The position numbers were made by a program, and so were the translations under genes. A stretch of 64,000 nucleotides of DNA. It comes from an uncultured virus (IMG/VR IMGVR_UViG_3300021960_000064) (lineage: Duplodnaviria; Heunggongvirae; Uroviricota; Caudoviricetes). Of the stretch, positions 1 through 64,000 are shown piece after piece. The stretch lies in the IMG/VR virus record IMGVR_UViG_3300021960_000064, one strand, 5' to 3'. Numbering within the stretch: position 1 is the stretch's first letter; each line of letters begins with the position of its first letter. A model generated the notes under the pieces. It made no database searches and was not told the origin of the DNA. It saw only the letters and a program-made list of their open reading frames with translations.

Positions 1-93
1 GTTACTGTGAACACGAGATAAGTGGAAATCTATTTGACTTTCGCCCATTGCTACTATTGCTACATGTTTGCCTTTAAGTTCTGGTATTTTCAT
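1..93 (-). CDS. Hypothetical protein of the virion module, N-terminal fragment truncated by window edge (MKIPELKGKHVAIVAMGESQIDF...)
   Basis: ATG at 93 overlaps the TGA of the 90..740 gene (ATGA coupling); frame is open to position 1. Confidence 0.7.
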   Translation of the reverse strand, partial: MKIPELKGKHVAIVAMGESQIDFHLSRVHSN

Positions 94-740
94 GCTTGTG
101 GTTCTCTCCTTAATTCATCGTACCTGTATTGGTCTCTAGTTGATTTAGCTTCACCAAGATTTTTTAATCCTAATAAAGCTTCTTGAAACTTTGATTCGTA
201 TGCTGGTATTGCTTCATAATTTTTGAGATACGTGCATGCTTCGACTAAACTGCCATATAAAATAGCATTAGGAGCATTTTTAGACAGCCATGTTGTTTCA
301 CTGCCTGTGGTGGTAGTGAGTGATGCTGGTCTATAGTAGTAATGCAGTTCAACTTCGTAGGCTGAATCTGGGGTAGGTGCAACTATAAAAGTATTGTCGT
401 CAAATTCTGCGTAATATTTTGGTAGTCCTGTTGTAGATGAATTAGGAGTAAAATCTCTAATGAAAGAAACTTGTTTTAATAATAAAAAACTATAATTACT
501 ACTGCTGTCTATTACAGCTAAACTAAACGGTGCTAGGTAATCAGTAGGTGTTTCTAAATAAGTTCCTGAAGATGTAAGGTTTCCAACTTGATTTTTTCTA
601 AAATCATCTAGTTGTACGTTTTTAAATATACGTTCTTCTGCTGTTGTAATAAACGTAGGTAGGTTAGTTACAAAACTAGACTCTGAACTTTCTAAGTAAT
701 CTTGTATGGCTGTTTTTAAAGTTGTGTATGAAAAACTCAT
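90..740 (-). CDS. Putative head-tail adaptor/connector protein
   Basis: 216 aa; 'G.PKYYA...VAPTPD..Y.VELHYYYRP.SL......WLS.NAP..LYGSL.EA' pattern typical of podovirus adaptors; lies downstream of the capsid genes. Confidence 0.65.
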   Translation of the reverse strand: MSFSYTTLKTAIQDYLESSESSFVTNLPTFITTAEERIFKNVQLDDFRKNQVGNLTSSGTYLETPTDYLAPFSLAVIDSSSNYSFLLLKQVSFIRDFTPNSSTTGLPKYYAEFDDNTFIVAPTPDSAYEVELHYYYRPASLTTTTGSETTWLSKNAPNAILYGSLVEACTYLKNYEAIPAYESKFQEALLGLKNLGEAKSTRDQYRYDELRREPQA

Positions 741-1462
741 GATGTATATATTATACCTCCCATTCCACTATGATTAGTACAATAATAGTATAGAGTTGGT
801 GCTCCAGATGCTACTTCAATCTGTGTGTAGGCTCCTGAACTTCCTGGAGTTCCACTAGTTGTAACACCTGTTGTGTATTCAGTTCCACCCCCATGTGTAC
901 CGTTTGAAGTGGTGGAAAATCTTAAAGGATGATTACTGTTAGTACTGTCTGACTGATCAAACTTATATGTTTGCCCTTCTGTTACTGTTAAAGCTGCAGC
1001 TCTAGAACTATCTATATAAAAATAATTAGCTCCTAAATAACTAGCTACTGTTACTGTGTATGTTGTTACACTAGGGCTAGGGCTAGGACTAGGCGTTGCG
1101 GCTACTCCTGATATTGTTATTTCTCCTACACTTCCAGTTATAGTAGGCACATTATACAAAGAACCTATTGTGTTACTATTTTCTGCCCACATGATAGGAG
1201 AACTTACACCTAGTGAATTTTTTGGGTTAGAAATTATAACATGACCTTGTCCTGTAGTAGGTGCTGGGATTGTAGGTCTTGGTTGATGAAGGGACTCTGG
1301 ATCAGTGACTTGATGAGATGGTTCTAACTGAGGTGATTTAGGTTCGTAACATTCACTACAAACCTTAAATCCAGTCCATTCTTTTTTAAGCTCTAAATAA
1401 GCTACATCAAAACCACATCGATCACATATCGCTCGTGCGTATTTACCCTGAGCGTAAGCCAT
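737..1462 (-). CDS. Virion protein: N-terminal CxxC/CxxC zinc ribbon, Pro-Ser linker, C-terminal cupredoxin-like domain
   Basis: CDRCG...CSEC; PSPSPSPS; 'NHPLRFST...LYYYCTNHSGMG'. Confidence 0.55.
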   Translation of the reverse strand: MAYAQGKYARAICDRCGFDVAYLELKKEWTGFKVCSECYEPKSPQLEPSHQVTDPESLHQPRPTIPAPTTGQGHVIISNPKNSLGVSSPIMWAENSNTIGSLYNVPTITGSVGEITISGVAATPSPSPSPSVTTYTVTVASYLGANYFYIDSSRAAALTVTEGQTYKFDQSDSTNSNHPLRFSTTSNGTHGGGTEYTTGVTTSGTPGSSGAYTQIEVASGAPTLYYYCTNHSGMGGIIYTS

Positions 1463-2133
1463 TAATAGAATCTCCTAGAAGGCGTCAACATTAATGAAGC
1501 CCTGTTTCTATCCTCGTCTGCTGCTAATTTAAAATCTTGTTCGTATTGTTGTTTTAATATCCCTGCTTTTTGAGGATTCTTTTTTAATGCGATATAATAA
1601 GCCAGTCCACTTACCATACAAGGTATAAATCTTGAAGGTATTTCAGGATTTTCAGCGGAAGTATTAACATCATCAATACGTTGTATTCTGTAAGAAACTA
1701 ATTTGTAGTTAGAACTGTCTGGTGTTGGCCATATATTTATAACTGGTGTAATTTGTCTATCTACGAAATATTGAGTAGGTCTAGCTTGAGTAGTTTTATT
1801 AGGAATATTTAAAAATTCTTGCCTACCTATTCTGTCTATTTCAATATCTGTTGAAGGACTGGTGCTACTGTCTCGTATAACAGCAGAAAGTATATCAATA
1901 TCAAATGTATTCATATTGTATTGATTTGTACCTTGAACTAAATCTAAAGAAATTTCTTCTATAGTCCAAAGATTAACACCTCTGTTTGCCCAGTCTGCAA
2001 ACATAATGTTTAAAGAACGTCTAGCAGTTCTAGCATCGTAACCTGTACGTTGTTCTAGTCCTGCTAGTTCGTAAGCCTCTTCTATAGTGTCAGCTATATC
2101 CAAGGCAAAAGTTTTAGTGCCTGAGAAAGCCAT
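1462..2133 (-). CDS. Putative head completion/tail tubular (adaptor) protein
   Basis: 223 aa; 'ARRSLNIMFADWANRGVNLW...RPTQYFVDR..WPTPD...GLAYY' pattern; position in head operon. Confidence 0.6.
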   Translation of the reverse strand: MAFSGTKTFALDIADTIEEAYELAGLEQRTGYDARTARRSLNIMFADWANRGVNLWTIEEISLDLVQGTNQYNMNTFDIDILSAVIRDSSTSPSTDIEIDRIGRQEFLNIPNKTTQARPTQYFVDRQITPVINIWPTPDSSNYKLVSYRIQRIDDVNTSAENPEIPSRFIPCMVSGLAYYIALKKNPQKAGILKQQYEQDFKLAADEDRNRASLMLTPSRRFY

Positions 2134-2137
2134 TTAT

Positions 2138-2542
2138 TTAAAACTCTTTAAATAAAGTTAGTACAATAACATACGAATCACCACTTGAGTGACCTGTAGT
2201 TGTTAATAGTATGTCGCCTGTTTTTCCACTACCTGAGGTGTTTCTGATTCCACCAAACTCTGAAAAATCTTCATCAGTCGTGTAATCTGCATTTAGATCC
2301 CAACAGATAGTATTAGTAGTAGCATCCCACAAAAGTTTGATACTCATACCAAAAGTTGAATAAACGATTTTAGCTAACCTAACACCTGTACATGTTGCTC
2401 CATCACTAGATCTAGTTGCTAAACCACTTACATCAACTTTATTTACTGCTGCCTCACCTGAACCATCGGATGTGTTGGTCAGCTGTATAACAACTGACCT
2501 ATCACTATCTGACAGAGTGGTTGAAGTTACTGCGTCTGCCAT
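2138..2542 (-). CDS. Putative virion structural protein
   Basis: 134 aa beta-rich ORF in structural operon, with RBS. Confidence 0.5.
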   Translation of the reverse strand: MADAVTSTTLSDSDRSVVIQLTNTSDGSGEAAVNKVDVSGLATRSSDGATCTGVRLAKIVYSTFGMSIKLLWDATTNTICWDLNADYTTDEDFSEFGGIRNTSGSGKTGDILLTTTGHSSGDSYVIVLTLFKEF

Positions 2543-2556
2543 ATTAAACTCCTATA

Positions 2557-3063
2557 TTACGCGTCAGCGAATGGTGTAACTAAAGTTCCTGACCCTAAAA
2601 TAATTCCTTCTACTGAGTATTTAGCACTTCCCATAGCAGTAACTTTAACGATACTACCTACAAGTCCGCCTTTAGTAGTTCCATTCATTGTGATAACATC
2701 GTTAGATGCACCAGAAATAAAAGTTTTACCTGTTGCGTCAGATACACCAGTGTAAAGTCCACCCACAAACTTATCTGTGCCATCTGTTAAGATGTCCATG
2801 TCAGTTGCTGCAGTTTCTACTACAAAAAAGAATGATGCTCCTAAGTTATTTAATTGATTAGGGTCATCATTACTTCCTGGAGCAGTAGCAACGATAGTAG
2901 GTAAAGTAAATTTACCATCCGCATCGTTAGTTGTTAATATTTTCCCTGCATGGGCTGCTACTGTTAAAGTAGTGTCTGCAGTTAAACTAACAACGTTAGC
3001 ATTACCTGCTGAAATAAATCCTGCCAATGATTTGACTGGACCTGAAAAAGTTGATTTAGCCAT
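2557..3063 (-). CDS. Putative capsid decoration/structural protein
   Basis: 168 aa G/T/A-rich, 'MAKSTFSGPV' start, strong AGGAGG RBS, first gene after MCP. Confidence 0.5.
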   Translation of the reverse strand: MAKSTFSGPVKSLAGFISAGNANVVSLTADTTLTVAAHAGKILTTNDADGKFTLPTIVATAPGSNDDPNQLNNLGASFFFVVETAATDMDILTDGTDKFVGGLYTGVSDATGKTFISGASNDVITMNGTTKGGLVGSIVKVTAMGSAKYSVEGIILGSGTLVTPFADA

Positions 3064-3084
3064 AATTTCCTCCTACGGAAATAA

Positions 3085-3126
3085 GTTCTACTGTCTTGGC
3101 TTGTCTGCTAGGTCAGTCTGTAGAAC
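3085..3126 (-). ncRNA. Candidate structured 5' leader element
   Basis: GUUCUAC/GUAGAAC stem enclosing a CUG-ACCUAG-CAG hairpin and three AGAC motifs, just 5' of the RBS of 2557..3063. Confidence 0.35.
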
Positions 3127-3173
3127 AAGTTAATAAAATCCTAGATATCTTATTGTATAGTACTTTTCACAAT

Positions 3174-3202
3174 AAAAAAAGGGGAACATTAAGCTCCCCT
3201 TT
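3174..3202 (-). terminator. Rho-independent terminator after major capsid gene
   Basis: Minus strand AAGGGGAGC-TTAAT-GTTCCCC-TTTTTTT. Confidence 0.8.
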
Positions 3203-3235
3203 AAAGATACGTTAGTATCAGAATCAACCAGAACT

Positions 3236-4144
3236 TTAAGCTCCTGGAGAACCGTACATTCCACGCCAGTCACTAAAGCCGAAAGAGTATCTCTCTCTAG
3301 CTTTGTATCTTACGTTTCCTGTTTCGAAGTCACCTTCCATGCCTGTTGCCATAGGAGATCTTACGAAATGCTTCATCCCGTTAGGGGCATCGGTTTTAAT
3401 GAAGAAGGCATCTGTATCTGTAAGATAATGATTTACAACATAGCCATCAGGAAGCATTCCCATGCTTCTCATAGCGTTGATGTCATTATCAGATGTGCCA
3501 ACTCTTCCTGGAGTTTTTAAAACTCTATCAGCCACAAATTGAAGTTGAGGTGGTACAATCAATTTTCTTGCTTGTACATTAATTTTAATACCTCTTTCAT
3601 CAGTTAACGCAGCAATATCAATCATTGCGTTTTCTAATGAAGTTTCATTCAAGTCTGCTGCTGTGCTAGGTTCGTTAGATCCGTCTCCGCCTGTCAAGGT
3701 AGGGTGATCGGTAGCGAATAACTCTTTACCGTCGCCTCCTGGAAAGCTGGAATTAAATCCATTGTTTAACACGTTTGCTGCTTTGACTTGCTTTGTGCTT
3801 GCCATGGAACGTGCAAGAGCTTTTGTGTATCTTGCTGAAAGTGAGTCATAGAGGTTATCCTCTATAGCTTCTTCAGTAAGAGCAAATGCTAATGCTACTG
3901 TTTCATGTGAGTAACGAGATGTGTAAGTCTCTTGTGCTGTATCGTAGGTAACTGCGGCACCTTCTCCTTTTACAGGAGCTTGTGCGAAACCTGATAACAT
4001 CACTTCCTCTTCAAAAGCTCTATCTGAGTTTTCTGAATCGAAGATTTCTGCATGCTCGTTTTCGTAACGATCGTATTCAAGACCAAAAAGTGCGTTCAGT
4101 CCTGGCTCGAGTTCCTTAACTAGTTGTGCTCTATTTATTGCCAT
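3236..4144 (-). CDS. Major capsid protein (HK97 fold)
   Basis: 302 aa 'MAINRAQLVKELEPGLNALFGLEY...EEAIEDNLYD...YKARERYSFG.SDWRG'; follows scaffold gene; terminator downstream. Confidence 0.9.
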   Translation of the reverse strand: MAINRAQLVKELEPGLNALFGLEYDRYENEHAEIFDSENSDRAFEEEVMLSGFAQAPVKGEGAAVTYDTAQETYTSRYSHETVALAFALTEEAIEDNLYDSLSARYTKALARSMASTKQVKAANVLNNGFNSSFPGGDGKELFATDHPTLTGGDGSNEPSTAADLNETSLENAMIDIAALTDERGIKINVQARKLIVPPQLQFVADRVLKTPGRVGTSDNDINAMRSMGMLPDGYVVNHYLTDTDAFFIKTDAPNGMKHFVRSPMATGMEGDFETGNVRYKARERYSFGFSDWRGMYGSPGA

Positions 4145-4156
4145 TTATATCACCTT

Positions 4157-4696
4157 TTATGAATTACCGAAAACAGACGCTGGGAATGAAACATACATTC
4201 TTGCATACTGTCCGATAGAGTTGTCAGGTCTATCCACGAAACCGTGGACCAAAGCAATTCCGCTACTTGTAGTAGCTGTTACTGCTTCTTTAGATCTGCC
4301 TGTTGAAGTATCACCTGCGGTAGTTGTGATAGTATTTGTTGTACCGATAGATGCTTGTGTAGGAGTTGCACTTCCTTGTGCCTCATATACAATATCTGGA
4401 TCGGCATAAACAAACGCTTTCGCATTCGCAGAACCTAGAGTAGCTGTGCTTCCCTCCCAATTTTTCGAGAAGACAACTGAGCCATCAGTGGCTCGATATT
4501 CTACTCCGTAGAACACGCCAAGGGGAGTACCTGTTGCAGTACCCTGAATTACTAGACCACTAGCAAGATTAACAACATCACCAGAGAAGATTGCTCCTGT
4601 GGTTCCTGATGCTATTGCAAATTCAGAAGGTCTAATAGTTCCACCTGACATATGATACGCTGGAGTAAAACCATTTGGGTCATTTACATTCGCCAT
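4157..4696 (-). CDS. Putative minor capsid/cement protein
   Basis: 179 aa G/T/A-rich ORF directly upstream of MCP. Confidence 0.55.
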   Translation of the reverse strand: MANVNDPNGFTPAYHMSGGTIRPSEFAIASGTTGAIFSGDVVNLASGLVIQGTATGTPLGVFYGVEYRATDGSVVFSKNWEGSTATLGSANAKAFVYADPDIVYEAQGSATPTQASIGTTNTITTTAGDTSTGRSKEAVTATTSSGIALVHGFVDRPDNSIGQYARMYVSFPASVFGNS

Positions 4697-4738
4697 TTAT
4701 TTCACCTTTATATAAAATATGTGTTACAGAGAATAATT

Positions 4739-5218
4739 CTATTCTCCACCTGTTCCAAACGTAACCTTACTTGTTCTACTAGGACTACTAATAGGCATAA
4801 TAGGGTTACTCTCTCGCATAAGATTGTTATCAACAGCTTCCATTTGTTCATTGGCTAGACGAGAATAATAGTTGCGTCTTTCCATAACTGTTTCCTTAGG
4901 CATCTTTGCGAGTACTAAGCCACCAACTCCTATAACTCCAGCGTGTCTTCCTTCATCAATTGTAGGAGATTCAAAATCAGGGTGTTCTTCTGCTCTCACA
5001 GGTTCCCAACCTTCTCGAATACGTTTTGACATATTCGCTTTATCATCTTGCCCTACCATCGACTCACGAAGCCATCGATAGATATAGCCCTCTGGTGGAG
5101 TGGGTGCGTCTAATAAAGACGGTGGACTCCATGGTTTTCTTCGAGCTTGAGATTCTCGACCTTCTGCAGATCTGGAGGTTCGATCTGTGTTAGTAGTTGT
5201 GTTTTTTTCTTCTACCAT
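4739..5218 (-). CDS. Conserved head-module protein
   Basis: 'PWSPPSLLDAP..PEGYIYRWLR...EGWEPV...GGLVLAKMP' between scaffold and capsid genes. Confidence 0.55.
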   Translation of the reverse strand: MVEEKNTTTNTDRTSRSAEGRESQARRKPWSPPSLLDAPTPPEGYIYRWLRESMVGQDDKANMSKRIREGWEPVRAEEHPDFESPTIDEGRHAGVIGVGGLVLAKMPKETVMERRNYYSRLANEQMEAVDNNLMRESNPIMPISSPSRTSKVTFGTGGE

Positions 5219-5227
5219 TTTTTACTC

Positions 5228-6148
5228 CTATTTGATATGCTTAGCATATTCTTCTAGTGGCACACCTAATCTTTTTGCTATTGCTACTTGACTCGGTGTG
5301 AGTTGTACTTTTCTACGTGAACGTGACCTAGTTGTAGTAGAACCTCTACTAGAACCTGCGACTACTTCGTTCACAGTATTCGTTGATACTTTTCCTAATT
5401 TATGAGGAAACGCATCAGCCATTCTTTTGTCCACTTCTGAATAATAATCATCAGAAGTTGGATCATAACCTTCTTGCTCAACTAGTTGCCTATGAAAAGC
5501 AAAGGCACTTGTTGTCATTGCTACATCCGAACCAAACCATTCATTATTTGAAGCCCACGCTCTCGCTTTTGGGTCTTCCTGTATTTGAGGGGCTTGTTGT
5601 GTTTGAGGTTGAATTTGTTCAACCTTTTGTACAACCTGCTCTTCACTTACAGATTCAACTTCGGTTTTTGGTGCTACTCGTTTTAGACTTTCTTCTTCGA
5701 CCGCCAACTTGGCTAAATCTTGTTGAGCTTGTATGAGGGAGTCTGTATCTCCGCTCTCATATGCTTTTCTATACCTGTCTTGAGCACCTTGAAGTTCTGA
5801 ACTTACTCGGTTCTTATATTCATCATATAGGTTTTGATCAGTTTTTGAAAGTTTATTTTTTGTTTTATTTAAATCTTCCTGAACGCTTTTAGCATATTCA
5901 ATTGCTGCTTGCTCTCTACGTTCAGCTTCACGGATCTTAAAAGTGAGTTTACCTATACGTTTTTTTACAGACTCGCTATAGTCTTCAATTTCACTTTCAG
6001 TTTCTTCATCGCTTTCACCTTTAGCTTCAGATTTCTCTTCTACCTCAGGTTTTTCTTCAACAACAGATTCTTCCTCTGTTTCAGATTCACTTTCAGGAAG
6101 TTCTACTTCTGTCAGTTCTTCTGTTTCGTTTTGCATAGCTTCTGCCAT
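5228..6148 (-). CDS. Capsid scaffolding protein
   Basis: Acidic N-terminus, coiled coil, C-terminal 'LTPSQVAIAKRLGVPLEEYAK' helix pair; position between portal and MCP. Confidence 0.7.
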   Translation of the reverse strand: MAEAMQNETEELTEVELPESESETEEESVVEEKPEVEEKSEAKGESDEETESEIEDYSESVKKRIGKLTFKIREAERREQAAIEYAKSVQEDLNKTKNKLSKTDQNLYDEYKNRVSSELQGAQDRYRKAYESGDTDSLIQAQQDLAKLAVEEESLKRVAPKTEVESVSEEQVVQKVEQIQPQTQQAPQIQEDPKARAWASNNEWFGSDVAMTTSAFAFHRQLVEQEGYDPTSDDYYSEVDKRMADAFPHKLGKVSTNTVNEVVAGSSRGSTTTRSRSRRKVQLTPSQVAIAKRLGVPLEEYAKHIK

Positions 6149-6175
6149 GTTTTACTCCTTTGTTGCGTGATTCTA

Positions 6176-6637
6176 TTAAGCTGAGGTAACGTCTTCTGGG
6201 TTGTTAACTACAGCTAAAATATCATCATCGTTTAATAAACGCAGATCGCCACCTTCAATTTTGATTCGTGCACCTGCATACCTGCCAAATATCACCCAAT
6301 CTTTAGGCTTACACCAAGCTCCCTCAGGGAACTTGTTTTTATCTCTATAAGCATCTGGACCAAGTGAAACTACATACCCAACATTAGTACCAATACGTTC
6401 TTTTTCTAATGTGGAGTCTGCTAAATATATTCCGCCTTTCGTTTTTTGTTTACGACTAAACGGTAATATCATAATTCGATAACCTGTGGGGGTTGGTAAT
6501 TTTTCTTGAAGAGAACTATCTTCCTCCATTTTTTCTGGAGTAAACGCTTCTTCTTTTTCTGATTCGGTTTCTATAAACCTTTCGACTGTGTTTGGTATTG
6601 GCTCGCCACCTTTACCAAAACTTTTTACTTCTTTCAT
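6176..6637 (-). CDS. groES: GroES-like co-chaperonin
   Basis: 'PTGYRIMI....KTKGGIYL...GYVVSLGP...DWVIFGRYAG.....LLNDDDILAV' Cpn10 signature. Confidence 0.85.
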   Translation of the reverse strand: MKEVKSFGKGGEPIPNTVERFIETESEKEEAFTPEKMEEDSSLQEKLPTPTGYRIMILPFSRKQKTKGGIYLADSTLEKERIGTNVGYVVSLGPDAYRDKNKFPEGAWCKPKDWVIFGRYAGARIKIEGGDLRLLNDDDILAVVNNPEDVTSA

Positions 6638-6810
6638 TCTTCATCCTTTCCTTTTAGCAGGTCACTTATTAAAGTTTCCGTAAACGACAGACCTGATATT
6701 TCGCCTACGATTTTTTGATAACTTTCAAAATCTTGCACTCCGCCAGCAGCGAGTGTTTCTGTTAATTGTTGTTGTCTTTCTGCAATTAACTTTCTTAATT
6801 TTTCTAACAT
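6634..6810 (-). CDS. Small hypothetical protein (58 aa, MLEKLRKLIAERQQQL...), absent from ORF track
   Basis: ATG 6810, TGA 6634 overlapping the groES ATG. Confidence 0.7.
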   Translation of the reverse strand: MLEKLRKLIAERQQQLTETLAAGGVQDFESYQKIVGEISGLSFTETLISDLLKGKDEE

Positions 6811-6815
6811 CTAAA

Positions 6816-7073
6816 TTATTTTCTTCTCGATTTAGCTCCAGAACACTTCCATCTTTTTCTCGATAGATTGTTAGGTGTGTTCGGATCGTTTCGTTTTTTC
6901 TTCGATAACCTTTTCTTTATACCTAAACTTCTTGCACAATAAGAGTCGCCTTTAGATGTTCCTGGTTTAACTCTAGGACCACCACCTTTGGCTCTTCCTG
7001 CTTGTCCGTAACTAACTCTTTTACCAGATTTAGTTACTTTAACTTTTGCTTTACCTCTTCTTGGTTTAGCCAT
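6816..7073 (-). CDS. Small basic protein
   Basis: Likely start MAKPRRG; 'SYGQAG...KGDSYCARS....DPNTPNNLSRKRWKC'. Confidence 0.6.
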   Translation of the reverse strand: MAKPRRGKAKVKVTKSGKRVSYGQAGRAKGGGPRVKPGTSKGDSYCARSLGIKKRLSKKKRNDPNTPNNLSRKRWKCSGAKSRRK

Positions 7074-7320
7074 GGTTTTGTGATCTTCTACGATTAGCAT
7101 TTCCTGCTATTACGTCGCCACCTTTATTCATCATTTTAAAATCTTGACCGTCAATTCTACCATTCTTGTTTTTATCAAGTTTCTTTTGACCACCATGAAG
7201 TCCGCCACCGTGAGACATTTTAACACAGTTGTCTACAGTTCTACCACCTTTCTTTTTGGTGCCCATAAGTTTGTAGCCTTTCCAACATGCTTTACCGTCT
7301 AATCCTTTTTTCTTAGCCAT
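7066..7320 (-). CDS. Small basic protein with MxxGG motifs and EF-hand-like loop
   Basis: 'CWKGYK..GTKKKGGRTVDNCV', 'LDKNKNGRIDGQDF', 'MNKGG'. Confidence 0.6.
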   Translation of the reverse strand: MAKKKGLDGKACWKGYKLMGTKKKGGRTVDNCVKMSHGGGLHGGQKKLDKNKNGRIDGQDFKMMNKGGDVIAGNANRRRSQNHG

Positions 7321-7541
7321 TATTTATTGTACCCCTTGCCTTTAGTTGCTGCTCCGCAACCTCTAGCCATACCTCGTTTCTTTTTAGCTCCGCCACCACG
7401 ATTCATTTTCATGGGGTCGCCTCCACGATTCATTCTGGCTTTTCCTTTAGCTGGAGTTTTTTTCTTTTTTGGTTTTTGGATTTCCAAAAACTTTTTCATG
7501 TCTTTATTAGACACTGCTCTTCCTCTGTTCTTACCTGGCAT
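7320..7541 (-). CDS. Small basic protein with MNRGG repeats
   Basis: 73 aa, K/R/G rich, translationally coupled. Confidence 0.6.
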   Translation of the reverse strand: MPGKNRGRAVSNKDMKKFLEIQKPKKKKTPAKGKARMNRGGDPMKMNRGGGAKKKRGMARGCGAATKGKGYNK

Positions 7542-7735
7542 TATGGTCTCCTTAAATGTTTTTTGGCGTTAGTCATTGACCCACCATTAGTTTTCTTTAC
7601 CATGTCAGAATCTTTCATTATAGACCCATCTGGCATTTTATGATAGCCCTCAGGCACTTCACCACCGTTATTCATTCTTCTACGGTTTGCGTTACCACCC
7701 ATCATCTCTTCAAATTGTGCTTTATTTAACATCAT
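7541..7735 (-). CDS. Small protein with MxxGG motifs
   Basis: 64 aa coupled to the portal stop; 'GYHKMPDGSIMKDSDM'. Confidence 0.6.
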   Translation of the reverse strand: MMLNKAQFEEMMGGNANRRRMNNGGEVPEGYHKMPDGSIMKDSDMVKKTNGGSMTNAKKHLRRP

Positions 7736-10128
7736 TGACCTCTTGAGTCTGTATCTGATTTTCTAACATCATTTAGTATATCACGATAATCTTTTCTCAT
7801 ATCACTTTTTTCTTTCACCATAGCTTCTTCTCTTTCTTGAGCTATTCTCATTTCTGCTATAGCTTCGTTTGATTGAATCTTAGTCATATCTATTTGAGCT
7901 TTTACCATATCGCTTTGAGCTTTTTGTGCTATCTCTTGTTCTTTTAGCTGAACTATAGGATCTATTTTAGCTTCCGCCATAGCTTCTGCCATAGCCTGAG
8001 CTTGACCTGTAACTACTTGTGTAGCTTGAGCTGCCATTCCTGCTATTTGGTTCATAACTTCTGGTGGCATTTGACCTTCACCTAGTTCTGGAAGTTGTTG
8101 ACCCATAGCTTGTTCTATTTGCTGTTTATATAACATAGCTTGATGTTCTTGTATGTTGGCAGAAATTGCTGTTAATGCATTTTTGTTTTGTGCTACCATA
8201 GGGTTTTGTACAAAAGATGAATGCGATGTTATATAAGCATCATGATTTTGAAACGGATACGCTTTAATAGGTTGACCTGTCATTGCTGCTTGTTGTTCTG
8301 TTATAGGATCACGTGGTGGTATTTCCGCTTGAGGAGGTAATATTAAATCTATGTTCTTAACTTCTAGAGCTTCGTACATACGTTTATAGGCTTCTCGTAA
8401 ATCGTGTATTTGTGGTGCTGCCTGTGCCATTTGTAATTCTTGTTGAGCTAACATTACCCTTTGTGCCATACTAAAGATATTAGGGTCACTTACAGGAATA
8501 ACATCTACTCTGTCATCAAAGTCTGTTGCTTTTATTTCGTTACTAGCTCCTGGTACACTATATGGGTAAACAGGCGGTAAACTCTTAGAAAATATATCTG
8601 CTAACAGTTTAAATTCTTTTCTTTGTGCGTAATGAAGCCTTTTATGTATAGCTGACATTACTTTAGTGCCACGTTCTAACATAGCAACTGTTGTTCCTAC
8701 AGGTAGTTGTTGAGAGCCAATATCACCTACATTCATGTCTGCAATACTAGCAAATCGTCTTCCAGAGTCAATAATTACAGCTAATAACTGACTTAACACG
8801 CTACTAGGCTCTTTATAAGGTAAAGGCATCAATGCATCACGAATTACACCACCTGGAACATCAACATCTCTAAATTCTCCTGGTCTAATCGGTTCATCTT
8901 CACCTTGTACACGCATTCCACGTGCTTTAAAGCCTGCAGGTAGATTACTTAGTGTACCAGCGTCGATTAATTGACGTAAAACTGATGTAGCCGACTTAGT
9001 TAAGCCTCCAATCATGTGAATTAACCCAAAACCGTAAAAACCAAGACCTGGAAGGAATTTATAGTGTACAAAATACTCCTTTTTACGAAATAAATCGTCA
9101 TTTTCGTTCCAATTACGTCGTATAGAGAGTATTTCACTCTTATCTTCTAGTATAGTTACCACATAAGGTACAGCAAAACCGTAATTATCGTCATCTTCAA
9201 GCTCTAAATCAACATGAAGCTCTAAAACGGTGTATTCATCGTAGTCTGTGATAGGTTTAGTTATGCCTTGTAGCTCATCTATCTTCTCTTTTGCTTCGTT
9301 ATAGTCTAAATCAGCAGTTTCACCTATTTCGGTTTGCCTATATGAACCAGCTAATTGTAATTTTTTAAGATCGTTACCAGTCATACTCATTACATGAGTA
9401 AATCTTGGGCTTGTTTCTAGGTCTGTAGTTTCGTAGGCTACTACTAAGTCTTCAGCTTTTACTAATCTACTTGTAGCTCTACCTAATAAATTGTCGTAAT
9501 AAACTTTTTTGAATGCACTACCAGCTAAAGGTAAATAAAACAGTAAGCTATCCATCTCAGGATCATACTCTTTCATCACATCTGTGATTTGATAATTCAT
9601 AAATTCTTTTACACGTTGACTCTGTGCCATAACTTCAGGGCTTTCGTTGCCCATCACTCTAGTTTTGACTGGTCCGCCTGCTGGTAAAAGTTCTTTGTAT
9701 GCTTGTGCTTGAAACTGTGTAACAGCTTCTGCTAAAAGTGGATGATTTACGCCTGTAGCTCCAGGAAAAGGTTGTTCCCTTTCTTCTATTTTGATTCCTA
9801 AAAGATCTAGTCCTTTAGTAAATACGTCAAGCCAATCTCTACGAGATTCTTTGTCCTGTTCATATGCATCTAGTAGTTCGTTCGCTAGTGTGTTAAGCGA
9901 TGAGGAATCTAATACCTCGGCAAGATTGACCTGATGTTCAGGTACCATACTCTCTTCTTCATCAAAAAGAGGTATCATTTGACCATCCGCTCCTAATTCA
10001 AACGCAGGTGCCATTTGACCACCAATATCCATTTCTTCTGGAAGCTCGACTTCCATAGGTTGTTGCATTTGTTCTGGTGCAACTTCCATTAAAATATCTT
10101 GTAGGGGGTTTTGTTTTTCGATTGCCAT
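7732..10128 (-). CDS. Portal protein (P22 gp1-like)
   Basis: 798 aa directly after TerL; 'HPLLAEAVTQFQA', 'LPLAGSAFKKVYYD', 'GFYGFGLIH', Q-rich C-terminal helical region. Confidence 0.88.
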   Translation of the reverse strand: MAIEKQNPLQDILMEVAPEQMQQPMEVELPEEMDIGGQMAPAFELGADGQMIPLFDEEESMVPEHQVNLAEVLDSSSLNTLANELLDAYEQDKESRRDWLDVFTKGLDLLGIKIEEREQPFPGATGVNHPLLAEAVTQFQAQAYKELLPAGGPVKTRVMGNESPEVMAQSQRVKEFMNYQITDVMKEYDPEMDSLLFYLPLAGSAFKKVYYDNLLGRATSRLVKAEDLVVAYETTDLETSPRFTHVMSMTGNDLKKLQLAGSYRQTEIGETADLDYNEAKEKIDELQGITKPITDYDEYTVLELHVDLELEDDDNYGFAVPYVVTILEDKSEILSIRRNWNENDDLFRKKEYFVHYKFLPGLGFYGFGLIHMIGGLTKSATSVLRQLIDAGTLSNLPAGFKARGMRVQGEDEPIRPGEFRDVDVPGGVIRDALMPLPYKEPSSVLSQLLAVIIDSGRRFASIADMNVGDIGSQQLPVGTTVAMLERGTKVMSAIHKRLHYAQRKEFKLLADIFSKSLPPVYPYSVPGASNEIKATDFDDRVDVIPVSDPNIFSMAQRVMLAQQELQMAQAAPQIHDLREAYKRMYEALEVKNIDLILPPQAEIPPRDPITEQQAAMTGQPIKAYPFQNHDAYITSHSSFVQNPMVAQNKNALTAISANIQEHQAMLYKQQIEQAMGQQLPELGEGQMPPEVMNQIAGMAAQATQVVTGQAQAMAEAMAEAKIDPIVQLKEQEIAQKAQSDMVKAQIDMTKIQSNEAIAEMRIAQEREEAMVKEKSDMRKDYRDILNDVRKSDTDSRGQ

Positions 10129-10130
10129 GG

Positions 10131-11648
10131 TTAATAATAACTTACTTTCTGTCTAGGATATAGTTCTTCTTCCTCATAATCGCTAGGTAGTTTGACGAAC
10201 CCACCTTGCCTAAATCTTAACAACGCTTGAGTAGTTGAATCTACTAAATCGTCGTGATCTCCAGCAGGGAAAGCAGCACACTCTTCTCTAACTTCGTTAG
10301 CCCACTTAGTATCTGGTGCCCATACCATTCCTGATTCAAATAATGGTGCAGCAGCATTCACTCTAGCTACCTTATCATTTCCCTTTGATGGAGTAAAGTT
10401 TTGTACTGGTATTCCTATGTTGCGTAATTCTTGTGTAAGTGGTAGTCCACTGGCTTTAGCTTCTATAATTACACAATCAGGTGTCCACTCATTGTATTGA
10501 TCTAAAGCTACACCTTTAAGTTCAGGGAAACTATATCTACCTTTTACACAATCTAACAAAATAATATGTGGACTTGTACCGCTATAAAACTCATCACCTA
10601 TTTTTCCTTCAGGGTAAAACACACCCCATGTAGTAATAGCTGAATAGTCTGCCATTTGACTTTTTAAAAATGCTGTGTCGTAACTTTGTATTAAGTAATC
10701 ACATCTTGGTGGTTTTTCTTTTTCCCACTCATTCCACCATTCACGTTTTATAAGTGCCCCTTCTTCTGACGTAGGGTTCTGCATGTATTGAGCGTGCCAC
10801 TTTGGTCCGCCACGTAAACTAGCTTTTACACTTTCTATTTCTTCTAGTGACCAAAACTCTGGCCATAAAGGTTTACCACTAGGCAATATAGCTGGTAGTT
10901 CTATAACTTCCCATTGATCTGCTTTTGGGTCTCGTGCTGCATCTTTTAATAATTTACCTGTTAGGTCATTGATGTTCCAGCGAGTCATCACTATAACAAT
11001 GGCACCTCCTGGCTGTAACCTCTGCCTTGGACCAGAAGTGTACCACTCGTAAGTATCTTCCATGGACTTTGGGTTCATAGCATCTTGTTCACTATGAGGG
11101 TCATCAATAATAAATAGGTCGGCTCCCCTTCCTGCTAACGCACCTCCGACACCAGCAGCATAGTACTCGCCCTTTAGTTTTGGATTACTCTTCATTTGAG
11201 TTTCCCATTTACCTGCTGCTTTTGAGTCTGGGTTTATTAATACATCAGGAAAAACTTTTTGAAAATCTTCCGTTAGCATTAAGTCACGAATCTTTCTACC
11301 AAACTTAACTGCTAAATCTGCGGTGTGAGTTGCTTGTAGTATTTTTAAATTAGGGTTACGACCTACTAAATACGCAGGAAAGTAATGAGAAGCAAACTCA
11401 CTTTTAGTGTGCCGAGGTGGCATGTTAATAATAAGCCTTTTGATTTTACCGTTAGCGATACGGTCAAACGCGTCTGCCATCTTTTTATGATGAGCACCAC
11501 CTATGAACGATGGCCATTGGCTTTTGACAAAGTTTAAAAAACTATCTTGAGAAGTTTCAATCTCCTCAATCTCTTTTAACCTTTCAGTAAGTTCTAAGTG
11601 TTCCTTGAGGACATCCTCAGGTAGCTGTTCTAATAGTTCTTTTTTCAA
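10131..11648 (-). CDS. terL: Terminase large subunit
   Basis: Walker A-like 'MPPRHTKS', 'GRGADLFIIDDP', 'MTRW', nuclease motifs 'SYDTA' and 'HDDLVDS'. Confidence 0.93.
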   Translation of the reverse strand: MKKELLEQLPEDVLKEHLELTERLKEIEEIETSQDSFLNFVKSQWPSFIGGAHHKKMADAFDRIANGKIKRLIINMPPRHTKSEFASHYFPAYLVGRNPNLKILQATHTADLAVKFGRKIRDLMLTEDFQKVFPDVLINPDSKAAGKWETQMKSNPKLKGEYYAAGVGGALAGRGADLFIIDDPHSEQDAMNPKSMEDTYEWYTSGPRQRLQPGGAIVIVMTRWNINDLTGKLLKDAARDPKADQWEVIELPAILPSGKPLWPEFWSLEEIESVKASLRGGPKWHAQYMQNPTSEEGALIKREWWNEWEKEKPPRCDYLIQSYDTAFLKSQMADYSAITTWGVFYPEGKIGDEFYSGTSPHIILLDCVKGRYSFPELKGVALDQYNEWTPDCVIIEAKASGLPLTQELRNIGIPVQNFTPSKGNDKVARVNAAAPLFESGMVWAPDTKWANEVREECAAFPAGDHDDLVDSTTQALLRFRQGGFVKLPSDYEEEELYPRQKVSYY

Positions 11649-14065
11649 GAGTATTTAAGATTCATTAAAGGTTGTTTAATTTCTCCACCTGTATTTTTAC
11701 GGAGAACAGTAAAAGCCTCTCGTATTTCTGGTGTCATTTTTATTCTTAAAAATTCTTGACCTGCGTTATCAAGATACTCTTCAAACGGAAGTTTAATATT
11801 GTAGTCTTGCTCTGCTTGTTTTATTGCTTTGAGTCTGAGGTCTTTGTATTGTTTACCTCGATTGATTTGTTTTGTTTGATACGCATCTTTATAATCTTCA
11901 AAAAATAAACCAAACGCACGATCTTCGCCAGGAGTGGAATCTACGAAATCTCTAGCGTTATCTGGTAAAAGATCTGAAGCTGTGCCTGCCTGTCTTGTTA
12001 CTGCTTTACCATTACTGGGAAAAAGAATGTCTGTTGCGTTATTTTGTACAGCATCTTGTATAGAAATTTTTGTGCTAGTATTAAACCACTGACTTACCAT
12101 AGGTAAGTCATCTATTACAGGTTCAGAGTCTGGAATTGCTTTTCTAAGTTCTTTCCTTAATGACCTTTCTAAATTGTTTGCGTTTTCAACTCTTTTAAGA
12201 TCATAGTCTTCAAACTTTCGTAAAATTCTTTTTCGTGTAGTTTCTAACTTTATATTTTGTGCTACGTTATCTGTAGTATCAAACGGTCCATTTATACCGA
12301 TTTCATCATACAAGGTTCCAGTGTTTCTGTACGTGTCGTCATAATATTTTTGCCACAGCTGAGCAAATTTTGGTTTAGGTATTCTACTAAATCTGTCTTC
12401 ATACATGTTTGTTAAATACGGAGTTCCGTAGGGTTGAACATTGTCTAAAAAATCTGCTGCTGCTTCTGGGCTCATGTCTATAAACTTATTTACATTGCTT
12501 TTAGGTTCAAAAATAGGATTAAGATTTTCTATAAATCTATCAAAATCACGTTGTGCGTTAGCCTCCATACCTTGAACTACAAAACTTTCGTAATCTTTTA
12601 ATACTCCTTTAAGTTGTGTCGTTTCTTGCCCCATTGTCCCAGGAATTTTTAAAATATTGTCGGTAGAAGTTAAAACTCCTGCTGTGTCACTTATCTCATA
12701 CGCAAGCATGTTTTCATCATCTGGAAAATTTAGTCTAGCCGACGCTCTAATTTTTTCTGGATCTTTTGTAAAAGTGTAGGGAGATTGAGTTTCACTAGCA
12801 ATCAATACTCTAGAACCGTCTCCTTCTCCAAAAAAGTCATCATATATGTGAGACCTATTGTGGAATATATTATTGTCAAGTTCTCCGAGTGTAATTTCTT
12901 TAGGTATTTCGTCAGGAGATTTACCAAAATATTGAAAACCTGCACCTACTTCAGTATGACCGCCACTCTGTTCAAAAGTTTTGTTTGCTATGCCTTCTAT
13001 TTCAGGGTCACCAGCTAAACGAGAGTTAATAGCAAATTGAGAATTAATTGTTAAGTTTGGCATTTTTCTTTCTGCTGCTTCTTGTAAAGAACGTGGTGCG
13101 TCATATTTAGGAACAAATGGGCTGTGATATGTGTAAGATAATTCGTCAGGCATGTTTCTTGAAAAAAAGTCATCCATAAATTGTCCAGAATACGTGCTGC
13201 GTGTTTCTGAAAATCTAGGATTATTTTGATTTATTAAATCTAATAACTCTTGCTTCGTCATTTTTTCACTTAGGTTAGCTACTTTATTAGGGGACGTTTC
13301 TGCTAACGTTTTAGTAAACTCTTCTATTTGACTTACAACATTTTGATTGTATGTATTTTTACCACCACCTTTTATGCCTTGTTTTCTGGCTAAGTTTAAC
13401 ATTTCCTGCATAGAATATTTTTTGTTTGGATTATCAAACCCTGGAAGTTCTTCTATGGCTTTTTCTAATGTGGTTACAGCAGGTCGTTCTCTTTTTAAAT
13501 TTTTGTACATCTGCTCTTGATTGAATACATACTCTTCTGAAAAACTGTCGAGAGTATCAGCAACAGGACTTTGATCATTCAAGCCTCTTTTGTACTGTTC
13601 GTTGTACATCTCTTCGCCTCTTTCTTCTACATCAAACCGCATTCCCCTAGCTACAGGTCTGCCTGGAATAAGAGGCAAAGCTGCCATGGTGTGGTAACCA
13701 AGAGCAGGTAACGTTTCCCCTTGCTCCATTAAATAGTTACCTTGTTTATAGTCGAGTATTTCTGCTGCTCCAGGAGTCATAGATATAACATCTGTCAATC
13801 CACGTGCTGTTTGATGAGCACGGTACGGATCTTGAAAGGTTGACGGTCCATATTTTTGTAATGCATTAAATAAATTTTTTTCTACTTTACCGTATGGACT
13901 TTCGTCTTCTTTTACAGGTACAATTCTATCGATTGGTGGAGAAGTAGGAATAGCTTTAGCATTCTTTTTATTTTCTAAATTCATTCTTTGCAACTTACGA
14001 AGAATATCTTCTGGAGATTGTGAGTCTCCGTATTTGTATCTTAGTAGTTCTTCAAGAGTGGCCAT
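11645..14065 (-). CDS. Large hypothetical protein, possibly internal virion/ejected protein
   Basis: ~806 aa from likely start MATLEELL; C-terminus 'KNTGGEIKQPLMNLKYS' resembles that of 44345..46495. Confidence 0.5.
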   Translation of the reverse strand: MATLEELLRYKYGDSQSPEDILRKLQRMNLENKKNAKAIPTSPPIDRIVPVKEDESPYGKVEKNLFNALQKYGPSTFQDPYRAHQTARGLTDVISMTPGAAEILDYKQGNYLMEQGETLPALGYHTMAALPLIPGRPVARGMRFDVEERGEEMYNEQYKRGLNDQSPVADTLDSFSEEYVFNQEQMYKNLKRERPAVTTLEKAIEELPGFDNPNKKYSMQEMLNLARKQGIKGGGKNTYNQNVVSQIEEFTKTLAETSPNKVANLSEKMTKQELLDLINQNNPRFSETRSTYSGQFMDDFFSRNMPDELSYTYHSPFVPKYDAPRSLQEAAERKMPNLTINSQFAINSRLAGDPEIEGIANKTFEQSGGHTEVGAGFQYFGKSPDEIPKEITLGELDNNIFHNRSHIYDDFFGEGDGSRVLIASETQSPYTFTKDPEKIRASARLNFPDDENMLAYEISDTAGVLTSTDNILKIPGTMGQETTQLKGVLKDYESFVVQGMEANAQRDFDRFIENLNPIFEPKSNVNKFIDMSPEAAADFLDNVQPYGTPYLTNMYEDRFSRIPKPKFAQLWQKYYDDTYRNTGTLYDEIGINGPFDTTDNVAQNIKLETTRKRILRKFEDYDLKRVENANNLERSLRKELRKAIPDSEPVIDDLPMVSQWFNTSTKISIQDAVQNNATDILFPSNGKAVTRQAGTASDLLPDNARDFVDSTPGEDRAFGLFFEDYKDAYQTKQINRGKQYKDLRLKAIKQAEQDYNIKLPFEEYLDNAGQEFLRIKMTPEIREAFTVLRKNTGGEIKQPLMNLKYS

Positions 14066-14396
14066 CTTTGTGTAGGTTAATAAAGTATTCTGCGTCAACT
14101 AAAGCTAACGGTTTACTTTTGTTTCTTTTTATTATAACTAGACTTTCCACATTTTTACTAGTATTACTTGAACATTGTTCATAGGCTTTCCAGACGTTTA
14201 CTGCTTCTTGGTTTTTACACTCAATAGAATAAGGGAATATCTTTTTAGTTTGTACGCCCATAATAAGGTCTTCACCGCTACTGCCCATAGGTCTAGATTC
14301 TATATCTTCTGGGTCCACGGACAATAGTTCTATGAGTTTGTCTCTCACCCACTGTTGTAGTCTGCGTCCTTTGGCTTTTGCTGAGCTAGTTTTTAT
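14052..14396 (-). CDS. PD-(D/E)xK Holliday-junction-resolvase-like endonuclease, probable ATA start
   Basis: '(I)KTSSAKAKGRRLQQWVRD...GEDL....IECKNQE'; in-frame extension above the GTG at 14348. Confidence 0.65.
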   Translation of the reverse strand: MKTSSAKAKGRRLQQWVRDKLIELLSVDPEDIESRPMGSSGEDLIMGVQTKKIFPYSIECKNQEAVNVWKAYEQCSSNTSKNVESLVIIKRNKSKPLALVDAEYFINLHKDGHS

Positions 14397-14527
14397 TTGC
14401 CTTGTCCTCTGTATTTAGTACGCTTTTTATTTTTATTCGTACCTGCACCATGGCTGAGTCTTGAGTCGCCTATAGAAGTTTTCTTCTTGACGTGCGTAAT
14501 TTTTTCTTTAATCCACTGTTTCGGCAT
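14393..14527 (-). CDS. Small basic protein (44 aa, MPKQWIKEK...KTSIG...KYRGQGK), absent from ORF track
   Basis: Open frame ATG 14527 to TAA 14393; fills the gap between neighbours. Confidence 0.6.
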   Translation of the reverse strand: MPKQWIKEKITHVKKKTSIGDSRLSHGAGTNKNKKRTKYRGQGK

Positions 14528-14864
14528 TACGCATAAGTTTAAACTGTTTACGAGCAAGAACCAAATTTTTTCTATTTTGCATTATGAGAGCAGGGACCAC
14601 GGTCGACTTATAACCGTCTATGGGATGTGACCAAAACCACTCTGCATCAGGGTGGCTGATTTGTAGTTCTTGTGCCATGGACTCTAGTGCGTCGCGATCT
14701 GTCGAGGTATGACATTTGAACAGAACAGCGTCGTAGTGTTTTAATTGTAAGTAGAGTATGTCAATTAATTCTGTTGAGTATTTCAGTACAGGTATTTTAC
14801 CAGCGTCAAAACTTTTTAGGCTAAAAGGACAGACGTCTATTATGGATTCAAAGTATTCTCTCAT
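14508..14864 (-). CDS. Hypothetical protein, first gene of late operon
   Basis: 118 aa 'YFESIIDVCPFS...WFWSHP'. Confidence 0.6.
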   Translation of the reverse strand: MREYFESIIDVCPFSLKSFDAGKIPVLKYSTELIDILYLQLKHYDAVLFKCHTSTDRDALESMAQELQISHPDAEWFWSHPIDGYKSTVVPALIMQNRKNLVLARKQFKLMRNAETVD

Positions 14865-14903
14865 TCGTAAAAAAATTTTTGCAAAATATTTGCAACTAGG
14901 TCA

Positions 14904-14931
14904 ATGATAGGCGAAAAGCCGAAAAAGTAAA
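14904..14931 (-). promoter_or_regulatory. Putative promoter of packaging/head operon
   Basis: TTTACT-N16-TATCAT on minus strand upstream of 14864. Confidence 0.4.
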
Positions 14932-14993
14932 GTTTATATGTTATGAGCGTCCGAATCTTACTTGCATGCTGCCGTCGACAGTTGTGTGTCATA

Positions 14994-15252
14994 AAGGGGG
15001 GTGGGGGGTCTTCTCTGTGTCGCTCTGCGGCACTCTTGTCTGTTGTTCTGTCTTGTCTGTCTTGTCTGCGTTGTGGTCCAGCTCTGCTGGTCCGTGCGAG
15101 CGAAGCGAGCCAGTCATGCGTGCGTCAGCACGCCACCGTGCCTGGACCATCATCCAGGGGGGGGGGGGGGGGGGGGCGACTCCTAATGGATTCAGTAGTG
15201 GTGTGTGTGCGAGCGAAGCGAGCACCGAGCACGGACGTGACGACACACCGAC
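14994..15252. other. Non-coding TC/TG-saturated block 1 with G-runs; probable genome end/pac neighbourhood
   Basis: GGGGGGTGGGGGG, (TGTCT)n-like tract, GCGAGCGAAGCGAGC x2, G20 at 15157-15176; at the divergence point between late operon and plus-strand genes. Confidence 0.5.
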
Positions 15253-15257
15253 AAAAA

Positions 15258-15292
15258 AGTAAGTACTTACTAACTAAAAGTAAGTACTTACT
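15258..15292. repeat. Tandem 14-bp perfect palindromes AGTAAGTACTTACT (21-bp period)
   Basis: 15258-15271 and 15279-15292; third copy at 15893-15906. Confidence 0.9.
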
Positions 15293-15329
15293 AACCTAAA
15301 AAATAATAGTAAATAAAGTAAAAAAAGTC

Positions 15330-15358
15330 TAGGCGTATTAGTATATAAGTAGTATAAT
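15330..15358 (+). promoter_or_regulatory. Putative promoter of first plus-strand gene
   Basis: Perfect TATAAT at 15353-15358, AT-rich upstream tract, poor -35 (TAGGCG). Confidence 0.55.
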
Positions 15359-15425
15359 TTTTATATTAGCTACTAAAGGGCGGTACTAATAACTACTTAA
15401 CTAGCCCTAAATAAAAGGTAAAAAT

Positions 15426-15695
15426 ATGGCTACTAATAAAGCTAAAAACCTAAACCCTAGCGTAAAACCTAGCGTTACCCCTACTACTACTATTACGCCT
15501 AGTAATATAGCTAGTACTAACCCTAAACTTACTTTTATTAGCGGTAAAGCTAGGGCTACTCATAATAATACTAGGGCTAAAAGCGTAAACGGTTATACGT
15601 ACGCTAACGCCCTAAGTCACTACGCTACGCTAGGTTTTAAAAAGGTAGATTTAAACTACGATATTTTTAAAATTAAAAGCCTTAGTACTAGCTAA
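15426..15695 (+). CDS. Small basic early protein, paralog 1 (N.R.K...DLNYD family)
   Basis: 89 aa; AAGG RBS; terminator; highly similar to 16037..16264. Confidence 0.85.
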   Translation: MATNKAKNLNPSVKPSVTPTTTITPSNIASTNPKLTFISGKARATHNNTRAKSVNGYTYANALSHYATLGFKKVDLNYDIFKIKSLSTS

Positions 15696-15701
15696 CTAGG
15701 T

Positions 15702-15726
15702 AGGGGGGCGTAAGCCCCCTTTTTTT
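15702..15726 (+). terminator. Rho-independent terminator
   Basis: GGGGGC-GTAA-GCCCCC-TTTTTTT. Confidence 0.9.
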
Positions 15727-15739
15727 ATAAACTAAATAA

Positions 15740-15889
15740 TGATCATGATCTATGTTCCATGGTTGGGGGATGATGGTTCTTTGGTTCTTTGGTTTCTTCA
15801 TGTTCTTCAGATCGTGATCTGTGTCTTCTGTCTGTCTTGTCTTCGTTTGTGGTCCGCCGAAGGCGGACGATTCTTCGCGGACGCGAACA
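15740..15889. other. Non-coding TC/TG-saturated block 2
   Basis: GATCATGATC start, TTCTTTGGTT repeats, TGTCT tract, hairpin GTCCGCC-GAA-GGCGGAC; no TA from 15753 to 15894. Confidence 0.6.
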
Positions 15890-15892
15890 AAA

Positions 15893-15906
15893 AGTAAGTA
15901 CTTACT
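15893..15906. repeat. Third AGTAAGTACTTACT palindrome
   Basis: Same flanks (ACAAAA...AACCTAAAA) as the 15258-15300 copies. Confidence 0.9.
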
Positions 15907-15942
15907 AACCTAAAAAGATTTTAAATTAATTACCGATCATGC

Positions 15943-15971
15943 TTTACTTTACTTTAGATCGTTAGTATACT
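15943..15971 (+). promoter_or_regulatory. sigma70-like promoter with GATC at spacer position 9-12
   Basis: TTTACT-ttactttaGATCgttag-TATACT. Confidence 0.75.
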
Positions 15972-16036
15972 ACTAGTATAAAGTAAGTAAGGGCTCCGTC
16001 CTTTTAAAATTAGCTCACTTAATATAGGTAATATCT

Positions 16037-16264
16037 ATGGCTACTAATAAAGCTAAAAAAACTCAGTCTATCGCTCCTAGCGTTAGTACTGGTAAATTAA
16101 CCTTCGTCCCTGGTAAAGCTAGGGCGGATCATAATAACGCTCGTGCTAAAAGCGTTAATGGTTTAACCTACGATCAAGCGTTAGCTCATTATGCTACGCT
16201 CGGTTTTAAAAAGGTTGACCTTAACTACGATTTAAATAAAATTAAATCGCTCAAGTTAGCGTAA
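16037..16264 (+). CDS. Small basic early protein, paralog 2
   Basis: 75 aa; MATNKAK start; nearly identical core to 15426..15695. Confidence 0.85.
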   Translation: MATNKAKKTQSIAPSVSTGKLTFVPGKARADHNNARAKSVNGLTYDQALAHYATLGFKKVDLNYDLNKIKSLKLA

Positions 16265-16270
16265 GCTCAA

Positions 16271-16299
16271 AGGGGGGTCAATAGCCCCCCTCTTTTTTT
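16271..16299 (+). terminator. Rho-independent terminator
   Basis: AGGGGGG-tcaatag-CCCCCCT-CTTTTTTT. Confidence 0.85.
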
Positions 16300-16310
16300 A
16301 ATTTTAATTA

Positions 16311-16439
16311 GACCTGCATGGTCCATGCACCACGATCGGTGGATTGGGATTCTTTGGTTCTTTGGTTCTTGGACCACGATCGGTGGATCATGGTTCTTTG
16401 TCCATATGTTTTGTGCCTTGTGTCTCTGTCCGTGGTTTC
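16311..16439. other. Non-coding TC/TG-saturated block 3
   Basis: ACCACGATCGGTGGAT x2 (16329-16344, 16373-16388), TTCTTTGG repeats, several CATG/GATC; only one TA. Confidence 0.6.
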
Positions 16440-16696
16440 TATATAGGGAACTCTGGAGAGGTCTATGTCCTCATTAAAATCCAACACATGTTTTATCTCG
16501 ACTACACCACGAACCACCCACCACGTACCCTATTACCTCTTCTTAGCCAATAGGTCGCTAATAGCCTAGCCAATAACCATAATAGAAGGAGTAGTGGAGA
16601 GTCTTCAGTCCTTATGCCCTATTGGCATATTGGCTAAAGTGCTTGAAAATTGAAAAAAGATTTATAGTTTTTCCAGATTACTATAATAGAAATGGG

Positions 16697-17020
16697 TTAT
16701 TGAGCTTTAATATACCACGCTGGTAAGTCGTCAGTAGATATTTGAAGGACTTTTTCTTCATCAATAGTGTTAATAACTATCACCGAGGCAACGTCCACTT
16801 CTAAAGGTTCTTCTTGCTCGTTATCATTTAAAAGGTCAAATTCCCATTCGTTATATTCACCCCAAAACCTATCCTCAGCCACTATGGCTTGTTCCATGAG
16901 TTCGTGGCTACCTGTATATAATAGTTCTTTAGTGCCTAGTAGCTCTGTGACTTTTGCGGTAATAAGTTCACTGTCGTTCACCTCATTACCATTTATTACT
17001 TCTAGTTTAAACCAAATCAT
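16697..17020 (-). CDS. Hypothetical acidic protein
   Basis: 107 aa, coupled to upstream gene. Confidence 0.6.
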   Translation of the reverse strand: MIWFKLEVINGNEVNDSELITAKVTELLGTKELLYTGSHELMEQAIVAEDRFWGEYNEWEFDLLNDNEQEEPLEVDVASVIVINTIDEEKVLQISTDDLPAWYIKAQ

Positions 17021-17292
17021 GACATGTTCTGGTGTCTGAATACATACGCTTGGTGTTCATCAGCATAGGTATAGTGGCAGATAAATATATACTCGTCAGT
17101 CATAAAGGTATATAAATGAATACCGTTTACGTCGCCATGGTCTTTGAAGTTATGTTGTTTCATCTTAGCTTCATCAGACAGTATAGCGTTCACAACTACC
17201 GCAATATCTGCAGAGTCATCCATGGCTTCATCAACATAGTCGTCGTGAGATTCCCACGTAAACCAGTCACCAAATTTAATTTTATTGTTCAT
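17017..17292 (-). CDS. Hypothetical protein (likely start MNNKIKFG)
   Basis: AAGGAG RBS and promoter directly upstream of ATG 17292. Confidence 0.65.
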   Translation of the reverse strand: MNNKIKFGDWFTWESHDDYVDEAMDDSADIAVVVNAILSDEAKMKQHNFKDHGDVNGIHLYTFMTDEYIFICHYTYADEHQAYVFRHQNMS

Positions 17293-17325
17293 AACTTTTA
17301 CTCCTTTATAATTAGTTATATAACT

Positions 17326-17354
17326 ATTATAAAAAACATCAAAAGGATGGTATA
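17326..17354 (-). promoter_or_regulatory. sigma70-like promoter with GATG at spacer position 9-12
   Basis: TATACC-atccttttGATGttttt-TATAAT. Confidence 0.6.
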
Positions 17355-17356
17355 GG

Positions 17357-17605
17357 TTAGTCATATATTAAGGAAGCAAGAGTTTTATTATTGTAGTGAC
17401 TATCAATAACATGAATATCAAAATCAAGTATAGGTAGCCACACATCATTAATAATATGAAAAGACTCGGCGAAATCATTAAACGCATTTTCTTTAGAACC
17501 GTGGTCGTCAACAATTCCCATAACAGGCTCATCAGGGTAGCCACGATGCCACCTAAAATCTTCAGGGTTACCATGTTTACGCTTACTCTTTATAAAGTAC
17601 CTCAT
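17357..17605 (-). CDS. Hypothetical protein
   Basis: 82 aa ORF, coupled to upstream gene. Confidence 0.55.
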   Translation of the reverse strand: MRYFIKSKRKHGNPEDFRWHRGYPDEPVMGIVDDHGSKENAFNDFAESFHIINDVWLPILDFDIHVIDSHYNNKTLASLIYD

Positions 17606-17775
17606 AGAACAGTTTGGTCCCAGCCGTCACGCAGTTCTTGTTGCCACATACTAAGCTCGTACACAGCGTTTATCTTGTACATATTATTAGCGAACTCATC
17701 AAAGGTCTCGGCACCTTCTAGAGCAAGCTCAGCGTCTGATTCAAATTGTATTACTAAGTCTTTTAATCTACTCAT
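17602..17775 (-). CDS. Hypothetical protein (57 aa, MSRLKDLVIQFESDAE...), absent from ORF track
   Basis: ATG 17775 with GAGG RBS; TGA overlaps next ATG. Confidence 0.55.
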   Translation of the reverse strand: MSRLKDLVIQFESDAELALEGAETFDEFANNMYKINAVYELSMWQQELRDGWDQTVL

Positions 17776-17938
17776 CTTTTTCCTCGGTTACTGATTCTAC
17801 TTCTACTGAAGTTGATATAGGACTATCGGCACACCAACCATAAACTTCGCCATGTTGTTCAGCGTGTTCTTCATTCTCAGCCTCTACAGTTATGTAGTGC
17901 GTATTAGTGACTATTACTTTTACTTCATACTTTTTCAC
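17768..17938 (-). CDS. Hypothetical protein (56 aa, MKKYEVKVIV...VEAENEEHA), absent from ORF track
   Basis: GTG overlapping the upstream TGA; 'Y.V......V.A.S/N.E.A' motif also in 23233..23544. Confidence 0.55.
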   Translation of the reverse strand: MKKYEVKVIVTNTHYITVEAENEEHAEQHGEVYGWCADSPISTSVEVESVTEEKDE

Positions 17939-18135
17939 ATTAGCCCCTCTAATAAATCACCATAACCCACGGAGTCAGCACCCCACATATCGGCAGCTAA
18001 TTCTTTATAGATTTTTTGGTGTTCTTTATTACCTGCGAGGCTGGTTACTACCTCCTCGCTACCGTCTTCACGTTCTATAATTAAGAACCTAGTGCCACGG
18101 TCAATAGAAAATACTTCATACTTAGTTATACTCAT
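17935..18135 (-). CDS. Hypothetical protein
   Basis: 66 aa coupled ORF. Confidence 0.55.
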   Translation of the reverse strand: MSITKYEVFSIDRGTRFLIIEREDGSEEVVTSLAGNKEHQKIYKELAADMWGADSVGYGDLLEGLM

Positions 18136-18386
18136 GGCGTTACCCTCAATATAATAGGTTTAGCACCTAAGTCTACTTTAATATAGGTCATAGGTAGTTC
18201 GCCGATACCGTCAACTTCTTCAAAGCGTTCACACTCGTAAACCTTAGAAAATGACGTAGTACCCGAACCCATAATTCTCCAAGGCATATCCTCTAGAGCG
18301 TCAACGTTCTTACATATTTGAACGTCGCTACCTTTACCGAATATATCCTTGAAGTTAGTTTTTGAATACGTAATTGTATTACTCAT
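18132..18386 (-). CDS. Hypothetical protein
   Basis: 84 aa; AAGGAG RBS; promoter at 18414-18442. Confidence 0.65.
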   Translation of the reverse strand: MSNTITYSKTNFKDIFGKGSDVQICKNVDALEDMPWRIMGSGTTSFSKVYECERFEEVDGIGELPMTYIKVDLGAKPIILRVTP

Positions 18387-18413
18387 AATTTACTCCTTTT
18401 AAGTTATATATAA

Positions 18414-18442
18414 ATAATAGGTATGATCATTTTCCGTGTAAA
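18414..18442 (-). promoter_or_regulatory. sigma70-like promoter with GATC at spacer position 9-12
   Basis: gactATCc-TTTACA-cggaaaatGATCatacc-TATTAT. Confidence 0.8.
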
Positions 18443-18453
18443 GGATAGTCATT

Positions 18454-18541
18454 AAAATATTTTAAAACGGTCAGACCGTTTGATGTAAAGGGGTAAAGGG
18501 TAGGTAGGGCTAGTTTAATCAACGCCTTAAAAACGCTCACA
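18454..18541. repeat. Dispersed non-coding element, copy 1 (GGGGTAAAGGGTAGG core)
   Basis: Shares core and flanks with 27002..27088. Confidence 0.7.
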
Positions 18542-18560
18542 TTAAGCCCTATATAACCGA

Positions 18561-18752
18561 TCATAACTTACCTTTATAGGAAGCCTTACGCCTTTTAGCA
18601 AGAACTGAGTCGTAACCTTGATCATAATCATGACCATAAGGTCCGTAAAAGTCTGAACCGTTTTTACGTTCGCGACCGTTAGTCGCATCTCTTACTCCGT
18701 AAGCAAAAGCGTTTTCTGCCTGTTGCTCTGGAGTGGGTTTATCATACATCAT
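18561..18752 (-). CDS. Hypothetical protein
   Basis: 63 aa; GGAGG RBS. Confidence 0.55.
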   Translation of the reverse strand: MMYDKPTPEQQAENAFAYGVRDATNGRERKNGSDFYGPYGHDYDQGYDSVLAKRRKASYKGKL

Positions 18753-18754
18753 AG

Positions 18755-18955
18755 CTACCTCCCGATAGTTTTAGTATCTTCTAAAGTTATATATTGGTAC
18801 GCTCCCTTATTATAAATGGGGGCGACCTGTTTCTTACGCACTTCTGCTAGGCGTTGAGCCACCTCATCACCACAAGCGAGACACGTGCGATACCCCAACT
18901 TATAACGGTTGGGGTGTATAGGTTCTTCACACTTTTTACAATAATGATGGGTCAC
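18755..18955 (-). CDS. Small zinc-finger protein
   Basis: CKKC...CLAC, 'APIYNKGAYQYI'. Confidence 0.6.
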   Translation of the reverse strand: MTHHYCKKCEEPIHPNRYKLGYRTCLACGDEVAQRLAEVRKKQVAPIYNKGAYQYITLEDTKTIGR

Positions 18956-19274
18956 TATAATTATGTACTCCTACGCCCATAAAGAACATTTTTGCGGTTT
19001 CTCGTTTAATAAGCTCACCATTGTGCATAACGTTTATCGCCTCGTGTTTATTAGCACTTTCTAAACAGTCAGCACAAAACACTGATTCTTTATTAATACC
19101 TGGGAACTCACTGTTAGTCATAGTTACTAACCATGTATCTAAGGGTAGTGAGCGGTGGCGTTTAACACCGCTAAATTGATTTTGACCTAGTGCTTGACAA
19201 CCGTCACAATAGTCAACATACCGACCAGCAGTAGTAATAGTTACTACTGCGTTATTTACTACGTCGTCACTCAT
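18936..19274 (-). CDS. Hypothetical protein with two CxxC motifs
   Basis: CDGC...CADC. Confidence 0.55.
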   Translation of the reverse strand: MSDDVVNNAVVTITTAGRYVDYCDGCQALGQNQFSGVKRHRSLPLDTWLVTMTNSEFPGINKESVFCADCLESANKHEAINVMHNGELIKRETAKMFFMGVGVHNYSDPSLL

Positions 19275-19531
19275 GACCTTTTACCTAGTTTATATTCAAG
19301 CACGGTAGGGGCATTATTAAACTCATCCCATAGTTCTTGACCTATATCGTCATAGTTTACAACAGCTTTACTATTACAGCGAGTAACGTACTCACCCCCT
19401 ACTTGATTACGCCCTAACCTAGAATGGTTTAACGCCTTACGAGTATGGACATAGAGTCCGTCAGTTTTTAAAGTTAGAAAAAGATTATTTTCTAACTGCC
19501 TAGTACCAATAGTTTTAATTAATTGATCCAT
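19271..19531 (-). CDS. Hypothetical protein
   Basis: 86 aa; GGAG RBS; promoter at 19577-19605. Confidence 0.6.
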   Translation of the reverse strand: MDQLIKTIGTRQLENNLFLTLKTDGLYVHTRKALNHSRLGRNQVGGEYVTRCNSKAVVNYDDIGQELWDEFNNAPTVLEYKLGKRS

Positions 19532-19576
19532 AATACATCTCCAATAAAAGTTATTAACAATTTAATAACTACTTAA

Positions 19577-19605
19577 ATAATATTAATGATGCTTATGAGT
19601 GTAAA
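19577..19605 (-). promoter_or_regulatory. sigma70-like promoter with CATC at spacer position 9-12
   Basis: gattATCc-TTTACA-ctcataagCATCattaa-TATTAT. Confidence 0.8.
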
Positions 19606-19624
19606 GGATAATCATAAATGACTT

Positions 19625-20014
19625 TTATAAGCCATGTTCGTCGTAATATTCAGCAGGACCAGTAACTCCGTTTTCTGATTCTTCAGAGTCAGCATTAAAA
19701 TAAATATGATCTTCATCAGCAGAGTCGACTTGGTCAGGATATTCATTATTACTTACTACTTTTTCTGACCTGAATATATCCGCCATGTGGGTAAACTCAG
19801 ACTTAGCAGTATCACCATAATAATAATGAACTATATAAGCATATTCTTCATCTTCAGCCACCATAATACCTATACCATTTATACCACCTAACTCCTTGAA
19901 GCGTTCTATATTGTTGTTAACTATAGTAGCTATAGATACACCATCGTCCATTGATTGGTAAATATCGTTAGGTATTTCCTCCCAACAGATAAATAATTTA
20001 TTTAACGATTTCAT
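19625..20014 (-). CDS. Hypothetical acidic protein
   Basis: 129 aa, D/E rich. Confidence 0.6.
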   Translation of the reverse strand: MKSLNKLFICWEEIPNDIYQSMDDGVSIATIVNNNIERFKELGGINGIGIMVAEDEEYAYIVHYYYGDTAKSEFTHMADIFRSEKVVSNNEYPDQVDSADEDHIYFNADSEESENGVTGPAEYYDEHGL

Positions 20015-20211
20015 ATTGAATCTGGAAACGGCTTCCAGTAATCGGTGAGTATTGATTTTTTAGTTACGCCATTAGACATAACGCAAGGTTCACAAGGGTC
20101 ACCATTCATTAAGGGTTTATTACTAACAGTGACACAATAACATTCTTTACAACGTTTTTTAAATTTATAATCAGGCACGTTACGGTCTTGAACATATTTT
20201 AATTTACGCAT
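20011..20211 (-). CDS. Small Cys-rich hypothetical protein
   Basis: CKEC..CEPC; AGGAGG RBS. Confidence 0.6.
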   Translation of the reverse strand: MRKLKYVQDRNVPDYKFKKRCKECYCVTVSNKPLMNGDPCEPCVMSNGVTKKSILTDYWKPFPDSI

Positions 20212-20245
20212 TTTATTCCTCCTTAGTTATTTATTTACTATATAA

Positions 20246-20274
20246 ATAATAAGGTTGATGTTAGTGAGTGTAAA
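20246..20274 (-). promoter_or_regulatory. sigma70-like promoter with CATC at spacer position 9-12
   Basis: gactATCc-TTTACA-ctcactaaCATCaacct-TATTAT. Confidence 0.8.
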
Positions 20275-20370
20275 GGATAGTCACATAGGGTGATTATCGT
20301 CAGACATAAACCAAGCAATGAATAGTAGCACAGCTATAATCAAGATGATGGTGTTAATAAGTTGTCCCAT

Positions 20371-20820
20371 TTATTTTTTCCTATCGGTAGTGTGTGGTTT
20401 AGAAACTACTCGGTCACGCAAACCACTGGTGCTGAAACTATGATTTCTAGAGGTGAAGTAAATTTCTCCAGACTCCCTACTTATCTCCATACCTGTAAAC
20501 CCACGGTCTCTGTAGTCATCCCCTACGAATCTTATATCTATATGGGTGGACTCTAATAAATCACAGAGACTCAGTTCGGTATCATAAGGCAGTATTTCAT
20601 CTACATACTTTATGGCTTGTAATTGTACATACCGTTCATACATGGATTGTACAGGTTGGTTCTTTTTCTTTCGATCTATAGTCGGGTCAGTCTGTAGACC
20701 CACAATAAGGTGGTCACAGTTTTCTTTAGCTTCTTTAAGCATAACAATATGACCAGCGTGTAGTAAATCAAACGCACCACAGGTAAATCCTATCTTAGCT
20801 ATCTTTTTTGAATAATCCAT
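20371..20820 (-). CDS. Cytidylyltransferase (glycerol-3-phosphate cytidylyltransferase/TagD-like)
   Basis: 'GFTCGAFDLLHAGH' HxGH motif, 'IVGLQTD', 'R.HSFSTS.LR'. Confidence 0.85.
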   Translation of the reverse strand: MDYSKKIAKIGFTCGAFDLLHAGHIVMLKEAKENCDHLIVGLQTDPTIDRKKKNQPVQSMYERYVQLQAIKYVDEILPYDTELSLCDLLESTHIDIRFVGDDYRDRGFTGMEISRESGEIYFTSRNHSFSTSGLRDRVVSKPHTTDRKK

Positions 20821-21121
20821 TTTCTAGTGTACCTGTACGGTCTTTGATTTCTTCATATGCTGCTAATAGACACTCGTCAAGAGTTAAATCTTTTTGTTTA
20901 GCTAATACAATCAGGCACACGAGACAATCACCAATACCGTCTTTTAGTGACCACATATCATCATATGCTAAAGCCTTAGCAGTTTCACCTACTTCTTCAA
21001 CTAGCTTGAGCATCTGCATTTCTGGTCTAACGTCGGCGGTCAATAAACCACGCATTCTAGCCCACTCTTCAATTTGAAAAACTAACGTACCCATTAATAA
21101 TTGATTATTTTCTAAGCTCAT
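20795..21121 (-). CDS. MazG-like nucleotide pyrophosphohydrolase
   Basis: 'KLVEEVGE...KDGIGD...ECL..AY.EIKDR'. Confidence 0.85.
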   Translation of the reverse strand: MSLENNQLLMGTLVFQIEEWARMRGLLTADVRPEMQMLKLVEEVGETAKALAYDDMWSLKDGIGDCLVCLIVLAKQKDLTLDECLLAAYEEIKDRTGTLENGLFKKDS

Positions 21122-21327
21122 TTGAGTTTACTCCTGTTACTTTTATTCATTTCATTAAAACGATTTAATATCTCGGCTTGTTTACCGCATTGTTCATAGT
21201 CTAGAGGGTCTTTAAAAGCTATACAAATACCATTACCTTCTACTGCTGTCCAGCTTTCAGTGTCATCATTGTATATCCAGTTAAGCCTACGATTTCTAGC
21301 GTAAATACTATCTGCTGTATGTGTCAT
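21118..21327 (-). CDS. Hypothetical protein
   Basis: 69 aa coupled ORF. Confidence 0.5.
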   Translation of the reverse strand: MTHTADSIYARNRRLNWIYNDDTESWTAVEGNGICIAFKDPLDYEQCGKQAEILNRFNEMNKSNRSKLK

Positions 21328-21530
21328 AGACTCTCCAGTATTTCTGTATGAGGTTTTTTGCGTTTATCGCTATACTCATACTCAACTCTATTCTTGTAGC
21401 CTTTGTGCCTAATAACATTTGGCTTACCTATTTCTTCCCTTTGCCAACCTATGCTCGTAAGAGTATTATCTTCTTTCTCTTGTTTTAGCTTTTGGTTTTG
21501 CTCTTCAACTTTATCTTTATACTGTGTCAT
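21324..21530 (-). CDS. Hypothetical protein
   Basis: 68 aa coupled ORF. Confidence 0.5.
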   Translation of the reverse strand: MTQYKDKVEEQNQKLKQEKEDNTLTSIGWQREEIGKPNVIRHKGYKNRVEYEYSDKRKKPHTEILESL

Positions 21531-21934
21531 GAATGTAACCCCTCTAATATATCTACAACAAGTTTAGGTTCTTGCCTTGTACCTTCTGGTATAAATCTAA
21601 CTAACTCGTCTTCTACCCTTTTTATATCTAGGGTAGTACCTGTAGTATCACCTTCTTGGTCATACCCAGCTATAACGGACTTACCCACGTAAAACTGGTG
21701 TTTACCAGCGTAATAACGGTCGTCAATACTTACCCAATGAAATAATCTTTGGGGGTCACGAAACAAACCGTCGTCATCTAGTATTAACATATTCTCGTCA
21801 TCTAGATTTACAATAGTTATAATAGAACAATCCATAAACTTTTTACACTCGTCTATAAAGTTCTCGCTATCATACTCATCTCCCCTGATTTTTTCTTTAT
21901 AAGGGTCAATAGTAATTACTCTTAATTTACTCAT
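21527..21934 (-). CDS. Hypothetical protein (DUF3846-like)
   Basis: 'IDP...LDDDGL....G..VI.G.D.EGD' pattern; AGGAGG RBS. Confidence 0.55.
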   Translation of the reverse strand: MSKLRVITIDPYKEKIRGDEYDSENFIDECKKFMDCSIITIVNLDDENMLILDDDGLFRDPQRLFHWVSIDDRYYAGKHQFYVGKSVIAGYDQEGDTTGTTLDIKRVEDELVRFIPEGTRQEPKLVVDILEGLHS

Positions 21935-21968
21935 ACTTGCCTCCTACGGCTTTTATTATTAAAAATTA

Positions 21969-21997
21969 ATAGTAGGTTTGATGTTTTATAATGTAAA
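21969..21997 (-). promoter_or_regulatory. sigma70-like promoter with CATC at spacer position 9-12
   Basis: gagtATGc-TTTACA-ttataaaaCATCaaacc-TACTAT. Confidence 0.8.
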
Positions 21998-22039
21998 GCA
22001 TACTCAGGGGCGTCATTACCCCCGAGTCTGCAAAGGTAG

Positions 22040-22312
22040 TCAAACAATCTCAAGAGTCTTGACACGTTCAATGTCATATTTGAGATCTGTCATGGTATAC
22101 AACCCAGTAGCTATCGCTTCTTTGATTGTTTTACCACTCACTGCTTTAACACGCTCATTGTTGCTTTCAGCAGTTACTTTTTTCCCAGTCGCTTTGACTA
22201 CAGCTTCTGGGTCGTATTTGCCAAACTTCACTTTTGGTGTTACTTTGGCAACCGCACTTTGTTTCTTAGCAGAAACAAGTGAAGGTTTTTTAAGGGCTGT
22301 TGTTTTAGCCAT
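22040..22312 (-). CDS. Small basic protein, distant paralog 3 of the N.R.K...DLxYD family
   Basis: 'NNERVKAVSGKT..EA...G.....DLKYDI'; own promoter (22363-22391) and downstream hairpin (22002-22027). Confidence 0.7.
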   Translation of the reverse strand: MAKTTALKKPSLVSAKKQSAVAKVTPKVKFGKYDPEAVVKATGKKVTAESNNERVKAVSGKTIKEAIATGLYTMTDLKYDIERVKTLEIV

Positions 22313-22404
22313 AATATACTCCCGTGTATACTAACTAGTTTACGAAATTATAAACTATATATAGGGTATATACGCTCAGTATAAATGTAAAGGATAATCA
22401 GAAA

Positions 22405-22740
22405 TTATTTTTTGTTGTTTAAATCTCTAGCATGCCACATTTGCATCAAGCCATCACGGACTTTTTTGTTTTCATGTTCTCTGCATTTTTGTGCGTTGAC
22501 TTCTTCAAAGATTTCGGCTTTAGCTATAATGTCTTGCGGTATGCCATAATCTTCTATACGTAAAACATCTCTAAGACCTTCTACCATACCTCTAGGACCA
22601 GCAGAAACATCACCTTCCGCATAGGGTGAGTGATACATTTCTTCTTTACAGTCGTCACAAAATTTATAGCGATTAGTTTCTGCACCGCAGATAGCACAGG
22701 TAGGATATTTTTTAGCAGGCATCCTTAACTCTAAGACCAC
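22405..22740 (-). CDS. Hypothetical protein with N-terminal zinc finger
   Basis: CAIC...CDDC. Confidence 0.55.
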   Translation of the reverse strand: MVLELRMPAKKYPTCAICGAETNRYKFCDDCKEEMYHSPYAEGDVSAGPRGMVEGLRDVLRIEDYGIPQDIIAKAEIFEEVNAQKCREHENKKVRDGLMQMWHARDLNNKK

Positions 22741-23000
22741 AGTCCTCGCACTCTAGCACAGAGTCAAGCGTGCCATCTTTATTAATAGTATAAGAATTAG
22801 AAAATTTATGACAATTAAATTCATCTTCTTTAGCATGGGCATACCCACAATGAGTACAAGTACTTCCTAATTCTGTAGTCATGATTCTTCCTCAGAACAA
22901 TCAGGGCAAGGTTGTTTGTTAGACCAAAGCCACGTTTCTTGTTCTTCATCTCTACGCAGATCAACTGTAAAACCTGAGCCATAACATTTAGTACACTCGC

Positions 23001-23204
23001 TCATGACTCTAGTAGTTTATCTACAGCTTCTTTATACATATCGCCTATACTAAGTGCGAATTTAATATTGCTTAACGCACCAGATATCATGCCACCACGC
23101 ATAAGGTCAGTTTCTTTTTCTAGTAGTTCTTGTACAGCTTTTTCTATTACTCTCATAGACTCTTCAACGTCTTGAGATATTTTTTTATTACCTGTTTCTA
23201 ACAT
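23001..23204 (-). CDS. Hypothetical protein
   Basis: 67 aa; AAGGAG RBS. Confidence 0.55.
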   Translation of the reverse strand: MLETGNKKISQDVEESMRVIEKAVQELLEKETDLMRGGMISGALSNIKFALSIGDMYKEAVDKLLES

Positions 23205-23232
23205 AAGTTACTCCTTTTTAGTTATAAATTAA

Positions 23233-23544
23233 TTATAAACCTGATGGGTTAGAATCGCTAATATCGTCGTAGTTACAGGTTTTAACGTCATAGACGTCTA
23301 CATGGCGTGTAACAAGATCGTTAGGGTCAATATCTGTAGTGGTGTAGACTACGTTGCTTTGAATTTCTTCAAGGGTAACTCGTTTCTCCACACGTTCAAA
23401 CTGACCAGCGTTGGCTTTACGCAAAGCCTGCTCAGGTGAGTTAGCACGGACAGGATACAAGTCTACTTGAATCAAAGTAAGAGGTACATAGTATGTCTTC
23501 AAGTTAGTGTTTTCGCTTACGAGTGTGAGTTTTGGTTTCTTCAT
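23233..23544 (-). CDS. Hypothetical protein
   Basis: 103 aa; AAGGA RBS; preceded by structured element. Confidence 0.6.
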   Translation of the reverse strand: MKKPKLTLVSENTNLKTYYVPLTLIQVDLYPVRANSPEQALRKANAGQFERVEKRVTLEEIQSNVVYTTTDIDPNDLVTRHVDVYDVKTCNYDDISDSNPSGL

Positions 23545-23568
23545 GTTTATTCCTTATGTAAAATTAAG

Positions 23569-23642
23569 TGCCTAGTGTGATAGTGAAGTTACTGGAGGAC
23601 AATAGTCGGACCTTCACTACCTCTTGCCAGTATCACTAGGCA
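23569..23642 (-). ncRNA. Structured RNA motif, copy A
   Basis: UGCCUAGUG/CACUAGGCA and GGUAGUGAAG/CUUCACUAUC stems, UGUCCUCCAGU loop; second copy at 39387..39455. Confidence 0.65.
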
Positions 23643-23794
23643 AATACTGTTTAACTTGCCGACTTTGCCAAACAAAATAGGTAGGTAGTCAAGCTAATAA
23701 ACGGAAAAACTTTCTAGGGGGGAAGTTTAACCCTTAACTACCTATTTATATTAAGCCTTAAATCTTAAAAGAAATAAAGGACAGTGGGGTAAAT

Positions 23795-23990
23795 AAAATA
23801 AAAGTCGTGGCGAGGATTTGGTGGCATTTATTTAGTCCTCATTAAGCAGTCGTGTCGACATTACCATACTGCACCACTAAGTTAAACTGCGTTTTATGGC
23901 GACTTGAGTTTCACACTTAGCCACTTATGGATTCTTCACCTCTTACAAAGTAGCGTTTTCCTTCTCGGCGACTTTCGGCTTACGCTTAAC
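23795..23990 (-). ncRNA. Candidate ~190-nt non-coding RNA
   Basis: AAAGUCG/CGACUUU terminal stem followed by U-rich tail, internal stems with G-U pairs, TTTACA box upstream, no ORF. Confidence 0.45.
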
Positions 23991-24036
23991 CTAGTAGTAT
24001 TAAGCCTACCATCGTAAATATTGTAAAGCATGGTGT

Positions 24037-24744
24037 TTACTCAAAGTTACCCATGAGCCAAAATACAAGCAAGTATCTATCCCCTTCTTCAACAGGTAGT
24101 CCACGATGCATGTGGCTAAAACTAGGAAACATTAAAGCTGTACCGCTGGGTAAGGGGTCTACAATCCCTTTACGGTGAAACTCAGTTCCTCCACCTTTAT
24201 ACCCACTAGTATTCAGAGGCACCACAACACTAAGATCTGCAGACGTATCATGATGCCAAGCACCCTGTTGTTTTTTGGCTATGTTATAGTTAGCCAACTG
24301 TATACTCCCAGGACGCACGGAGTATCTTTGCCACAACGCCATAAATGCAGGGTTGAGGTAGTTAAGAGCTACTGACCACAGATTATCAAATAAGGGTGGG
24401 CAGTTATCGTGAAGAGTGATTTCTGGTATTTGACGTAAAAAATCTTCGTCAGAGTTAGGTTCAAAACCAAGATAATGTTCCATGTGTTCTATTTCATCTA
24501 ACATCATAGTGCAAAACTCTTGAGTAAATAAAGGCATCGTAAAAACATCTGGTAATACTTCTGTTACATATTCTTGTATAGGTGTAATGAGATCTTTTTG
24601 TCCTTCGTGTATTTCGTATTGTTCAATATCATTCTCGGAGTCTTGTACAAGGGCGAGGGTAGTTTTATCCACGAGCCACTCTCCCTGAACGCCTAGAAGC
24701 GAGTTTTTTAACCGATAAGGCATTATTTGTTTGATGTTTGACAT
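24037..24744 (-). CDS. 2OG-Fe(II) oxygenase (prolyl/lysyl-hydroxylase-like)
   Basis: 'WHHD...GGGTEF...HMHRGLPV..GDRY' HxD..H..R triad. Confidence 0.85.
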   Translation of the reverse strand: MSNIKQIMPYRLKNSLLGVQGEWLVDKTTLALVQDSENDIEQYEIHEGQKDLITPIQEYVTEVLPDVFTMPLFTQEFCTMMLDEIEHMEHYLGFEPNSDEDFLRQIPEITLHDNCPPLFDNLWSVALNYLNPAFMALWQRYSVRPGSIQLANYNIAKKQQGAWHHDTSADLSVVVPLNTSGYKGGGTEFHRKGIVDPLPSGTALMFPSFSHMHRGLPVEEGDRYLLVFWLMGNFE

Positions 24745-24916
24745 TATTTTTTCTTCCGTTTAGCTAGTCTTTCTTGTTTCTTTTTACTGGGTCTGTTAAC
24801 AGCGAACCCCATAATTTTGCCAGAATGTAGTGCTTTACTGGCAGCTGATCTTATTTCTGGGTATTCAGCTTCTACTGCGTTATCCATATAAAAAATCATC
24901 TCAACTACGTCTTTTG

Positions 24917-25501
24917 TCATATCCCTGACCTAAAAGTGAGGTTGACTCTTTCTTGAGCTAACTCTAAATCACTTACAGCGTGAGTAGAATACATTTGATT
25001 ATGACCGTCAAACATAATAACGTCGCCATGTTCTAAAATATAGTGTTTTTCATCTATTATAAAATTCTCTGTTATGGCGTCTATCTCACTGGTATTCGGT
25101 TGTTTTTTGATTGGGTTTTGATAAGTACGTTGTACAAAAACTCGAGGACCACCAAAAGATATAGAAACTACGACATCTTCTAAAGTAGGAACTGTGTCAG
25201 AATGATGCGGAATGCCTTTACCGTCTAGACCATAAAAACCACAGAGACAAAAATTAAATACGATGTCTCTTTTAAAATAACGTGAGGCTACATTCTCCGC
25301 AGCATACTTGATAAGCTCCATAGGATGTGTCCAAAGCTCAGGTTCATACAACTTACCAGCATAGTTAAAACTAGCATCTCCAAAACCACGTGTTGGTCTA
25401 CCTTTTACCATAGCACCGTCAAATAGTCTTTCTCTAGGAGCATCCCATTTATCTATTTTGTGGTCAAAGCCACCGAACAAACTTTTTCTATAGAATATCA
25501 T
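24917..25501 (-). CDS. AlkB-family 2OG-Fe(II) dioxygenase (likely start MIFYRKS)
   Basis: 'FNYAG...HHSD....SISFGGPR.F...LEHGD...HAV.....RVNLTFR'. Confidence 0.8.
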   Translation of the reverse strand: MIFYRKSLFGGFDHKIDKWDAPRERLFDGAMVKGRPTRGFGDASFNYAGKLYEPELWTHPMELIKYAAENVASRYFKRDIVFNFCLCGFYGLDGKGIPHHSDTVPTLEDVVVSISFGGPRVFVQRTYQNPIKKQPNTSEIDAITENFIIDEKHYILEHGDVIMFDGHNQMYSTHAVSDLELAQERVNLTFRSGI

Positions 25502-25976
25502 CGTCTTTTTCGTCAAAATCTTCACCTTCGATAATAGTGCCCATAGGTAATATGCCACCTGTATCGTGATAAATTTCTTTCATACGTTCTAGTATTTGAT
25601 CTTTGTTCATAGTCTCAACTTTATTGACTACAAGCTCACTACGATTAATATATAGACCTGCTGCCTTACCCCTAGCAACTTCTGCACCAACCGCAGCAGA
25701 CCACGCACCATTACGCATAGCCCCTTCTCTTATATCTTTTAAATCTGTGAGGTGAGTAGCTAAATCTAGACTCGCTTTTTTACTGGCTCTATTTTGTAAG
25801 GCTTGTATTTTTTCTTGTACTAATGGGTTCTCATCACTCGTTAACACGTAACCAGCTTTAGTTGCGTTCTTTTCACTGTAGCCTGCATCAATAGCAGCAT
25901 CTTTTTTAGACATGCCTTTAGCTACATTCTGTGCGAATTTTTCTTGTTTAGGAGTAAGTTTTTGTTTCTTTGTCAT
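25488..25976 (-). CDS. Terminase small subunit-like HTH protein
   Basis: 'LTPKQEKFAQ.......DAAIDAGYS...A...G..L'. Confidence 0.7.
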   Translation of the reverse strand: MTKKQKLTPKQEKFAQNVAKGMSKKDAAIDAGYSEKNATKAGYVLTSDENPLVQEKIQALQNRASKKASLDLATHLTDLKDIREGAMRNGAWSAAVGAEVARGKAAGLYINRSELVVNKVETMNKDQILERMKEIYHDTGGILPMGTIIEGEDFDEKDDDIL

Positions 25977-26142
25977 TTACGTTTTTGAATGTAAGAAGTA
26001 ATTTAACATATTTTTCTCTTCTGTCTTCCCACTCTTCTGTAGATTCTTCTAAATTAAACATAAACAAAAGTTCAATAGGGATAGCATATACATGTGTAAG
26101 CCATTTTTCTAGATCATTTTGTGACATACCCCATAGTATAAC

Positions 26143-26496
26143 CTAGTTGATTGATTTAACTTCACTAGCATTATAATCATATACAGATAATTTTTTGTAC
26201 ACTTCCATAGGACAATCTAATATTGCTTTCATAACCATGCCTTGATCATCGTATGGACCGATAACTTCTACTCGCATATGAGGCTCAGTTATTTTACCTT
26301 CAGCACGCTCATGTATTATAAGGGGAAACACAGGGTATTTAACATCTCTAGGGTCATAACCAAACTTACGAACACTTTCATAAAACTTGCCTAAATTAAG
26401 AGTTCTGTTATAGTTATTCGCTATGGCTTCTGAGTTAGCTTGTTCTAACTGAGTAGCATTCATAATCTTTATTTCATGTTTCATGCAGTTCTCCAT
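26143..26496 (-). CDS. Hypothetical protein
   Basis: ~113-117 aa ORF. Confidence 0.55.
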   Translation of the reverse strand: MENCMKHEIKIMNATQLEQANSEAIANNYNRTLNLGKFYESVRKFGYDPRDVKYPVFPLIIHERAEGKITEPHMRVEVIGPYDDQGMVMKAILDCPMEVYKKLSVYDYNASEVKSIN

Positions 26497-26750
26497 ACTC
26501 TCAACATTTTTATATCACCTGCTTCACCGTTACCATCTTCGTAAGTAGTTCTACTTACATAGACTCTATCATTTCTTTTGCCATACGCACTGGCAGCAAC
26601 TCTAAACCGAGTAACTTCTCGTTCGTTATTATCAAAAGGAATAGCTTTGCTATCTCCTATTTCAAAATCTGCGAAGTGCCATTTAATTTTAAAGGGTGGG
26701 CGAGGAATCTCAATGCCTTGTTGGAGTGTGCTCATAATTGCCTCCTTCAT
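26481..26750 (-). CDS. Hypothetical protein
   Basis: 'GIEIP....WHF..FEIGDS......RVWR' pattern seen in small phage proteins. Confidence 0.6.
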   Translation of the reverse strand: MKEAIMSTLQQGIEIPRPPFKIKWHFADFEIGDSKAIPFDNNEREVTRFRVAASAYGKRNDRVYVSRTTYEDGNGEAGDIKMLRVWRTA

Positions 26751-26934
26751 CTTTATAAAACCAGCTTGTAACTTCTACTTCTGATACCTGAATAAAATCA
26801 GGGTTGTATTTTTCATCTATTAAAACACACTCAGCGTTGATATCTTTTTCTTTCATAACTGTGCGAGCTTCGATATCACCACCAAAACTTCCGTAAGAAA
26901 TAGTGTACATTGTGTTTATTTTCTGGGCTTCCAT
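26710..26934 (-). CDS. Hypothetical protein
   Basis: 74 aa; AGGAG RBS; promoter at 26963-26991. Confidence 0.6.
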   Translation of the reverse strand: MEAQKINTMYTISYGSFGGDIEARTVMKEKDINAECVLIDEKYNPDFIQVSEVEVTSWFYKDEGGNYEHTPTRH

Positions 26935-26962
26935 ATATCTCCTATTTATATAATAAAGGTAT

Positions 26963-26991
26963 ATATTAATACTGATCTTATACGAAGTATA
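26963..26991 (-). promoter_or_regulatory. sigma70-like promoter with GATC at spacer position 9-12
   Basis: TATACT-tcgtataaGATCagtat-TAATAT. Confidence 0.6.
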
Positions 26992-27001
26992 TAAAAATCT
27001 A

Positions 27002-27088
27002 AAAATATTTAAGGCGTTTTAAGGCGTTGATGTATTAAGTAGGGGTAAAGGGTAGGGTATTTAAATCAAAGGCTTAAAAACGGTCACA
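27002..27088. repeat. Dispersed non-coding element, copy 2
   Basis: CGTTTTAAGGCGTTGAT ... GGGGTAAAGGGTAGG ... ATCAAAGGCTTAAAAACG. Confidence 0.7.
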
Positions 27089-27094
27089 AGGGCT

Positions 27095-27358
27095 TTAATT
27101 TACAGAGTCGGTATAAAAAGGTATTTTAAAAACTCTAGTAAATTGATACTTACTAGACCCTGTTTTACTCTTTAACGCTTTTACAACCGACCTAGCTATT
27201 TGATCTTTATGAATAATTAGCCAGTCATTTAAGTCATCTCCATGTATAGCTTCGGGATGTTTTTTATCTAGCCTGAGTAAGAGTCGAGCAGGTGTTCCAT
27301 CAACCACGTTCGGGTTATAGTAAACCATTTCCCAAATCGTTTCATACTGTGGGTTCAT
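27095..27358 (-). CDS. Hypothetical protein
   Basis: 87 aa coupled ORF. Confidence 0.55.
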   Translation of the reverse strand: MNPQYETIWEMVYYNPNVVDGTPARLLLRLDKKHPEAIHGDDLNDWLIIHKDQIARSVVKALKSKTGSSKYQFTRVFKIPFYTDSVN

Positions 27359-27900
27359 ACTTTTTTGATATAGCCTAGTTTTATATCATATTTTATATCA
27401 TTAAGGGTAAGTACGCCCTTGTTTAACACATCTTTTATGGTTTTAATTTTATTGTATTGTTTCATACGTTCTTTATTTTTAGCCGACATAGGCATTTTAT
27501 CAGTTCGTATTAATTTTTGACTAGTGTCGTAGGGATCACGAGCACTAACCTCTTTACAATAATTATTCGGTTTAGGTATATCTGTTTGAGTTTTATAACT
27601 GCGTTTCATATCAATGTCCTCTGGTTTGATAGCCAGTTTATAAAAAAGATTCCAAAGTTTTATTTGACAATCTTTAGGGTTTTTAAAAGTTTTAATTTTG
27701 CGTTTAGCAAATGTATTATATGCTTCAATTGCTTTACTCTCTGGTGAAATACAATTTTTAGCTGACATAAATGCAGGGTCACCTATACGTGGATGACCCT
27801 CAACAATTTTATGTAGCTCTGTCATATCGACTTTCACCACCCTTGAATAATCAGGGGTGGTGAAACATAGAAACTCTATAGAGTTATGCTGCTTCTGCAT
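27355..27900 (-). CDS. Hypothetical protein with C-terminal N.R.K...DIKYD domain (paralog 4)
   Basis: 'NKERMKQYNKIKT.......G.....DIKYDI'. Confidence 0.6.
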   Translation of the reverse strand: MQKQHNSIEFLCFTTPDYSRVVKVDMTELHKIVEGHPRIGDPAFMSAKNCISPESKAIEAYNTFAKRKIKTFKNPKDCQIKLWNLFYKLAIKPEDIDMKRSYKTQTDIPKPNNYCKEVSARDPYDTSQKLIRTDKMPMSAKNKERMKQYNKIKTIKDVLNKGVLTLNDIKYDIKLGYIKKV

Positions 27901-28912
27901 ACTCTATAGCTTTAGTCATAGCTTTAGTTTTTAAACTAGCTCTACCGCCAAACCAAGCGTTGTGCATTGCTGCGTCACGGTCATGACCCCACTTATGGTC
28001 TACGACAAAGGTAACAGCATTCATAGCACCCCACCAAGTACCTTTACTTGATTTAAGGTTAGCTCCTGGTTGCTGCTCTAACGCCTCATACACTTTACTA
28101 GGGGCACTTTGAAACTCGTCAAGCATACTCGCACGTGCAGCGTAGGCTTTCTCGTTTTTAGTGTTCTCTAGTATTTTCTGCTGCATAGCTAACTTAGGTT
28201 GCATTAAGTCGGCTATATAACTAATAACGCTATTTTCATTGTACTGTCGACTACAGAGATATTCTGCTGCTTCTTTGTACTCTTTCATACGGTCACTAGC
28301 TAGTCCTAACGCTTGTTCTGCACTCAGGATAAGGTCAGCGTCAAACACTTTAGTATGTGGCATTCTAAAATGTGGCTGACTTTTATCAGCTAACGCCATA
28401 CTCAACGTGTTATTACATACTACCCTAATAGGCGTAAACCTAATCTCGTTAGCTTTACCCCACTCGTGACTCACAGACACAAGCAAGTTACCTAACACCC
28501 TATCATCTCCAGGAAGCGTAAAACTGTCATCAATTTCCGCTAGTCCCCAGATTTGTCTACCGTCTTTTAATGAGCCTGCGGTTGACATACTCATATTACC
28601 AGCGTCAGTAAACTTCTTAAAGAAGGTAAACGCATCACGGTTTTGGGTTGGTATAAACTTTGGTCCGCAAGGTCCAAAGACTTGATTATCACTATCTCTT
28701 ACGAGTAGTGAGTGGTTAGGTGCCATGATAAGGTCTTTCGACTTATCAGAGTCTGCGTGGTCATAAGTAAATATGTCACGTTTACTAACTGACCAATCAA
28801 GACCAGCTTGCACTAACATTTCCTCAGGCGTTAAGTTGCCATCAACTTTTACGCCTAGCCCATGCCAAGGTACTTCCCCTGCATAAGCCATTGTTTCTAC
28901 GGCTGCTGCCAT
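27884..28912 (-). CDS. DUF932 family protein
   Basis: 'AYAGEVPWHGLG...AGLDW.V...TAGSL.DGR.IW..A...TPIRVVCNNTL'. Confidence 0.85.
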   Translation of the reverse strand: MAAAVETMAYAGEVPWHGLGVKVDGNLTPEEMLVQAGLDWSVSKRDIFTYDHADSDKSKDLIMAPNHSLLVRDSDNQVFGPCGPKFIPTQNRDAFTFFKKFTDAGNMSMSTAGSLKDGRQIWGLAEIDDSFTLPGDDRVLGNLLVSVSHEWGKANEIRFTPIRVVCNNTLSMALADKSQPHFRMPHTKVFDADLILSAEQALGLASDRMKEYKEAAEYLCSRQYNENSVISYIADLMQPKLAMQQKILENTKNEKAYAARASMLDEFQSAPSKVYEALEQQPGANLKSSKGTWWGAMNAVTFVVDHKWGHDRDAAMHNAWFGGRASLKTKAMTKAIEYAEAA

Positions 28913-28977
28913 AATATTCTCCCGTTATATTAACCGACATTGGTTAATAACTTACCCTTATATAAGTAAGTAAATTA

Positions 28978-29006
28978 ATATTAGGGTAGATCAACTAATG
29001 ATAAAA
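28978..29006 (-). promoter_or_regulatory. sigma70-like promoter with GATC at spacer position 9-12
   Basis: gattATCc-TTTTAT-cattagttGATCtaccc-TAATAT. Confidence 0.7.
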
Positions 29007-29064
29007 GGATAATCACTAAGTTTTTTAAGACGCTGTTTGAAAAAAATATGTGCAAAAATTTTGG

Positions 29065-29487
29065 TCAGGATTTAATCTTGTACACACCTGCTTGTATCAA
29101 GAGATCTCTATTTTGTAAATGTGCGTCAGCGATTTCTTTCTTACTCTGACCTGTGTATGTGACAGCGTAATGGTTAAGAGTTAGTTGGTTATTTAAGTTA
29201 ATACCATCAGCTATAACTGAACCTAAAACTCTACCAAATTTACCTCGTGAGTCTTTTAGTTTAGTTTGAATAACAATATTTTCTGCGTTCTTTATTTTAG
29301 TAGAAAGATATTCTTTGGCGAGTAAGCCACGAGCTTTTTCTTCAAGATCACGAGTCCTGCTTTCAGGTGTGTCAATACCGTAGAGACGGACGCGAGTACG
29401 ATAAAGAATATCAAAGCCGAGATCCAAAACAACGTCAATAGTGTCGCCATCAACAATTCTTTCGACTTTGCAATTATAGTCATACAT
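29065..29487 (-). CDS. Thermonuclease (SNase-like)
   Basis: 'VDGDTID...RVRLYGIDTPE...GKFGRVL'. Confidence 0.9.
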   Translation of the reverse strand: MYDYNCKVERIVDGDTIDVVLDLGFDILYRTRVRLYGIDTPESRTRDLEEKARGLLAKEYLSTKIKNAENIVIQTKLKDSRGKFGRVLGSVIADGINLNNQLTLNHYAVTYTGQSKKEIADAHLQNRDLLIQAGVYKIKS

Positions 29488-29687
29488 TATTTTTTCTTAC
29501 GAGGTTTACGTTTTTTCTTCGGCACAGTTTTATAGGCTTCATTTACGTTTGGTGTGCTAGGGTCATCAGCAATATACCTGCCTTTTTTATTTCTAGCTCT
29601 AACAGTTTCTGTTTCATGTAGAGGATTTGGTAACTCTACAGAAGACAGGGGTGTGAAAAATTTTAATACTTTTTTAAACCAACTCAT
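29487..29687 (-). CDS. Small basic hypothetical protein
   Basis: 'RARNKKGRYIADDPSTPNVNEAY'. Confidence 0.6.
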   Translation of the reverse strand: MSWFKKVLKFFTPLSSVELPNPLHETETVRARNKKGRYIADDPSTPNVNEAYKTVPKKKRKPRKKK

Positions 29688-29928
29688 TTTTTCTCCTATT
29701 ATGCTCTTCTTGAGCTTCTCTTTTTTGTCTAGGAAGGTAATCTTCCCAACACCTTAAAACAATTAACTTTTTTTCACAATCTGTAAAAGTATTCCAGTCT
29801 CTTATTTCTGAAGCAGTTCTACCACAACCTTTACAAGTTCTGGTCATGCCATAAGTGACTGTGCACACACCGATACATGGAGAGTTAGCTAACCCTGTAG
29901 TTTCATGTAGCCTTGTTTGTGACATCAT
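29674..29928 (-). CDS. DUF1289-like Cys-rich protein
   Basis: 'SPCIGVC.....CKGCGRT..EI..W'. Confidence 0.7.
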   Translation of the reverse strand: MMSQTRLHETTGLANSPCIGVCTVTYGMTRTCKGCGRTASEIRDWNTFTDCEKKLIVLRCWEDYLPRQKREAQEEHNRRKNELV

Positions 29929-30223
29929 TTTTACCTTTTATAAGCCGAACGTTTTTATTCCTAAGCCATTCTCGTAAAAGTTTGTTCCTTTCTATTGTAC
30001 TAAGGTTTGTGTCTTGAAGTAAAGTTTTATGTTTTTGAGTATACATGTTATATCCTGCGTAATAATCACCGTTGCCTAACTCATTAAACCTTACAATCTG
30101 CCAAGCCCTCTGTTTAGTCATGTTATAGCGTACACCTATTTCTTCAAGCGTGCACTCACTATTGAGTGAAAGCATAAATATTTCAAAATATTTTTTTCGT
30201 CTATCTGTTCTTTTACCTACCAT
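29903..30223 (-). CDS. sigma70 region-4-like HTH DNA-binding protein
   Basis: 'TLEEIGVRYNMTKQRAWQI'. Confidence 0.65.
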   Translation of the reverse strand: MVGKRTDRRKKYFEIFMLSLNSECTLEEIGVRYNMTKQRAWQIVRFNELGNGDYYAGYNMYTQKHKTLLQDTNLSTIERNKLLREWLRNKNVRLIKGKNDVTNKAT

Positions 30224-32099
30224 TATAAAACTCCTTGTAGTTTTCTACAGCTGTGCCCCAACTATGACCTATCTCTGCGTCCACTTTGTTAGGTACAACT
30301 AAAGGAACACAATCTGCCATAATCTGTATAATCTTTTCACAATCTTCTATGCTACTCACTGAGATATCTAGCTCATCATGTATCTGTGTATGAGGTAGAA
30401 TGCCTTCTTTGTACAATTCAACCATAGCTTTTTTAGTCATATCTGCAGCTGAACCTTGTATTAATCTATTCATAGCTTTGTATGTAAAAGCACGTTTAAT
30501 ATCTTCACCGTATTTTTCTAAAGCATCTGAATGGGGTAAAGGAGTTTCTCTATCAAATCTAGGTTCAAATAAATTAAACCTACACTTACGCCCTAAAACA
30601 GTAGTGATAAATCCACGGTTATTACCTAGCCTAGCACACTGATCTCTTAAACCTTTTATAAAAGGTACACGCCTATGAAACGTATCAAATAATATCTCCG
30701 CTTCTTGAGGAGAAATATCTAATTGAGATATAAGTTTATCTTTTCCCATGCCATAACTAAGACCAAGATTAATAATCTTAGCTTCTTTACGGCTTATATT
30801 AGCCATGTCTGCTACTACTTGATGAAAGTCTGCGTCCTTGTTTTTATAAGCGTCCACTGCGTCTGCTGCACCTTCCTGCTCGGTAATTGAAGCGTAGTGT
30901 ACAGTAAGTCTAGGCTCTTGTTGAGAGTAGTCAAAAGCTCCCCAATGCATATCTTTTTCAGGCACAAATATACTTCGTATGAGTGGACCGATTTCATCAT
31001 GTCTTGCTGGTACTTGTTGTAAGTTAGGGTTGCTACTACTAAATCTACCTGTCACAGTGCCACCACGGTCGGAGCGTAGCGGATGAAGTTCTCCATGTAT
31101 TCTGCCCTTGACGTTGTGTTCTAAAACCATCTTATCTATAAATGTTGTTCTAGCTTTATTTAGTTTACGTGCTCTTGCTATGTCATTAGCTAGTTTATGG
31201 TCGTGAGATTCTAACCAGTCTCCACTAAAAGAAGGGGCATTAGTTTTAGGAGTTCTTGGGTAACTAAGACCTGCCCTGTCAAATACTGTAGCTACTGATT
31301 TTGCTGCCCATAAATCTGGAGTGACACCATATTCTTTGTGTATACGTTGCAGTATAGAACGTTCTTCACTCATTAACTTTTTACTTACTACTTCAGCTCT
31401 ATCCATATCAACAGGAACACCTTTCCATCTCATGTCTAGTAGAATAGGAATTAAACTGGTTTCAAGTTCATAAATTTTCTCTACGTTTTCACTCTTCAAC
31501 CCTTCTTTTAAAATACCCCAAAGTTTTAAAGTGAGTGCTGCATCTTGTTCTGCATACTTACCTACATACTTAGCTGGTAGCTTATACATTTCAGACTTAG
31601 GATTTATCTTATAGGCTTTTGCTGCTTCTTCAAGTAGTGTCTCATCTTTTACCTCTCCCACATATCTTTGCCCTAATTTATTTAGTGAATACCCATATTG
31701 ATTTTCATCAACTAAAGGTGCAGCAAACATAGTGTCGTGTATTTTACCGCCAACATGAACACCCATTCTTCTAAGCCACCCCATGTCATATAAAGAATTA
31801 TGAAAAATCTTATCGTTTTCGTGTATAAGTTCTTTCTTTAACCACTCAGTCACTACTCTTTTATCTAAGTTACCTCCACCCACATGTTGTATAGGTAAGT
31901 AGATAGCAAACTTTTCTGTAGCTATAGCTATACCAGTTACATAACCTTGCCCTTCAAACGCCCAAGACGGTCCATGAGACATGAGTAAAGGGTCGTAAGT
32001 TTCTAAGTCTATAGCTACTTCTTTAAACTGACTAAGCTCAGGTAAACTAGTAGGGGGTAGCCAATCAGTTTCAGGTGTAAATAAAGAAGGTTGCATCAA
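30213..32099 (-). CDS. polA: Family A DNA polymerase with 3'-5' exonuclease domain
   Basis: ExoI 'DLET', 'TGRFSS.NPNLQQ', motif A 'DYSQQEPR', motif B 'R..AKIINLGLSYG', motif C 'IHDEL'. Confidence 0.95.
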   Translation of the reverse strand: MMQPSLFTPETDWLPPTSLPELSQFKEVAIDLETYDPLLMSHGPSWAFEGQGYVTGIAIATEKFAIYLPIQHVGGGNLDKRVVTEWLKKELIHENDKIFHNSLYDMGWLRRMGVHVGGKIHDTMFAAPLVDENQYGYSLNKLGQRYVGEVKDETLLEEAAKAYKINPKSEMYKLPAKYVGKYAEQDAALTLKLWGILKEGLKSENVEKIYELETSLIPILLDMRWKGVPVDMDRAEVVSKKLMSEERSILQRIHKEYGVTPDLWAAKSVATVFDRAGLSYPRTPKTNAPSFSGDWLESHDHKLANDIARARKLNKARTTFIDKMVLEHNVKGRIHGELHPLRSDRGGTVTGRFSSSNPNLQQVPARHDEIGPLIRSIFVPEKDMHWGAFDYSQQEPRLTVHYASITEQEGAADAVDAYKNKDADFHQVVADMANISRKEAKIINLGLSYGMGKDKLISQLDISPQEAEILFDTFHRRVPFIKGLRDQCARLGNNRGFITTVLGRKCRFNLFEPRFDRETPLPHSDALEKYGEDIKRAFTYKAMNRLIQGSAADMTKKAMVELYKEGILPHTQIHDELDISVSSIEDCEKIIQIMADCVPLVVPNKVDAEIGHSWGTAVENYKEFYNGR

Positions 32100-32180
32100 T
32101 ATCCTCTAACTTTGATGTAGATCAAGACAGCCATAATAATGTTAAATAATAAAAATAATCCCACAACTATACCTATAGCC

Positions 32181-32549
32181 TCAAGTATCATTTTGTTGTT
32201 TATTTGCTTCTTCTAGTACTTGTGCTGTAAAAGACTCAACTAATAATAGATACCTTCTAAGGTCACGTATGTCATCTAGTAAACCAGTATCTGTAGTGTC
32301 AGCAAAAATAGCAGCAAACATATCATAACCTTGTTTATTAGTTTGGTTTTCTATCCTATCCCACTTACGTGCTAACATCATAAAAGCACCTATGCCACCA
32401 CGTTTACGCCAACTGTCACCGTAAGATACTTCAGCGTTTTTTAAACACTCTATATCCTGCTCGGTTAGGTTTTTAATTCTATCAAAATCTGCTGCCATAC
32501 TTATTACTCCTTTATTCGTGTCTACTAGGGCAAATATTTTGTTTACCAA
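32181..32549 (-). CDS. Nucleotide-modification-associated (Nmad1/DUF1599-like) all-alpha pyrophosphatase
   Basis: 'SYGDSW...G......RKWDRI.N.......DDIRDL..Y'; adjacent to the thymidylate synthase homolog. Confidence 0.6.
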   Translation of the reverse strand: MVNKIFALVDTNKGVISMAADFDRIKNLTEQDIECLKNAEVSYGDSWRKRGGIGAFMMLARKWDRIENQTNKQGYDMFAAIFADTTDTGLLDDIRDLRRYLLLVESFTAQVLEEANKQQNDT

Positions 32550-33195
32550 AGTAACACCATTTACATTTAAACTGGGAAGGTCTAGCAGGGAACTCCTCAG
32601 TCGTCGTCATTTCTACAGCCCTAGCGTTTAGTCTTTCACGCTTGGCGTTTACTGTTTCTTTATCGTATTGATACCTATCTAACTTACCATGGTCTAAATA
32701 CCACAGCTCAGTAGTTATAGTTTCTAACTCTGGTAGCCTTTTAAAAACTATAGAAGCATACAGCTCACACTGTTCTCTATGACCTTCTTGATTACCATCA
32801 TACCTACCTGTTTTAAAATCAATTACCCTAGCGTTTTTATCACCTTCAACATGAACAAAAGCATCTACTTTAGCTCTACCCCATGTATCGTGATCAAACC
32901 AACCTGTGGGTTCCCATTCAGTAGTAAAAGCCCAGTCACCTTCACAAAGTACATGCCCTTTTAAATGCATATCTTTTAATAGGTCAAAGGCTTCTTCAAA
33001 ATCCTGTAGGGCTTTAGGTATCTCATCATACCTACCCCTTATATATTCTTCACATTCTTTATGAATATCTTTACCTCTGTCCATGGCTTTATTGCCAGGT
33101 TCTTTTATTCTTTCTATGTACGCATACTCTGCTTTCTTTGGGCACCCTTCAAATGTTTTGAGTCTACTATAAGACCACTGTGGTATATTAGCCAT
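32512..33195 (-). CDS. PD-(D/E)xK exonuclease (Cas4/RecB-like)
   Basis: 'WSYSRLKTFEGCP', 'KVD...IDFKTG', 'QCELY', C-terminal CKWC..C. Confidence 0.85.
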   Translation of the reverse strand: MANIPQWSYSRLKTFEGCPKKAEYAYIERIKEPGNKAMDRGKDIHKECEEYIRGRYDEIPKALQDFEEAFDLLKDMHLKGHVLCEGDWAFTTEWEPTGWFDHDTWGRAKVDAFVHVEGDKNARVIDFKTGRYDGNQEGHREQCELYASIVFKRLPELETITTELWYLDHGKLDRYQYDKETVNAKRERLNARAVEMTTTEEFPARPSQFKCKWCYFGKQNICPSRHE

Positions 33196-34211
33196 TACTT
33201 TTCCTTGTTTTTGATCGCTTTATTTAGCCAGTCAAACCCAGCAGTGCACCAATCAGTAGCCTCACACCTTTGAACTTCAACCAACGCCTCTTCGTACTCT
33301 TCTTTCTTATAACAGTACCAAGCATCCTGCAGTGAACAGGCTACGTCGGTAAAAAAATCATCCGTAAATTCCATTTCTTGAAAAGGTTTACGGTCCAAAA
33401 AATTAACTAAATCTGTATCCCATGTAAAAGAATCTACTGACATCATAGGATAAGGATTAATAGATTTATTTTCGTATGGGTTAATACTTTCTTTCATATT
33501 GTAGTAATCAAAAGCATCCTCTGCTTCTAATTTAGCATGCATGTCCTCAAATACATCAGTGTATGCATGGAAACTATCACTTATTTGAGTATACTTACCC
33601 ACATGCAACATTAAAGCACTAGCCACATACTCATGTAACATAGACATATGAACTGCATTAGCACCAAACGTTCCCCAAATTATATCATTTGACCTATTAC
33701 TTACTGTCATTAACAACTCATCATCTCGTACTTTAAAATAGATAACAGTATTACAAGGAACATCAACACCTGCTCTATTTAAATCAACTAACGGATCCCA
33801 CATTTGAACAACGCAACGTCTATCGTTAGGATCTGCTTGTAATCTTTGAATAACTACTTCTATTTGATCACCGCCAAAGTGTTCACGCCACCTATAACCA
33901 TAGGCACCGTGTAAAACAACACCATCATCACTATATTCTTTCATGCGTTTATTGTATTTAACCACATAATCTAAATCGTTACGACCGCCAAGCATCCATA
34001 AACTTTCCATAAAATGGAAGAAAGGATTAGCTTTACGAATAGGTTCGAATAAAACTCTTTCAGTAGGATTATGATATACAGTAGCCACAGGACACGGAGC
34101 TTCTATAACTTGACCTACACGACTACCTTTGACATCATCTCTAAACTCATTGAGTACGTCTAGACCTCTTATAAAACCATCATTTACATTTCTACAATTA
34201 ATAACTAACAT
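33195..34211 (-). CDS. Thymidylate-synthase-family enzyme, probable dUMP hydroxymethylase
   Basis: 'GAYG.RW...DQ', catalytic 'PCN', 'RSNDIIWG...AN' (Asn at the dUMP-specificity position), 'H.Y'; modification-cluster context. Confidence 0.8.
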   Translation of the reverse strand: MLVINCRNVNDGFIRGLDVLNEFRDDVKGSRVGQVIEAPCPVATVYHNPTERVLFEPIRKANPFFHFMESLWMLGGRNDLDYVVKYNKRMKEYSDDGVVLHGAYGYRWREHFGGDQIEVVIQRLQADPNDRRCVVQMWDPLVDLNRAGVDVPCNTVIYFKVRDDELLMTVSNRSNDIIWGTFGANAVHMSMLHEYVASALMLHVGKYTQISDSFHAYTDVFEDMHAKLEAEDAFDYYNMKESINPYENKSINPYPMMSVDSFTWDTDLVNFLDRKPFQEMEFTDDFFTDVACSLQDAWYCYKKEEYEEALVEVQRCEATDWCTAGFDWLNKAIKNKEK

Positions 34212-34220
34212 TCATATCTC

Positions 34221-34994
34221 CTAAAATAGTTCACCGTTTTCAGCACCTTGTTTTAATGCTTTTTTCCACATAACTTTTACGTCCTTACGAATCGCACCAC
34301 CCCAAGCAGTTTTAGTTTCTTTTTCTACTACTGTTACTACCTCGGGGTGTAACTTAGCTAATAACTCTGCACCTTCGGACTGCACATCTAAAGTACGCCA
34401 CTCACTACAGCCACCAGCAGCATTAGAACTACCTTGACCTTGAGCATAGTAATAACTTATCTTACTAGGATATCCTTTTTTAAGAAGTTGTAAATTAATA
34501 TCAAAATCTTCCATGACTCTAGTTCTTGCTAACTCTACACCGTCAAACTTATCTAAGTTGTAGGCTAGTAACCTCATGTACCTTGTAGTTTCTACTGATA
34601 GAGCCTCAACTCTATTGTTGCCTTCCCTAGCACTTACGCCACAGTGAGCATAGTCATCAAGCCATACATCTAATAGCCCAAATAACGCAGGGTATTCCTC
34701 AGGTTCAAGGTATCTTAAATGCCAGTCGTTAGTAGCTTTACGAATATAGAAACGTAAGTCATCATCTAACATAACTATTTTATTGTCGTCAGTGTTGTCA
34801 TGAATAAACTTACGCTTAGTAGCTATATCATGAACGGTGTCATCACATACCATAATTTTACAATCATAAGCTGAGTATAAATCTTTCTCATGCTCGTCTA
34901 CTACTAGTGTTACCTCTTTGCGTAATTCTTCTGGAAAGAAAGACAAGGTTACTTGGCTGTCTGCCCTACCTCTTGTAGGAATAAAAATTCTCAT
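34221..34994 (-). CDS. GT-A glycosyltransferase (TET-associated/GREB1/JGT-like)
   Basis: 'IFIPTRGR', 'MLDDD', 'EDFD..LQ', 'NAAGGC'. Confidence 0.75.
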   Translation of the reverse strand: MRIFIPTRGRADSQVTLSFFPEELRKEVTLVVDEHEKDLYSAYDCKIMVCDDTVHDIATKRKFIHDNTDDNKIVMLDDDLRFYIRKATNDWHLRYLEPEEYPALFGLLDVWLDDYAHCGVSAREGNNRVEALSVETTRYMRLLAYNLDKFDGVELARTRVMEDFDINLQLLKKGYPSKISYYYAQGQGSSNAAGGCSEWRTLDVQSEGAELLAKLHPEVVTVVEKETKTAWGGAIRKDVKVMWKKALKQGAENGELF

Positions 34995-35839
34995 TTATTT
35001 ACCTTATATTTTGCACGTGGTCTGCCTTCACCCAAACGTGTACGTTCATATTTATCGAACTCGCAAAGGCAGTGTTCAATATCTCTCATTTCTAGTGGTA
35101 GCATATGCCCTTGTAAATATTCAGGGGAGCAATCTAGTAACACTTTCATCTCAAAATTTAATTGTGGCTTCTTAATCGTTTTATTAAGTTCTCTATGGTG
35201 TATTCTATTTAAGCCACGCTGAGCTCCAGGTCCAGGGTTAGCCCAAGTCATAATATCTTTAGCGTTTCTTAACCACTTAGTGTGACGTAAATCAGTCACT
35301 ACCTCGTAAGCCATGAACCCGCTAAACCCAGCGTGTTTTTGATACCCTTTCCATGTTTCTTCTAACGAATCTTTTATCATAGGTGGGTGGTGTTCATATA
35401 AAGGTGTGAGTATTTTATCTATAGTTTGTTCTATTTTAGTACCACCTAACGTGCCTGTCAACATGTACGCACCAGTATATACTTTTTCTTTTCTATCCAT
35501 TCTACCTTGCATTATAGCTTTTAAACGTTTAGGATTCCAATGCTCAGGAAAACCTAACTCTTCTAAAGTGTCTGGCCAATTAATTTGCCTAGCCATAGAC
35601 ATAGCAAAAGGTAGGTTAGGGTGGTCGGCATAAGGTTCTCGCCAGTTGACTCGTATCCATTCTGTAACTCTATCTAGTTCACGATATACATTACAAAAAC
35701 TATACTCAGTTAGTATGGCATCACTAGTCCACGGATAAGACACGCCATTTTGGCGACGTAGATATACAATATGACGTTCGTTTAAATAATTAAAAAACTT
35801 TTGTATTTCTTCTTGATTCATACTGCTTCCTTTACCCAC
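34991..35839 (-). CDS. aGPT-Pplase1 / 5hmdU DNA kinase helical domain protein (stand-alone)
   Basis: 'ERH.VY..R....PWT.D.IL..Y.FCNVYRELDR', 'GFMAYEVVTDL', 'GPGA.RGL', 'IEHCLCEFDKY'. Confidence 0.8.
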   Translation of the reverse strand: MGKGSSMNQEEIQKFFNYLNERHIVYLRRQNGVSYPWTSDAILTEYSFCNVYRELDRVTEWIRVNWREPYADHPNLPFAMSMARQINWPDTLEELGFPEHWNPKRLKAIMQGRMDRKEKVYTGAYMLTGTLGGTKIEQTIDKILTPLYEHHPPMIKDSLEETWKGYQKHAGFSGFMAYEVVTDLRHTKWLRNAKDIMTWANPGPGAQRGLNRIHHRELNKTIKKPQLNFEMKVLLDCSPEYLQGHMLPLEMRDIEHCLCEFDKYERTRLGEGRPRAKYKVNK

Positions 35840-36312
35840 CAGTTAGGTTTAGGTGTACATTTATTCCACTGGGCGTAATGCTTTTCGTTAATTAAATAAT
35901 TACGATAGGCTTTTACTGGGTCAGAGTCTTTGTACTGGTCGGGCATAGCTTGGGGCATGGGAGTAAGACCAATATCAGGCATACCTACAGGTGCTTGACA
36001 TAACTTATCATTAAGTTTAACAAAACTAAGGTGTTGCCTATCGTACCTAGTTTCGTATTCTTTACATAAAGCATAAAAATGATAGTAAAGCCACGTATAG
36101 TTTTGTACTGATTCCCTAGCCCATATAGTACAAGGGTGATTAAGATAGGCTTTTTTATAAATACCGTTAAGGTCACACCACTCCTCACCGTTATGTACAC
36201 GGTGGGCAGTTGAAAGCATTTGAGCACTTTCTAAAGGCATTTTGACTACTAGTTTATCTGGTAGACAGATGGCAGCTTTAGCTGGGTCTGTATTTACATA
36301 AAATATATTCAT
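35818..36312 (-). CDS. Pyrimidine-dimer DNA glycosylase (DenV-like) family protein
   Basis: 'MNIF...D...AA....DK.VVKM.LESAQMLS', 'NHPCT.W', 'AMP.QYK..D.V.AYR.Y'. Confidence 0.7.
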   Translation of the reverse strand: MNIFYVNTDPAKAAICLPDKLVVKMPLESAQMLSTAHRVHNGEEWCDLNGIYKKAYLNHPCTIWARESVQNYTWLYYHFYALCKEYETRYDRQHLSFVKLNDKLCQAPVGMPDIGLTPMPQAMPDQYKDSDPVKAYRNYLINEKHYAQWNKCTPKPNWWVKEAV

Positions 36313-36365
36313 AGTTATCTCCTATAACATTAAAATTTTACTTTACTTGTTTAGTAAAAGTAAAG

Positions 36366-37865
36366 TTAAATCATAACCTTAAATTCTTTTCTCGTCTTAC
36401 CTTGTATAATGTGTAAGTTTTGTTTTGTTCTTGTTACACCGACATAGAAGGCTCGACACTCGTTATCAGGGCTTTTGTACAACTCGTCAAAAGTTCTAGT
36501 AGCCATGTCTGTTATTAATACTACATTCTCACACTCGCCACCTTTTGTAGCATGTATAGTGTTCAATTTAATTCGTGAAGAATTTACTTTTTGGTGCTTA
36601 CGCAAACAAGATATAATGTACTCCCTTTGAGCGTCTCCAATTAACTCAAATGCTTGATGCCATATAACATCTATCATGAGTCCATAGTTTTTCTTTAACT
36701 GTTCGATACTTAATAATGTATCTGGGTCAGCTTGTTTTAAAGTTTTAAACCCAGTTCTTACACCCTTACCAGTTTTCATGTAGCCATATACTTTCTTAAT
36801 TCTAGAGGCTTCTATACTTTCCCCTTTGCGTAATAATTCCCAGTCTAAGATAGCTTTGATTAAGTTTTCTGTTACTGAAGGCTTATTGTTTTTAGTGTAG
36901 AAATATCCAGCAGTTCTAAGGTGTTGCTCAACGTTATTTAACAGATAATTATTACGTGCTAAGAAAAGCCACTCACCCTCACTGTAGTCTATATGTTCAT
37001 AGCTGTTGTGGTAAGTAACACTTCCTTCATCTTCTCTAGGAATCCAAGTTTTATGTCTTCTCTTTTTAATACGCTTAACTATGTTAAGAGCTACATCATG
37101 CACTTTCTTAGGTACTCTGTAACTTTGCTCTAGGTATATTTCTTTACCAGCTAAATTAATAAAGTGATCCGTGTCAGCTCCTGCCCATTTATATATTGCT
37201 TGATCATCATCACCTGCTATATAAACATGTTCTAAATCTTGTGCAAGTTTATGAACACATTTCCATTGTAGAGCTGATAAGTCTTGAGCCTCATCTACAA
37301 TCAACGCTTTTAACGGTGGACGTGTATCAAAATCAACAAAGCCAGAAAGCATATCTGTGTAGTCCATTAAGAAATTAGTTTGTTTAAAATTATTGTAGCT
37401 ACTACAGAACCAATCAAAATGAATCCAACTTAAATCACCTTGAGCCACGTTCCACGCATCTCTATAACTTTTACAGGTATTACGTGCCATGTTTTCTAGG
37501 AATAACATATTGTCCCCTAGACTATTTAACGCCATTAAATTTTCACCGTCCCAAGCTGAGTTAATACGTTCACCTACTAACTTACTAAACGCTCTTAAAT
37601 CTTTACGGTCTAGTATGTCCGACTTACTTAGTCCTTGCCAAAAATAACATAGAGAGTGTATAGTTCTAAAATATATAAGTTGGTCTTGTTCATAATCAAA
37701 CTTATCTACAGCTCTGGTTAGAGCTTCAGTTGCAGCTTTTTTAGTAAACGCAAGATATGCTAATTCGTAAGGTTGTATGTCTTCTTTAAATAGTTCTTCT
37801 ACCTTATTAAGTAAGAACGTTGTCTTACCAGTTCCAGGTGGTCCAAGAACTATGTTCCAACTCAC
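36366..37865 (-). CDS. SF1 (UvrD/Rep-like) DNA helicase
   Basis: 'GPPGTGKT', 'DEAQD', 'GDDDQAIY', 'QSYR', 'TIHATKGGE', 'YVGVTR'. Confidence 0.92.
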   Translation of the reverse strand: MSWNIVLGPPGTGKTTFLLNKVEELFKEDIQPYELAYLAFTKKAATEALTRAVDKFDYEQDQLIYFRTIHSLCYFWQGLSKSDILDRKDLRAFSKLVGERINSAWDGENLMALNSLGDNMLFLENMARNTCKSYRDAWNVAQGDLSWIHFDWFCSSYNNFKQTNFLMDYTDMLSGFVDFDTRPPLKALIVDEAQDLSALQWKCVHKLAQDLEHVYIAGDDDQAIYKWAGADTDHFINLAGKEIYLEQSYRVPKKVHDVALNIVKRIKKRRHKTWIPREDEGSVTYHNSYEHIDYSEGEWLFLARNNYLLNNVEQHLRTAGYFYTKNNKPSVTENLIKAILDWELLRKGESIEASRIKKVYGYMKTGKGVRTGFKTLKQADPDTLLSIEQLKKNYGLMIDVIWHQAFELIGDAQREYIISCLRKHQKVNSSRIKLNTIHATKGGECENVVLITDMATRTFDELYKSPDNECRAFYVGVTRTKQNLHIIQGKTRKEFKVMI

Positions 37866-39367
37866 AACATATCCTCTGTAAAATCATGAGCGTCTAGAGT
37901 TTCATCTCTATACTCAAACTCAGGTATGTACCAGACGTTAGTACCCCTACCTTTTAAATTCCAGAACACATGTTTAGCGTTAAGGTCTCTTAGTTTACTG
38001 GCAATCTTATTTGTTTCTAGTTCCGTAAACCTGTGTTTAATAAGAAACTCTTTTAAGTCTTTTATTCTAAAATAGGTTTTACCTTCTTCAGTGAATGGTT
38101 TACCTAATAATACTTCTTCCCTTGTACTAGCTTGAGCTAGGTCACTACAGAAAGATTCTAGTAGCTCAATAAACTGACCGTCTAATGAAACATCTGTACT
38201 AACTTCTATTATTTCCATACCATTGTCCATAAGAGTTTGTATTTGTGCTTGCCATGCACGTTCATTAGTTCTAGGTGGCATAATATTTAAAGTTTCCATA
38301 CAACTACGTTGAAACTTAGTTTGATTTTGTAGTTGTTCAGTAGTAAGTTCAAGCCTTTTATCATCAATAGATAAAAACCAAAGGGGTGGCTTAGAATCTA
38401 ATTTAGCTAGACTAGAAAAAGTAGGTGCAGTGTTGCCTTTACCTACGCCAAACTTACACGTTCTACATTTTTGTACGTCGCAGTAAGAACGGATAGGTTC
38501 ATCATTACATTTATAGTTATATTCTTTTTTATCTAATGTGCTAATTAAAGTTAGTACTTCTTTAGCTGGTAAAGGTGGGCTTACAAATTTACGATTATAT
38601 TCTTCTATGTCAGTTTGCCATACGTCAGGAGAAGCTTGTTTTAAATATACCCCCACGTTAAACAAACCATTATTACGAGTACCCTCAGGAAAACCCTGTT
38701 TGAGTAATGTTTTTAAACAAGGTGGTCCACCTTCCATTTCCTCTAGTTCTGGTACGCAAAGTTCTAGTAACTCTTCGCCAGTTACCTTACGACTATTAGC
38801 AAAAGCAATAAACTGCTCAGGAGTAAGCGACTCACCCTTAACATTAAACGCATATCTTATAGAAGTTTCACCACCAAAATATGGCATGTTCAACCAGCTA
38901 CCTATATCACCACGGTCAACTAATACTTCCCTTTGTTTAGGAAATATTTCTACACCGCCATAACCAAGACCTGCTGCTAACTCTCTAAGTTTATCTTGCA
39001 TATCTCCTGCACTTACCCAATCAGTAGTAAAACAGAAAATATGAGCACCACCACTTTTACTTCTACAAACTACTAAAGGTACTTTAAAAGATTCTACTTT
39101 CTTTACTAACTCTGGTAAGTCTAAGGGATAAGTATCTACATCAACTACTCCCCACTTAACTAGGTTATCTTCATTGATAGGAATTATACCTAGCCCAAGT
39201 TTACCTTCAAGATGTGACTTCCAATTATCTAAATTGGCTCCGATAGTTTTAATTGTTTTGGCTACGCCTTGTTGTTTTTGACCTGTGTTTTCACTATTGA
39301 TAGTGAAAGTACCGTGAGCTCTTTTTGACCCTGCAAATAACTCACTAAATTGTTCTACTAAATCCAA
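37862..39367 (-). CDS. Archaeo-eukaryotic primase (primpol) with PriCT-like domain
   Basis: 'DVD', 'RSKSGGAH', 'LNMPY', 'PPC....EGTRNNGLF'. Confidence 0.75.
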   Translation of the reverse strand: MDLVEQFSELFAGSKRAHGTFTINSENTGQKQQGVAKTIKTIGANLDNWKSHLEGKLGLGIIPINEDNLVKWGVVDVDTYPLDLPELVKKVESFKVPLVVCRSKSGGAHIFCFTTDWVSAGDMQDKLRELAAGLGYGGVEIFPKQREVLVDRGDIGSWLNMPYFGGETSIRYAFNVKGESLTPEQFIAFANSRKVTGEELLELCVPELEEMEGGPPCLKTLLKQGFPEGTRNNGLFNVGVYLKQASPDVWQTDIEEYNRKFVSPPLPAKEVLTLISTLDKKEYNYKCNDEPIRSYCDVQKCRTCKFGVGKGNTAPTFSSLAKLDSKPPLWFLSIDDKRLELTTEQLQNQTKFQRSCMETLNIMPPRTNERAWQAQIQTLMDNGMEIIEVSTDVSLDGQFIELLESFCSDLAQASTREEVLLGKPFTEEGKTYFRIKDLKEFLIKHRFTELETNKIASKLRDLNAKHVFWNLKGRGTNVWYIPEFEYRDETLDAHDFTEDML

Positions 39368-39386
39368 CAGTTTCTCCTTTAAAAAA

Positions 39387-39455
39387 GCTAGTGTGGTGAG
39401 AGCCCTAACTGGAGGACAGGAGCTTGGAGGCTCTACACCTTACAGCATCACTAGC
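39387..39455 (-). ncRNA. Structured RNA motif, copy B
   Basis: GCUAGUG/CACUAGC and GGUG-AGAGCCU/GGGCUCU-CACC stems, UGUCCUCCAGU loop. Confidence 0.65.
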
Positions 39456-39493
39456 AAGACTGAAATAAATCCCAAGCCCTGTCTAACAGATTA

Positions 39494-40276
39494 TTAGAAT
39501 GGTGCTTCTGACGTACTTTCGTTATCATTTGACTGGGATAAATTTACTTCACCCACAGTACTAGCAAAGTCTTTTGCTGCTTGATAGAAGAACATTTCAT
39601 CTTCTCCTAACGGTCCATCTAATGTTATATTCCAACCAAACCAAGTACCACGGTCGTTAGACTCAGCTTTGGTTTTCATAACATACTTATGGCTAAAACT
39701 TGCAGGGGTAAACACTTTATCTCCCGAACGCATTTTTATACTCGCCATAACAGAGTTCCAAGTACGAGACTTTTTAAGCTGAGTACCAGCCATAGCAATC
39801 ATCGCACTGTCATAACTACCGTCTTCACTCAAAGACAACACAAAGTGTGTCGCTGAAGTTTGTATATAGTTACCATTCTCTAACATATCTCTACCCATGT
39901 TATCTTTAGTAGTTTTAGACAAGATACTAGCGTCATCGTGTTGAGCTACTAGCCCACCCCCAGACTCTCTTGGTCCCCACTCTAAAAATAAACGCTTATA
40001 AGCCACAGGTAATGCTACCAATGGATTATCGTTTGTATAGAGTTTACCAGTGACAGTATTTATAATGTCACCAGCACTTGCACCTTCGACATACTTACCG
40101 TCGCTCTTCATTACCTCTGGGCTCATAGCCTGAAGTACTTTTAAGCGAGGTATAGTAATATCCTCGGCAGTCAACGTTTCTAGCCCACTGTTAGCATCTT
40201 CTATAAAAGCAGATGGTACAGCTACACTAGTATTTTCTTTTTCGCTTATAGCGTTTTCACTTTTTTCTTTACTCAT
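39494..40276 (-). CDS. Putative ssDNA-binding/annealing protein
   Basis: 'IPRLKVLQ..SPE', acidic tail ending 'EAPF'; replication operon. Confidence 0.6.
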   Translation of the reverse strand: MSKEKSENAISEKENTSVAVPSAFIEDANSGLETLTAEDITIPRLKVLQAMSPEVMKSDGKYVEGASAGDIINTVTGKLYTNDNPLVALPVAYKRLFLEWGPRESGGGLVAQHDDASILSKTTKDNMGRDMLENGNYIQTSATHFVLSLSEDGSYDSAMIAMAGTQLKKSRTWNSVMASIKMRSGDKVFTPASFSHKYVMKTKAESNDRGTWFGWNITLDGPLGEDEMFFYQAAKDFASTVGEVNLSQSNDNESTSEAPF

Positions 40277-40806
40277 TTTTTTATTACCTTAGTTTTTTGA
40301 CCTATGTAAACATTAAAAGTTTCTAAAGGCAGGTCGGAACCTTTTTCCACTTGTTCCCTTACAAACGCTTTCAACGTCATAGGTTCGACATGCTTTTTTT
40401 GAGCCGTCTTATACCCATCTGTATCTAGAGTTTCTAAGAGCTTCTTAGCAGAGTCGTCTTCTTCCCTGCCAAAACTTACTGAAACTGTGTTTTTAATAAT
40501 ATCACTAAAGCCATTTTCATCTAGCCAAGCGAATGCTTCTTCACGGTTTTCATCTGTTATACGTGCTGAATAATAAGTTGAGGTAGTGATTTTATTACCG
40601 TCTTTAAGGGTAATTTCACTTAAACCTAATTCACTCAGCATATTAGGTATAATTATTTCGCTTAACTCTCTGGTCTTAGCTTTTAATTTACCCATTTGTT
40701 CTTCTAAATCAGCAAACCTAGACAATAGTTCGCCTAGCTCTTCTGATCTGTTAGTTAGTTCTTTTAAACTAATGTCGTTTATATTTTTTTCTTCTGGTTC
40801 AAACAT
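40273..40806 (-). CDS. Conserved replication-module protein
   Basis: 'AFAWL..NG..DIIKN.V......VEPMTLKAFVRE'. Confidence 0.6.
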   Translation of the reverse strand: MFEPEEKNINDISLKELTNRSEELGELLSRFADLEEQMGKLKAKTRELSEIIIPNMLSELGLSEITLKDGNKITTSTYYSARITDENREEAFAWLDENGFSDIIKNTVSVSFGREEDDSAKKLLETLDTDGYKTAQKKHVEPMTLKAFVREQVEKGSDLPLETFNVYIGQKTKVIKK

Positions 40807-41110
40807 TTGTAGTTACCTCCACGCAGTAATATTGATGTTCTCGGTTATCCCACTTTAATAATTTAGCCCTACCTCTATTATTTTGTAAAGCAAAATGTAC
40901 GCATACACCAATCGCAGCAGGATCACCTATTAAAAGTAAATAGTCATCATCGGAAAAGTCTTTAAGTTTTTTACGAACCATACCAACAGTTGGTCCAGGG
41001 CTGAACATTAAATCAGGGTTGTCACCAAGTATAAAATCAAACTCACCATACTTTGAAGCAGAGAGAATGTTTTTATTTGCACTTGGCTTTTGAACTACAT
41101 GTACTGTCAT
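40799..41110 (-). CDS. Hypothetical protein
   Basis: 'A..YG......L.DF..DDYLLLIGDP'. Confidence 0.6.
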   Translation of the reverse strand: MTVHVVQKPSANKNILSASKYGEFDFILGDNPDLMFSPGPTVGMVRKKLKDFSDDDYLLLIGDPAAIGVCVHFALQNNRGRAKLLKWDNREHQYYCVEVTTNV

Positions 41111-41217
41111 CTTGTTTCTTTTATCTTAAAGTTGGGCTACTTTTTACAGTAGCCCCATATTCACGGGAGATAACTATGAATAATTAATTACCTATATATA
41201 AATAATTAAGTAAATAA

Positions 41218-41246
41218 ACTATACGCCTGATGTTATAAAAAATAAA
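41218..41246 (-). promoter_or_regulatory. sigma70-like promoter of replication operon, CATC at spacer position 9-12
   Basis: TTTATT-ttttataaCATCaggcg-TATAGT. Confidence 0.65.
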
Positions 41247-41557
41247 GCCCTATGTTTATTTATAACCTATCACTATATAGGGAGATAGAAATTAAATATT
41301 TTTTAAAACGCAAAAGTAAGACTAATAGCCAATAGCGGTAATAGGGTTCGTGTAACGTTATATATTTAAAGACGTCAAAGGGTATTAGCAAAACCTATTG
41401 ACTACCTATTGGCATAAAACACGTAATAGTATTTTAGAATTAAGTAGAAGTAGTTTATAGTTATATATAAGTAAGGGTAGTAAGTCCTGGACAAATAGAT
41501 CAGGCTACAACGGTTAAGTTACGGCTTAACACCCTTACTTACTAAGAAACGAGACAA

Positions 41558-43003
41558 ATGACAGAATTTATATTTAAGACAGATCCTTATGATCATCAAC
41601 GCCAAGCCTTAACTGAGTCTTGTGATAAAGAAGAGTATGCTCTTTTTATGGAGATGGGTTGTGGTAAATCTAAAGTAGCTATAGATAACTTTGTACATCT
41701 GTATGGTCAAGCTAAAGTATATAATGTTTTAATTGTAGCCCCTAAAGGTGTTTATAATAATTGGATAGCTAAAGAAATACCATCACACATGCCAGACCAT
41801 GTTACACACGACATAGTAAAGTGGCAAAGTAATCATACTAAGAAATTTGAAAGAGAAATGTCTAAACTTTTTGAGTTTGACCATAAACTAAAAATCCTTG
41901 TTATGAATATAGATGCCTTTAGTACTAAAAAAGGTTGTCAATATGCTAGTAGGTTTATACAACATAATAAAACTATGTTTATAATCGACGAAAGCACAAC
42001 TATAAAAAACCCTGAAGCAAAACGCACAGCTAATTGTGTAAGGTTAGGTAAGTATGCACATTACAAAAGAATCTTAACAGGTTCACCTATCACTAAAAGT
42101 CCACTAGATTTATATAGTCAGTGTATGTTTTTAGATCCAGCAATATTAGGCTTTAGTAGTTTTTATTCTTTCCGTGCAAGATATGCAGACTTAGTAGAAA
42201 AACGTGGACACGGTAGAACTTTTAAGTTTGTTGCAGGATATAAAAATTTAGAAGAACTTAATGAAACTTTAGAAAAGTTTAGCCATAGAGTTTTAAAGAA
42301 AGACTGTTTAGATCTACCTGAAAAAGTTTATATGCGTAGAGAAATACAAATGACACCTGATCAAGCTAAAGCATATAAAGAATTACAAAACTTTTCAGTG
42401 ACACTTTTAAAAAATTCTAAAACTGTAACCATAAACCATGTAATAACGCAAATCATACGTTTGCATCAGATTTCATGTGGATTCACAGTAACCGATGACG
42501 GAGTTACTACCGAAATATCTTCTCAGAGGCTTCCAGAATTGCTCTCTATTATAGAAGAAACTGATGGAAAGATGATTATTTGGGCAAACTACAGATATGA
42601 CATACAACGTATAGAAAAAACCTTAAAAGAACTTTATGGTAATAATTCAGTAGGAACTTACTACGGTGGAGTTGAACAAGAAGAACGTGAAAGGGTAATT
42701 GAAGAGTTTCAAAACCCAGACAGTCCTCTTAGATTTTTTGTAGGTAATACTCAGACTGGTGGTTACGGTATAACATTGACTGCTGCTAGTACGGTGGTGT
42801 ATTACAGTAACAACTATGATTTAGAAAAACGTCTACAATCAGAAGACCGTGCTCATCGTATAGGTCAAACTAATAAAGTTACTTACATAGATATTGTTTG
42901 TGAAAAAACAGTAGATGAAAAAATAGTAAAAGCATTAAGGAAGAAACAATCTATTGCTAGTTTAGTTCTAGGTGAAGATCGTATTACTGACTGGTTAGTC
43001 TAG
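41558..43003 (+). CDS. SNF2-family (SF2) helicase
   Basis: 'MEMGCGKS', 'IIDES', 'LTGSP', 'QSEDRAHRIGQ'. Confidence 0.92.
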   Translation: MTEFIFKTDPYDHQRQALTESCDKEEYALFMEMGCGKSKVAIDNFVHLYGQAKVYNVLIVAPKGVYNNWIAKEIPSHMPDHVTHDIVKWQSNHTKKFEREMSKLFEFDHKLKILVMNIDAFSTKKGCQYASRFIQHNKTMFIIDESTTIKNPEAKRTANCVRLGKYAHYKRILTGSPITKSPLDLYSQCMFLDPAILGFSSFYSFRARYADLVEKRGHGRTFKFVAGYKNLEELNETLEKFSHRVLKKDCLDLPEKVYMRREIQMTPDQAKAYKELQNFSVTLLKNSKTVTINHVITQIIRLHQISCGFTVTDDGVTTEISSQRLPELLSIIEETDGKMIIWANYRYDIQRIEKTLKELYGNNSVGTYYGGVEQEERERVIEEFQNPDSPLRFFVGNTQTGGYGITLTAASTVVYYSNNYDLEKRLQSEDRAHRIGQTNKVTYIDIVCEKTVDEKIVKALRKKQSIASLVLGEDRITDWLV

Positions 43004-44343
43004 CGTTTAAATAACTCATTAACAGCTTGTTGTGGGACAAGAGAAGTTACTCCCGAACCAAAGACAGGGAATAATAAATCTCCGTACAACTGGCTATTTC
43101 TTATAGAAGGATCTAAATTTTGAATTGATCGATTCCTTAAATAATCTCTGTTTCTGTTGTCTGCAAAAACATTATCCATTTGAAACTGAACGTTAGCTGG
43201 CATAGTGTAATTATTAGATGCCCCATAACCGTAGTCTATTGGTTGTTGAATATTAGGTTGAGCAAAACGACTTATGTATTCACCTGCTTGTAAACCAGAC
43301 TGTGTTCCTTGTGGGCTTGTAGCACTATACACAGGTTCATTGGCTTGTGCTGTAGCTTGTGCGTCAGCTGGGTCTTGAGCCAAAAATCTTAAAAATGTGT
43401 CATTGTATTGTTGATTTAATCTAGCTAAGTCTGCACCTGTTGTGGGTGTCAACGTTGGATTAGCAACTGAACTTATCTCTTCGTCAGTAAGACCTGCATC
43501 AGTACCTGTAATTAAATTCATATCTTCAGCTGGTGTTGGTGGAAGGACAACTTGAGGTAAACTACCTATACCAGATGTATCTACTACTGGAGGAGCTGGT
43601 GCTGGTGCTGGTGCTGGTGCTGGTGTTGGCGATGGAACTACTTCCTCAGCAACTTCCTCACTTACTACTTCTACAACTGGGTCTTTAACAGGAGCAACAG
43701 GCATAACTGGGGCTGTAGTTTTTATTTCATCTTCTATTTCCTCTTCTACTGGATCTGTAAACACGGTTGGTATACCAAACATTTGGTCTTTTAACCCAGC
43801 TAATATGTCGTTATAGTTTAAAGTAACTCCAGGAATAGCTCCTAGACCACCACCTAAATCTATACTAGGCGTAGTAAAAGATCCGTCACCAGAAAACATA
43901 GGAATGCCTTCTTTAGACATATTAAGTATTTCTGCAGCTTGTTCTCTAGTTAGTGGTGAACCACCGTCTGCATATCCACGCAAATTTTTAAGTGTATCTG
44001 CCATGCTTTGGTTTGCTTCATTCATTCTTCTTGTATTTCCACCCATGCCTTGTGTCATTTGCAATTCTTTATCAATCATCTTAAGTTCATTAAGCAATGC
44101 CTTAAAAGTTTTTGGATTATCATCTAGAAACTCTCCTCTGTAATAACCCTTTTTAATACTCTCATTTATGTCTCTTCTTCTATCGTGCAAGTTTTCAACC
44201 GCTTCACTTGGATGTCCGTATGGATATTTAGGAATGCCAACAACTTCAACATCAACAGTCTCTGTGTTTTCAGCATCTGTTGGTGTTCCACCGTCTTGCA
44301 TACGCATTAGGGGTTGGTTTTTAAATCTATCGTAAATACTCAT
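43000..44343 (-). CDS. Putative internal virion/ejection protein
   Basis: MQDGG/YADGG motifs, PAPAPA linker; last gene of tail operon. Confidence 0.5.
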   Translation of the reverse strand: MSIYDRFKNQPLMRMQDGGTPTDAENTETVDVEVVGIPKYPYGHPSEAVENLHDRRRDINESIKKGYYRGEFLDDNPKTFKALLNELKMIDKELQMTQGMGGNTRRMNEANQSMADTLKNLRGYADGGSPLTREQAAEILNMSKEGIPMFSGDGSFTTPSIDLGGGLGAIPGVTLNYNDILAGLKDQMFGIPTVFTDPVEEEIEDEIKTTAPVMPVAPVKDPVVEVVSEEVAEEVVPSPTPAPAPAPAPAPPVVDTSGIGSLPQVVLPPTPAEDMNLITGTDAGLTDEEISSVANPTLTPTTGADLARLNQQYNDTFLRFLAQDPADAQATAQANEPVYSATSPQGTQSGLQAGEYISRFAQPNIQQPIDYGYGASNNYTMPANVQFQMDNVFADNRNRDYLRNRSIQNLDPSIRNSQLYGDLLFPVFGSGVTSLVPQQAVNELFKR

Positions 44344-44344
44344 A

Positions 44345-46495
44345 TTAATAATTATACTTTAATTCTATTAGTGGGCTACCGCCTTTGTTCAGTTCTAATC
44401 CTTCTAAATTTATGCTCATGTCAGGAGTAGATATAGGTAACGCACTTGGTTGGTCTGGTTCTGCTTTACTAGTACCGCCTTCTTCTTGTCCATAGTATCT
44501 GCCTAATGCTCTAGCATTAGTCATAAAGGCTTGATTTTCTAAAAACTCTCCACGTTTTATTCTTTTATATAGTTTTTCTGGATTAAGAATCATTTCCTCA
44601 AAACTACCTTTTCTAACTTTACGCCTTACTTGATTTACAGCAGTGATTACCCTACCAGGACGAGTAAAAATTCCGACGTATGCCCTTGCTAAATTAGTAG
44701 TCATCGTCATTAGTTCATCATCACCTATTTTACCACCAACAGACTCTACATTAACACTTTTAATTATTTTATTGTAAGTGTTTAAACCGCTAACAAACTC
44801 GTCTCCAAACACAACTCTGAGACCTTCTCCATGTTGTTGTAAGTATTTACTAATAGCTTCAGGGCTATTGCTTCCTTTTTCTATAAAGTCTCTATAGATT
44901 AATTTTTGAAAATCAGCAATAGATTCTTCTGGTAAAACTTTTAATAATGTTTGTGTATTACTTATTCTACCGTCTTTCCATATTTCATCAAACAATGCTT
45001 CTGGTTCATTTCGATTCATAGCACTTTTTAATTTAAAAGCTAGAGCTTTTTCATCTGTGGGCAAGTTTTTTATATCTTCTAAATCTACATCATTTATAAT
45101 TCTATTGCCGAAACTTTGTTTTAATACAACAGGATCACCTAAATCCAGTATAACAGGATTCACCCCTGTCTCTTCAAAAATTTCATCGTAACCTTGTTTA
45201 ATAACATTTTGTTGCCCAATAACGCTACGTTCAATGTCTACAGCAGTTTCAGCTGAAAGATCAACTTCTCTTTGAAGTATGCCTCTTTGTACTCTCGTTC
45301 CTACATCACTTACGCCCATTACTTGTGGAGTTGTAAGTGTATCAATCACAGCTGCTCCAGCACTAGTGCCAGTTTTTTGTAAATCTTGAGTTGTTTCCCA
45401 TGCATTTACGAAAGTCTCTTTGTCTATACCTATGCTAACAGGGTTAGCCCCCATAAATTTAGCAAAAGTTGCGAAAGCTGCATTACCACCTAATGACCAT
45501 GCAGCAACAACTTTAGAATCATCTATAGCTGTTTGCATTATTTTTTCTGGTGTATAAGTTTCGTCTAATATGCCACGTTCTTTCATACCTTTAAGGTTTT
45601 GATAGCGCCACATAAAGTGAGCCATGGTCTCTCCACCAACTGTAAAAGTTAATGGTGCACCATAAAAACCAGCTGTAGCACCTGCTGCTGTGCCTGCTAA
45701 TTGAAAAAATCCATTGTCTGTTATCGCAGTTGTGCCAGCTAATCCAAGACCACCCCCAACAACACTGCCTTGTACTGGACCAACCGTAGTACCATAAGCA
45801 AACCCTGCTAATCCTGCAGCAATTTCTAAAGCTAACGGTTCCATAACTGCTGTAACATCTGGCCAATCAATACCTGGAGGAGAAACAAATTGTTTGTTTC
45901 CAGTTTCTGGGTCTGTGTAAAGTACTCTATTAGTACGTGGCTCTATTTGTAAATTTAATTGTTCTAAAGTTGATCCAGGGTATGCTTCTAATAACAAGGC
46001 TTTTAATCCTCTGTCTCGTTGGTCAGCTGGTAAATACGCTGCATCTTTTTGTACTTGATACGGTGCACCTTTATCAACATTTATACCAGAACGTTCTACA
46101 GCTTGTATCTCAGCTGTGCGAGGAGAATACAGTTCTTTTAAATTTAAACCGAATGATTGTTGGTCTTCCCTAAGTGGTTGATCGCCAGGAATACCAAGAC
46201 GTATAAGATCTCTTACAGCGTCGATTGGGTTTAAATTAAAATATCTATCTTTTACACTATTCGGTTTACCTAATATTGTGTCGAACACATCTGGACTGAG
46301 ATTAGGAAATTTATCCATTAAATAATTTTTTACGTCAGGAGAAATAAGTTCTCTTTTTTGTGTTTTAGGACCATACCATCCAGGTTCGATTGTTTGTTCT
46401 GGTGGTGGTAAGACCATACCAGGAGGTCTACTATTATCTAGTATTAGCTTTTCGTCTATAACCTCATCAATATCTATAATATCATTTTGTGCCAT
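44345..46495 (-). CDS. Putative ejection (DNA transfer) protein
   Basis: 716 aa with a Gly/Ala-rich hydrophobic segment; position typical of podovirus core proteins. Confidence 0.55.
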   Translation of the reverse strand: MAQNDIIDIDEVIDEKLILDNSRPPGMVLPPPEQTIEPGWYGPKTQKRELISPDVKNYLMDKFPNLSPDVFDTILGKPNSVKDRYFNLNPIDAVRDLIRLGIPGDQPLREDQQSFGLNLKELYSPRTAEIQAVERSGINVDKGAPYQVQKDAAYLPADQRDRGLKALLLEAYPGSTLEQLNLQIEPRTNRVLYTDPETGNKQFVSPPGIDWPDVTAVMEPLALEIAAGLAGFAYGTTVGPVQGSVVGGGLGLAGTTAITDNGFFQLAGTAAGATAGFYGAPLTFTVGGETMAHFMWRYQNLKGMKERGILDETYTPEKIMQTAIDDSKVVAAWSLGGNAAFATFAKFMGANPVSIGIDKETFVNAWETTQDLQKTGTSAGAAVIDTLTTPQVMGVSDVGTRVQRGILQREVDLSAETAVDIERSVIGQQNVIKQGYDEIFEETGVNPVILDLGDPVVLKQSFGNRIINDVDLEDIKNLPTDEKALAFKLKSAMNRNEPEALFDEIWKDGRISNTQTLLKVLPEESIADFQKLIYRDFIEKGSNSPEAISKYLQQHGEGLRVVFGDEFVSGLNTYNKIIKSVNVESVGGKIGDDELMTMTTNLARAYVGIFTRPGRVITAVNQVRRKVRKGSFEEMILNPEKLYKRIKRGEFLENQAFMTNARALGRYYGQEEGGTSKAEPDQPSALPISTPDMSINLEGLELNKGGSPLIELKYNY

Positions 46496-46497
46496 TA

Positions 46498-48939
46498 TTA
46501 ATTACCTGTCTGCGGAGCTTTTTGTAAGAATATTTTAAACGCTATCATTTCTTCTTCTGATAAATTCATTACTAGGTTATCAAAATAAGCGTTTAATTCT
46601 GGTGGTCGGCTTCTTAATGCAGTGTATTTATTAAGTATTTCTCTAAAAGTGCCTTCTAGTTCAGTGTTCGTTTGTAAATCATAGTCTTTAGTAAATCCAA
46701 ACTGTTGTCCTGTTTGACTGTCCATGGTAATTCTAGGATTGTAAGCTATGACATTATCATTGTCTTCGTCTACACTTTTGTCAACTACAAAAGTATTAGG
46801 TGTAATTAATTCACCAGGATTACCCAAACCATATGTGTAAGAAGTTTGATATTTTGTTTCATACTCATCAAGTTCTGATAATGTTTTAGCTACATTACCT
46901 TTAAGAGCTTCTATTCTAGTTTCATCAGGTTGATCATTTTCGTCAGTGATTCTGATTAAGTTAGTTGGTTTTATTAATTGCTTTAAGGCGTTTCTGTTTC
47001 TATTAATTAAGTTACGTCTGAATCTATTTGAAATATCAATAAAAGCGTTAAGTGATCTAGCTTGACCACCTTGTAGTTTGATAAACGATATCATATCTCT
47101 ATCAGAAATAGCTCTTAAATCTAAACCACCTTTGTTAGGAGAATAAGTTGATGCTCCTACTAAAGCTAAATCAAATAAAGCTGCATCTAATGCATCTCCT
47201 ACTACACCATTGTCTTCAAAAAACTTAGCTAAAGGACTTTCTCTAAATTCTGCATAACCTTCTGAGTTAGTAAAATTAGTAAACAAAGCATCTTTAGTTA
47301 CTTTTTCGTCTCCAATATAAAAAGTAGCACCACCGTTTTTAGCGTCACCACCTAACACATTACTAAAAGCCTCAAAATTAATTCTTAGAGAATCTACAAA
47401 TCTAGTTGCAGTACCTGCAAGATTATTGAAAGGTAAATCTTTTGCACCAGGATTAGCTTCTAAAAACTCTTTTAATATTCTATCTTGCTCTCCTGCTGAG
47501 CTAAAATAATTGAATACTGCTTGTTGAGTAGCGTCTGCTACACCTACTAACTCGTCATAGGCTTTTATGCCTTTGCCTTTTAATAAACGTTGCATGCCAG
47601 CTGAACCACTAGTAAAAGCAACTTCACCGTCTGCTCCCATAACGAAATTAAAACCACCGTCGTCTCTATATGCGTCAGGGTTAGCTATAAGTTGTTCCAT
47701 GGTTACTAATTCTTGCTCGCCTGTAGATTTGTTTATAACAAATTTAGGTGCACCTCCAGGAATTCTTGTAAGGTCAAAACCTAATTCTTGTTGTGCTGTG
47801 TATTGATCAGGTGTTAACCATTTATTATCTTGTTGAACACCATCTTTATTTTTTATGCTGTATAATGTTAAATTTGTTGGGTCTTTGTGCCCTTCTCTCA
47901 ATGTCGCTCCACCTTGTCTAGCAGGATCCCAAGCGTTGATTGCATCTTGATCCATCATTGTATGTAAAATGCCACCATCTTGAGTGTACACACTCATAGC
48001 TTGAACATCTGCATTTTTAGCAGGTCTTATATTTTCTGGGAAGTTTTTAGCGTACAGACTAAAAGCTGAATCAGATAAGGGTATAGTTAATTTATCTGTA
48101 AATTCACTATTATTACTTACGTCGTACATTTTAGGAGCTTTTAAACTTTGATCTCTTAACGCTTTATTAAGTGCTGCTTTATTTTTAAAGTCTAACATAC
48201 CAAACTGCATTACTAAGTTATTGTAATCACTATACTTTTGTCTGTCTTCTGCTCGTAATTCTTTTTTGTAATTTAACTCACCTGATTTTTTAGCTGTAAA
48301 ATAAGCTAAAGCACTTTCACTTAAAGCTGTGCTCCAATCATCTCCTTCAGCACCAGATTTAATTAGCTTAGAAGCTAACATTAACCACGGCAGACCTTCA
48401 CTTGGTTTTGGTATATCCTCATTGTATTTTAATTTACCTTGTAATAATTCTGCTGCTGCGTAAATTTGATCCATATCAAAGTCTGTAGGATCTGACGCCA
48501 GTATTTCGCCTTTGGTTTTTATAATGTTTTTTACATCTTTTTCATTACCAGAAGCTAACATTTGAATAGAATCAATTTGACCTGTCTCTTGTCTTTTATC
48601 TAATACAGGTAATACTTCACCTGGGTTAGCTGGATCTGCACCTATATCTTCAACTAGATAGTCGGCTACATCTTGACCTACTAACGCCCCCATCTCTTCA
48701 TTCATAGGGACACTCGGTATACCACTGGGCATCGTTTGAGACAGTTGTCTTCCTGCATTTATAGTAGCAGGCACATTACTTTGTTGAAAACTTGAATCTA
48801 GACCTTGGCTTTGTAACATAGCAGTAACACGCTCTCTAGGTATGCCAGTCTCTTTTATAATAGTTTCCATAGGAATATTACGATCGAGCATGTCCGATGC
48901 TTTTTGTTCGTTTAGAAATCTTAACGGATCAATTGCCAT
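46498..48939 (-). CDS. Putative ejection (DNA transfer) protein
   Basis: 813 aa; same cluster. Confidence 0.55.
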   Translation of the reverse strand: MAIDPLRFLNEQKASDMLDRNIPMETIIKETGIPRERVTAMLQSQGLDSSFQQSNVPATINAGRQLSQTMPSGIPSVPMNEEMGALVGQDVADYLVEDIGADPANPGEVLPVLDKRQETGQIDSIQMLASGNEKDVKNIIKTKGEILASDPTDFDMDQIYAAAELLQGKLKYNEDIPKPSEGLPWLMLASKLIKSGAEGDDWSTALSESALAYFTAKKSGELNYKKELRAEDRQKYSDYNNLVMQFGMLDFKNKAALNKALRDQSLKAPKMYDVSNNSEFTDKLTIPLSDSAFSLYAKNFPENIRPAKNADVQAMSVYTQDGGILHTMMDQDAINAWDPARQGGATLREGHKDPTNLTLYSIKNKDGVQQDNKWLTPDQYTAQQELGFDLTRIPGGAPKFVINKSTGEQELVTMEQLIANPDAYRDDGGFNFVMGADGEVAFTSGSAGMQRLLKGKGIKAYDELVGVADATQQAVFNYFSSAGEQDRILKEFLEANPGAKDLPFNNLAGTATRFVDSLRINFEAFSNVLGGDAKNGGATFYIGDEKVTKDALFTNFTNSEGYAEFRESPLAKFFEDNGVVGDALDAALFDLALVGASTYSPNKGGLDLRAISDRDMISFIKLQGGQARSLNAFIDISNRFRRNLINRNRNALKQLIKPTNLIRITDENDQPDETRIEALKGNVAKTLSELDEYETKYQTSYTYGLGNPGELITPNTFVVDKSVDEDNDNVIAYNPRITMDSQTGQQFGFTKDYDLQTNTELEGTFREILNKYTALRSRPPELNAYFDNLVMNLSEEEMIAFKIFLQKAPQTGN

Positions 48940-48947
48940 GTTTTATC

Positions 48948-50159
48948 CTATGTTGGTCTAGTAGCACCGTAAATTGCTGCTGCTGTACCTATGCCTTGCA
49001 TTAATGAATTACTAGGGCTACTAGTACTAGATTGAGTTAAGTTAGTTCCGCCTAACGCTGGGGCGAACCCTGCAGCAGTTTGACCAAATTGACTAAAGAG
49101 CTGAGTAGGTAAGTTATATTGACCTACAAAGTTTTGATAGTTCATATCTAAGTTAGCTTGATCTAATCCACGTTGCATTCCGCCTATGCCTAATAAAGTT
49201 TGAGTATCTTGGTTTTGTAACCCAGCTAAACCTTGACCGAAACCAGCTAACTGACCGCCTACGTTAGAGCCAAACTGACCTAACCCTAGCCCTGTGGTAG
49301 CTATATCTCGCCCTACTCCACCATATATATTACTTAACCCTGTTCCTAACGCTCCAAGTCCTCCAGCGACGTTACCTTGTTGACCAGCAAAATTACCGTA
49401 TAACTGTGCATTTTGAAGCTGTCTACGTTGTTGCTGTTCGAATGCTTGTTGTGCTTGATTTTGAGCTTGACTAAATCCACCAGCACGTATTCCGCCAACT
49501 GCTTCTGTTGCACCACGACCAAACTGTCGTGCTATCTCTTCTTGATTTAATCTACCTCTACTCCCACCAAACGCACCACTAGCCACTTGATTTGCTCTAT
49601 CTTGTACAGAAGCTATACCAAACTGCCTATCTATATCTTGTAGAGTTTGATCTACTACTTGGTCTTCAAAAGGATTAAAATACCCTTGAGCCATTCCTGG
49701 ATTAAAAGTGTTTGTACCTTGTGAACCTAAATTTTGAGCTGTTCTAAATTGTCCAGGTAACCCCCTTAACATTCCTGCTGCTTCTCTTACCGCACCTGCC
49801 CCTTCCTGACCAGCTTGTTGCATGTATTGAGTACCTATGTCACTGGCTCTTCTTACGTCTGACACACCTTGCTCGGCTAGTTGTTCACCTCTTCTAAAAA
49901 ACGGTTGATAACTACCTATGCCTTCTGCTGCATTTTGAAACCCTTGTCGTTCTGCCCCGCTAAACCCAGCTATACGTGGGTCTGTGTAATTAAACGGAGA
50001 ACCTCCCTCTTGACCCATGCTCTGTAATTTATTAACAAGGTCTTGATTCATCAACGGCATTATTCCAGGGACATTGGCTCCTGGCACACCAGCAAAAAAC
50101 TGTTGTAAATATGCTGGTGGTAAACTTTCCTGTCTTGTGTAAGCTGTCTCTGTAGCCAT
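48948..50159 (-). CDS. Putative ejection protein (Q/G/A-rich)
   Basis: 'YFNPFEDQVV....GAFGGSR' and glycine-zipper-like segments. Confidence 0.6.
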   Translation of the reverse strand: MATETAYTRQESLPPAYLQQFFAGVPGANVPGIMPLMNQDLVNKLQSMGQEGGSPFNYTDPRIAGFSGAERQGFQNAAEGIGSYQPFFRRGEQLAEQGVSDVRRASDIGTQYMQQAGQEGAGAVREAAGMLRGLPGQFRTAQNLGSQGTNTFNPGMAQGYFNPFEDQVVDQTLQDIDRQFGIASVQDRANQVASGAFGGSRGRLNQEEIARQFGRGATEAVGGIRAGGFSQAQNQAQQAFEQQQRRQLQNAQLYGNFAGQQGNVAGGLGALGTGLSNIYGGVGRDIATTGLGLGQFGSNVGGQLAGFGQGLAGLQNQDTQTLLGIGGMQRGLDQANLDMNYQNFVGQYNLPTQLFSQFGQTAAGFAPALGGTNLTQSSTSSPSNSLMQGIGTAAAIYGATRPT

Positions 50160-51112
50160 TATGCTCTTCCTATGCCCATACTTTGAGCTTTGTTTTCATT
50201 TCTATCCATCATAGCGTATAGATTAGCTATGCCTGTGTCGTGGTTTCCGTTACCTATACCTGTTACTGCTTGTTTAGTCATCACGAACTCACCGTCCGCT
50301 AGTAGTGCAGGTACAGTATCTTCATCACCAGAACCTTCTGGGTCATTTATATCACCACCGTTTTCTCTTAAATCCATTTGAGGTATAGAACCACCGTCCA
50401 TTAACTTAGCTATTCCGCCCCCAAACTTAGCTCCTATAGGCTGTTGTTGAAACTCAGGAAAAGCAATATCACCGTAACCTTGATCTAATAAACCAGCGTA
50501 GGTTTGGTTAATAGGGTCATACCCAGCAAAGCTAGAAGCTAATGCATTACCACCTCCAGGTAGTCCTACAGGTATGCCTGCTGTACTATATGCGTTACTT
50601 AATGTAGCTGGTGTTAAACCTCTGGTAAGATAAGGATTTGTTGCTGCTGGCATTTGTGCGTTACCTTCTTCTGCCCCTAACCCACTTAACATTGATCCTC
50701 CAACAGCTGTAACTCCTGCTTTTTGTAAAGGAGTTAAAGAACTAAAACTTAACCCTAAAGGTGTTGTACCATAAGATGTTCCAGTAGCTAAATTTGAGCC
50801 TAAAGAACCTAAATTTTGAAAAAATCCGCCTATACCTTGTTTAGTAGCTGTTGGTGCAGTTCTAGATAAAAAACTTCCACTGCCAGGAGTTATGGTGTCT
50901 GGTGTAATACCAGCCCCTACTGCCATATGAGCACCACCGTAAACTTTAGCTGCACTCGTTAATGAATCTTTAAAACTTCTGCCTTCTGCTGTTGAACCTA
51001 TACCTTGTCCTATAGCAGCACCTGCTGGTCCACCGACTACAAACCCTACAACCGTGGCGATATCTCGTAAGTTTTTCTTAAAGAACTTTCCTACTTTTTT
51101 TAATCCACCCAT
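50159..51112 (-). CDS. Putative ejection protein with C-terminal 'G...D.VPA.LADGEFV' domain
   Basis: Gly-rich N-terminus; 'MDGG....GSGDEDTVPALLADGEFVM'. Confidence 0.6.
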   Translation of the reverse strand: MGGLKKVGKFFKKNLRDIATVVGFVVGGPAGAAIGQGIGSTAEGRSFKDSLTSAAKVYGGAHMAVGAGITPDTITPGSGSFLSRTAPTATKQGIGGFFQNLGSLGSNLATGTSYGTTPLGLSFSSLTPLQKAGVTAVGGSMLSGLGAEEGNAQMPAATNPYLTRGLTPATLSNAYSTAGIPVGLPGGGNALASSFAGYDPINQTYAGLLDQGYGDIAFPEFQQQPIGAKFGGGIAKLMDGGSIPQMDLRENGGDINDPEGSGDEDTVPALLADGEFVMTKQAVTGIGNGNHDTGIANLYAMMDRNENKAQSMGIGRA

Positions 51113-51242
51113 TTACTTTTCCCTGGCTTTCTTTTTAATTTCACGTTCGTTCATCAAAAGTCTGAGGTCATGCCACCTGTAAAACTGTTTATTAACATCA
51201 TCCCAAAACCATCCTTTAAAATCTTGTTGTTTTGTCATTGGA

Positions 51243-51719
51243 TCAGTCATTGTTACTATTATTGTATATCAAACTTACCCAATTAAGAAAGGTTTTTTGA
51301 TCTTTATTGTGTTTCATATAGTTTACCCTTTTACAAACGAGTTGTATATTGCTTATAACGTATTGACCTTCTGGGTCTATACGGTCTATTGATATGTTTG
51401 TCTCTCCTATTTCAGCGTGTGTTCTTACATGCGTCATTTCTACTCCTGAAAGAGCACATTTACCTTCTTGATTGAGATACAGTTGATATATTTCTTTTTT
51501 TCCTATGTCCCACTTATGTCCTTGTTTTTTACGACTGTATCGTAGTTGTACTACTAAGTTACGAATATAACTTTTAGGACTGCGATTCACTCGATGTACC
51601 GCTTGAGCTGTTTTACATTTTAAACATTGACGACGTTTGTGTTTTTGATCAAAAAATATAAAAAGTTTGACTTTTTTACAATCAACACAACGGTGATTAA
51701 TTTTGTTGAGTTGTAACAC
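51243..51719 (-). CDS. HNH-like endonuclease with N-terminal CxxC motifs
   Basis: 'GKCALSG..M....ISIDRIDP...Y...NIQLVC..VN.MK'. Confidence 0.7.
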   Translation of the reverse strand: MLQLNKINHRCVDCKKVKLFIFFDQKHKRRQCLKCKTAQAVHRVNRSPKSYIRNLVVQLRYSRKKQGHKWDIGKKEIYQLYLNQEGKCALSGVEMTHVRTHAEIGETNISIDRIDPEGQYVISNIQLVCKRVNYMKHNKDQKTFLNWVSLIYNNSNND

Positions 51720-52020
51720 TTACCGTGCCCAAACTAGCTGTAGTAGAGTAGCCAGAGTTTGTAGCGTAAAATTGAGACGTAAATAAATCTCTCCATAAAG
51801 TACCATCCCAACATTGTAATGTATTAGTATTTGTATTAAATACTAAAGAGCCGATATTAAAGAACCCTTCATTTCTTTCTACCGTATTCATTTGACGTGT
51901 ATTATCAGGGTCGAACTGCCCTAAGTTGAGTTCTAGTACACGTACTAAACGGTTATACGTATCAGATTCTACCTGAGGAGACAAACTGATGGGTAAACGT
52001 GTAGGCAGTAGTTTGCTCAT
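51697..52020 (-). CDS. Putative tail protein
   Basis: 'GSLVFNT.T..LQ.WDG..W' motif. Confidence 0.55.
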   Translation of the reverse strand: MSKLLPTRLPISLSPQVESDTYNRLVRVLELNLGQFDPDNTRQMNTVERNEGFFNIGSLVFNTNTNTLQCWDGTLWRDLFTSQFYATNSGYSTTASLGTVSVTTQQN

Positions 52021-53900
52021 CTACGTCCATCAGGTTGTACATTAAGTCTTGTAGCTCCTAAACGCCACCCAACATTATCATTACCAGAACTACCAGCGTC
52101 GTCATCAGATTCAAGTCTAAATGTTATTTGTCTAGCTCTAGCTCGTATATCTGCTTTTGAAGTATCTGCAGCAATTTGACTTGTACTAGCTGTAGTTAAT
52201 GTATCTCCTGGATAATCTCTAGTTTTTAATACCAGATTAACTTTACCTGAACTGCTGTTGCTCAAGAATTTAATATCTGGAATAATTCTGTTAATAAAAG
52301 CAAAATTTTCACCATCATCTATATCAACATCACTACTTTCTATAAACACATTTGTCATAGGACTGCCGTCATTATCATAACCAAACTCTTGTTCATACAA
52401 GTAACTACCTGTCGTAGCTCTAGGATAATTTTCTACACCAGAATCTAACCATGCTGTTCTATTTAACTGACCTATAGTCCAGACTTTTTCTGCGTAATTG
52501 TAAATAACATAACGATCAATATCATCAGAACTAGCGGAAGGGTAAAACCAACCTACTTCATTAAATTCACTATTATTGAAAGCAAACACTTTAAAAGCCT
52601 GACCTGGATTAAAGTCATCAAATACATAACTCAAGACACTACAAGGTATTTTTTGCACTGATCCGTTATATACATAAAAACTATCGTAACCCATCCAGTA
52701 AACTCCACTAGAACTGCTAATAGCTCCCTTAGGACTTACAAGACCACTACTGTCATTAATTAAATTTAAACCGAATGTAAACGGTGGTCCAATAAACTGC
52801 ATAGAGTATAAAGCTGTATCAGTCCAGATCAATACTTCTTGTCTAGCTTTTACACCTCCGATAATTTGACTACCTTCAGAAAGTCTTAAACTACCTGCTG
52901 TGTTTGTATTACTGGGATTAAAGTCAAGTGGATTTTCTTGATCACTAAAAGCTATGAGCATAGGATCAATAACTCCTGTTCTAGAACTACCTGATATAGC
53001 ATCAGCTCCTAAAACTATAACATGTCTATCGGTTTCGCTAACAAGAACTTGTAGCCCTAGTGTAGGAACTAAATCTGCTCCGCTTTGTGTGGCTAAGTTA
53101 TAAGCTCTTGTTGTCACACCGTTAGTCGCGTCCCAATAATATACTCCTCCGCCACGTGGATTTATAAGTAAGTCCTCACCGAAATTATCGTGTGACCAAA
53201 GTCTTAACTGATTACCTAAAGTTAAAGCAGTTGTGCTGCCCCATGTACTGTCTCCCCAAAGCCCTACACCCCAACCTGTAGAAGTAACAAAAATATCTAA
53301 TCCTATGGTAACTTGATAAGCCCCTACTGTAGATCCACCACCGTTTCCGCTGTCACCTGCTGCTGCTAAAACTGTAGCTCCACTTGTATCTTTAGCTTCT
53401 ATCGTATAGGAGTTAGCATTTACAATCGTGGCTATTTCATATTCTTGATTTAACACAGCAGCAACAATATTTCCACCTAGACTAACTGCTCCACTATAGG
53501 TAACAAAGTCACCAACTACTGCTCCGTGTGCTGTATCACTAACTGTAATTGTAGCATCTCCGTTGCCTACTTTAGCAAAAGTAACATCCCCAGCACTAGT
53601 GGTAGATCTTAAAGGAGTTATATCGTTAAAAGTTGAACCTTCTTCTATGTAGTATTTTTTGTTTGTGCCTAACCCTAAAAGTTTTGTGCCTGCTAAAGTA
53701 AGCCAACCGTGTAAAGCTCTACATGTACCTAAAAACGTAGTGAGGTTATCTTTACGCCAACCACCTATTTTTTGTGGTCTGCCTGCTTTGAACCTAACTA
53801 AGTTAGCATCAAACCAACCGCCCTCATTATCGTAATCGGTACCTTCTCTAGATACTCCTGGACGAAAAACAAATTTGTTAAGTGGCATTTTGACCCTCAA
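52017..53900 (-). CDS. Tail hub/head-closure (P22 gp10-like stabilisation) protein
   Basis: 627 aa beta-rich; 'FSDQE', 'EVGWFYPS', 'RARARQ', 'WRLG..R...QPDGRR'. Confidence 0.7.
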   Translation of the reverse strand: MRVKMPLNKFVFRPGVSREGTDYDNEGGWFDANLVRFKAGRPQKIGGWRKDNLTTFLGTCRALHGWLTLAGTKLLGLGTNKKYYIEEGSTFNDITPLRSTTSAGDVTFAKVGNGDATITVSDTAHGAVVGDFVTYSGAVSLGGNIVAAVLNQEYEIATIVNANSYTIEAKDTSGATVLAAAGDSGNGGGSTVGAYQVTIGLDIFVTSTGWGVGLWGDSTWGSTTALTLGNQLRLWSHDNFGEDLLINPRGGGVYYWDATNGVTTRAYNLATQSGADLVPTLGLQVLVSETDRHVIVLGADAISGSSRTGVIDPMLIAFSDQENPLDFNPSNTNTAGSLRLSEGSQIIGGVKARQEVLIWTDTALYSMQFIGPPFTFGLNLINDSSGLVSPKGAISSSSGVYWMGYDSFYVYNGSVQKIPCSVLSYVFDDFNPGQAFKVFAFNNSEFNEVGWFYPSASSDDIDRYVIYNYAEKVWTIGQLNRTAWLDSGVENYPRATTGSYLYEQEFGYDNDGSPMTNVFIESSDVDIDDGENFAFINRIIPDIKFLSNSSSGKVNLVLKTRDYPGDTLTTASTSQIAADTSKADIRARARQITFRLESDDDAGSSGNDNVGWRLGATRLNVQPDGRR

Positions 53901-54318
53901 ACATATCTGATTCTGCTTCTCTTCTTCTTACTAAACCTTCTAAAATTTTTCCACCTGCTTTGTTCCAACGTTTCATTTGAGCTGGAACTTCATCATATTT
54001 TCCTTCATTTAAAATTCGTAGCATACTAGATTTTTTTAAATTGTTTGGTCCTAAATTGTAAACCCAAGAAACTAAAGCATCAAATTGACATTGATTTATA
54101 GGTACAGTTACTAAAGAGTTGATATAATGTTCGTATTCCTCTTCAAGTTCTCGCCATAACATAAATTCTGCTTTTTCTTCTGACCACTTGTCACCTTCTT
54201 GTACGTCCTTAGTATGACCATAACCTATAGTCCATACACCTGCGGCACATTGATATGCTTCAAGTTCACAACCTTCGAAAGATTTTATGAGTTCATACCC
54301 AGCGTCTGAAATATGCAT
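53878..54318 (-). CDS. Endolysin, GH24 lysozyme (likely start MHISDAG)
   Basis: 'EG....AY.C.AGVWTIGYGHT', 'QFDALVSW.YNLG', 'GLVRRR.AE'. Confidence 0.9.
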   Translation of the reverse strand: MHISDAGYELIKSFEGCELEAYQCAAGVWTIGYGHTKDVQEGDKWSEEKAEFMLWRELEEEYEHYINSLVTVPINQCQFDALVSWVYNLGPNNLKKSSMLRILNEGKYDEVPAQMKRWNKAGGKILEGLVRRREAESDMFEGQNAT

Positions 54319-54560
54319 TAAATTGCTACTATTCCTGTCAAAGATGCCAGCAAGAGTGTCGCCATAAAACCCAAAGTTCCAAACATTGCCATCTTTAATG
54401 TTCCGTTTAGATCGTTCATTTCTTTTTTTATATCTGCTGTTTCTGCAAAAATAGTTTTCCATCTTTCCTCGCATTTTGCTTCATGTGCTCGTAAATCTGA
54501 CGCTACATCATGTGCTGTTTTTCTATTCGCCATCTTTATCAGGAGTATTAGAAGCACCAA
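54318..54560 (-). CDS. Small membrane protein (lysis module)
   Basis: 'HEAKCEERW' coiled coil plus C-terminal TM helix. Confidence 0.55.
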   Translation of the reverse strand: MVLLILLIKMANRKTAHDVASDLRAHEAKCEERWKTIFAETADIKKEMNDLNGTLKMAMFGTLGFMATLLLASLTGIVAI

Positions 54561-55008
54561 AATAGAAAGAAATTACAGCACTTGCTAGACCTCCTAAATA
54601 ACCTAGCACTAAGTTAATTAATGCTTCGCTGTTTTGCTCTGGTGGTTGTAGTGTCACTAAAAATATGTAGCCCATAAACCCACCTACAACAACTGTACCC
54701 ATAATTCTAGCTGTCCAGTCTTTACTAAACTTGCCTCTAGCGTCAGCTTTATCTTGAACTTCTAGTTTAAATACATCTACTTCTAATTCTTTCATGTGTA
54801 ACTCAAAACTTTGTTCTGCTTTTTTAAGCTCAAGCATTTGTTCAGGAGTAGCTGATTGAATAGCTTTATTAATAGATTTAGGATCTGATTGACAACCTAA
54901 CACACCTGCGATAACCGATGCTGCTTGACCACCTAACGGACCACCTAAAGCTGAACCGAGTGTTGGGGCTAAAGCTCCAACCATATTTTTTATTAAATCA
55001 AACTTCAT
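54523..55008 (-). CDS. Putative holin
   Basis: 'APTLGSALGGPLGG', two TM segments, 'ISFYFGAS'. Confidence 0.6.
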   Translation of the reverse strand: MKFDLIKNMVGALAPTLGSALGGPLGGQAASVIAGVLGCQSDPKSINKAIQSATPEQMLELKKAEQSFELHMKELEVDVFKLEVQDKADARGKFSKDWTARIMGTVVVGGFMGYIFLVTLQPPEQNSEALINLVLGYLGGLASAVISFYFGASNTPDKDGE

Positions 55009-55009
55009 A

Positions 55010-55351
55010 TTACCCCGCTAGTGGATTACCACTTTCTAGTTTAGATATCTCTTTATCAAGACTAATTAAATCGGCTTTAATTGTAGCGATATCTGTTTTA
55101 ATTTCTGTAACATCTGGTATGTTTAAATTGTCAATTTCTTTTTCTAAAAATTGAACAGCTGTTTCAATCTTACCAAACCTTTCTTCTATAACTTTTTGTG
55201 CTTGTTCAGTATCGCCTATACCACCAATCTTAGCTTCAAGGTTATCTATTCTATTAACATAAGTAGCACCAGTATAGCCAAAACCAGCGAGGGTTGTTAC
55301 AATACCAGCTAAAGCGATTACTTGTGTTGTTTTATTTTCAAACCAATTCAT
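55010..55351 (-). CDS. Membrane-anchored coiled-coil protein
   Basis: N-terminal TM helix, heptads, C-terminal 'NPLAG'. Confidence 0.55.
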   Translation of the reverse strand: MNWFENKTTQVIALAGIVTTLAGFGYTGATYVNRIDNLEAKIGGIGDTEQAQKVIEERFGKIETAVQFLEKEIDNLNIPDVTEIKTDIATIKADLISLDKEISKLESGNPLAG

Positions 55352-55359
55352 ACATTCTC

Positions 55360-57510
55360 CTATAAATTAGGTTGCATTTTTTTCAATTTAGATAAAGTAT
55401 CTATACTTTGACTTGCTAAACCGTAGAATGCTTGAGTATTATCATTTAATATTTTAGTATATATTACACGTTCTGAATACCATTTTTCTTGATCTGGTAG
55501 AGAAACTGTTTGGTATTGATTAAAGTCAGGAACATAGCCTATTAAAGCTATTAGTTTAGATTCATCTCCGTACTCTCCTGTATCTTGTTGTTTTTGTTCT
55601 ATTTCTTCTTGCTGTGCTTCTATATTTGCAGCAATAATTTTATCTGCTATTTGATCTGCTTCCGAAGTTGTTGATACATCTGCTACAGCAGTAACGATTT
55701 CATTTTGAACATTTTGTACTTGTATATCAGCAACAAGTACTTCTGCTGTTGTTTCTACATCGGTGTCTATATTTGAAATACTTGTAGATGAGGATACTGT
55801 ATCAGTTACACTCATAGTTAATGTTTGATTTGTTTGAGCTGAGGAAGAAGCAAATTGATCTGACATACTTGGCGAACTACTCGTACTTATTCCTGTGTTA
55901 GAAGAAGAACTTACTGAGTTACCTGCAGCAACACTATTGCCTGTAGCGTGAACAGAATTACCAGAGTTAGTACCACTAACACTTTGATTTGCGGTTATTA
56001 TTGTAGAAGCAACCACACGTAAAGCAGTTGCTTTACTAATAGAGCTTTCTCCTTTTATATTTTCTCTTTCAGTTATTTGAAATTCTTCTTGAAACTTTTC
56101 TTCTGTTACTTCTTCTCTTTCTATACGTTCTTCTTCTACTTCAGCCTCAGCCATGCGTTCTTCTATGGCTTCAAAGACTTCCTCAACAGCTTCCTCTTCA
56201 AATATTTCTTCTATAAACTCTTCTTCTGGATCATCAAGATCTGCAAGTTCATCTTCCATCCTTGTCTCTTCCTCAAACCATTCTTCCAGTTCTTCAATAG
56301 TTTCTAATTCTATAAACGTGTTTGGTTCTGCGTAATCTTCTACTAAAAATGTTTCTTGAAAGACAAACTCATCAATCAATAACTCTTCTATCGGCATAAA
56401 AATTTCTTCTTCATGCATAGGTAAGTCATGCGTCGGTTCAAAAGGCTCGTAATATTCTTCTTGAGAAAATACCTGTTCAAAAATTATTTCTTCTTCAAAA
56501 ATAAACTCTGGCTCTTCAAACCTTTGCTCTTCAAATTCAAATACAAATTCTTCAAACATTGGTTCTTCTTCGTACCCAAATTGTTCTTCTTCCTCGTAAC
56601 CATAATCAAACTGTTCTTCTTCTTGAAAATAACCTATATCTTGTTCTTGTCTGTACCCTTGACAAAATGGTCCGTATTGTGGATCTAAGTCACATTGTTG
56701 ATCATCATATGCTTCCCAGTACAAAGGACAGGACTCACTATAAAGAGAGCTTATATTACATTGTTGTGTTAATAAAGCACTTGAATAACCACTACAACTT
56801 GAATTATTTAAAGGGTTGCTACAGTCAATACCATTACCGCTCCCAGTACCATACAAAGAACCACCATTTTCTAAGTTTTGATTTTTGTCAGTACTGTTCC
56901 AGTTTGTATTTACACAGCTACTAGAGTTAGTTGTGCCTGTGTTACATTCATCGTGATATAAGTATGTATAAACTTCAGAGCTATCATTACCTATTTCACC
57001 AATAAAAACATCGTGATTAATAATATTTAATGCACCGTATCTATACTCAAAGGTATCGTTAGTCCACAGTATGACTTCAAAACTATTGTCAGACGCACGA
57101 TTGTATTCCCGCATATTGTACCAACCAAACACAGTTTTGTCACTAAAACTCTTAGCTAACATACTTGAACCATTATCTCTTATAAGGTCAGTCCAAAAAG
57201 GTAGTAAGGTGTAAGTGTATTGATTAGCTAAAGGATCAGGTGTATAATCATTACAAAATGCTCCAGAAGTTTTAAAATGAAGACAACCGTTCGTGGCTAT
57301 TCTGCCTTGTGTAAAAGCCTGACCATAAAAATCAAAAGTGAAACCTAAGTTAAAAGCTGCAGATACTTGATCGTCTCCTGCGTTAAGGTTAGTAGTGTTT
57401 GATTGATTAGTTAAATCTATTAAAGATTGATTACTTTCGTATATGTACTGACTAAAAACATTTACACTAAGCAAACAAGCTACTGCGTAGCATAAAATTC
57501 TTTTTTGCAT
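55360..57510 (-). CDS. Secreted protein: NIDO-like domain, Cys-rich repeats, very acidic and Ser-rich regions
   Basis: Signal peptide; 'GDD......LGFTFDFYG......TNG', 'PFWTDL'; E/F-rich middle. Confidence 0.6.
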   Translation of the reverse strand: MQKRILCYAVACLLSVNVFSQYIYESNQSLIDLTNQSNTTNLNAGDDQVSAAFNLGFTFDFYGQAFTQGRIATNGCLHFKTSGAFCNDYTPDPLANQYTYTLLPFWTDLIRDNGSSMLAKSFSDKTVFGWYNMREYNRASDNSFEVILWTNDTFEYRYGALNIINHDVFIGEIGNDSSEVYTYLYHDECNTGTTNSSSCVNTNWNSTDKNQNLENGGSLYGTGSGNGIDCSNPLNNSSCSGYSSALLTQQCNISSLYSESCPLYWEAYDDQQCDLDPQYGPFCQGYRQEQDIGYFQEEEQFDYGYEEEEQFGYEEEPMFEEFVFEFEEQRFEEPEFIFEEEIIFEQVFSQEEYYEPFEPTHDLPMHEEEIFMPIEELLIDEFVFQETFLVEDYAEPNTFIELETIEELEEWFEEETRMEDELADLDDPEEEFIEEIFEEEAVEEVFEAIEERMAEAEVEEERIEREEVTEEKFQEEFQITERENIKGESSISKATALRVVASTIITANQSVSGTNSGNSVHATGNSVAAGNSVSSSSNTGISTSSSPSMSDQFASSSAQTNQTLTMSVTDTVSSSTSISNIDTDVETTAEVLVADIQVQNVQNEIVTAVADVSTTSEADQIADKIIAANIEAQQEEIEQKQQDTGEYGDESKLIALIGYVPDFNQYQTVSLPDQEKWYSERVIYTKILNDNTQAFYGLASQSIDTLSKLKKMQPNL

Positions 57511-58559
57511 TGTTTGTCAGTTTTAGTTTTTCTTGTGTAAGTTTTTTTAACTAATCCTACAACATCTTTATTTATTTTAGATCTATTTGGATTAGCTTCG
57601 TGTGTACATTTAGTAATGAACTCTTTTTCAGCATCTTCTACATCAGGTCTTTTAGATTGGTTTTTAGCCCACTCTGCTGAAGCTTCTTTACCTATCTTAC
57701 CTTCGTATGGACAAGGTGTGCCTGCCATTTTCATAGCTTTGAAAACTCTTTCATCCTGACATAACAAACTAACTGAGGCTACTTTCATACCCATATCATA
57801 TAAATATTTAGAAAGTTTGAGCCTTTCACAGTTTTTATCTGTTACTGTTTTACCACCAGAAAAACCAAATACTTGACCTTGAAAAGCTCCACTTACACCA
57901 GTAGTACATAAGTCTTGTGAATAACTCATTATAGAAGGAGCAATAGCAGAGGCTGGTGGTGCCTCACTTTTTATATTTTGATTTATGGTTTGAGTAGAGT
58001 TGGACTCGTTAATGTTTCTATTAGTGTTATTAGACTGTGTGTTGTTATTATTGGTATTAGTATTATCAGTAGTAACATTAGAATCCGAAGTAGATTGATT
58101 GACATTAGTGTTGTTGTTAGTATTTGTATTGTTACTAGTAGAATTACTATTGTTATTAACGTTTTGATTTACCGTTGAGTTTACAGTAGAGTTTGATGTA
58201 GAGGTTGAAGTGTTATTATTGTTGTTTGTATTAACACTTACAGAATTATTAGTATTGGTATTATTACTGGTATTAACATTTGTAGAAATGTTATTATTCG
58301 TGTTCGTGTTCGTGGAGTTATTCGTATTCGTGCTATTATTTGTGTTGGTGTTTGTGTTAACATTAGTATTGCTGTTGGTGTTGTTGTTTGTGTTGTTGTT
58401 TGTGTTGGTATTTGTAGTCACCGTAGTATTAATAGTAGTCAAACCATTGTCTTCACAATACTGAGTACCCGAAGTACAGGTGCCTGTTTGATCACTAACA
58501 GCGTGTAGCGAAAAAAATAAAGGAGCTACTAATAAAAACTTTTTTAAATCTATATTCAC
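57480..58559 (-). CDS. Secreted Asn/Thr low-complexity protein with Cys-rich C-terminal domain
   Basis: Signal peptide; (NT)n tract; 'PPASAIAP...DLC..G.S.A.Q....D.NCERLK....AGTPCP'. Confidence 0.65.
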   Translation of the reverse strand: MNIDLKKFLLVAPLFFSLHAVSDQTGTCTSGTQYCEDNGLTTINTTVTTNTNTNNNTNNNTNSNTNVNTNTNTNNSTNTNNSTNTNTNNNISTNVNTSNNTNTNNSVSVNTNNNNNTSTSTSNSTVNSTVNQNVNNNSNSTSNNTNTNNNTNVNQSTSDSNVTTDNTNTNNNNTQSNNTNRNINESNSTQTINQNIKSEAPPASAIAPSIMSYSQDLCTTGVSGAFQGQVFGFSGGKTVTDKNCERLKLSKYLYDMGMKVASVSLLCQDERVFKAMKMAGTPCPYEGKIGKEASAEWAKNQSKRPDVEDAEKEFITKCTHEANPNRSKINKDVVGLVKKTYTRKTKTDKQCKKEFYATQ

Positions 58560-58711
58560 ATATGAATTATATCATGTGAGAATATAGAAAGTTATTATTT
58601 TTTAAATTTAGCTGTAATTTTATTCCAAAGCTCAGGTTTGAATTTTTTTACAGACCAAGCTATAATCACTACTGCTATTGCTAATGGTATTAATATATCC
58701 ATATTTTACTC

Positions 58712-59251
58712 CTATGAAGTTGGTGGGGTTGGCCACTCACCCAGAGGTCTTACTGGTGGTGTGGCATCGTTATACACATATAGTGCTGCCAAAGCATCTA
58801 CATTTGCAACTGCATTAATTTTTGTTTTCATGCTTGATGCTGCTGTTCTGACTGCTACCCTGTAGTCTAGCCAATCTGAAGGTATAGCTTTAGAACTTTC
58901 TGCATTTCTAACCACCATCCAATCATTAGGTTTTAGTAAGCTATAAGCTTGATTATCTATTGTTTCACAATGACTTGTTTTTAAGGTGTCTAAATCTCTT
59001 GCTGTGGCTGTTCCATAACTTGCAGTTACCTTATTACTAGCAAATGTAAACGATTGATTTGTGTTGTTATAATACCCCCCATTTTTAAGGTTGGTATTAT
59101 CTACTACGACTTCATAAACACCTATGGCTTTGAGTTCTGCCTCTGACCAAAGGCTATGAATATTGCTAGGATATTGAATGTCTCCTATGGTTAATTGTGA
59201 AGGTTTACTATAAACCTTACTTATATTTCCTGATTCTACTAATGCCCACAT
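58712..59251 (-). CDS. Tail fibre assembly/chaperone-like protein
   Basis: 'LL..NDWMVVR..E....IP.DW..YR.AVR'. Confidence 0.6.
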   Translation of the reverse strand: MWALVESGNISKVYSKPSQLTIGDIQYPSNIHSLWSEAELKAIGVYEVVVDNTNLKNGGYYNNTNQSFTFASNKVTASYGTATARDLDTLKTSHCETIDNQAYSLLKPNDWMVVRNAESSKAIPSDWLDYRVAVRTAASSMKTKINAVANVDALAALYVYNDATPPVRPLGEWPTPPTS

Positions 59252-59272
59252 AATTTATTCCTCATTTTTTTA

Positions 59273-60379
59273 TTAACTTGCACAAGCAGGCACTCCGCCA
59301 CTTGTAACCATTGGATGAATAGCTATAGCAAGATAGGCATATGTACCACCTGATGCGTTTTCAGCAGCACCACCTAAAAGAACCTTGAATCCATTGGATA
59401 ACATATCTATTTCTCCATATGCTCCTGCTTGATCATTTGTGTTTGCTTTTAAAGTGCAGTCATTTAGATTAAATAAGTTGCCAATATTATTACCACTACC
59501 TGCATTGGTTCCTAATTTGTAACTATGTATTACCCAATTATCAGTTGTATCAGTCCTTTTTATCATTACAAATGATGGGGTAAAGCCGAGATATACAAAT
59601 GGACCATTATCATTAGTTCCATTACCAACATACTTACCACTTTTAGAAAAACCCTGCACATTAGCCATCGCCCAAAAAACAAGATTACCGCTATTTTGGT
59701 TTACTTCCAAAGCATTCCCAAGTGTAAACACACTGGTTGTTGGTTGTGAATACATAAGAGCATTTGAATTGTTAGGCACTGTATTTTCATTTAGTGTCTG
59801 CATACCGCCATTAGCAGTTTCAGCACCTTTCATATAAACTTTGCCATCTTCAGTTCTTGAAAAAGATCGTATAAATATCCAATCAGGTTTTAATCCTAAT
59901 CCATGCCCAAAAGAAGTATCGGAAGTACCATTGCCTACATAAGTTCCGCTTGAAATTTTTGCATCACTATTAATCTGTATAGATGTATTGACATCTCCAT
60001 CACTGTTTGTGCTTAAAGTTCCTTCATTCATTTTGAATTGCCAGGCTATATACTTATCTCCATTAGTATTTGTTCCACTGTTTGTCCCAAGCGTGAAGCC
60101 ATCTGTATCAAAACTTTTGACTGTGGTTGTATCGTAAAGTCTTGCACCATTAGCATCTGTTTCGTAATACAAAGCTGCACTTATAGCACCGCCACCTGTT
60201 CTCCATGAACTGGTTCCCCAGTAATAACCTGCCGCAGCATCTTGTTTTTTAATCCACAAAATATCTGGCTTTAAATTATTTTCATTGCCATTAGTTAATG
60301 CTCTATCATCTGTTCCATTTCCTGTATAAGTCATTGTAGTAAAATGATCTTCAGGTCTGTCTATTGTTGTATAAGCCAT
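59273..60379 (-). CDS. Tail fibre/receptor-binding protein
   Basis: Repeated 'Y.GNG......G..PD.VWIK' units. Confidence 0.65.
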   Translation of the reverse strand: MAYTTIDRPEDHFTTMTYTGNGTDDRALTNGNENNLKPDILWIKKQDAAAGYYWGTSSWRTGGGAISAALYYETDANGARLYDTTTVKSFDTDGFTLGTNSGTNTNGDKYIAWQFKMNEGTLSTNSDGDVNTSIQINSDAKISSGTYVGNGTSDTSFGHGLGLKPDWIFIRSFSRTEDGKVYMKGAETANGGMQTLNENTVPNNSNALMYSQPTTSVFTLGNALEVNQNSGNLVFWAMANVQGFSKSGKYVGNGTNDNGPFVYLGFTPSFVMIKRTDTTDNWVIHSYKLGTNAGSGNNIGNLFNLNDCTLKANTNDQAGAYGEIDMLSNGFKVLLGGAAENASGGTYAYLAIAIHPMVTSGGVPACAS

Positions 60380-61789
60380 TTATCCATGCTCCGCTAAATT
60401 TTTTGAACACAAAGCATAAAAACCAGACGGCACAGCATATTCAAAGTTGCCATATCCGTTGGCATCGCTGTTGCCACTTGATATAGAAATTAAAGTATAA
60501 CCACCAAAATTACATTTCCAAGTAATATTACTATAGCCAGTTACACCCATTGTTATAACATCAGTCCAAGCATCGCCAAGACTAGAACTTGTGTTCCATG
60601 TAGCACCATTCGCAGGCGTGCCACTATTATCTGATGACATCCAAGTGCCGTTTACAGAAAAATTTATTTTTCTATCGTCCATGTTCAAACCAATACCAAT
60701 AATGTCATTGGCACTATATGAAGCACCCCAAAAATCACCAGTCCTATTTAGCAAAGCTCCATCTGAGCCTCTTAAACCAACTGACCTATTTTGATTACCA
60801 CCTGCATAACCTAAATAATAACCAGTATGGTTTTGCGGTATATATCCATCCTCAACATCAACTATACCAATAAAAGATGTGGTTGAATTGCAGCTGAACT
60901 CTGCATACCACTTGCCTGTTGTAACTGCTATAGATGAAACTGCTGTTTGATAATTGCTATTTATATAAAATTGTACTGCACCATTAGCTACATTTGTGCT
61001 TGCAGCTTTGGGATGTAATTGGTTAAAGGTTGCAAAGTTATTGGTTGGTGTGTCAGTCGCTTGATCTGCGGATGAGATGTTGGTTTCAGTAAAGTCTGTA
61101 CCACCATTAGCATCATTACCCATGTTAGAGGAATCTTTAAAATCTAAATATGCTCCATTAGTACCAAAAGTTAAACCACTTACATCTATAGGAATCCAAA
61201 TACCTGTGTCACTATCAAACTCTCCTAAGTCTGTATGTGCAGCTTTAGTGTCATCTAAATAAACAAACTCAGATAAATAACCACTCATGTCTGCATCTGC
61301 CGCAGCTCCTCCTTTACCTACATAAATATTAGTAGTCCAATCAAATAATGAATTTTGTCCAGGCACTACAGAAACAGAAAATGATGTTTCCAAAACACCA
61401 TTAACATAAATTTGTGTTCTTTCACTTGCTGTTGAAAGTCTTGTATCTACAAGAAAAGCAAAATGATACCAAGCATTCGTATCACGAAAAACTCTATTGG
61501 TTTTATAGCGCATAGCATATGCACCTTCCCATGAGTAAAACTCTAATTCATCAGAACTTGTAAATTGAATAATAACTTCGTTGTCGCCACTTGCACCTGC
61601 TCCTACAAGTCTTTGTGCACCTAAGGCTGTTCTTTTTAACCAAAAACTAATTGTAAAACAATCTCTGCTTTGACTTGATAGAGATTTATGTAAACCTTCT
61701 GAAAGACCATCTTCAAATGCACAAGAGTTATCTACATCATACCCAGTAGATACGCTACCTCGATTAGCTGTTCTCTGTAGGGTTTCCAT
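60380..61789 (-). CDS. Tail fibre protein with LamG-like and SPRY-like domains
   Basis: 'FTISFWLKR', 'AWYH', 'GKWYAEF', 'PSGFYALCSKNL'. Confidence 0.7.
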   Translation of the reverse strand: METLQRTANRGSVSTGYDVDNSCAFEDGLSEGLHKSLSSQSRDCFTISFWLKRTALGAQRLVGAGASGDNEVIIQFTSSDELEFYSWEGAYAMRYKTNRVFRDTNAWYHFAFLVDTRLSTASERTQIYVNGVLETSFSVSVVPGQNSLFDWTTNIYVGKGGAAADADMSGYLSEFVYLDDTKAAHTDLGEFDSDTGIWIPIDVSGLTFGTNGAYLDFKDSSNMGNDANGGTDFTETNISSADQATDTPTNNFATFNQLHPKAASTNVANGAVQFYINSNYQTAVSSIAVTTGKWYAEFSCNSTTSFIGIVDVEDGYIPQNHTGYYLGYAGGNQNRSVGLRGSDGALLNRTGDFWGASYSANDIIGIGLNMDDRKINFSVNGTWMSSDNSGTPANGATWNTSSSLGDAWTDVITMGVTGYSNITWKCNFGGYTLISISSGNSDANGYGNFEYAVPSGFYALCSKNLAEHG

Positions 61790-61790
61790 G

Positions 61791-62771
61791 TTAGGTTTGA
61801 GCCATATTTTGACTTCTGCCTATTTCTTGCCATACAGAGCCATTGTATCTAAATGCAAATATATCTGTTTTAGAAGCTGTAGCAGTAACAGTAGGAGCTG
61901 TACTTGCTGCAAACTCGAATACTGTATTCCAAGCAACTGTCCTAGCTGTCCCACCTTGAGCTATCTCAATACTAATAATAGCTCCCTCTACTGCATTACT
62001 TGGTGCAGAGAATGTTGTGTTTTCAACTGTTACATAATATGCATTCGCTGCTGCTCGTGCATCCCAAGCTGTTGCATTAGAGCTTGAAGTAATAGCTACT
62101 TGGCTAATATTAGCTGAAGTAGAAGCTGTAACTTTTTTAGGCATTGTTACAAACTGATCCTCATCTACTGATATAGCTGGTGTTGTACCAACTGTTGAGC
62201 CTAGTCCTATAACTAAATCATCAGCACTATCATCTAATCCCACATAAAAATCTTGGGCATTGCCATCAAAAACTATTTTAGTATCTTCTGCTGTAGCATC
62301 ACCAATAGTTAAAGTAGTTCCGTTAATTGATAAGCTATCTGTAACTGCTAAATCAGTGAATACATCTAATACTGCTGCTCCACTTCCTGCTCCGTCTAAT
62401 TGAACTACTGCTACTTTTCCAGCAGCAATAGTCACATTGGCTCCAGAGCCTTGCGATATAATTATATTTTGCGATCCACTAGTAGCGTTTTCAATAATTT
62501 GCACACGCTTCATAGTGTTTGGACCAATCGTAATGGTACAAGCTGAATCTAGAGTACCTGTGTATTTAAGATAAAAGGCTCTTCCTGCGTCTGCTGTTCC
62601 ATCTGCTACTGTCGTAGCGTGAGTGTCTGCATTAGTGGTAATAGCTTCAGTACCTATGCCTAGAGCTTCACCAATTAATTCCAGATTAGTATTAGTAGAA
62701 GTACCCCAAGTTCCGCTTTCGTCACCTGTGCTGATTTCCTTGAGTCTTAAATTGTTAACGTAGGTTGCCAT
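61791..62771 (-). CDS. Tail fibre proximal protein
   Basis: 'TGDESGTWG..TN.NL..I' N-terminus; T/A/G-rich. Confidence 0.6.
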   Translation of the reverse strand: MATYVNNLRLKEISTGDESGTWGTSTNTNLELIGEALGIGTEAITTNADTHATTVADGTADAGRAFYLKYTGTLDSACTITIGPNTMKRVQIIENATSGSQNIIISQGSGANVTIAAGKVAVVQLDGAGSGAAVLDVFTDLAVTDSLSINGTTLTIGDATAEDTKIVFDGNAQDFYVGLDDSADDLVIGLGSTVGTTPAISVDEDQFVTMPKKVTASTSANISQVAITSSSNATAWDARAAANAYYVTVENTTFSAPSNAVEGAIISIEIAQGGTARTVAWNTVFEFAASTAPTVTATASKTDIFAFRYNGSVWQEIGRSQNMAQT

Positions 62772-62826
62772 AATTTGTTCCTATATTGTATATAATAAAT
62801 CAAAAAGAGAAAAGTTTATAGTTTTA

Positions 62827-63465
62827 TTATGCTGCAATTTCTCTCCAGTTTGCTGTTTGGTCATCCTTAACAGGCGACCAAATATTAAGTGTACTTACTA
62901 CTCCTGTAGCTGATACACCTGTTAATGTAACATTAGCTGTAATAATAAAAGTTGGATCTCCAACCAATCCAACAGTATTACCAAATACATTTATCACAAA
63001 TCTATTATCAGTTTGAGTAGTTGCAGTACCTAAAGCTGATGTTCCAGCTTGTCCTGTTGGAGTTTGAATAGCTTTTCCTGTAACAGTTAAAGAACCTACT
63101 CCACCAGTAGCTCCTAAACCTGAAGGACTTACATTGGCTTCTGCATCAGTTGTAGCTGTTCCTAAAGCAGAAGTTCCTGCTAAACCTGAAACATTTAAAG
63201 TGTTGTTTGAAACTGTGGTTGCTGTTCCTAAAGCAGAAGTTCCTGCTAAACCATTGACTCCAATTTTACCACCTGCCTCTACTGCTACGCCACCATTAGT
63301 AGCAGTTACGCTTAAACCTGTAAGAGTAATTGTTGCTGCTGCTTTTGGTGTTACAGTTCCGAGAGCAGATATTGCTGCTGAAGGTGCAGTAAGTGTAAGT
63401 GGTATAGGTTCTCCCCATGTGAGTTGACCCCACGTGCCTCTACCCCAACCGTTAACAATAGCCAT
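62827..63465 (-). CDS. Structural protein with internal ~22-aa repeats
   Basis: 'GWGRGTWG..TWG', 'G.AGTSALGTATT' x3. Confidence 0.6.
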   Translation of the reverse strand: MAIVNGWGRGTWGQLTWGEPIPLTLTAPSAAISALGTVTPKAAATITLTGLSVTATNGGVAVEAGGKIGVNGLAGTSALGTATTVSNNTLNVSGLAGTSALGTATTDAEANVSPSGLGATGGVGSLTVTGKAIQTPTGQAGTSALGTATTQTDNRFVINVFGNTVGLVGDPTFIITANVTLTGVSATGVVSTLNIWSPVKDDQTANWREIAA

Positions 63466-63471
63466 TTAAGG

Positions 63472-63900
63472 CTAGGCGATTCTTATAATCGCTGTGCTGG
63501 CTGCTGCAGCAGGAAATACAATAGTAAAGTCTCCAGCGGTAGATGTTTTATCGCCACCAAAGTCAATTGTTGCTACTGATCTATCAGCATTTGTGTCGTT
63601 ATAAATTAAACAACCTCTAGCAGTAACAGTCGCTGTACCAAATGTTAAATCAGCAAAGTCAGTAAAACCTGTAGTTCCTGAACTTGTTGGATTAATATTT
63701 GTTAAAGCTGAACCACCTGCAGTATAATTTGTCCCTGATGATTCTTGACTTGTACTGTACGCTGTAGTAGTAGCACCCATTGTTGCTGAACTAGTGTATA
63801 AAGCTAATTTAAATGAATTACCACCAGACGCTAAAAAATTATGTTTAGCTTCTAATAGTTCTTTCTTAAAACTAGTCGTAAGTGTTGATGATATTGCCAT
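63472..63900 (-). CDS. Putative tail structural protein
   Basis: 'SFKKELL...H.F......FKLALYTSSA...Y.AGG..L...DFGGDKT.TAGDFTI.FP'. Confidence 0.65.
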   Translation of the reverse strand: MAISSTLTTSFKKELLEAKHNFLASGGNSFKLALYTSSATMGATTTAYSTSQESSGTNYTAGGSALTNINPTSSGTTGFTDFADLTFGTATVTARGCLIYNDTNADRSVATIDFGGDKTSTAGDFTIVFPAAAASTAIIRIA

Positions 63901-63901
63901 G

Positions 63902-64000
63902 TTAAAGTTCCTTTAATATTTTAGCTAGGTCTTCGTGACCTTGTGTGCCTAATAGGTTAGCCATTGTACATCGCTCACTGTTCATTGCACATTTAATATG
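63902..64000 (-). CDS. Hypothetical protein, C-terminal fragment truncated by window edge
   Basis: Open frame ...SERCTMANLLGTQGHEDLAKILKEL* ending next to the 63900 ATG. Confidence 0.55.
   Translation of the reverse strand, partial: HIKCAMNSERCTMANLLGTQGHEDLAKILKEL

Follow-up and report, generated by a model that had tools for sequence, protein, structure and literature searches.

The window analysed here, bases 1-64,000 of a 66.6-kb virus record, raises the question of what the structured RNA motif found twice on its minus strand is for, and whether it is, as an initial annotation proposed, a cis-regulatory switch whose UCCUCC sequesters a Shine-Dalgarno (SD) sequence, or else an operator controlling the level of primase. 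The gene set includes a portal, terminase, family A polymerase, AEP primase and helicase (PHROGs/Pfam), and the closest annotated relatives, 023Pt_psg01, DSL-LC04 and the Pelagibacter phages HTVC023P and HTVC027P, are distant, with 49-54% polymerase identity. Since seawater and marine RNA libraries contain pieces 99% alike to the window, the phage is likely to be marine in origin.

The presence of two copies on the minus strand was readily confirmed. Each of two shared words occurs exactly twice in the 64 kb, a second copy of the linked pattern would be expected by chance about 5e-8 times, and a model search recovered no third copy in the same genome. G-U cells outnumber A-C cells by 80 to 12 among 772 paired cells, which identifies the minus strand as the RNA strand, as the G-U pairs of the two copies had suggested. 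The two helices first described, P1 and P2 (helices c and d below), make up the minimum free energy (MFE) fold in each copy (z -2.6 and -2.3), and both copies do end 9-15 nt ahead of an SD-like AGGA(G). What had been delimited, however, is only the 3' two-thirds of the element: among relatives of the primase locus conservation begins about 30 nt further upstream, the real starts lie at 23669 and 39483 rather than at 23642 and 39455, and a helix of 11-16 bp (a) together with the true partner of the RCUG sequence had been missed.

The complete element is predicted to be an RNA of about 105 nt, folded into a nested double pseudoknot of four helices. Its strands follow the order a-b-c-b'-d-a'-L3 (CUCY)-d'-R-c' in all of the 22 versions gathered, and the helices share no base. 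Strand a, some 27 nt further upstream, pairs with most of what had been taken for the loop of P2, and strand b provides an upstream CAGY which pairs with RCUG. Per-sequence fits, allowing one bulge or mismatch, give lengths of 11-16 bp for helix a, 5-6 for b, 6-9 for c and 10-12 for d; the register table behind them was fitted to the structure and was used as a source of lengths only, never as evidence of covariation. The first loop is a single nucleotide in 18/22 versions, helices a and d abut (0 nt) in 18/22, and helix a is more stable than shuffled upstream sequence in every version (0-25 of 500 shuffles as stable).

Copy 1 (23569-23669, minus strand; 100.2 bits with the model) represents subtype B and lies directly before the ribosome-binding site of a predicted ORF of 103 aa, function unassigned (23233-23544, minus strand), for which we found no PHROGs or Pfam family and whose atlas neighbours are all hypothetical. 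Its strand a (23659-23669) pairs with 23609-23598 over 11 bp with one bulge, a helix that 14 of 500 shuffles equal in stability; strand b (23644-23649), with a single-U loop after it, pairs in the alignment with 23633-23628 over 6 bp; strand c (23634-23642) pairs with 23577-23569 over 9 bp, in the MFE fold and the alignment; and strand d (23612-23621) pairs with 23588-23579 over 10 bp, eight of the nine pairs counted changing on both sides. The free loop L3, which starts with the conserved CUCY, occupies 23589-23597.

Copy 2 (39387-39483, minus strand; 86.2 bits) represents subtype A and fills the gap between a Pam3 gp34-like gene (39494-40276, minus strand; PF23977 and phrog_2402, function unassigned) and the AEP-type primase gene (37862-39367, minus strand; phrog_21866, PF22548); a U run follows it. 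Here strand a (39472-39483) pairs with 39427-39415 over 12 bp with one bulge (0/500 shuffles as stable), strand b (39457-39462) with 39448-39443 through five standard pairs and one C.U, strand c (39449-39455) with 39393-39387 over 7 bp (MFE fold and alignment), and strand d (39428-39439) with 39405-39395 over 11 bp with one bulge (MFE fold), leaving 39406-39414 as L3. The primase gene starts with a TTG codon, and most close relatives have one in the corresponding position. Strand a has an early alternative partner in the b/c region (39472-39483 with 39454-39460; 23659-23669 with 23640-23645, minus strand); seven columns of this alternative are fully paired in subtype A, and it is possibly a folding intermediate.

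Covariation was counted on plain MAFFT alignments of subgroups against 500 shuffles, and the sequences being related, the shuffle counts are not to be read as probabilities. Among 13 versions of subtypes B and D, 14/35 pairs show a two-sided change, a number reached in 0/500 shuffles and compared with 2-3 in slid controls; three of these changes fall in helix a and eight in d, and the pairing of the mostly invariant helices b and c rests on two and one, respectively. Five versions of subtype A give 5/33 pairs (6/500 shuffles). The expectation that homologs would covary was thus borne out for B/D and for A; the four versions of the convergent subtype, C, taken alone gave 2/39 two-sided pairs (57/500 shuffles), which is not significant. 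The same counts bear on details of the pairing first proposed. For RCUG, a partner in the loop CAGU shows no two-sided change and 88.5% pairing in 13 homologs, against two such changes and 94.9% for the upstream CAGY, and the suggested UCCUC hairpin closed by YUG/CAG would need a YUG that is already paired in helix a.

Three pairs of helix b and five of helix c form an invariant core of eight. In subtypes C and D this invariance was imposed by the search patterns, and only the comparison of A with B is unbiased; both of these were found through proteins, and they have the same core with helices a and d entirely different in sequence. CUCY stands at the start of L3 in 22/22 versions and was absent from the patterns that found the family. 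As far as comparative sequence analysis can establish it, the element combines four mutually compatible helices with an invariant b/c core and a turnover of sequence in a and d.

The 22 distinct versions, gathered by protein-anchored and pattern searches and counted after removal of duplicates and chance matches, fall into four gene contexts that correspond to the subtypes. Subtype A lies between the gp34-like gene and the primase gene in 5/30 loci, the other 25 having a plain hairpin there; subtype B, in 5/7 loci, closes an array of RNA cassettes ahead of the 103-aa gene; subtype C, in 6/24 loci, stands where an operon ends facing a Mu F-like gene of convergent orientation, without an SD downstream, the other 18 loci having nothing similar in the slot; and subtype D is the last or next-to-last cassette of another array. 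Four of the 22 versions end against the convergent Mu F-like gene. Among related virus records at least 90% complete the motif is present in one of six. This patchy presence across contexts and loci marks the element as a dispensable mobile unit without a fixed downstream gene, gained and lost as a unit in all four contexts.

A search with the model (R1) matched 17/46 related records, and its 19 strong matches are all known copies; the alignment behind R1 is out of register between subtypes and covers helices c and d only, so that distant members may be missed. Three weak matches (12.6-15.6 bits) were rejected, as were 6/11 matches of one pattern search and 1/16 of another (L047, 19.8 bits), in which helices a and d are absent. 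Failures in the helix test or the model also removed most of the 96 matches of another pattern, 19/49 metagenome matches and 10/10 matches in bacterial genomes. A looser pattern with part of helix c freed gave no new member among the 120 matches listed, and none of five annotated related phages matched, a weak negative, there being no candidates at first look.

The element belongs to none of the families tested. The Rfam scan (Rfam 15) called for at the outset gave no match at gathering threshold in the window, nor in 20 + 20 related loci, and together with the two-sided changes and the excess of G-U cells it supports the description of a structured, covarying and uncatalogued RNA on the minus strand. 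E-value scans gave weak matches only, the best over the motif being to psbNH (13.8 of 45 bits) and, on the other strand, to SNORA52 (20.1 of 71 bits); these are inconsistent between subtypes and were discarded. Three-stem H-type pseudoknots such as the coronavirus frameshift element and the preQ1-II aptamer have the order of the inner strands, b-c-b'-d-d'-c', and a first loop of 1 nt. Unlike these, the loop of the third stem is captured here by a helix of 11-16 bp from the 5' end, the element is non-coding in location, and there is no sequence likeness by Rfam. No description of such a motif was found in searches of the literature, and its strand order is not known to us from any described RNA. 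The core words are absent from supplementary files 3-6 of a survey of structured RNAs in IMG/VR (PMC10690425), whose other files may list the motif as an unnamed candidate.

Copy 1 is the last cassette of a structured-RNA array, three further structured-looking cassettes lying upstream of it at 23683-23991 on the minus strand (about 23991-23881, 23877-23807 and 23790-23683). Close relatives add, drop or replace these cassettes; none of them matches an Rfam family at gathering score, and a search with the array found no DNA match in the annotated phage collection. The middle cassette (23807-23877), read by eye, is an apparent three-way junction with two hairpin loops able to kiss, and the loop words change together in loci L065 and L066. 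The Rfam drum RNA, with a threshold of 43 bits, matches the stretch 23948-24020 (minus strand) only weakly, at 15.2 bits.

Signs of transcription were sought in RNA-labelled sequence libraries, 21 of which share just 0.06-0.14 of the words; 4/24 runs were examined by contig mapping. Contigs from RNA libraries extend together over 23612-23978: one (X2) spans 23612-23961 with 0 substitutions, running from the upstream cassettes into copy 1, whose first 58 nt it includes, and a second (X1) spans 23800-23978. Such contigs are blind to strand, ends and level and may derive from DNA, and we take them as a weak sign of expression of the cassettes; no listed piece covers copy 2, which says nothing on that copy. 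Contig stops (two at 23961, one at 23612) were considered as RNA ends and dropped, since variant sites interrupt contigs; the sequence hanging loose at 23612 resembles a sequencing adapter. All four versions in the convergent context have a TAAAAT or TATAAT box 6 nt upstream of helix a, three of them with an extended -10 TG; the flanks around the box are AT-rich, and a -35/-10 promoter scan found nothing at the box in L048 and a different register in L051.

Helices a and d, of about one turn each, stand in an X-Y-X'-Y' arrangement, and the path of L3 past them was followed with A-form coordinates, checked against a deep-groove minimum of 10 A and ignoring fraying. L3 reaches along a groove-following path over helix a in 7/22 versions and along a path shorter by one turn, which rings the 5' strand, in 18/22; four versions of subtype C fit neither path without fraying, and helix d does not force threading. 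Coarse bead models in three geometries gave an unknot in 47/62, 53/72 and 78/87 completed builds, the determinant of a trefoil in 11/62, 14/72 and 8/87, and the short L3 path in 50/62, 38/72 and 86/87, figures which are sampling counts rather than energies, 181/402 placements having been impossible to route. Determinants of 5 and 7 (10/221 models) are probably closure artefacts and were set aside. On this modelling the 5' strand is likely to be ringed, and a true knot is possible, being allowed by the models and not required by them.

The reading that we favour, with a probability of roughly 35%, is that the element is a stand-alone, self-locking and nuclease-resistant small RNA which would act in trans on a putative host partner, most plausibly as a decoy. 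It is ranked first on two grounds: in context C there is no gene that the element could regulate and no structure for which it could substitute, and the cassettes of the arrays are reshuffled as accessory cargo would be. The RNA would be transcribed with the neighbouring genes or cassettes, or from the -10-like box in the convergent context; as the chain grows, helix b and then helix a would form, and d and c would then lock the fold. The 5' strand would be ringed by a' and L3 and the 3' strand wound inside the closed loop, and neither end should therefore unzip easily. Cleavage by host RNases in the A/U-rich flanks, followed by stalling at the fold, would leave behind a stable RNA whose conserved core and CUCY loop could provide the binding surface for the partner; as a side effect, such an RNA could also take the place of the hairpin that otherwise follows the gp34-like gene. 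What the comparisons above provide is the fold and the distribution; the locking, the processing and the partner are what we infer.

By analogy, the block proposed for the element is the protein-free one of the exonuclease-resistant RNAs (xrRNAs) of flaviviruses and plant viruses, which, according to PMC8374639, are likewise about 100 nt long, with a pseudoknot-closed ring around the 5' strand of the kind predicted here. Their ring measures 15-16 nt in that source against a predicted 20-25 nt here, outside the xrRNA range; moreover, the ring in our element would circle a paired strand, the strand order is different, the carriers are DNA phages, and there is no Rfam match. Even without a knot, a fold locked by a ring and carried by DNA phages would bring the xrRNA principle to bacterial viruses and would offer a compact stabilising element.

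The same locked fold could serve purely in cis, marking a boundary between transcripts at which the upstream mRNA has its 3' end protected and the downstream mRNA its 5' end, or else terminating transcription, with no partner in trans. We consider this unlikely. The gap before the primase gene is always structured, by the motif in the five loci that have it and otherwise by the plain hairpin, which is terminator-like in L004, the one such locus scanned, and the copies of subtype A retain a U-rich run after helix c; xrRNAs, according to PMC8374639, stop 5'-3' nucleases including RNase J1 without the help of a protein. Nevertheless, 18/24 relatives in the convergent context have no such element in the slot, no terminator pattern was found at copy 1 or copy 2, and subtypes C and D lack a U run. 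Besides, neither the eight invariant pairs of the core nor a conserved CUCY would be required of a mere block.

The reading of the initial annotation, that UCCUCC occludes the SD or that the motif is an operator of the primase gene, fares poorly as a general function. UCCUCC is found in only 8/22 versions, with its first two bases paired in helix a, and CUCY is all of the supposed anti-SD that every version shares, so sequestering of the SD by UCCUCC is not the general function; 4/22 versions have no SD downstream, and the motif is missing from 25/30 relatives of the primase locus. Judged by its sequences, then, the family as a whole neither always lies 5' of a gene nor has an anti-SD that tracks the SD.

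A broader form of translational control in cis is still alive and would fit part of the data: the exposed CUCY might form a third pseudoknot with the downstream SD, or the fold might nucleate a single-strand-binding protein (SSB) over the A/U-rich spacer, like the operator of T4 gene 32. Within 40 nt of the motif end GGAG occurs in 8/22 versions and AGGA in seven more (total 15/22), CUCY is universal, and in one subtype (L171) the loop could make 7 bp with the SD region (-9.0 kcal/mol), the SD sitting in a small hairpin loop. According to PMC535899, the T4 operator consists of a compact pseudoknot, an A/U-rich spacer and a ribosome-binding site, an anatomy resembled by the b/c pseudoknot and spacer of subtypes A and B only, and a likely SSB gene adjoins; that the gp34-like protein is SSB-like is our inference from gene position and an acidic tail ending in an aromatic residue, in a protein with no such database label. 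Against this, 7/22 versions have no SD-like word within 40 nt, CUCY is retained where no gene follows, and the downstream genes are unrelated to each other. In A and B, the two subtypes of the window, the free loop makes only 3-4 bp with the SD, and it does not change in compensation where the SD varies between GGAG and GGAA; weaker alternative pairings exist, and the one counted shows no two-sided change. The T4 operator is the leader of the SSB gene itself, whereas our element lies after the SSB-like gene, not before it, or far from it, is about four times larger, is dispensable, absent from most primase loci, and is present also where there is no gene to follow. All in all, this explanation seems to us doubtful.

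HDV-like ribozymes are nested double pseudoknots of about 100 nt, as the element is predicted to be, here in intergenic phage DNA, and such a compact arrangement, in which the core is invariant and one pair varies between Y.Y and Watson-Crick, could be imagined as a new class of self-cleaving ribozyme cutting phage transcripts between genes or cassettes. To our knowledge, however, the strand order of the element differs from those of the HDV, twister, pistol, hatchet and hammerhead folds; compared with HDV-like ribozymes, the helix lengths differ as well, and the element has no Rfam match. The patchy intergenic spread would suit a ribozyme, and one context adjoins a Mu F-like gene, known ribozymes being enriched near Mu-like phage genes according to PMC10085705. 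Since neither the window nor the 40 related loci gave an Rfam match at gathering score, there is no known ribozyme nearby or in the slot, and nearly all invariant bases are engaged in standard pairs, which leaves few for catalysis; we hold a new ribozyme class to be quite improbable.

To return to the stable RNA that we favour, the most far-reaching form that it could take is a natural deep trefoil, in which selection across four lineages would hold helices a and d at one abutting turn, the free short ends of the released RNA would thread through, and a knot-locked and nearly indestructible small RNA would result. This must be called a long shot. Two interleaved helices of at least 10 bp, as in the X-Y-X'-Y' knots of Seeman, define candidate knots in PMC4829277 and PMC5381007, and both helices have such lengths in 22/22 versions. 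The candidates named in PMC4829277 (ColIb-P9 repZ, CCR5 and hTER) lie inside long RNAs, whereas the present element is compact and natural, with lengths held across four lineages while the sequence turns over, with helix d directly adjoining helix a and with a second pseudoknot inside the first loop, all of this in a predicted fold. A single natural RNA knot has been identified, according to bioRxiv 10.64898/2026.03.16.712236. The element thus represents a natural test object of 105 nt for RNA knots, with covariation behind both long helices and 22 versions to choose from; a knot, if proven, would make it categorically new.

Since covariation is blind to the difference between intra- and intermolecular pairs, strand a might instead pair in trans, giving dimers, rings or filaments rather than a threaded monomer, which would ease the strain in subtype C and recalls the strand-exchanged dimers and cages that short natural RNAs form according to bioRxiv 10.64898/2026.07.01.735769, but monomers could be built for all three geometries tried, and helix a, if it forms on the growing chain, would favour pairing in cis, so that this arrangement is very improbable.

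Whichever function applies, the element is a point of entry to the interchangeable RNA cassettes that abundant marine phages carry in arrays. Another phage group (L059, 1250-1700, and also L181, L182, L192 and L209) has a second array of exchangeable structured cassettes, unrelated to the first and with U-rich spacers; the SD after it sits in the loop of a 5-bp hairpin. Elsewhere in the window, in which no tRNA or tmRNA was found, the helicase gene (phrog_62; 41558-43003, plus strand) is the sole long plus-strand gene; it runs towards the structural genes and away from the replication operon. The regions 33195-35839 and 24037-24744 (both minus strand) encode thymidylate synthase family, glucosyltransferase-like and 2OG-Fe(II) oxygenase proteins, a combination that suggests modified bases in the DNA of this phage.
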